From: a virus
Lineage: Duplodnaviria; Caudoviricetes
Reading direction: 5' to 3' (one strand)
Length of the DNA stretch: 30,496 bases
IMG/VR virus record: IMGVR_UViG_3300031973_000258
Span: 1-30,496 of that record
Position numbers and translations under genes: made by a program. Of this stretch, positions 1-30,496 are shown piece by piece (position 1 is the first letter of the stretch; every line of letters begins with the position of its first letter). The notes under the pieces were generated by a model. The model was not told the DNA's origin. It saw only the letters and a list, made by a program, of their open reading frames with translations, and made no database searches.

Positions 1-1
1 T

Positions 2-1051
2 GGAGCCGCTACTGGTGCTTTATCTATAGTTAGAGGAGTAGCTTCTACAGCATCAGGTTCATTAGTTTTTGGTAAAACTAGAAACACTACCTATGGTTCA
101 AGAACTGTAGTTCAAGATGGAGACCGTTTAGGTAATATAATTTTTCACGGAGACGATGGTTCTGATCTAAATTCTCAAGGAGCTATAATTGCCGCAGAGG
201 TTGATGGTACACCTGGTAGTAATGATATGCCTGGCAGACTACTTTTTTTAACAACTGCTAATGGTGCATCTTCATCAACTGAAAGAATGAGAATTGAAGA
301 AGATGGTCACGTTGCTATTGGTCACACAACTACCAACAGAATGTTTTTAGTTAAAACACCTGCAAGTTATTCTGAATATGCTGTTCAGTTTGATAATGCT
401 AGCTCATCTGCACCTTATGGAATACTAAACAATTATTCAGGTGCGGCTCCCGATACAGGAAGTGATAATGAATTTTTCATAGCTATGGACACTGGTGCTA
501 CTAGATGCACAATATTTTCAGATGGTGATATAAAAAATCACGACAATAGTTATGGTGCTTTATCAGATGAAAGAATTAAACAAGATATAAGAGATAGTAA
601 TTCACAATGGGACGATATTAAGGCTGTTAAAGTTAGAAACTTTAAAAAGAAAGATGATGTTAGACAGTATGGGGATAATGCTTGGGAACAAATAGGTGTT
701 ATAGCACAAGAGTTAGAAACAGTATCTCCTAAACTTATACGAAAACACAACCCTAATCCTTGTGATATAATTTCTAATGCTGAGTTTGGAACTCTTTATA
801 CTTCTGATGATTCTGAAACTCAAGACGCAGTTTTATATTCATCTGATGACCAAGAAGTTATCAATGGTGATAAAAATGTTGGAGATATTAAAACTCCATC
901 TACAAAACAAATTGGTGATGTTAAAGAAATTAAAGAACAAGTTAAATCTGTTAATTATTCTGTTCTTTATATGAAAGCCATCAAAGCATTACAAGAAGCT
1001 ATGACCAAAATAGAAGATTTACAAGCAAGAGTAACAACATTAGAAGGATAA
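2..1051 (+). CDS. Tail fibre/spike protein with C-terminal intramolecular chaperone (peptidase S74); 5'-truncated by the window edge
   Basis: Frame is open from position 2, upstream of the Met at 227. Contains a fibre repeat (ERMRIEEDGHVAIG) and S74 hallmarks SDERIKQDI, IGVIAQELETVSP, VNYSVLY...IKALQE plus a terminal coiled coil. Confidence 0.88.
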   Translation, partial: GAATGALSIVRGVASTASGSLVFGKTRNTTYGSRTVVQDGDRLGNIIFHGDDGSDLNSQGAIIAAEVDGTPGSNDMPGRLLFLTTANGASSSTERMRIEEDGHVAIGHTTTNRMFLVKTPASYSEYAVQFDNASSSAPYGILNNYSGAAPDTGSDNEFFIAMDTGATRCTIFSDGDIKNHDNSYGALSDERIKQDIRDSNSQWDDIKAVKVRNFKKKDDVRQYGDNAWEQIGVIAQELETVSPKLIRKHNPNPCDIISNAEFGTLYTSDDSETQDAVLYSSDDQEVINGDKNVGDIKTPSTKQIGDVKEIKEQVKSVNYSVLYMKAIKALQEAMTKIEDLQARVTTLEG

Positions 1052-1054
1052 ATT

Positions 1055-1576
1055 ATGAGTGAAATAAGAGTCGATACTATATCAGAAAAGACATCAACAT
1101 CTGGTGTAACTATAGATAGTCTATTAATTAAAGATGGTGGCTGTGCAGCTTTAGATGCTAAACCAGCAGTATTAGTAACAAACTCAGGCAACCAATCTAT
1201 AGCAAATGCTACTAATACATTAGTGACCTTTGACACAGAAACTATAGATACTGATAGTGCGTTTGCAAGCAATACCTTTACCGTACCTTCAGGAGAAGGT
1301 GGTATGTATGGTATATTTGGTTTTGGTGGCATGCAAGGCATAGACGCAGGTGAATTTACACAGTTAAGAATTTATTTAAATGGTTCTGCAAACAGTTTTT
1401 TTGAGAACAGAATGACTTCTCATGCAACAGACACAGAAGTAAAATATAGTGGTGGTGGTTTTTTAAATTTAGCAGCTACTAATACAATCAAAATGTATTG
1501 GTATCAAAACAGCGGAGACTCACAAAATTTAACTAACGCTGCTTTATACATTTTTAAATTAGGAGGAACATCATAA
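1055..1576 (+). CDS. Short tail-fibre-like protein with a C1q/TNF-like beta-sandwich head
   Basis: N-terminus SEIRVDTISEKTSTSGVTID is shared with the 1902 gene. Q-SI-N-T-T-VTFDTE..DTD..F...TFTVPSG.GG.Y resembles C1q-like fibre tips. Confidence 0.65.
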   Translation: MSEIRVDTISEKTSTSGVTIDSLLIKDGGCAALDAKPAVLVTNSGNQSIANATNTLVTFDTETIDTDSAFASNTFTVPSGEGGMYGIFGFGGMQGIDAGEFTQLRIYLNGSANSFFENRMTSHATDTEVKYSGGGFLNLAATNTIKMYWYQNSGDSQNLTNAALYIFKLGGTS

Positions 1577-1577
1577 T

Positions 1578-1898
1578 ATGGCACAGTTATATACAAAAGT
1601 GTGTTTATACTTAGAAGCTAATTCTAAAACATGGGATGATACAAAAATTGTATTACAAGATGATGGTAGTGGATCTTATATTAAAGAATGGAATATAGAT
1701 GGTCTTGCAAAACCAAGTGATACTCAATTAAATTCTTATGAGTCAGCAGGTAACATTGTTGACGCAAACAATTTAGTAAGAAAAACTAGAAAAAAAGCAT
1801 ATGGAGATATTGGTGAACAACTTGATGAAATATACAAAGACATTGATGCATGGAAAGCACGTATCAAACAAATTAAAGACGATAATCCAAAGGAATAA
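1578..1898 (+). CDS. XkdW-like tail fibre assembly/accessory protein
   Basis: LQDDGSGSYIKEWN...KPSD.QL and R..AY..IGEQLD.IY...W...I..IK..NPK patterns; directly follows a fibre gene. Confidence 0.6.
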   Translation: MAQLYTKVCLYLEANSKTWDDTKIVLQDDGSGSYIKEWNIDGLAKPSDTQLNSYESAGNIVDANNLVRKTRKKAYGDIGEQLDEIYKDIDAWKARIKQIKDDNPKE

Positions 1899-1901
1899 AC
1901 T

Positions 1902-3443
1902 ATGACAAGTGAAATAAAAGTAGATACTATATCAGAACAAACGTCAGGCAGTGGTGTAACTATTGATGGTGTATTAATTAAAGATACTACTATTGATGTT
2001 AATGGTACTGCTGGTGCATTAATTTTAGATACTGATGCTGATACAAAAATACAAGCATCTACAGATGACAACATAGAATTTTTTACTGCTGGTAAAAAAC
2101 AATTTAATTTAACTAATTCTGGCTCTGTACAAGCCTTTAGAGACGGTGGCACAACTTTTGGCCCAAGTTATCTTGGTCAACATCAAAGAGGCACAATTGC
2201 GTCTCCGTCTATTGTTCAAAGTGGCGATAGATTAGTTGAGTTTAAATCTACTGCTTATGATGGCACTGCTTATATAGATGGCCCACGCATATCTTTTAGA
2301 GTAGATGGCACACCAGGTGATGACGATATGCCTAGTAGAATAGAGTTTCAAACAGTGCCTGATGGCTCTAATGCTTTAGCTGAAAGAATGAGAATTACGA
2401 GTGATGGTAGAGTTGCAATCGGCACCACAAGTCCACAAACTACTTTACACCTTGAAGCAACTGCACCTATTTTAAGAATATCTGACTCCAACAGTACCTC
2501 GGAAGATGATGCTGTTAGTAAAATTCAATTTTATGATAGGAACAATACAGATTTAAATGCTGAAATTATTGCAGGTGACGGGTCTTTATCAAATTTAATT
2601 TTGTCAGCTCATAATAATAGAGCGGTAATAGCACAAACTAATGGTAATAATGAAAGATTCCGTGTTCACGGAGATGGTACATTATCAACAGGTGGAGAGA
2701 CTGTTACTGATGTTAATGTTGGTGGTTTGACTTTACAAATGAACGCTGGTGATGGTGGTTTTATGACTGGTAAATCTTCTGATGTTGCACACGGAATGAC
2801 AAATATTGCAGAAACCGATACTTTTTTTAGACTAGCAAAAGAAAATGATACTGGTGGCGGAGTTGAATTACGAGGGCTAAGTGAAACTGATGATGCTGGT
2901 ATTACTTTAGATGGTATCGTAGTTAATCGTGATAGTGGAACTAATACATCTGCAAAAGCACCTGTTAGTATAAATGCAAGAAAGAAAAATGGCACAACTA
3001 CACAGTCTATGGACGATGTTGATAATATGCTTGTTGTTAGAGATTCAGGCACAACTCGTTTTATTGTTAAAGGTGATGGTGAATTACATAACGATCAGAC
3101 TGCTACTGTTGGTACTTTTGATACTTACGAAGATGCTCAACTAGTTCGTGCTTATGATTTAACGCACGGCAAAGGTGTAATTAATTCTAAGTTTGATGAC
3201 TTTATAAAATATAATCACGAAGATTTAGCTAAAGCAAATCTTGTTGGTAGAGAGCCTGATGGCACTCCAAATCATTTTGTAAATATTACAGGGTTTCAAA
3301 GACTTCACAATGGTGCTATTTGGCAACAATACGAAAAGCATCAACGACTAGCAGAGGCAGTATATGAGATGGCAAAAGAGACGTTAGGCGCAGATAAAGC
3401 CGATGCAATATTAAAAAAACATGATATAAAACTATTAAACTAA
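1902..3443 (+). CDS. Tail fibre protein
   Basis: G/T/S/D-rich with repeated ERMRITSDGRVAIGTTSP, ERFRVHGDG and RFIVKGDG fibre motifs; N-terminus shared with the 1055 gene; helical C-terminal domain. Confidence 0.8.
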   Translation: MTSEIKVDTISEQTSGSGVTIDGVLIKDTTIDVNGTAGALILDTDADTKIQASTDDNIEFFTAGKKQFNLTNSGSVQAFRDGGTTFGPSYLGQHQRGTIASPSIVQSGDRLVEFKSTAYDGTAYIDGPRISFRVDGTPGDDDMPSRIEFQTVPDGSNALAERMRITSDGRVAIGTTSPQTTLHLEATAPILRISDSNSTSEDDAVSKIQFYDRNNTDLNAEIIAGDGSLSNLILSAHNNRAVIAQTNGNNERFRVHGDGTLSTGGETVTDVNVGGLTLQMNAGDGGFMTGKSSDVAHGMTNIAETDTFFRLAKENDTGGGVELRGLSETDDAGITLDGIVVNRDSGTNTSAKAPVSINARKKNGTTTQSMDDVDNMLVVRDSGTTRFIVKGDGELHNDQTATVGTFDTYEDAQLVRAYDLTHGKGVINSKFDDFIKYNHEDLAKANLVGREPDGTPNHFVNITGFQRLHNGAIWQQYEKHQRLAEAVYEMAKETLGADKADAILKKHDIKLLN

Positions 3444-3455
3444 GAGGACTAAAAA

Positions 3456-3785
3456 ATGGCAATAACAGCAAATATGACAACACATGATGGAATAGCATTA
3501 ACCGATGTATATCTTAGAGTTTCATCTACATATGTAAAAAAAATACCAGAAACAGATAGTGAAGGTAACACTTCAAAAGTTTGGAAGCTAGTCTATGATG
3601 TGCTTATCTATAAAGACAAAGCCACTCGTGATGATGCAACTAAAGAGCAATCTATGCGTATTAAAAATCTTCACGTAGATCATTTTAAAATTGACTACAG
3701 CTTAGATGCAACAGATAATCCTGTTAAACTTGCATATGCAGATTTAAAAATTAATAGCCAGTTATCGAACGTTAAAGACGCATAA
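3456..3785 (+). CDS. Hypothetical protein, probable tail fibre accessory/chaperone
   Basis: RBS GAGG upstream. MAI... start and ...AYADLK.....VKDA end are typical of small genes that follow fibre genes. Confidence 0.55.
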   Translation: MAITANMTTHDGIALTDVYLRVSSTYVKKIPETDSEGNTSKVWKLVYDVLIYKDKATRDDATKEQSMRIKNLHVDHFKIDYSLDATDNPVKLAYADLKINSQLSNVKDA

Positions 3786-3786
3786 A

Positions 3787-4032
3787 ATGGACATGGAGCC
3801 AAAGACAGAGAGAGAACATATTATATCCCTTCAGGGACACATTACAGGTGTTAAAAAAGACATAGCTGTAATTAAAGATAATCATCTAGCACACCTGGAT
3901 GAAAAGATTTCACACGTTCATGAGGACGTAGAGAAGTTGGGTGGCAAGATAGATAAGATCTATTGGGTAGTTCTAACCACTGTGGGGGCTGTGGCATTAA
4001 TGGTATTAGAGACTTTATTGGGTATGATGTAG
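3787..4032 (+). CDS. Coiled-coil protein with a C-terminal TM helix (XhlA/holin-like)
   Basis: Heptad-like N-terminal region followed by hydrophobic IYWVVLTTVGAVALMVLETLL. Confidence 0.6.
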   Translation: MDMEPKTEREHIISLQGHITGVKKDIAVIKDNHLAHLDEKISHVHEDVEKLGGKIDKIYWVVLTTVGAVALMVLETLLGMM

Positions 4033-4033
4033 T

Positions 4034-4174
4034 ATGGCAAAGAAATGGAAGTCCCATACAGAACATGAAGCAGTGCATAAAGGAACATCTATAGGACGCA
4101 ACCCTATAACAAGTACAATGAACAAAAAGAAACGAGCAAGTTTTAAGAAATATAGAGGACAAGGAAAAAGATAA
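4034..4174 (+). CDS. 46-aa basic protein, below the ORF-track cutoff
   Basis: MAKKWKSHTEHEAVHKGTSIGRNPITSTMNKKKRASFKKYRGQGKR*. Fills the intergenic gap exactly and its TAA overlaps the next ATG (TAATG). Confidence 0.75.
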   Translation: MAKKWKSHTEHEAVHKGTSIGRNPITSTMNKKKRASFKKYRGQGKR

Positions 4175-5532
4175 TGGCAGAGACAACAACAGAGCAAACA
4201 GAAGTTCAAGGTACAGCAGTACCAGAGGCATCTCAAGCTATACAAGAAGTAGTAGGAGGTTTAGTAAACCAGCCTCAAGCAGTGCCAGGAAGTGCAATTA
4301 ATCCTACATTAATTAATCAAAAAACTGGCGAAGCAATGGTAACTTCAGGTGTAACTAATACTTTACCTACAATATTACCTCAAAACGCAGTTCTAACTCC
4401 ACAAACTGCAACTGTGGGGCAAAGCACTACAGCAGCAGGAACCATGACTACTCCAACAGCCACACAGATGACTGTTGATACCACAGGAGCAGCGGCACAA
4501 GCACAAGCTGCACAGATGAATGCACTAACACAACCTGCAGTAGGAGCGTCTGGATCTATTACTCAACAGGCAACCGTTCAAGGCCAACTTGCAAATATTA
4601 CACAAGACATTGAAGCATCACTTGCGGCAGGAACGCCATTACCTGCATTTGCTAGAGGTGCATCTAAAATGGCTATGGCAGCTATGGCACAAAGAGGATT
4701 ATCTGCTAGCACTATAGCAGCTGATGCAGTAGCTGAAGGTGTACTTAGAGCATCTACACAAATTGCAAAAGCAGATGCTGATAGCTATAAGCAAATGATA
4801 TTTCAAAATTTAAGCAATAGACAACAGGCAATGATGACTAATGCTCAAAATTATTTTCAAATGGATTTATCTAATCTTAATAATAAACAACAGATATCTA
4901 TGGCAAATGCACAGATGACTCAACAAAAATTATTATCAGATCAATCTGCAACAAACGCTGCAAGACAATTTAATGCACAAAGTCAAAATCAAATAGATAC
5001 ATTTTTTGCTAATGTAAATAAAGATATAGCAGTTAATAATGCAGCTCGTTCTGATGCCATGAAACAGTTTAATCAATCTGAAGTTAACAAAATTACAGCT
5101 ACAAATGCTAAAAATGCTATAGCTGTTAGTGAGGCTAATGCTGCAAGAAAAGCTGCTATAGATGAATTTAATGTAACACTAAGAGATTCACGAGATAAAT
5201 TTAATGTTGAGAACCAAAGAATAATAGATCAAAGTAATGTTGAATGGAGACGTTCTATTAATACAGCAAATACTGCTGCAACAAATGCAGCCAATCAAAC
5301 TAATGCCCAAAACTTATTAGATCTTAGTAACTGGGCCATGAACTCTATGTGGCAGCAATGGAGAGATGAGGCTGACTGGGCAAATACAACTGCTGATAAC
5401 GCAAAAAATAGAGCACATAATATGGCTGTAGCCGCTATGGAAAGATCCACTGAATTTGATATTATGGATGAGGCACAAAAAAATAAACTATTAGCACTAG
5501 TTGGGGCATTTGCTTCAACTCTTTTTGATTAG
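4174..5532 (+). CDS. Putative internal virion/DNA ejection protein (Q/N/A-rich helical)
   Basis: 452 aa; T/Q/A-rich N-terminus, long QFN/NAQ-type amide-rich helical region, hydrophobic C-terminus; located among podovirus core genes. Confidence 0.55.
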   Translation: MAETTTEQTEVQGTAVPEASQAIQEVVGGLVNQPQAVPGSAINPTLINQKTGEAMVTSGVTNTLPTILPQNAVLTPQTATVGQSTTAAGTMTTPTATQMTVDTTGAAAQAQAAQMNALTQPAVGASGSITQQATVQGQLANITQDIEASLAAGTPLPAFARGASKMAMAAMAQRGLSASTIAADAVAEGVLRASTQIAKADADSYKQMIFQNLSNRQQAMMTNAQNYFQMDLSNLNNKQQISMANAQMTQQKLLSDQSATNAARQFNAQSQNQIDTFFANVNKDIAVNNAARSDAMKQFNQSEVNKITATNAKNAIAVSEANAARKAAIDEFNVTLRDSRDKFNVENQRIIDQSNVEWRRSINTANTAATNAANQTNAQNLLDLSNWAMNSMWQQWRDEADWANTTADNAKNRAHNMAVAAMERSTEFDIMDEAQKNKLLALVGAFASTLFD

Positions 5533-5540
5533 GAGGACAA

Positions 5541-5915
5541 ATGGATTTTTTAAAGGGTATATGGGATAGTGCGGTTAGCTATGGAACCGAAATACTTAAA
5601 GATGTAGACTGGAAAGAAGCTGCAGAAAAAGCAGGTAAATATTTATATGAAGATTATAAACAACAAGAAAAAGATAGCGGAACAAGACCACGGGTTAATT
5701 TAGCTGGTAGGTATAGTCTAGATGTTAGAAGCCCTTCAGGTTCTAGAGGAACACAGGCTATACAAAGTGGTGCAGCAAATGCTGCAGCAGTTCATGCATC
5801 AAGATGGTCAGCAATTTTACAAAGAGCTAGACGTGAAGCGCAAGGAACAAGCGTTAACCCATACAGAACTATAACATCAAGAACATATATGAAACGACCG
5901 AAGGAGTTAGGCTAA
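5541..5915 (+). CDS. Hypothetical (putative virion) protein
   Basis: AGGAGG RBS; stop overlaps the next start. Confidence 0.65.
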   Translation: MDFLKGIWDSAVSYGTEILKDVDWKEAAEKAGKYLYEDYKQQEKDSGTRPRVNLAGRYSLDVRSPSGSRGTQAIQSGAANAAAVHASRWSAILQRARREAQGTSVNPYRTITSRTYMKRPKELG

Positions 5916-6475
5916 TGGTTGATATACCAGATCAAGAATACGATATATTTAATGCGCCTATTAATGGGCAATCATTAACTGCAGAGCCTAAAAAATGGCC
6001 TTGGGATAGACCTCCTAAGTACGCAGATTTTGAGCAAGCATTAGATATGACAATGGAAAAATTATTTAAACCTGAACAGTCAGAAAAAGTTTTAACTATG
6101 TTAGAAGCAGGCGTACCAGTTGAAGGTATAGCTAGAACAGTTGTTTTTTCTGGATTTATGAATGGTCAATATACGCCTGATGTTGGTTTTATGATGGCAA
6201 AAAATGTACTTGAAGCAATACTAACTATAGGAGTAATGGGTAAAGTAGATAATTTAAAAGTTGGATTAGGAAATAGAGATACTGAAGATTTAGAATTTAA
6301 ATCAAGTATGAACCAATTAGATTTAGCAAATAGATTAGCACAAAAAACAGAACAAGATTTTGAAAAAATAGAAAAAGTTGAAGAAGATAAACCAGAACAA
6401 AATCCAGCTATGGGCTTAATGGCTAGGACAGAACCAAAATCAGAAATAGAATTAGGGACAGAAGAGGAAAAATAA
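5915..6475 (+). CDS. Hypothetical phage protein (APxxGQSLTxxPxxWPWxxPP motif), putative virion protein
   Basis: AGGAG RBS; 186-aa ORF with a distinctive N-terminal motif; located in the internal virion block. Confidence 0.65.
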   Translation: MVDIPDQEYDIFNAPINGQSLTAEPKKWPWDRPPKYADFEQALDMTMEKLFKPEQSEKVLTMLEAGVPVEGIARTVVFSGFMNGQYTPDVGFMMAKNVLEAILTIGVMGKVDNLKVGLGNRDTEDLEFKSSMNQLDLANRLAQKTEQDFEKIEKVEEDKPEQNPAMGLMARTEPKSEIELGTEEEK

Positions 6476-6476
6476 A

Positions 6477-8327
6477 ATGGCAAATGGATTAATGGCAATG
6501 TTAGAAGGCGGACTTGCGGGTCTTACTGAAGAAAAATTTGGAAAGATTGATAGAGAAAAGCAACAAATAGAAGACGCATTTAAAGATAAAGATGAGTTTT
6601 ACAATAATATGGTAAAAAGCACAATGAATATTGTAAACAATAACTATTCTAGAATTGGAGAAAAACCTCTTGATGCAGCAGATAATTTTGACAGAATACT
6701 AAATGAGTATGGCCAAGATAAATTAGAAGAATTAAATTTACTTGCTAGATCTAGGCCTTTTCTATTTGAAGGTAATTTTAAAGAAGTAAAAAATAATGTA
6801 GAAAAGTTTTTATTAAGCCCCACATTACCTGATATAAGTCCAGAGGGTGTTACTAGAGTTAGAGACGTTCAAACTGAAGGTGGTTATAGAACTATAGATC
6901 AAACAGCACCACAAGAAATTTTAGGAACAAGCACAAGTGAAATATGGAGAAATAACTATAAAAGTATGGTTACAAATGTGCAAGAAAGTTTAGCAGATGC
7001 AGCTGGGCCAAACTCTGCAAAACTAATGGTAGGTGATTTTATTCCAGGAGAAGGTGCTCAAGAACGTTTTGAGTCTCGTAAGATGTACGAAGAGTTTCGT
7101 GGTGAAGACATGATGACTACAGATGAGTTTGTAAAAAATCAAACTTCAATAGCTCAAAGAAAATTATACGAACAACCTAGTGCTTTATCTTCACAAGATT
7201 TTTTAAGAGTTGTAAACTTTGTAGACATGCCAACATACGATACAATGTTTAATGGTTACATGCAAGAGTATAGAGGAAATGCACAAGCTGCAGAATTATC
7301 CACATTAACAGATGCAATATATTATAGAGATAAACTAAAAACTCAAGGCTACTTTGGTGAAGATGGAGAGCCTGATGAACTTGTTAGAATGGGGGTAATA
7401 CCTAATAATACTATCATTGGTATTATAACAAGAGATCCTGCTGCACAAATTGCAGAAAAAAGACTAATAGAAAAAGTTGCTGTTGATCAAAATTTACAAC
7501 AAATGAAATTTGCCTATGATCAATATAAACAAGATCCTGAAGGTTATATAAATTCAAATGGAGAAGAAGCTGCGACAACAGCATTATCAAATTGGGAAAA
7601 TGTTACAGAACAAACTTATCAAGAAGCTGTAGCTTTAGTAGGGCAAACAGGATACTATGACATTGAAAAAAAATTTTTAAGCGCATATTCTCCTATTGAC
7701 TATCCAGACTATACAAAAGTTAATACAAAAGAGTATGGTGAAATTGTAATTTATCCTATTTCTGCAGAAGGTTATGTTAAAATATTAGATGCTAAAAATC
7801 CTAATCCAAATGAACCTTTAGATTTTTTTAAAGTTGAAAACATAACTAAGATAGAACGGGGCGGCAATCCTAATAAAGAATTAAATATATATTATAAACC
7901 AGAATTAGGATATAATGTTCAAACAAATAGTAATCCTCAATTTGATCAATTAAATGCTATACTAGATATTAATGATCCATTTAATTTAAATAGAAAATTA
8001 GGAGCACCAATTCAAGAATTACCTATTGTTCCTGGTGCAGATCCAAAACTAGAAGAAGAAAAAGAAGAGGAAGAAAAACAATCAAGATTTGAAAAAGATG
8101 GTCAGCCTTATGAATTAACTAAAGCAGAACAAAAAAGATTCTCAAAAAATGGCGTACTTCCTGAAGGTGTTACAGATGTAGGAGGGCCAAAAACTTTTTC
8201 AGAAATTTTTGATATGGGCGCAGAAACATTTGAAAAAGACGGCAAGCCCTATAAACTAACTAGAAAACAAATGAGAGATTACCAGGCAACAGGCGAATTA
8301 CCCGAAGGTGTTACCGTAGCAGAATAG
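6477..8327 (+). CDS. Putative internal virion protein with a C-terminal tandem repeat
   Basis: 616 aa; N-terminal GLMAMLEGGLAG glycine-rich helix; two FEKDGxPYxLT...GxLPEGVT repeats at the C-terminus. Confidence 0.55.
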   Translation: MANGLMAMLEGGLAGLTEEKFGKIDREKQQIEDAFKDKDEFYNNMVKSTMNIVNNNYSRIGEKPLDAADNFDRILNEYGQDKLEELNLLARSRPFLFEGNFKEVKNNVEKFLLSPTLPDISPEGVTRVRDVQTEGGYRTIDQTAPQEILGTSTSEIWRNNYKSMVTNVQESLADAAGPNSAKLMVGDFIPGEGAQERFESRKMYEEFRGEDMMTTDEFVKNQTSIAQRKLYEQPSALSSQDFLRVVNFVDMPTYDTMFNGYMQEYRGNAQAAELSTLTDAIYYRDKLKTQGYFGEDGEPDELVRMGVIPNNTIIGIITRDPAAQIAEKRLIEKVAVDQNLQQMKFAYDQYKQDPEGYINSNGEEAATTALSNWENVTEQTYQEAVALVGQTGYYDIEKKFLSAYSPIDYPDYTKVNTKEYGEIVIYPISAEGYVKILDAKNPNPNEPLDFFKVENITKIERGGNPNKELNIYYKPELGYNVQTNSNPQFDQLNAILDINDPFNLNRKLGAPIQELPIVPGADPKLEEEKEEEEKQSRFEKDGQPYELTKAEQKRFSKNGVLPEGVTDVGGPKTFSEIFDMGAETFEKDGKPYKLTRKQMRDYQATGELPEGVTVAE

Positions 8328-8335
8328 GAATAATA

Positions 8336-11300
8336 ATGGTTTTATCAGTTGATAGTTTTCTTCCTCTTGAAAAAGATGAAGAGAAAAAAAGTAAACTAAC
8401 ATTCGATAGTTTTTCTAAATCCAATTCGTATGATTCATCATATTTATTTGGAGATGATAAAGTAAACTTTAATCGTGATGATATATATACTATACAAAAT
8501 AAATTAGGCACTTCAAAATTACCTTTTGTTGAAGGTGATGACTATGATCAAAGTAAAATAGAACCTGGTAAAGCAGCTAGATATGGCTGGTATCAAGGTT
8601 GGTCTGGTGCATTATATACTTCATCAGGTATTCCTGGATGGTTTGATAGAGGGTTAGATGGTATAGTTAATTTTTTTGGTGGTGATGCAGATAAGTGGGC
8701 ATATGACTATTACTATGGAGAAGATTTTGCAAAAGATAATGGTATTCTTACAGATCAAGATTACAATGATGTTAGTAAAAAATTAAATAGTAAAGTATTA
8801 TTTAGAAATAACAAAGAGATGCCAGGAGAACCTGGATCTTTTAAACGTGCAACTTTTCATGCACTTGCAACTATAGACCAATTTGAAAATTATCTTAAAG
8901 ATAAATCTTATGGCATGCGCCCAGAAGAACAAGACTGGTATCAGGGATTTAAACCACAAGGCATTTTAGAAAAAACAATTAGTGGTTTTGCTAGTGCGCC
9001 TGCAATTATACCTACTATTGGTTTAGCAACATATTTAACTAGAAGTCCTATGGCAGGATTTGCACTTGTTAGTTTTTTAGATTCCTATGAACAAGATTTT
9101 GCAGATGTTTTTTGGAATACAGGACTTGGTGCTATTGAAGGTAAAGCATTTGGTGCTGTAGTAGGATCTAATCTTACTTGGAAAGGTAAGGCTGCAGGTT
9201 TTGCTGCTATAGGCGCAAGTAGTGCTGGCATACATGGTGGAGAATTTGATGACGTTGTATCTGGTGCTATCGTTATGGGTGCCTTTGGTGTGCCTTGGTT
9301 AAGTAAAGGATTAGAGGCTACAGGATTTAGACAAAGAGTAGACCCTAACGTAGCTGCTCTTGAAAAGATGGGTGATAAAATTATTGAAATTAGAAAAGGA
9401 TCAGAAGAAATTGCTAACACTATTCAAAGAACAGATTTGCATAAACAAATAGATGGCATAACTGATTTTACCATAGATAAAAAAGCCTCTGGTTTTGTTA
9501 GAGAAACTAAAAGAGAAGTTTTAGAAATTGATCCACGAGTTCAAGAAAAAAGAAAAAGTATTTCTTCAGACTATAGTGAGCGTGGCAATCTAGAAAAACT
9601 TATACCTACTAAAAAAACAAAACGTCAAATAGAAAAAGGTCAAGACGTTATAACATTTAAAAGACAAACTGCAGAGTCTAAAGAGTATAACCAACCTATA
9701 GACAGAGTAAAACCTTTTGAGGATATAAGAGAAACAAGACAAGATTTAAAATTAGAAGAACAATTAAAACTAGAAGAGACTGCTAAATCTGAAAAAGAAA
9801 AAAGAAAACCTGTATTCGAAGAAGTACTGGTCGAAAGAGATACAGTATTTAGAGATGGAGAGTTATTAGATGTCTATGTAAAATTAGATGGTAAAGGTAA
9901 AGTAATAGGAACAGCAGATTATATTACAAGAACTGAAGGTTTTGACCCTGTTAAAACAGATTTATATGAGGGTTTAGTAATGAAAGCTACTGCAGAATCT
10001 GCACCCACTTCAAAAACAAATACTGTTGCTTTTGCAGAACGATTTGGATTTAAGATTGGAGGAGATGGTGCAGTTATAGCTAAGTTATCTGATCTTGTAA
10101 AATTAAAAGAGGATAAAGGTACTAGAATAAAATCAACTAAAGACTGGTTAAATAAAGCAATAGTAGATACTACAAAAATAAAAACTACTCTTGAAACTCA
10201 ATTAAGTAAAAGAGTTAATGACTATAGTAAAGTTTTAGATAGAACAACAGATACAGCTAATAAAGTTTTTTCTGCACTACTAGATAAAGATGCATTTAAA
10301 AATGTTGGATTGTCCCAAGAAAAAAGCGGAATTGAAGTAGACCATCTTATATATAGTTATAAAATGGATGGCTCTAAATCTCGTAAGAAAGGTAAAGATG
10401 GTAGGCCACAAGAAAAAGATATAAATGAAAAAAATGTATCTGGCGTATTTAAAATGTTAAATGATGGTTTACGTTTTACAGAAACATATATAAATCCTCC
10501 AAAAATGATAGGTGGTATTGAGAGTAGCCGATTAATTAAAGCCTATGTATCTGCACTTGAAAAAATGAATTATGAAACGCAAGCATTAATAAACCTTGTT
10601 GATTACAAAAAAAGAGTTGTTACAGAAAAAGGCGATGTTTTTGATCAAAAGTATATCTTTGAAGAAGGTGCTGGAGTAAAAGGAATACGTTCTGTTGTAA
10701 GCACAGCCTTAAATGATGTTGTTGTTCAGCGTGGACTTGATGGTGCTATGACAAAATTTGAAGCTCTTATACAACGTGGGGGTAAAGAAGGTATAAATTC
10801 TGCTTTAAAAATTATGAGGGCTAGAATTGACCGTGATAATATAATGTATGATTCTGCTATTAAAAATGTTACAGGTAAAGATAGAACTAGTGCAAAGATA
10901 GAAAAAGAATATTTATCAAAAAATTCTGATGGTACATTTAAATATCAAATGACATACGAAAGAATGCAAAAAGAGTTTAAATTAACTAAAGAAGAAATAG
11001 ATATAATTAAATTAATGGATCAAGGCTTGTATCTTAAAGCCTTAATATATAATAATGCTGTTGGTAAATTTAAATCACAAGATTCTAAGCCAATACAGAT
11101 AAGGCCAAACTATGATCCTCGTTCTTGGTTTGGTTTAGAAAGAGCATTTATAAAGGCTAAAGAAAAAACAACATTAGAATCTGGACAGATAATGAATAAA
11201 GGGGATACTGTTGCAGTAATACCTGGACATACTAGGCCTGAGTTAAATAGGTTTATGAAAGTATTTTTACAAAGAAATCCAGAGTTTGCAGATACCAGTA

Positions 11301-13513
11301 AATTTTCTGTTAATAAATTTAGAAAAAATGAATACGGGGAAAGAACAGGACAACCTTTAATAGACGCATTTTTAACAACACATGAATACCATAAGTTATT
11401 ACCTGCAGATGTTGTATCTAAAATTCGTAAAGTAGAATCAGAAGTAAGAGCAAAGAATAGATTTTTTGTAGCCCCTGTGCAAAGAAAAGGTGTTAGGGGA
11501 GCTGCTGGTGAACAGCCAGGTATGGAAGGTTTACAAAATTATATAAGAGCACACAAAGATTATGGTAGAGGTGCAATTAGAGCTGCTAAAGGTATGGAGT
11601 TTAGGCATAACTGGGAAATACATTTAAATAGTGAAATAGGACAACGTTGGAGAAAAGACTTTCCTAATCAAATGAAAGTTATAGAAATGTATTTAGATAA
11701 TGCATTAGGTAGAAATGATGCTGCTGTAACAAAAGTTATAAATAAAACTGTAGATGTTATAGGGGAAAATTTTAGAAACATGGTAGGCAATGTGCCATTG
11801 TTAAATAAACTACCAGATGCTATTTTAACGGCTAACAAAATAACATTATATTCTAAATTATTATTTTGGAATGTTAGATTTATGTCTGCACAAGTTGTTC
11901 AGCCTTGGCAAGTTGTTATACCAAAATTAGAACAATTAAAAGTAGACTACAATATTAAAGGCAGTACATCTGAGGCATTAGCAAGAGGATCTTATGAAAT
12001 ATTTTTTAGATCGGATAAAGAATTTGTAAAGGCATTAGGTGTTGCAGTAGAACGTGGAGTTATTGATCAAAAGTTTTTAAAAGAGTTTAATGATTATATA
12101 CAATCAGGAGGTTCAGTTAGAACGCCTGGCCAAAGAAAAATAGAAACTATGTTAGATGCAACTAGTGGTAAGACAGCTAGTGGTGCATTAGAAAGATTTA
12201 GTAGATTGCAATCGTTTGCATTTATGTATTACTTCTTAAAGAGTGGAAAACGAGATAAAGAAGTTGGTAAAAAACAAATGATAGAAGAAGCAGGTGAATT
12301 AAGTAATAATCTAATGGTTGAATATGATTATAAGAATCGTGCATTTTTATATGGCAATAAAGGTTTAGGTGCTTTAGGATCATTTATTGGATTATTTAAA
12401 ACATTTCAACATAACTATTATGGTAAAACTGCAGAGTATGTAAGAACTTGGGCAAGAAATGGATTTAAAAAAGGTGCAGAACCTTTACTATTTCATATAT
12501 ACTCACAGATATTTACCGCTGGTTTATTTGGTTTGATGGCTATTGAACAAGCTGATGCCTTAGTAGATTGGATGAATGGTGTACTTTCAAGTTATGGTAA
12601 AGAACCCATGTTTACAACACCAAGTGATTTAATTTTAGTTTCAGATTTACCTACATCTGCAAAATTTGGATTACCTTCTGCTGCAATGGGAGGAGATATG
12701 TCATCTACATTAGCTGCTCCTGGTATGGGATTGGCTGATATATTTAGTTTTCCGTCTATGGATTATCTATTTGGTTTAATGAATAGTAACAATTCAGGTA
12801 TAGTTGGTGAAGGATTTAATTTTATAGGCAAGACTGTGGCTGGTTCTATGACTGATGCAGACGTATATAAATTTTTAAAAGTCACTGCACCTCCAGTATT
12901 ACAAGGTGAGATCGATAGACGTTGGGGAGTAAACGTAACACAAGAAGGCGACCTTGTTCCAAAACCAGCTATATCTTTATTTGGTAAAGAGGGTATATTT
13001 AATCCATGGAGAGAAGATCCAAGAGCAACTGTTCATGATGATGTATCTAACGTATTCTATGAAAAAGTAAAAGATAAGTATGTTATTAGAGATCCATATA
13101 AAGGAATGCGTGGTAAAATTAAAAGAGATGCAGAAGGATTTTTATACAAATATTTATCTGGTAAAAGTTTTGAAGAGAGTTTAGTATTAAAGGCTATTTA
13201 TGCTAACAATAAAATAAGTAGAAATATTAAAACTAAAAAAGAAGCTATGGTTGTAGGCGCATCTTTAGAATTACTTAACCAAAGATATACTACAGCAATG
13301 TTTTATGTTGAGGCTTTGATTGCTCAAGGTTATACATATGATGAAGCTATGAAAAAAATATTTAATAGAATGGAAATGATGAACAATACAGTTATTGATA
13401 GAATTAAAGGACTGGATAAACCATCAAAAATGAAACAAAGCAGTTTCTTATTGGATGTACTACACAATAATAGATTAGATGATAGCTACATTCCAGGATC
13501 TGCATATGATTAA
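8336..13513 (+). CDS. Large internal virion/ejection protein (positional analogue of T7 gp16)
   Basis: 1725 aa; G/A-rich hydrophobic segments at about aa 215-325 and near the C-terminus; last and largest gene of the core-protein block. Confidence 0.6.
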   Translation: MVLSVDSFLPLEKDEEKKSKLTFDSFSKSNSYDSSYLFGDDKVNFNRDDIYTIQNKLGTSKLPFVEGDDYDQSKIEPGKAARYGWYQGWSGALYTSSGIPGWFDRGLDGIVNFFGGDADKWAYDYYYGEDFAKDNGILTDQDYNDVSKKLNSKVLFRNNKEMPGEPGSFKRATFHALATIDQFENYLKDKSYGMRPEEQDWYQGFKPQGILEKTISGFASAPAIIPTIGLATYLTRSPMAGFALVSFLDSYEQDFADVFWNTGLGAIEGKAFGAVVGSNLTWKGKAAGFAAIGASSAGIHGGEFDDVVSGAIVMGAFGVPWLSKGLEATGFRQRVDPNVAALEKMGDKIIEIRKGSEEIANTIQRTDLHKQIDGITDFTIDKKASGFVRETKREVLEIDPRVQEKRKSISSDYSERGNLEKLIPTKKTKRQIEKGQDVITFKRQTAESKEYNQPIDRVKPFEDIRETRQDLKLEEQLKLEETAKSEKEKRKPVFEEVLVERDTVFRDGELLDVYVKLDGKGKVIGTADYITRTEGFDPVKTDLYEGLVMKATAESAPTSKTNTVAFAERFGFKIGGDGAVIAKLSDLVKLKEDKGTRIKSTKDWLNKAIVDTTKIKTTLETQLSKRVNDYSKVLDRTTDTANKVFSALLDKDAFKNVGLSQEKSGIEVDHLIYSYKMDGSKSRKKGKDGRPQEKDINEKNVSGVFKMLNDGLRFTETYINPPKMIGGIESSRLIKAYVSALEKMNYETQALINLVDYKKRVVTEKGDVFDQKYIFEEGAGVKGIRSVVSTALNDVVVQRGLDGAMTKFEALIQRGGKEGINSALKIMRARIDRDNIMYDSAIKNVTGKDRTSAKIEKEYLSKNSDGTFKYQMTYERMQKEFKLTKEEIDIIKLMDQGLYLKALIYNNAVGKFKSQDSKPIQIRPNYDPRSWFGLERAFIKAKEKTTLESGQIMNKGDTVAVIPGHTRPELNRFMKVFLQRNPEFADTSKFSVNKFRKNEYGERTGQPLIDAFLTTHEYHKLLPADVVSKIRKVESEVRAKNRFFVAPVQRKGVRGAAGEQPGMEGLQNYIRAHKDYGRGAIRAAKGMEFRHNWEIHLNSEIGQRWRKDFPNQMKVIEMYLDNALGRNDAAVTKVINKTVDVIGENFRNMVGNVPLLNKLPDAILTANKITLYSKLLFWNVRFMSAQVVQPWQVVIPKLEQLKVDYNIKGSTSEALARGSYEIFFRSDKEFVKALGVAVERGVIDQKFLKEFNDYIQSGGSVRTPGQRKIETMLDATSGKTASGALERFSRLQSFAFMYYFLKSGKRDKEVGKKQMIEEAGELSNNLMVEYDYKNRAFLYGNKGLGALGSFIGLFKTFQHNYYGKTAEYVRTWARNGFKKGAEPLLFHIYSQIFTAGLFGLMAIEQADALVDWMNGVLSSYGKEPMFTTPSDLILVSDLPTSAKFGLPSAAMGGDMSSTLAAPGMGLADIFSFPSMDYLFGLMNSNNSGIVGEGFNFIGKTVAGSMTDADVYKFLKVTAPPVLQGEIDRRWGVNVTQEGDLVPKPAISLFGKEGIFNPWREDPRATVHDDVSNVFYEKVKDKYVIRDPYKGMRGKIKRDAEGFLYKYLSGKSFEESLVLKAIYANNKISRNIKTKKEAMVVGASLELLNQRYTTAMFYVEALIAQGYTYDEAMKKIFNRMEMMNNTVIDRIKGLDKPSKMKQSSFLLDVLHNNRLDDSYIPGSAYD

Positions 13514-13524
13514 AGGAGATAAAA

Positions 13525-13956
13525 ATGCCATTTGAAATGATAACCATGCTAGGGTCTACCGTACTTGGTGGCATCATGAGTATATGGTCACAAAGCATAA
13601 AAGCAAAACAAGCAGAACAAAAGATGTTATTGCAACGAGCTGAAGTACAGACTGCAGCTTTTAAAGAAGCAAGAGAATATGAGAACGTAGGATTTCAGTG
13701 GACTAGAAGGATCATAGCATTAACTGCTATATTCGCTATTGTAGTTCTACCTAAGATACTACCATTAATTAGTCCTGATGCTCATGTTATTGTAGGATAT
13801 ACAGAATGGAAGCCAGGCTTCTTATTCTTTGAAGGTAAAGATGTAATGCAGTGGGTGCCTATGGCGCATAAAGGTATAGTGATTACCCCACTAGATACTA
13901 ACTTAGTTGCGGCTATTATAGGCCTATACTTTGGAGGATCGCTAGTTAAAAAATAA
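13525..13956 (+). CDS. Putative holin (3TM, GTA-holin-like)
   Basis: AAGGAG RBS; three hydrophobic segments; W-TRR before TM2; IIGLYFGGSLVKK C-terminus. Confidence 0.55.
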   Translation: MPFEMITMLGSTVLGGIMSIWSQSIKAKQAEQKMLLQRAEVQTAAFKEAREYENVGFQWTRRIIALTAIFAIVVLPKILPLISPDAHVIVGYTEWKPGFLFFEGKDVMQWVPMAHKGIVITPLDTNLVAAIIGLYFGGSLVKK

Positions 13957-14171
13957 TGTATTGGGTAATTACGGTAATGCTAATGTTTCATGGTACAGAT
14001 GTACTAGTGGAGAGAGAATATAAACTTAAACAGTTTAATGACGATTGGAGTTGTCATGAATATATTCACGAGAATAAAATTGATCTGTTAAAACAACATG
14101 TTCTTGACTACCCTAACCAATTAAAAAGTTTTGAATTTTATTGCGAAAGCAGATACGGAGAAGAAGTATGA
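13956..14171 (+). CDS. Small protein with a hydrophobic N-terminus and two Cys
   Basis: TAATG coupling to the upstream gene; MYWVITVMLMF; F...WSC and FYC motifs. Confidence 0.65.
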   Translation: MYWVITVMLMFHGTDVLVEREYKLKQFNDDWSCHEYIHENKIDLLKQHVLDYPNQLKSFEFYCESRYGEEV

Positions 14172-14896
14172 TAAGAAGTATAGGCATAGCTGTAATAATT
14201 ACAGTATGTATGTTGTGGGCCTTTAGCGCATTAATGGATTCTGCTATGGCAGACGTAACTGGTGCTGGTAGTACCACAAATGATCAGGTAACTTCTGGAT
14301 CATCATCAAGTAATACGGCTATAACAGGAGGATATCACAGTGAAGCAACAACAAACTATCAATCAGGATCTTCTCAAAATACAACCACAACCAACACAAC
14401 CAACAACAATAACAACTCCTATACAGGAGACACTAGAACTGTGCCTTCAGCATCTGCTCCTGGCATCTCTGCTATGTCTCAAGATCTGTGTACTGTTGGC
14501 GTTGGTATAGGAATACAAAAGCCACTTATAGGCGGCAGTATTGGTATTACTAAACGTGATATGAATTGTGAACGTATGAAACTGGCTAAACTTCTTTTTG
14601 ATTTTAATATGAAGGTTAGTGCTGTTGCTATATTATGTCAAGATGCAAGAGTATTTCAAAGCATGGTCATGGCAGGCACACCTTGTCCGTTCCAAGGAAA
14701 GATAGGTGATGAAGCTCTAGCTGAATGGAATAAATATGATCAGCAAAGACCAGACTACGAAGAATATACTAAGGCTCTTAATTATATGCAAAGAGTTGAT
14801 AATAAAATTGCAATAGAATTAGAACAAGAGGCTAACCCAGATGAACAAATTATTACTGACGGTAACGGCAATCGTATTAAACTCGGTAACGATTAG
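14168..14896 (+). CDS. Exported Cys-containing hypothetical protein (start moved to ATG 14168)
   Basis: ATGA overlap with the upstream stop and GGAG RBS; signal-peptide-like MIRSIGIAVIITVCMLWAFSALMDSAMA; S/T/N-rich linker; four Cys in the mature region. Confidence 0.75.
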   Translation: MIRSIGIAVIITVCMLWAFSALMDSAMADVTGAGSTTNDQVTSGSSSSNTAITGGYHSEATTNYQSGSSQNTTTTNTTNNNNNSYTGDTRTVPSASAPGISAMSQDLCTVGVGIGIQKPLIGGSIGITKRDMNCERMKLAKLLFDFNMKVSAVAILCQDARVFQSMVMAGTPCPFQGKIGDEALAEWNKYDQQRPDYEEYTKALNYMQRVDNKIAIELEQEANPDEQIITDGNGNRIKLGND

Positions 14897-16667
14897 TGCG
14901 GATACTGTTGTAGTCATACCTGACACGCCCAATGTGGGAGATTTTACTACTGTTACAACTGTGACAACAGGTAATCCTGTTACTAGTAATAACTTGATAA
15001 GCCAAGATTTTGCTGATGGTACTTGGAATGGTACTATGTTTCCAGATAATTCTGATCTCAATCACTCAACTTGGTTAACTGGTAAAGAGGGTAAGTATGC
15101 AGAAACTTCAATAGACTCAGAAGATTATGTTTCACTAGAAGAACTAAAACTAGGTTTTACTTCAAACTTTATGGCTAATATCAGGTGGTGGAATCAGGTT
15201 GAATCTACTGTTACCATGACACAATCTATTAGTAATGGTATCGACACCACAACACAAAGCACAACTTTTGAAGATACTACAAACTCTAGCTATCAGGTAA
15301 ATCCATATGGTAATACTTTAGTAGTTAATCCTGATGCCAATATGACACACGGCACGGCAACCTATAGATTTGATTTTGATATTATAAACAACAATCAAGC
15401 AGGTTATAATGGAGGGCATGCGGGCGTGGATGTGCGAGATCCATCTGCCAGGATAGACTATACCGCTTTATCTAGTACTACTATAAGTGAGATAACATAT
15501 TGTTGGCAACAGACACCGCCAACGTGTCCAGGTCAGGAAGAGATAGAAGATGTTCAGGATATTATTGAAGAGATAGATACTATTATAGTTGACTTTGAAG
15601 TGCCAGAAGATACATTTTTACCTGAGTATGTGGAGATAGACTATGAGTTTAATAATATCTTTGAAGATGAAATTATAATAGAAGAAGATACATTTGAAAT
15701 TTTAGCACTTGATAAATTTTTTTTTGAAGAGGATTACTTTCAAACTGACTATTACGAAGAGCCTGAATTGGAAGTCTTTTTTCCAGAAGATATTATGTTG
15801 GTAGAAGAAATAGAAATGTTTGATGCGCTACCACCAATAGAAATGTTTGAAGAAATGCCAGTAATTGAAGAGATATATGAGGCAGTGCCTGAAACAATGT
15901 TTGTAGAAGAATTTACAGACGAAATGCAAGAGGAGTTTATAGATGAAGTTGAAGAATATTTTGAAGAGCCTATGGAAGAAATTGCCATGGTTGAAGAAGA
16001 AGTTGTGCCTATGCAAGAAGAACCCAGTATGCCAGTGCAAGAAACAATCCAAGAAGAAGTCGTACAAGAAGAAAGTATCCAAGAAGAGGTTATCGAAGAA
16101 GAACCAACAGAAGAGATAGCAAGTGAAATTGAAGAGCAACCCAGTAGCGAAGAGCCTACTGCAAACGAACCAGAACCAACAACAGAAGTTGCCGAACAAG
16201 AAGAAGTTATCGAGGAGCCAATTGAAGAAGGACCTACAGAAGTTGCAGAAGAGCCAGGAACAGAACCTAAAGGAGACGTGGAAGTTGATCTAGATATTAA
16301 GGTTGCAAAGATTGAACAGGCTATACAAAGTAAAATAAAAAATGTTGCACAACAAATAGATGCAACACTAACGGTTATAAATGAAGTGGTCAGTAGAGAA
16401 ATGATATCTCAAGAACCTGATATGTCATCTTACTTTAATACTAATTTGGCATTGTTTGATACTAGGCAATTGCCATCAGGCAATCAAGATTTTTTTCTAC
16501 AAGCTAGCCTTGCTAGCTACAGTAAACCTATTTACGTTGCACAAGTAAGTATAGCAGATACAGATCCTGTAGTGCAATATCAAATTAAAGTAAACAACGC
16601 AAAACAAAAAACAAATGAAGCATATAAAAAATTAAAGGAGTTATTAAATGCAAGGAATATTCAATAA
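14841..16667 (+). CDS. Exported protein with a beta-rich N-domain, extremely acidic linker and helical C-domain
   Basis: Signal-like MNKLLLTVTAIVLNSVTISA; about 250-aa Glu/Asp-rich tract; coiled-coil-like C-terminus. Confidence 0.75.
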   Translation: MNKLLLTVTAIVLNSVTISADTVVVIPDTPNVGDFTTVTTVTTGNPVTSNNLISQDFADGTWNGTMFPDNSDLNHSTWLTGKEGKYAETSIDSEDYVSLEELKLGFTSNFMANIRWWNQVESTVTMTQSISNGIDTTTQSTTFEDTTNSSYQVNPYGNTLVVNPDANMTHGTATYRFDFDIINNNQAGYNGGHAGVDVRDPSARIDYTALSSTTISEITYCWQQTPPTCPGQEEIEDVQDIIEEIDTIIVDFEVPEDTFLPEYVEIDYEFNNIFEDEIIIEEDTFEILALDKFFFEEDYFQTDYYEEPELEVFFPEDIMLVEEIEMFDALPPIEMFEEMPVIEEIYEAVPETMFVEEFTDEMQEEFIDEVEEYFEEPMEEIAMVEEEVVPMQEEPSMPVQETIQEEVVQEESIQEEVIEEEPTEEIASEIEEQPSSEEPTANEPEPTTEVAEQEEVIEEPIEEGPTEVAEEPGTEPKGDVEVDLDIKVAKIEQAIQSKIKNVAQQIDATLTVINEVVSREMISQEPDMSSYFNTNLALFDTRQLPSGNQDFFLQASLASYSKPIYVAQVSIADTDPVVQYQIKVNNAKQKTNEAYKKLKELLNARNIQ

Positions 16668-16926
16668 ACTAGCTAGTTATGCCGCACTCGCAGGCGTTAT
16701 TGGAGCCATTGGTGGAGGCTTTATGGCGTGGGGTGAGTTTAATAATAGGATAGCACAGTTAGAAAATACAGAGTTTGTAATAAATCAAGAAGTAGATTTA
16801 TCTGATATTATAAAACAATTGGAAGCACTGAAAGGTGATATCAAAATTAATGGGGCTGCATTAGAATATCTTGATGCAAAGATAGAAGAACTAAAAGCTA
16901 TGCAATCAAATCCATTACTGAACTAG
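16648..16926 (+). CDS. Protein with an N-terminal TM anchor and a coiled coil
   Basis: AAGGAG RBS; YAALAGVIGAIGGGFMAWG followed by heptad repeats. Confidence 0.7.
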   Translation: MQGIFNKLASYAALAGVIGAIGGGFMAWGEFNNRIAQLENTEFVINQEVDLSDIIKQLEALKGDIKINGAALEYLDAKIEELKAMQSNPLLN

Positions 16927-16934
16927 GAGCAAAC

Positions 16935-18152
16935 ATGGTAGACACATTAGCACCAAAAAGAATATTTACTCAAAGAGATTTAGATAAAAGTTTAGTACAG
17001 CCAACGCCTGTTGGTCAAAGTATTATGGCACCTGCATCTAATGTACTTGATACGACACCTGATGTTAGCACACAAAAAAGTTTAACGGATACTCCACAAC
17101 CAGATTATGTTGTAGACAAAAATCAAGTATTTAATATGATGCAAAATTTACAGAAAGCATCAAGATCTAGAGTTGCTGAAACTAGAGACACAGTTAAATC
17201 ATCTGAAGAAACTACAAAAGAAAAACAAACAGGCATGCGTACTGAAAGACAAGAGACACCTCAAAGTGGTAGTTTGGTAATGAGACCTGTCGAGTATGCA
17301 GCTGATGGTGTGAAAGATAAAGAAGTAAGTGGCCCAATACTTGTTGGAGAAAAAGGTGCTGAACTTGTAGTGCCAACTGGAGATGGTAAAGTTAGTATAC
17401 TAGATGCTAAGACTACTAGTGGATTGATGATGCCTATGAAAAAAGCTGAAAAAGGAATGGATGATATTAATATAGCTGGTGCTATGAAATCAGATGATGC
17501 ATACACAGATTTTAATATTACAAATTTTTTACTTAAAGATAGAGAAAGTGATGCTCAAGAAAATTTAGAAAAGTTTGTAGATGTTGTGCATAATATAGAA
17601 AGTAGCAGGGGTAAAAATTTAAATAATAAATCTTCAGCTGCTGGAGATTTTCAATTTAAAACTCTAGTGGATCCTGATGATCCTACATCAACAAAAGGAT
17701 CAGCCTTTATGACTGGATTACAAAGAGTAGAAAATTTTTATAAGGCAAACAATCAAACTGTTCCTTACTGGGTACAAGAGGCAAGACAACACAACGATCC
17801 AAATAAATTAAGTTATAAGGAACAAGAAGAATTATTTTTAGTTAACTTACAACAACAAAAAGGCACTGATGATTTGATTAATAAAATGTTAGAGGGTGAC
17901 ATAGAAGCTTCAAAACAATTATACGGACAATTTCATCACACTAAACCTGAAGTTTTAGGTAATCCAAGAGTACAAGATATATTTGATCGTGCATATTTTG
18001 ATACTAAAAAAGGTGCAAGAAAATTTACTGATAGATCTTTAATGTCCATGTTACCAGAAGGAATAACCAATGCGAGAGAGTTTAAACAATATATTGAATC
18101 TGGTTCTGGAGGGTCTATTGGACCTCAAGCTCCTAAAAGAAAAAAACCCTAA
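16935..18152 (+). CDS. Putative virion-associated lytic transglycosylase/lysozyme-fold protein
   Basis: AGGAG RBS; VHNIESSRG...SSAAGDFQF matches SLT motifs I and II (catalytic Glu-Ser; AxGxxQ); also carries a VGEKGAELVVP motif. Confidence 0.6.
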   Translation: MVDTLAPKRIFTQRDLDKSLVQPTPVGQSIMAPASNVLDTTPDVSTQKSLTDTPQPDYVVDKNQVFNMMQNLQKASRSRVAETRDTVKSSEETTKEKQTGMRTERQETPQSGSLVMRPVEYAADGVKDKEVSGPILVGEKGAELVVPTGDGKVSILDAKTTSGLMMPMKKAEKGMDDINIAGAMKSDDAYTDFNITNFLLKDRESDAQENLEKFVDVVHNIESSRGKNLNNKSSAAGDFQFKTLVDPDDPTSTKGSAFMTGLQRVENFYKANNQTVPYWVQEARQHNDPNKLSYKEQEELFLVNLQQQKGTDDLINKMLEGDIEASKQLYGQFHHTKPEVLGNPRVQDIFDRAYFDTKKGARKFTDRSLMSMLPEGITNAREFKQYIESGSGGSIGPQAPKRKKP

Positions 18153-18532
18153 CCCACATCCTTAATTTTATACGGATCTGTATTTAATCTAGGAACCTTA
18201 TCCCCTTGCTCCCCACTTAAAATACTCTCAAGATTTTTATGTAAGTAGGTTACAGCAGAGCCTACTATTGAATCCTTAGTTAAAGTTTCTGCCACTTCTT
18301 TAAAGCTACAACCATACTGTAGCAATAAAGATATCATCTTACCCGATGCCCTCAGTTCTCTATCTAAAGTAGACTCTGTTGGTCTTACCTTAATCCACAC
18401 AGCCATAGGCAAAATGCCTAACTCATTTACAGTGTAGTCTACTATTGCTAACACTCTTCTATCGTCTATATTCATACGGATAGTTGTACTTCTCATTCTA
18501 TTTGGGACTTCAGCTCTTGCCACGTTATTCAT
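18149..18532 (-). CDS. Stand-alone ribonucleotide reductase C-terminal (NrdJb/TSCPD-like) domain protein
   Basis: RAEVPNRMRSTT.RM.I...ISLLLQYGCSFKEV resembles the class II RNR C-terminal pattern R..LP..R...T...SlaLQyGv..eei. Confidence 0.5.
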   Translation of the reverse strand: MNNVARAEVPNRMRSTTIRMNIDDRRVLAIVDYTVNELGILPMAVWIKVRPTESTLDRELRASGKMISLLLQYGCSFKEVAETLTKDSIVGSAVTYLHKNLESILSGEQGDKVPRLNTDPYKIKDVG

Positions 18533-18756
18533 TATATCCTTTCAATTAATTGTTTAATATCACCATTAAGTCGTTGACTTGTTTCAATGCAATGCTTGAC
18601 CACACTCGCCAATAAGTTTGCATAAAAAATTTCATCTATATCTTCTAACGAATCTTTTAGCATACTTGGCTGAATGTAGTCAAGATCAATTGCTATCTGA
18701 CTATTGTTAGTCAGAGAAACTTTCATGGTAAAAAGTTCTGAGTTACTTCTTGGCAT
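18532..18756 (-). CDS. Hypothetical protein
   Basis: 74-aa ORF overlapping both neighbours in the operon. Confidence 0.6.
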   Translation of the reverse strand: MPRSNSELFTMKVSLTNNSQIAIDLDYIQPSMLKDSLEDIDEIFYANLLASVVKHCIETSQRLNGDIKQLIERI

Positions 18757-18952
18757 TGTCTGCAGGTTTTGCTACAAAGTCAGCACCTATATTAGGATCA
18801 AGTTGTCTTAACCCTTTCGATAATACTTCAATACCTTGAACTACTTCTCCATATGGTCTTGTAAATAAGTAACGAAGTATGCTTTGAACTTGCGTACCAG
18901 ATATAATATACTGAGTATCTATATCTTGCTGCTCTTGTTGTTTTTCTGCCAT
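18743..18952 (-). CDS. Hypothetical protein
   Basis: AAGGAG RBS; YLFTRPYGEV motif. Confidence 0.7.
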   Translation of the reverse strand: MAEKQQEQQDIDTQYIISGTQVQSILRYLFTRPYGEVVQGIEVLSKGLRQLDPNIGADFVAKPADNAKK

Positions 18953-19092
18953 TTTATTCTCCTTTTATTAAATTTTTCTTTCTGAGACGCTCAAATATGA
19001 GCAAGTTTGTATGTTTTGATACCAACATACCAGCCCATACCACTTGTTATTATACGTTAAGATATGAGCGTTTAAACGTTATTTGCTACATT

Positions 19093-19350
19093 CTATTCAT
19101 CTGGATACTCCTTTTGTTGCTTTTCTACATCTTGTTCTAAAACTTCTACGATTAACCTCCTCAAGTACCATTCTGCCTTCTCTAAATCTTGAACAGGCTG
19201 TCCTTTGTACTTGTACCTTGACATGTATTTCATACATGCACCTTTGAGATAACCATGAAACTCTTCAGTAGTCATTGACTCTTTGATTAGATCAATAGTC
19301 TCAGTCTTTGACTGGCGATAATGTTTAGGAAAGTTAACTACGTCTTCCAT
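19093..19350 (-). CDS. DUF3310 (SaV-like/T7 gp1.7-like nucleotide kinase domain) protein
   Basis: DVVNFPKHY...ETID.I...GYLKG...KY..RY..KG...DLEKA.WYL. Confidence 0.85.
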   Translation of the reverse strand: MEDVVNFPKHYRQSKTETIDLIKESMTTEEFHGYLKGACMKYMSRYKYKGQPVQDLEKAEWYLRRLIVEVLEQDVEKQQKEYPDE

Positions 19351-20080
19351 ATCTTTTCTTTACCTCGTTAATATGGACAGTCTCAATATCATACTCCCCA
19401 CCTTTTACATTTCGTTTTACAATTAATCCAGACCACCATAGTCTCTGTGTGTTATATGCGTACTTTTCTCTATGAGTCAAGTAGCAACCTGCAGATAATC
19501 CCATTATCTTTTTACCAGATGGCTGTGATGCAATAGCATAATCTAATAGATGAGAGTGCCCAACAGTAGAAGATACTTTATTTTTATTTACTAAAGATCT
19601 GGCCATGTTCTCACCTGATATAGCTGTGCCCATAACACCACTAGGAAAGTTATGCGAGTAGTATACTCCATCGATCACAGCAGGATATCTGTAATCATAG
19701 GTATGCCATCCATATTCAGGATACTTTAGATCATCTATAGTCATGTGGCCTTCAAGCTCTGGATTATCCTCTACCATACGATCAATCCTATCTTCATGAT
19801 TGCCCAGTAGCATATGCATCTCTGGCTCATACTTGCCTAAACCATCATTAAATTTTTGTAGTGCGTCATGTGCATGCTCTATATCTTTTTTATATCTCCT
19901 ACCCTCAAAAGATTTCTTCTTTTTATCATAGCTAGACATAGAATCCATACTAGCAAAGTCTCCCATACAAATAACTTTATCTACCTTTAAGTCTTTAGCC
20001 ATTCGTCCTGCCCAAGTAAATCTTTCATTACTAGCACTAGGTGTACAATGGGGGTCTCCTATTACTAAGTGAGTTGTCAT
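19334..20080 (-). CDS. Calcineurin-like metallophosphoesterase (start at ATG 20080)
   Basis: Motifs GDPH, MGDF.SMD, GNHE, SH and GHSH; TAATG coupling to the upstream gene. Confidence 0.88.
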   Translation of the reverse strand: MTTHLVIGDPHCTPSASNERFTWAGRMAKDLKVDKVICMGDFASMDSMSSYDKKKKSFEGRRYKKDIEHAHDALQKFNDGLGKYEPEMHMLLGNHEDRIDRMVEDNPELEGHMTIDDLKYPEYGWHTYDYRYPAVIDGVYYSHNFPSGVMGTAISGENMARSLVNKNKVSSTVGHSHLLDYAIASQPSGKKIMGLSAGCYLTHREKYAYNTQRLWWSGLIVKRNVKGGEYDIETVHINEVKKRYGRRS

Positions 20081-20361
20081 TAGTGTAAGTCTCCTTTTTT
20101 CCAAGTTAAAATATCTATAACATTATCTAGGTCCGTTTCTTTTGGTTCGGACTCATCTTCTTTAAATCCATACATACCCTCTTCGTATATGAGGTCTGGA
20201 TTTGATGTAACAAAACGAACCAAACCTTTTGCTATATAAGAGCACACATCTCTATCATCAGGTGACTTTGGATCTATTATGCCACATGTAAATCCTTTAT
20301 CATGTGGCGTTATAATTACAGATACAGATTGAAATATATCTATTGGCTTATCAAAGTCCAT
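20080..20361 (-). CDS. Hypothetical protein
   Basis: 93-aa ORF coupled to both neighbours; C-terminal NVID motif. Confidence 0.65.
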   Translation of the reverse strand: MDFDKPIDIFQSVSVIITPHDKGFTCGIIDPKSPDDRDVCSYIAKGLVRFVTSNPDLIYEEGMYGFKEDESEPKETDLDNVIDILTWKKGDLH

Positions 20362-20546
20362 TATATAACCTCAATCAGAGCATCAAGCTCTCTTATTTCT
20401 TTATCTTCTTCTGGCACGCCAGCTTCTATTAACTTTTTTCTTTTGACTGCTAAGTCATGTAAGGCAGTGTCTACCTCTTCTTGTGCTTGTTCTGATAAAG
20501 TTTCTATTTCTTCATCAGTTATTCCTTGTGGAAATGTAACCATCAT
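20361..20546 (-). CDS. Hypothetical acidic helical protein
   Basis: AGGAG RBS; overlaps both neighbours. Confidence 0.6.
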   Translation of the reverse strand: MMVTFPQGITDEEIETLSEQAQEEVDTALHDLAVKRKKLIEAGVPEEDKEIRELDALIEVI

Positions 20547-20920
20547 AATAAGTCTCCTAAGTTAGTTTTCATGTTTGATTCTTTGATTATAGCAACAAAC
20601 TTTTTAAAGTCAAGCACAATCAATGGATCTCTTTTATTCATCTTTAATACCACAACAGGCTCTAAGTTAGCATTAGATATTGCTTGGTCATATGCATCAT
20701 ACAAACCTTTCCATGTTTCTTTATTTTTACACTCAATAGAAAATGGAAATAGTCCTTGTGCAAATCTAGATAACTTAACATCAATACCTGATTCGCCCAT
20801 GATAGCACAAGAAACATCTTCGTCTTTCTTTAAGTTAGGGAACGTACTTAATAGCACGTCCCTAACCCAGTTTTGTAGCCTTCGCCCCTTGGCTTTTCGA
20901 CTGCGTACACTAGTAGCCAT
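20543..20920 (-). CDS. Hjc-type Holliday junction resolvase/PD-(D/E)XK endonuclease
   Basis: KAKGRRLQ, MGESGID, SIECKN and P.VV.K motifs. Confidence 0.8.
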   Translation of the reverse strand: MATSVRSRKAKGRRLQNWVRDVLLSTFPNLKKDEDVSCAIMGESGIDVKLSRFAQGLFPFSIECKNKETWKGLYDAYDQAISNANLEPVVVLKMNKRDPLIVLDFKKFVAIIKESNMKTNLGDLL

Positions 20921-21803
20921 CGTCCTCTACCCTAGGATTATTGACTTCAGTATACCAAACCCACTTGGGGTTTTTACCTTGCGACTGCTGTTGTGGTAGC
21001 AGCTGCAAGTTTTCTCCCCAACAAGGAAACTTGTAAGGGCAGAAACTGCATGCCGTTCCTAATACTTTATTACCTGTCTTTTGTTTTCTAAAGTATTCGT
21101 CTTCGGCTTTGAAACATCTTTTAAATTTCTTATCTAAATTTATAGCTCTAATATTATTATCAATAGTACTCAATGCATGTTCTTTGTATTCATCATCAGC
21201 TAAAGGGGCCTCAGTTAGTGCCCATTCTCCAGTTGATTTATTGATAGCTATCCATCCGCCAAATGGTTTTTGTCTAGCTTCTGCATACATATATCCTTGT
21301 GCTAGATATCCAAACAAGTCATCACTTGCTACTGCATGAAAGCCACCATTCTCTCCAAACTTATTAGTGAATGACCATGGTGATGCGCTTTTAATATCCC
21401 ATACCTTATCCTCAATCTCCACATCAAGAGTACCATTTACAGTAACATCGTCAAGTTTGTATTCAGTCTTTGTTTGCTCTGATTGTATTTCTACACCAGA
21501 TGCTTTCATAATAATCATTGCCGCTTGCTCTATAAGATCTCCAAATAGATTTCTCATCTTAACATTATATGGTTGCGACTCACCTTTAATGCCTTTCTTT
21601 TCCATCTGCAATTGGCATAAAGGTCTACCGATGCTTGATGCTCTAAGACCAAACTCTTTATTTCTTTGGTCAGTGAATTGCTTGCGGAATGATTCCATGC
21701 AAGCGTTACCAAACTGAGTGATCAAGTCATCGGATACCTCGACTGCATCTTTATTAGCAGCCTCCAAAAACACCCTAACTTTTTCTAGGATGTCCGAACT
21801 CAT
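20910..21803 (-). CDS. Cas4-like PD-(D/E)XK exonuclease with a probable Fe-S cluster
   Basis: LRASSIGRPLC, GTLD, DIKS, GYLAQ..MY and CSFCPYKFPCW (1+3 Cys arrangement). Confidence 0.82.
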   Translation of the reverse strand: MSSDILEKVRVFLEAANKDAVEVSDDLITQFGNACMESFRKQFTDQRNKEFGLRASSIGRPLCQLQMEKKGIKGESQPYNVKMRNLFGDLIEQAAMIIMKASGVEIQSEQTKTEYKLDDVTVNGTLDVEIEDKVWDIKSASPWSFTNKFGENGGFHAVASDDLFGYLAQGYMYAEARQKPFGGWIAINKSTGEWALTEAPLADDEYKEHALSTIDNNIRAINLDKKFKRCFKAEDEYFRKQKTGNKVLGTACSFCPYKFPCWGENLQLLPQQQSQGKNPKWVWYTEVNNPRVEDDGY

Positions 21804-22636
21804 GACGACAATACTTCAATAGGATCATCATCAAACTCTGCCTCTACCGCCTGTACGGATACAGGTTCAGCTTTCTTGGCTTGTCTCCAAAGTTCTACTA
21901 TCTCCTCATTTTCTGTGTTGATAGTGTCTTGGAAAGCAAGAAGAATTTCTTTTTCTTTATCAGAAAACTGTACTTCATCTGAGTCTACACTTATATCAGA
22001 CACATAGAATACATTGCTTCCAGCCTTTTTCTTTTTACTTTTAAGTGTAAGCGTATGATTAAACATCACCTTACCTCTGCGTCTAAGACTTTCTATTGCC
22101 TCTCCAACAGGTTTAAAGTTACTACCTGTTACTTTCCATAGTACAGGCAAGTTAGTTACCTCTGCATCAGCTCCACCTGGAAGGCTACCTTTAAAAGAAA
22201 CTAGACCATAAACTAAACGATAGCACTTTATTGCTTTCTGTTTCATTCTTTCTTCATCAGAAAGATTAGCCAGTTCCTTTGCAGGTATTTTGCCACAGCG
22301 TATACCACCTTGTATATCTATGGCCTCATCTTTCCAAGACTTAAAGATTATACTTCTGTTGCTATACTCATTCTTCTCTGCATCGTACTTCATGTACTGA
22401 TATGCATTCATGAATGGTCTAAATGTAACAGGCTTTCCGTAAGCCATGCTATCTAATTCAGGAACGTAAACACCGTATGATCCCACTGGTACCTCTGCCC
22501 CATCATCATTTTCTGGAAATCTATTTATGGCTAACTTCGGTAAGAAGTTACCAGTAGAAGATTTCTCTTGTCCAATCATAGACATAATCTGTTCTTGTGA
22601 CAGACCATCTATATTTGATATTTCATTATTAGTCAT
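21800..22636 (-). CDS. Putative single-stranded DNA-binding protein
   Basis: Located between polA and the exonuclease; beta-rich core; acidic C-terminal tail (EAEFDDDPIEVLSS); AGGAGG RBS. Confidence 0.5.
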   Translation of the reverse strand: MTNNEISNIDGLSQEQIMSMIGQEKSSTGNFLPKLAINRFPENDDGAEVPVGSYGVYVPELDSMAYGKPVTFRPFMNAYQYMKYDAEKNEYSNRSIIFKSWKDEAIDIQGGIRCGKIPAKELANLSDEERMKQKAIKCYRLVYGLVSFKGSLPGGADAEVTNLPVLWKVTGSNFKPVGEAIESLRRRGKVMFNHTLTLKSKKKKAGSNVFYVSDISVDSDEVQFSDKEKEILLAFQDTINTENEEIVELWRQAKKAEPVSVQAVEAEFDDDPIEVLSS

Positions 22637-22655
22637 GCGACCTCCTTATTGTTAA

Positions 22656-22856
22656 TTATATATCTTTTATCTCTTCAATCGCCATAAGGTTATCTCTGGC
22701 GGACGCTATCTTTTGTACTTGTTTATCTACTTCATCAATGTGTTGGGGATGTTCTCCAATACCAACAGAATTATTTAAGTAAATTTCAAGCGTTGCCTTT
22801 GCCTCAGATATCTGAGAGTTATAACGATCTACTAATGCTTTTAAGATTTGTGACAT
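22656..22856 (-). CDS. Hypothetical coiled-coil protein (VGIGEHP motif)
   Basis: AAGGAGG RBS; YLNNSVGIGEHP motif. Confidence 0.75.
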   Translation of the reverse strand: MSQILKALVDRYNSQISEAKATLEIYLNNSVGIGEHPQHIDEVDKQVQKIASARDNLMAIEEIKDI

Positions 22857-22865
22857 ACTACCTCC

Positions 22866-22894
22866 TTACTATCACATTTTGTTACATTTGTCAA
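22866..22894 (-). promoter_or_regulatory. Sigma70-type promoter
   Basis: TTGACA (22894-22889), 17-nt spacer, TAGTAA (22871-22866), with extended -10 TG. Confidence 0.5.
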
Positions 22895-22974
22895 TAGATA
22901 ATATGACCTAATATTATTATATAAAGTATTACGCCAGCCATAGCTAAATTAAACCAAAATTCAAATAAATTCAC
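22891..22974 (-). CDS. Possible 27-aa single-TM microprotein
   Basis: GTG overlaps the polA stop (GTGA); MNLFEFWFNLAMAGVILYIIILGHIIY*; purine-rich AAGGGTGG upstream. Confidence 0.45.
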   Translation of the reverse strand: MNLFEFWFNLAMAGVILYIIILGHIIY

Positions 22975-25034
22975 ATTACCACCCTTTCTTTTTTTAAGGA
23001 AACTTCATTCATTTCTAACCAATTATCGCCTATCTTCAGCTCCGTGTCAAGTGGTACATTGAACTCAACTTTATAAAAGTCATACAAAGAATCAATAACA
23101 TTTCTAGTTGCTTTGTCTAGTAGATCCGTCATTAATTCTATCTCATTTGGGTGCGCATCTACAACTATGGAATCGTGCACAGTATTTATTAATAAACTTT
23201 TTACACCCTTATCTCTCATCATTTTGTAAGCATTGATACATGCTATGGGTACTATATCAGCAGTTGCAAAACCTTGAACTGGATAGTTCTTTATCTGTGT
23301 GGAATAACTAGAGCCACCCCATGCCTGTCTTTGTGCATACGGAAATGAATACTCACGACCTGATGGTAGCTTTACTTTCTTAAACTCTATAGCTGTACTT
23401 TGTAAAGTCTCATGCCACTTTGCTATGTCTTTGTACTTCTCAAGAAATGCTTTGTAGTATCTTTTCTCACTATCACTACCTGACATGCCACCATACAAAG
23501 GTTTGAATGTATGTGCTTTTGCATCTTGCCTACTCACTCCAATAGTATCTGCGGTAAACTGATGTACATCTACACCATCATCTATATCTTTCATGCCCTG
23601 CTTATCCTGTGCTAAGAATACAGCAGTCCTAAATTCTAATTGTGAAAAATCTATCTCCATAATTTTACCACCCTTAAACCTGGAAGATATAACTTTACGA
23701 ATAGGAAAAGTATTACCTCTTGGTTGGTTCTGAAAGTTGGGATCACGACTTGATAGTCTTGCTGTAGCTGTAACACACTGCATAAACTTAGGATGCAATA
23801 CGCTATCCTCATTTACATGATCTCTTATGCCATTTACAAATGTATTTAGATATGTATCTATGGCATTGTATCTGATAATTAAATCAACAAACTCTTTCAT
23901 ATCTCCTTGCGCCCTCATAGATAACTTCTTCAGTGTATCTCTGTCTGTTTTAAAGCCACCCTCTGCTACCTCTGAGACACCAACAGGCATCTGATTAAAA
24001 CCTGCAGTTCTGTTAAGCTGTAAATAAATTACTCCTTCTCCGTTGCAATGAGGGCACTTTGTAAGATTCTTAAATGGTTCTCCATTAACTTTAAATCTTC
24101 TAATTAAACCTTTACCTTCACAGTGACTGCACTGTGCTGCTAATGTCTGCTTAATTGTTTTTGTGTTTAATGCTACTAAATCTCTAAACTTAGACTTTGA
24201 TAGTGTGGGTCTGCGTTTCTTTCTCTTGGTAAATTTATCTATGCCTATGTTAAATGTCTCTGCCCACTTTTTTTTATCTATAACTTTTCTAGAGTAGATC
24301 AGCCAAGATAATTGCTCTGTGCTAGCAGGATTGATAGGTGTATCTCCCATCTTCTCTCTTATAATCTTTTTTATTTCCTGTGCCAGTCTGCCAAACTCTT
24401 CTTTAAACTCTTGCTCCACAGCATTCAATGCATTTAGGTCAATGTTTATGCCATTTATTTCCATATCTGCAAGCACTGGCAGAAATTCATTCATCATTTT
24501 GGCTGATTTAAGTAAGGGTTTGTTACCTTCTTTCTTAAAATCTACCATCTGTGCATCAAACAAAGCTCTTGTAGATCTAACATCTTGCCTACCATACTCT
24601 TCAATAATACTCACAGGTATATCTTCAAATGATATTTTGCGTTTCATATAGTCATCTACTGCATCCGACTTCTGAGATATGCTCCTGCGTTTACATATAT
24701 CTTTTAGTGATAGTGGCTTTCTTAATCCACGAAGTAATATATACTCACCTATCATGGTGTCGTACAATCTGCCAGTGTATTTGAATCCTGACTCCAGTAG
24801 CCACACTAAATCAAACTTAATGTTGTGGCCAACAAGTAGTGTAGTCTTATCTAGTATATCTTGAACTGCCTTGTGATTAGATTGTATATCAAAGCTCTCG
24901 TGATTGTGATTAAAAAAATAATACTCATCATTAACTCCAATACTAACTAGGCAATTGTTAGGATTAAATGGTAGTGGATCTACTTTGCCATCCACGATTT
25001 GAAAGCTGGTCTCTACATCTAATACTGTAATCAT
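22971..25034 (-). CDS. polA: Family A DNA polymerase (3'-5' exonuclease + polymerase) with a DnaJ-type zinc-finger insertion
   Basis: ExoI LDVET, ExoII GHNIKFD, ExoIII Y..QD; TATARLSS..PNFQNQP; motif A DFSQLEFR; motif B RQDAKAHTFKPLYG; motif C VHDS; CSHCEGKG and CPHCNGEG. Confidence 0.95.
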   Translation of the reverse strand: MITVLDVETSFQIVDGKVDPLPFNPNNCLVSIGVNDEYYFFNHNHESFDIQSNHKAVQDILDKTTLLVGHNIKFDLVWLLESGFKYTGRLYDTMIGEYILLRGLRKPLSLKDICKRRSISQKSDAVDDYMKRKISFEDIPVSIIEEYGRQDVRSTRALFDAQMVDFKKEGNKPLLKSAKMMNEFLPVLADMEINGINIDLNALNAVEQEFKEEFGRLAQEIKKIIREKMGDTPINPASTEQLSWLIYSRKVIDKKKWAETFNIGIDKFTKRKKRRPTLSKSKFRDLVALNTKTIKQTLAAQCSHCEGKGLIRRFKVNGEPFKNLTKCPHCNGEGVIYLQLNRTAGFNQMPVGVSEVAEGGFKTDRDTLKKLSMRAQGDMKEFVDLIIRYNAIDTYLNTFVNGIRDHVNEDSVLHPKFMQCVTATARLSSRDPNFQNQPRGNTFPIRKVISSRFKGGKIMEIDFSQLEFRTAVFLAQDKQGMKDIDDGVDVHQFTADTIGVSRQDAKAHTFKPLYGGMSGSDSEKRYYKAFLEKYKDIAKWHETLQSTAIEFKKVKLPSGREYSFPYAQRQAWGGSSYSTQIKNYPVQGFATADIVPIACINAYKMMRDKGVKSLLINTVHDSIVVDAHPNEIELMTDLLDKATRNVIDSLYDFYKVEFNVPLDTELKIGDNWLEMNEVSLKKERVVM

Positions 25035-26239
25035 ACTCTATACCTTGATAGTTGTGGTTCGATATTACAAGTTATCTCTCCATGATAGCCTGATATCTTA
25101 TTCTTACTTATACACATAACTCGAGTAGTATCAAGCGAATCTAAAGATCCATGCTTACCAATGCCTATAATTAAATCTGCCTCTGCAGCTTTACCAGTCT
25201 TTGAGTTCTCCATCATATCAAAAGATATTCTAGTCTTACCATGTGCGTCTGCTGATGCTTGTGATATTGCTATCACACAACACTCATGTCGTTTTGCTAT
25301 CTCTCTTGCTCCAGTATATACTGCTCTAAGTTTTTCATCTGTTCTTGTAAAGTTGCCAGACACACCTACCTTATCTAACTGATCAATAATGAGGATGTCA
25401 GGTTTGTTGCTACTGCAAAAACTGTCAACGTCATCAATAGTCCAATCAACAGTATCCATAAGTTTAACATTATCTTTTATCTCCTTCCATTTTTCTTTTG
25501 CTAAATCTAAATTATCGGTAATCTCATCTCGTGTCATACCTGTGTGCGCATTAATTACTCTCATCTGAGTTCGGATTGCAGGTTCCTCATTAATTAACGC
25601 ACACACTTTTGCACCTTGCGATGCAAATCCTTTTAGCCCACCAACAAGATTAACCCAGAATGCAGTCTTGCCTGACTCTGGCCTTGCAAAAACAATAACT
25701 AAATTACCTGGACCAATGCCTGGAACTTGTTCATGCAAACTTGGTAGATTAAATTCAAACTTAGTTTGTACATCTAAAGATTCTAATAACTCTGGTATAT
25801 CCTCCGTAACTGATTCATGCTCATCTGTATCTTCATCCGTATTATCTAGTAACTGTTTGATTTCATTAAACGATTTGTCCTGCCCGTTAAATATATCTGT
25901 AGCTATAACTGCCACCTTGTGTGCAAGATTTCTTTTGTATACTGCTTCAATGATATCTGTGGCAACAGATTCATTTGGCTCTTGCTCATCTTTTATTTCT
26001 TGTACAAGAGTTTCAAAGTTTAATCTCGCAGCTCGTGTCAATGCAGGATTATATTTTTCTGTGTGTAAATCTATCAGTTCATCTATTGTAAGATCTTCTT
26101 CGTAATCTTTGTGTGCTTTTTCTATTGTAGAATAAAAGTTACCAAGCCCATTGGTAAATGTAGTCTTAGATACTTTGCCTTTGTTTCTTTCGTAAAAATT
26201 TTTTTTAAGTAGTAACTTAATTAATTGTCGTTCCTGCAT
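25031..26239 (-). CDS. SF4 (DnaB/T7 gp4-like) replicative helicase
   Basis: Walker A ARPESGKT, INEE, Walker B IIDQLD, ISQAS, ADLIIGIG, KNK. Confidence 0.9.
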   Translation of the reverse strand: MQERQLIKLLLKKNFYERNKGKVSKTTFTNGLGNFYSTIEKAHKDYEEDLTIDELIDLHTEKYNPALTRAARLNFETLVQEIKDEQEPNESVATDIIEAVYKRNLAHKVAVIATDIFNGQDKSFNEIKQLLDNTDEDTDEHESVTEDIPELLESLDVQTKFEFNLPSLHEQVPGIGPGNLVIVFARPESGKTAFWVNLVGGLKGFASQGAKVCALINEEPAIRTQMRVINAHTGMTRDEITDNLDLAKEKWKEIKDNVKLMDTVDWTIDDVDSFCSSNKPDILIIDQLDKVGVSGNFTRTDEKLRAVYTGAREIAKRHECCVIAISQASADAHGKTRISFDMMENSKTGKAAEADLIIGIGKHGSLDSLDTTRVMCISKNKISGYHGEITCNIEPQLSRYRV

Positions 26240-27012
26240 AACATTTCCTTTATCTCTTCTGGTTTAAAATACTTTAGATCATCTTCTAACATGACAACTC
26301 TAGTATGTGCTACCATACCTACTTCTCTTGCTATGTCAAATGCTTTCGTTGTTGCATCTCTATCTAATGCTACGATAACATTCTTAAATCTTTTCTTTAT
26401 TACTGTTGTGTATTCTTGTGGTAAACTTGTACCCATTAATGCTAGTCCTGCAAAGTTATCTGATACTGCACATGCTGATGCACAATCCTCTACTATCACT
26501 GCAGTATCTCCACCACCACAAATGAATGGGTATTTTTTACTGCCATATACATACCACTTTGGCAGCACATTGTAATTTAAAGATCTGCCCACACCTCCAA
26601 TGATCTTGTCTTCATCATCATGCACCATAAATACTACACGATCTAGTGCAGGATCAAACCTCACATCTGCTTTATTAGTATTGAAAGCTGTAAATGAATT
26701 ATTGTTCATCAAGTATCTGAGACATCTATTGCTGGAGTGGGGAGATATAAAATTTTTTGGTACGATAAAATCTACATCTACTTTATCCTTATCTTGATAG
26801 ATAAAATGTTCTATATCATGCATAGTTTTCTCAGTGTAGTATGCACCTTTGGCATCACAAGATGCAGAGAAACAGTACCATAATACTTTTGAGTCTTCCT
26901 TGCTAATTGAGAAGGTATTATTACGCATGCAAAAAGGGCAATCCATTCTTATGGACTGCCCTTCATCTAACCCTAAATCTTTTATAACTTCTATCTGATC
27001 TGCGTAATTCAT
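26221..27012 (-). CDS. DNA primase (zinc-binding + TOPRIM)
   Basis: CPFC...WYCFSASC zinc domain; IVED and ALDRDA TOPRIM motifs. Confidence 0.88.
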   Translation of the reverse strand: MNYADQIEVIKDLGLDEGQSIRMDCPFCMRNNTFSISKEDSKVLWYCFSASCDAKGAYYTEKTMHDIEHFIYQDKDKVDVDFIVPKNFISPHSSNRCLRYLMNNNSFTAFNTNKADVRFDPALDRVVFMVHDDEDKIIGGVGRSLNYNVLPKWYVYGSKKYPFICGGGDTAVIVEDCASACAVSDNFAGLALMGTSLPQEYTTVIKKRFKNVIVALDRDATTKAFDIAREVGMVAHTRVVMLEDDLKYFKPEEIKEMLCRNDN

Positions 27013-27018
27013 GTAAAA

Positions 27019-27047
27019 CCTATAGCATAGTTTTTATTTTTTGTCAA
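27019..27047 (-). promoter_or_regulatory. Sigma70-type promoter for the primase-helicase-polymerase operon
   Basis: TTGACA (27047-27042), 17-nt spacer, TATAGG (27024-27019), with extended TG. Predicted +1 falls at the primase ATG (27012). Confidence 0.65.
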
Positions 27048-27055
27048 GTATTAGT

Positions 27056-27137
27056 GGGAGCAGGAACGACTAACCTGCTCCCTGATACGAACACTACCTC
27101 TCTAGCTAGCTTTGGGTTTTACCATTTGTTCGTATCA
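27056..27137 (-). other. Two adjacent perfect inverted repeats (possible terminator or structured RNA)
   Basis: TGATACGAACA/TGTTCGTATCA (27083-27093 / 27127-27137) and GGGAGCAGG/CCTGCTCCC (27056-27064 / 27074-27082). Confidence 0.65.
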
Positions 27138-27344
27138 AACTTGTATTGGGTACATGTCATAAGATATGCTTTCTATTACATCCCATGATATACCCAGAGT
27201 AGCATCGTGTTTGTCTTTGACTGCATGTAAAACTTTTCTGCAGTCTGCGTCTGTTAAGTCTGGTCTTAGTTGCCTAACATCTTCTGTATTCCAACAAACA
27301 AATATTGTATCATCTGTGTCATGCTTTGTCCAGGTAGTCCTCCT
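27135..27344 (-). pseudogene. Start-less, protein-like reading frame (frameshifted continuation or pseudogene)
   Basis: 69 sense codons (...KHDTDDTIFVCWNTEDVRQLRPDLTDADCRKVLHAVKDKHDATLGISWDVIESISYDMYPIQV*) with no ATG/GTG/TTG near the 5' end; +1 frame relative to the upstream ORF. Confidence 0.5.
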
Positions 27345-27489
27345 CTAATTCTGTTATGAAATCATCAACGGTTTGGGCAACTGAGTTAGGCAAATCAGTT
27401 AGCAACTCGTTGTGCCAAGTGCCGTCTTCATATTGCCAGTCAATACTCAATGCCCAGCCTGTCGCTATCTTCTTCTTTCCCTCACTCAT
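27319..27489 (-). CDS. 56-aa acidic hypothetical protein, missed by the ORF track
   Basis: ATG overlaps the end of the upstream gene; MSEGKKKIATGWALSIDWQYEDGTWHNELLTDLPNSVAQTVDDFITELEEDYLDKA*. Confidence 0.65.
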   Translation of the reverse strand: MSEGKKKIATGWALSIDWQYEDGTWHNELLTDLPNSVAQTVDDFITELEEDYLDKA

Positions 27490-27808
27490 CAAGACCTACT
27501 ACTGGTGTAAGTTTCATTTGATTCTTATTGTATTGTAGCTCAACAGTATACATCTGTCCATTGAAACGAATCCAATCAAGAGTCTTAAGATTGATATTAC
27601 GATACTGTTTCTTAATAGTATCAAAGACAATCATAAACTCTTCTTTCTTTGTCGTTCTCTCTCCACCTCTCAGATGTTTCTTCACACCAAGCATACAGTT
27701 GATAACTCTATCCGAGCCATCTTTCTTTGTAAACTTTGCTGAGAATATCTTAGAGCCTACAAGTTTATGTAGTTCATCTGAGAATGTTTGTCGTTTTAGT
27801 CTTTGCAT
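27482..27808 (-). CDS. WYL_2/DUF2693-like Sm/SH3 beta-barrel protein
   Basis: AGGAGG RBS; FSAKFTKKDGSDR...VFD....YRNINL pattern. Confidence 0.7.
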   Translation of the reverse strand: MQRLKRQTFSDELHKLVGSKIFSAKFTKKDGSDRVINCMLGVKKHLRGGERTTKKEEFMIVFDTIKKQYRNINLKTLDWIRFNGQMYTVELQYNKNQMKLTPVVGLDE

Positions 27809-27844
27809 TTAGTCCTCCTTTGTTGTTGTTAATAGGTGTTGCTT

Positions 27845-27995
27845 GAAGTTGCCAATTTCAATTTAAGTCCTCACTGGTCAGTGGGCTGGACACAACATAA
27901 ACCATAGAGAGCCAGCATCGGATCGCCTTGCGTGCTTATTCCTTAACTCGAGTCTAGGCAACTGTGACTCTCTATGTATCTGTATGCCTACAGAA
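27845..27995 (-). ncRNA. Candidate structured RNA / 5' leader of the WYL_2-like gene
   Basis: Lies downstream of a strong promoter; 12-bp stem CAUAGAGAGUCA/UGGCUCUCUAUG, inner stem, second hairpin and alternative pairings. Confidence 0.55.
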
Positions 27996-28001
27996 TATCT
28001 T

Positions 28002-28030
28002 ATAATAGCACTATCATATCGCTATGTCAA
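28002..28030 (-). promoter_or_regulatory. Sigma70-type promoter
   Basis: TTGACA (28030-28025), 17-nt spacer, TATTAT (28007-28002), with extended TG. Confidence 0.75.
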
Positions 28031-28707
28031 TGCGTCTTAAATATAACTGATTGCTTCTTCATTGACCAGCACAGACCGCAATCGGCACAGCTCTTAGTCT
28101 TGCCTGTCTGCTCTGGGCATATCACACCTTTGTCTGCTATCTCTTCTGAGTTAGCTGATAATATATCTCTGGTGTAATCTGAAAATCGTACTGAGAATCT
28201 ATCCCATTGTGCTGTGCGTATTCTTTTGATTTCATCTCCTATGTCTGTGCCTGGGTGCCAATGTGTATATCCCCAGATGGCAAGACCTGGAAACTTAGCA
28301 AGACATCTCTCCCAGAACTGCACATAATCTACTGAATAGAAATCTCCAAGCACATGAAGTCTTACAAGAAACTTCTCATGCTTCTTCTGTATCTCTGTGA
28401 GGTCTGCGTATAGTTTGTGCGTCAGTCCTTTGCCATGTGATATCCTGTGTGCGAATGGCATATTGTTGCCATAGCAATCATCCCAATGCCCACAAGTACG
28501 AGGGCATGTAGCTCTCTCCTCTAGGGTAAGAGTAAAGATAGGTCTGTCTTTGTGCATACCCTTGCTGACTTTCTTGCCTAACTTCTTGTTGAGGACTGGC
28601 TTCAAAGCCTTGAAAGGATAGAACTCTACTACCTTGATTGTCTTTGTGTATATCGTATGGCCACTACTAATCTTATCTAGTGACGCTTGTGAATAATTTT
28701 TTTTCAT
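28027..28707 (-). CDS. Gp88-like Cys-rich protein (putative Fe-S protein)
   Basis: TCPRTCGHWDDCY, RLHVLGDF, WGYT, VRFS, CPEQ...CADCGLCW...F.TH. Confidence 0.7.
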   Translation of the reverse strand: MKKNYSQASLDKISSGHTIYTKTIKVVEFYPFKALKPVLNKKLGKKVSKGMHKDRPIFTLTLEERATCPRTCGHWDDCYGNNMPFAHRISHGKGLTHKLYADLTEIQKKHEKFLVRLHVLGDFYSVDYVQFWERCLAKFPGLAIWGYTHWHPGTDIGDEIKRIRTAQWDRFSVRFSDYTRDILSANSEEIADKGVICPEQTGKTKSCADCGLCWSMKKQSVIFKTH

Positions 28708-29228
28708 ATACTTATAGTAGGAGATTCGCTAGTCTGTGTCAACCACCAAGCAGGTGCAGGTACACCTTTACTCCAAACTGCAAAGTATCTCTTATCTGCC
28801 ATGTAATAGTTTCTGTATGCTTGAACATAGTCATCACACTTGTATTCATCTGGCATACATTGTGGTGGATCTTGAAAGCCATTGTCTGCAAACATTACTG
28901 ATTCATTTATCTCATCTAAAAGATCACATGCTATAACTTTAATTATACGATTTGATTTATGTGCCTTACCAAATCTCTTTGTGTACTGTTGGGATATAGC
29001 TACTGCATGATCAAATGCCCATTCAAAATGTGGCTGTGAATCTCCAACCCATCTAGTCATGGGGTGATTAGGATATGCTGGTTTGTACAGTATGGTATTC
29101 TCTCCTAAGTTTCTTTGGTATGCAGTAGATAACATCTGACAAGTCTCAAGCAACATCTTGGGTATATGCTTGTCGCATAACATCTCTGCTGACTTCTCTG
29201 GTAATCTATCTAAAAAAAATATATTCAT
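28704..29228 (-). CDS. Pyrimidine-dimer DNA glycosylase/endonuclease V-like protein (start at ATG 29228)
   Basis: AAGGAG RBS; MNIFFLD, DKHIPKMLLETCQMLSTA, YKPAYPNHP..RW, PPQCMPDEY, V.AYR.YY. Confidence 0.72.
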   Translation of the reverse strand: MNIFFLDRLPEKSAEMLCDKHIPKMLLETCQMLSTAYQRNLGENTILYKPAYPNHPMTRWVGDSQPHFEWAFDHAVAISQQYTKRFGKAHKSNRIIKVIACDLLDEINESVMFADNGFQDPPQCMPDEYKCDDYVQAYRNYYMADKRYFAVWSKGVPAPAWWLTQTSESPTISI

Positions 29229-29245
29229 TTGTTCTCCTTTTGCTA

Positions 29246-29274
29246 TTGACATTGATTTGAATCCGTGCTATAAG
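29246..29274 (+). promoter_or_regulatory. Antisense-oriented sigma70-type promoter
   Basis: TTGACA (29246-29251), 17-nt spacer, TATAAG (29269-29274), with extended TG; on the strand opposite to all surrounding genes. Confidence 0.65.
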
Positions 29275-29296
29275 AACCTGTGGTTCCGAGGGGGGT

Positions 29297-29473
29297 CTAT
29301 ATACCATACTTAGTAAACACTTCTTTCCATTCATCTTTAGGTCTACCTTTTGGTTTGCCACGATTGGGTCGCCAGTTAGTCTTACAACTATCATTACAAT
29401 ATTGTTTTTTAGTTTGCCATTTATTTATAGCAAACTCAACACCACATGTTTTACATATTTTTGTGCTTGTCAT
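29297..29473 (-). CDS. 58-aa zinc-finger protein with an AT-hook-like motif, missed by the ORF track
   Basis: MTSTKICKTCGVEFAINKWQTKKQYCNDSCKTNWRPNRGKPKGRPKDEWKEVFTKYGI*; GGAG upstream. Confidence 0.75.
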   Translation of the reverse strand: MTSTKICKTCGVEFAINKWQTKKQYCNDSCKTNWRPNRGKPKGRPKDEWKEVFTKYGI

Positions 29474-29475
29474 AT

Positions 29476-29853
29476 CTATTCATCTCCGTACTTTAATGAG
29501 ATAGGATCAAGCCAACTGTTTATGTGATCGTGTGTTGTCCAATCAGATAATGCGTCAATGCCCTCACCATTACAGGCAACCCACATGATCCACCCACCTT
29601 TATCAAAGATAATGTGCATTATATCTGTTTGATTGTATTCTTTGAGAGATTCTCCAATATCATTAGTGAACACCCAGTTATCATAGTCGCCTTGCTTTTC
29701 ATTGACTTCGTCATGAGGAAAGAAGTTTTCTCCATCACATTGGAATATCCATTTCAGTCCTTGTGCTTTAGCTTCTGTAAGAATAGCAACGATTAGAGGG
29801 ATCTTAATTAATCCCTGTGATTCTAGTCTTTTTAGTTCTGATTGCGTAATCAC
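29476..29853 (-). CDS. Hypothetical protein
   Basis: GTGA coupling to the upstream gene; 125 aa. Confidence 0.65.
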   Translation of the reverse strand: MITQSELKRLESQGLIKIPLIVAILTEAKAQGLKWIFQCDGENFFPHDEVNEKQGDYDNWVFTNDIGESLKEYNQTDIMHIIFDKGGWIMWVACNGEGIDALSDWTTHDHINSWLDPISLKYGDE

Positions 29854-30374
29854 AGTACCCTCTCCAATCTTCTAGCCATAGCATTGTAATCTGGTAAGTC
29901 ATTCTTAACCTGTCGTTTCTTTCTAGGTTTCTTAACAGGTATGATAGGCTCGGCTCTGTTAGCATCTATGATAGGAAGTATCTGTCTGATTATATCTGGT
30001 CGTTGTAGAAATTCCATCATACATTCTTGAGAATGAAACTGCCAAGGGACAGGCTCACCTACTGGCTCACTATGCTCTACATAGTAGTGCCTACCTTCTT
30101 CATCATAAGGCGTTGTATAATCTATCTTTAAATCTTCATTGCTAACCCCAGCATAACGTTTGTTTCTGTAGCCTAAAGCATTAAGTCTTTGAAGTTCTAC
30201 TTCAGCTTCTGCTCTTGTATTAAATACTCTGTTGTTCTCTTTTAAGTTCCAGTATGACCAATGTTTATATCCACTACACCCAAACCATTGTTGCGTGTAT
30301 GTGTAGTTCATTCGTTTGCCACAGTTGGCACAGTAGATTTTAGGTCTTCCGTTCTTGTCTAGTTCTTGTGTCAT
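29850..30374 (-). CDS. Hypothetical protein with a split zinc-binding motif (start at ATG 30374)
   Basis: AAGGAG RBS before MTQELDK; CANC near the N-terminus and FHSQEC about 100 aa later; basic KKPRKKR tail. Confidence 0.65.
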   Translation of the reverse strand: MTQELDKNGRPKIYCANCGKRMNYTYTQQWFGCSGYKHWSYWNLKENNRVFNTRAEAEVELQRLNALGYRNKRYAGVSNEDLKIDYTTPYDEEGRHYYVEHSEPVGEPVPWQFHSQECMMEFLQRPDIIRQILPIIDANRAEPIIPVKKPRKKRQVKNDLPDYNAMARRLERVL

Positions 30375-30496
30375 GTCGTTTTTTCTCCTTGTTTTGTTGT
30401 CGTTTTTGTTCTTTCTTTTTGAAATGTTCAATCCAAAATGGATTAGGTTTAGTATAAAAATCTTTGTCGAACATATGTACTATTATAAGAATTTAT

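Follow-up and report, generated by a model that had tools for sequence, protein, structure and literature searches.

An apparently undescribed three-gene export module of marine phages with a predicted glycan-binding component

Gene layout of the locus

The window, i.e., the whole stretch of DNA analyzed here (30,496 nucleotides of the IMG/VR record IMGVR_UViG_3300031973_000258), is a phage contig of 30.5 kb carrying tail-fibre genes at 1–3.4 kb, large unannotated genes up to 13.5 kb and, on the minus strand, a replication module comprising DNA polymerase A, DnaB, and primase. A near-identical record of 47 kb is 85% complete. The locus of interest lies on the plus strand and contains H143 (13525–13956), gene D (D71; 13956–14171), gene A (A242; 14168–14896), gene B (B608; 14841–16667), gene C (C92; 16648–16926), and S405 (16935–18152). 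The first five open reading frames are all present as initially annotated and overlap one another, by 1 nt (H143/D71), 4 nt (D71/A242), 56 nt (A242/B608), and 20 nt (B608/C92), while S405 starts 8 nt past the end of C92. No Pfam family matched A, B, C, or D, and the PHROGs search returned only families of unknown function, for H143 (phrog_38283) and for A. Among isolates, Pelagibacter phages gave the best matches to gene A.

The genes that flank A, B, and C were found to be outside the conserved core. H143 is a holin candidate; its original description as holin-like goes back to two hydrophobic segments, and it matches no named family. D71 encodes a loosely linked neighbour of 71 aa with two Cys residues; it is not significantly related to other small 2-Cys proteins, namely the HTVC010P gp34 type and the F type (hhalign <2%). 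S405 does follow C, as had been described, and has a conserved N-terminal region of about 165 aa and an exchangeable C-terminal domain that looks muralytic. Its earlier label, SLT-like, has no match to a named family behind it and goes back to a motif spotted by eye. S405 has no signal peptide and is likely a virion-associated protein that does not belong to the module.

Predicted properties of the three proteins

Signal peptides of the Sec type were sought by a rule of thumb (other than SignalP), in which a cleaved signal and an anchor are indistinguishable in the case of C. A, B, and C of the window all passed, as did 56 of the 74 A relatives that are complete and 62 of 72 relatives of B, compared with only 1 of 29 control open reading frames of the window. 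H143 and D71 were negative, the best 19-residue hydropathy of D71 being only 1.22. The initial annotation had assigned export or membrane segments to D71, A, B, and C alike; this holds by the rule for A, B, and C, and export of all four is unconfirmed because D71 fails it. A lipobox was found in none of A, B, C, or D, and the pattern occurs in 2 of 74 A relatives and 1 of 72 B relatives. Scanning the whole window gave two lipobox candidates, both in antisense frames inside other genes, in agreement with the earlier statement that no lipobox-bearing o-spanin is visible.

Protein A (242 aa) is composed of a signal peptide (aa 1–28, AMA followed by D), a Thr/Asn/Ser-rich stretch (aa 29–95), a β-hairpin flanked by Cys108 and Cys134 (14489–14569, plus strand), a helical core with Cys157 and Cys173, and a C-terminal helix. 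The four Cys residues reported initially are thus those of the mature part, Cys14 of the signal peptide being additional. In the AF2 model (mean pLDDT 86.6) the hairpin between Cys108 and Cys134, with strands E28–36 and E41–49, is followed by helices. Column composition in 116 sequences shows a hairpin almost devoid of charge, one face carrying Gly/Ser/Ala and the tip being hydrophobic, which makes the hairpin a candidate membrane-inserting or barrel-forming element. Its composition, read together with the properties of small-lumen barrels, suggests that A may reside in the outer membrane with its hairpin oligomerizing. A hydrophobic C-terminus, lacking in A of the window, is present in 23 of 97 relatives, so these proteins could sit in the inner membrane instead. 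In the PDB the model found no clear match, the top Foldseek hit having E 1.4 and the top VIA hit, on the C-terminal helix, Z 3.5; this falls short of proving a new fold. In BFVD it matched unnamed or uncharacterized viral proteins. Fusions of A of 425–2000 aa were absent among 95 candidates, a weak indication. Labels such as "OmpA family," "TonB," "lysozyme," and "opacity protein" carried by some relatives were unsupported by the family scans run.

Two known systems resemble A in part. Trimeric autotransporter adhesins use four C-terminal strands as an anchor. They share with A a signal peptide, a low-complexity passenger-like stretch, and small-residue strands for which a barrel would require oligomerization; in contrast, A has one internal hairpin followed by helices, as well as Cys pairs, and YadA was not among the 25 of 33 Pfam families listed for 116 members. 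A curli pore, CsgG/CsgF, is encoded by Melnitz and pelagimyophages (PMC9004378). Here too exported envelope proteins occur in phages of streamlined marine bacteria and an oligomeric outer-membrane pore is possible; however, the partners differ, and A has neither a Pfam match nor a listed fold match to CsgG/CsgF, an absence compatible with a CsgG fold. Overall, A is a candidate new outer-membrane oligomer.

Protein B (608 aa) has a signal peptide (aa 1–20), and its model shows a head predicted with confidence, a disordered linker, and a tail that is ordered in part. The head (14979–15464, plus strand) is predicted to be a jelly-roll β-sandwich of the galactose-binding-like CBM/lectin type. Foldseek returned the Fbs1 sugar-binding domain (E 5.7e-5) and CBM16 (E 1.4e-4), and VIA returned Fbs2 (8zuh_A; Z 13.4, rmsd 3.0, 151 aligned residues), CBM16 (Z 11.0), and the periplasmic protein BcsB (Z 10.3). 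The likeness to the CBM16/CBM22/CBM61 and Fbs1/Fbs2 domains is one of fold, whereas identity is only about 10–13% and B has no attached catalytic domain. The head is accordingly described as predicted glycan-binding, the jelly-roll fold by itself being no proof of binding. The long acidic linker noticed initially (15534–16295, plus strand; aa 232–485) contains 39% Asp+Glu and two Lys/Arg residues, and is predicted to be disordered (pLDDT mostly <50). The tail (16296–16667, plus strand) comprises a helix, a Tyr-repeat segment, and a second helix, with an invariant Y/Y/D in an alignment of 55 sequences; the tails of two B clades match weakly (hhalign 7.5%). B varies from 284 to 853 aa. Its heads, which BLAST grouped into 9 clusters among 72 sequences, are exchanged between phages. 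PMC3909814 lists 14 variable carbohydrate-binding genes of metaviromic islands; the idea that B is one of these was rejected, as all 14 gene rows were, by eye, unlike B.

Protein C (92 aa) has a single N-terminal hydrophobic segment and a coiled-coil-like body, a topology predicted from hydropathy and alignment. Its C-terminal NPL (aa 88–90) is near-invariant, with N and P invariant. Lengths range from 78 to 218 aa, and C falls into two clades that hhalign shows to be homologous (96%).

Distribution, linkage, and variants

Two IMG/VR scans yielded 154 loci, many of them close relatives and with five contigs fetched twice. Downstream sequence of at least 3.3 kb was available for 95 loci, and in 94 of these A is followed by B tail and C, in that order. 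D71, on the contrary, lies immediately 5′ of A in only 18 of the 118 loci with at least 1.6 kb of upstream room (anywhere in 64 of them), and H143 within 1.6 kb upstream of A in 24. The four-gene cassette first proposed does not survive as a unit, and the co-occurrence expected across marine phages is borne out for A, B, and C. These three genes, of 242, 608, and 92 aa, make up the conserved unit. Median conservation in 47 loci is lower for B (head 70%, tail 66%) than for the A core (88%). An endolysin or holin-like gene is found within approximately 4 kb in 33 of the 41 loci with room on both sides.

The A motif occurs in an estimated 6,500 or so IMG/VR stretches, and gene A spans 666 clusters at 50% identity. 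Thirteen GenBank phage records match A, and six Pelagibacter isolates of differing genome types (32–141 kb) carry the module. Profiles identified A-B-C in HTVC033P, Mosig, HTVC023P, HTVC202P, and Baldr, while in HTVC115P and uvMED S28-C10 it was recognized by inspection plus partial profile matches. The module adjoins the primase in Mosig and the terminase in HTVC202P and Baldr, and elsewhere it adjoins lysis genes. In the Roseobacter phages CRP-207 and CRP-810, A is accompanied by a C ending in NPL, and the gene between them encodes a different protein without acidic linker; Ralstonia phage RSP15 has A alone. Contigs assembled from four metatranscriptome runs include portions of relatives of A, B, and C, although contigs alone do not amount to transcription.

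Scanning GTDB genomes for the motif yielded 63 loci, 37 of them with room to inspect (24 low-GC and 13 high-GC). Both B tail and C accompany A in 20 of the 24 low-GC loci, which we read as phage contigs binned into MAGs, vs. none of the 13 high-GC loci. One high-GC locus is a prophage-like region, and several are alphaproteobacterial chromosomes with A among housekeeping genes and without B or C; in three of these, a gene for a small secreted protein rich in Gly/Ser/Ala comes after A. Such chromosomal homologs point to a non-lytic envelope role for A.

A variant of the module, seen in eight loci from five assemblies and lacking from the window, carries three extra exported genes 3′ of B, with C next in the four loci that are long enough (4/4). 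The first inserted gene gave pilin-family leads (SCPU/DUF4402/CS1); neither it nor the second had a Pfam or PDB sequence match. The second, by eye, resembles a half-length chaperone. The third encodes another Cys-hairpin-Cys protein of 110–170 aa, alike to A in layout alone since profile comparison showed no similarity, and matches 50 Vibrio phage records, including pVp-1. Similar trios occur in pVp-1 and in two bacterial plasmids, one of Vibrio and one of Mesorhizobium. The pilin leads recall chaperone-usher pili; however, the Cys-hairpin-Cys protein stands in the usher's place, and no usher-sized open reading frame was present in the variant gene chains examined.

Altogether, A-B-C is a real and widespread three-gene export module which belongs to no named family and is apparently undescribed: a literature search, mainly of openly readable texts, retrieved no description of it, nor any purified-virion proteome covering phages that carry it.

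Possible roles in the infected cell

Both known types of spanin need a lipoprotein, the o-spanin being an outer-membrane lipoprotein with a lipobox, and no spanin was found in 91 of 677 phages (10.1101/515445). The module could be a non-canonical spanin, in which C would be the i-spanin, the hairpin of A in the outer membrane would replace the o-spanin, and B would delay or trigger fusion. C has the corresponding predicted topology, an inner-membrane protein with a periplasmic coiled coil, plus a conserved C-terminal motif; it stays with A where the middle gene is replaced (CRP-207/CRP-810); and lysis genes are close by in 33 of 41 loci. No credible o-spanin lipoprotein was found in nine A-B-C carriers, i.e., the window, two other records (G001 and G002), HTVC033P, HTVC023P, HTVC202P, Baldr, HTVC115P, and S28-C10; Mosig has two lipoproteins, neither with family support as a spanin. 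A, B, C, and D themselves have no o-spanin lipobox, and A of the window lacks both the N-terminal lipoprotein signal and the C-terminal transmembrane domain of a unimolecular spanin. The module resembles two-component spanins (λ Rz/Rz1; T4-type phrog_739/phrog_812) in the small inner-membrane-type C, with its coiled-coil-like body and conserved C-terminus, often near lysis genes, but it has no lipoprotein partner and includes a third, lectin-bearing protein. The weak match of C to phrog_739 lacks specificity, as a control matched in 10 of 14 genomes. Moreover, true spanins coexist with A-B-C in two records: the myovirus record L130/G003 contains phrog_739 (E 1.7e-8) and phrog_812 (E 1.1e-8), directly upstream of A-B-C in the L130 fragment, and the complete 328-kb myovirus record G004 also contains a canonical pair. 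Conversely, HTVC010P and HTVC011P, both listed on host HTCC1062 and which we take to be lytic, have neither A, B, and NPL-type C nor an o-spanin that could be found (HTVC010P has a C-related TM/coiled-coil gene of the E type). These two lines of evidence weaken the spanin substitute proposed in the initial annotation, whose i-spanin-like C and missing o-spanin stand; A alone in bacterial chromosomes also argues against it, and membrane fusion would leave the lectin head and the pilin-like genes with no role. We consider this explanation unlikely.

The other branch of that early proposal, surface remodelling, fits better, given the lectin-fold head of B on its long tether and the pilin-like genes of the variant. 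Our tentative preference, held at somewhat less than even chance, is that A-B-C forms an envelope-spanning anchor showing the predicted glycan-binding head of B outside the infected cell. It draws on the observations that the genes are linked in order, that their N-termini resemble signal peptides, that lipoboxes are absent, and that B heads are exchanged, and on fold predictions for the Cys-flanked hairpin of A and for the lectin-fold head and disordered linker of B. Gly-rich hairpins from several copies of A would enter the outer membrane together and form a small barrel there; the head and acidic tether of B would exit while its tail is retained at A; and C, in the inner membrane, would use its NPL end to grip A or the tail of B. 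The purpose would likely be to alter either the adhesion of the infected cell to neighbouring hosts or particles, so that progeny are released near hosts, or what attaches to the cell. Counting against display, the proximity of lysis genes fits a lysis role, and the mutual binding of A, B, and C and the oligomerization of A are presumed. Further points against it are the hydrophobic C-termini of some A relatives, the weak match between the tails of the two B clades, the different middle gene of CRP-207/CRP-810, and the close relatedness of many of the loci. A bolder version, which we regard as rather doubtful taken as a whole, makes A the pore of a minimal secretion or anchoring system common to bacteria and phages, built of Cys-stapled hairpin oligomers and displaying exchangeable lectin heads, to which some lineages would add usher-less pili, so that, in a dilute ocean, an infected cell would attach to further hosts ahead of its lysis.

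Two further explanations place B elsewhere. In a periplasmic module, its head would bind peptidoglycan or another periplasmic glycan, with A and C tying it to the membranes, and the complex would block the entry of superinfecting DNA or stiffen the envelope until lysis. Signal peptides indicate export no further than the periplasm, proteins of the periplasm can also have CBM-like folds, BcsB (Z 10.3) being one, and the hydrophobic C-termini of 23 of 97 A relatives would suit this location. Nevertheless, nine head clusters and B lengths of 284–853 aa would be expected for an outward-facing target rather than conserved peptidoglycan, and pilin-like genes are inserted in the variant; a periplasmic role is a minority possibility. 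Finally, B might be an ordinary virion receptor-binding or decoration protein, with A and C as its assembly helpers. This is very improbable: the N-termini are conserved as signal-peptide-like in a co-inherited set, which upholds the doubt voiced from the beginning about ordinary virion components, the module occurs in phages of differing genome types, and none of the 14 carbohydrate-binding gene rows of PMC3909814 was like B by eye.

Gene A is very common and the module is present in cultured SAR11 phages, yet the family is unnamed. A natural contrast exists on a single host, HTCC1062, between the module-positive HTVC023P and Mosig and the module-negative HTVC010P and HTVC011P. If the module were a true spanin substitute, it would account for outer-membrane disruption by some phages without spanins; if infected cells are decorated by it, adhesion under phage control would become testable in the most abundant host-virus system of the ocean.

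The E–F pair and small cysteine proteins

Close relatives carry a further gene pair, E–F (in one of them at L003:6378-6990), flanked by D, the 71-aa two-cysteine protein, and by A, the 242-aa protein of the conserved ABC module; this pair is absent from the window. E (120-130 aa, phrog_20984) combines a transmembrane segment with a coiled coil, and its first ~30 aligned columns are common to C, the 92-aa module protein (hhalign 85%); F (70-74 aa, phrog_24646) has two to three cysteines. The Pelagibacter phage HTVC010P carries the pair without ABC, as gp40 (L268:25223-25585) and gp42 (L268:25937-26149). The E–F pair, separate from ABC, is a candidate spanin analogue itself.

In several pelagiphages, some of them ABC-less, candidate holin genes have small cysteine-containing proteins encoded nearby, such as D (window 13956-14171) and those at L267:36526-36744, L268:23304-23537 and L081:4723-4944. 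These proteins show an F-x5-C pattern, and their first strand is hydrophobic. At least three families have this layout in common, and profile comparison among them gave nothing significant.

Genes in and around the module

Directly after C, the window gene S405 (16935-18152) has an N-terminal part of ~165 aa that is retained in relatives and a C-terminal domain that is exchanged; by eye, this domain bears an SLT-like motif in the window and is lysozyme-like in the L093 counterpart, the gene after C there. A separate amidase is present alongside S405 in L007, L022 and L029. In some relatives, a 51-53-aa lipoprotein (L131:4756-4914; L152, L155, L156), weakly matching the PHROG of the Cor superinfection exclusion protein (E 0.009), adjoins the module or sits inside it. 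Many relatives place up to five consecutive short, strongly basic Lys/Arg/Gly-rich genes upstream of A (L018:3351-5229; L041, L044, L055). In the freshwater record MW202481 (L086:4949-6577), A and C are present without annotation, and the head of B is a Cys-rich repeat labelled TonB. Inserted in the window DNA polymerase A (22971-25034) is a Cys-rich stretch resembling DnaJ, with a sub-threshold match to PF00684.

Pilin-like genes and extended A relatives

Pilin-like, half-chaperone-like and Cys-hairpin genes (L179:7072-8549; L230:3223-4378; L231:4288-6390; L232:5035-6862) were found in phage-like contigs, in Vibrio phage pVp-1, with a holin downstream, and in two bacterial plasmids, close to EAL-domain genes. 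No usher is visible beside them at these four loci, and they possibly form an usher-less pilus system.

Chromosomal A homologs occur in Alphaproteobacteria (L192:5200-6189; L226:5360-6405; L172:5408-6543; L217:5272-6498), some with long Asn/Gly-rich N-termini. After some of them comes a gene for a secreted Gly/Ser/Ala-rich protein of 117-138 aa, whose composition is amyloid-like. In A relatives of up to 531 aa (L177:1103-2698; L200:1510-2859; L204:5851-7020), Asn/Thr repeats greatly enlarge the N-terminus, which suggests a stalk of beta-solenoid or amyloid-like type.
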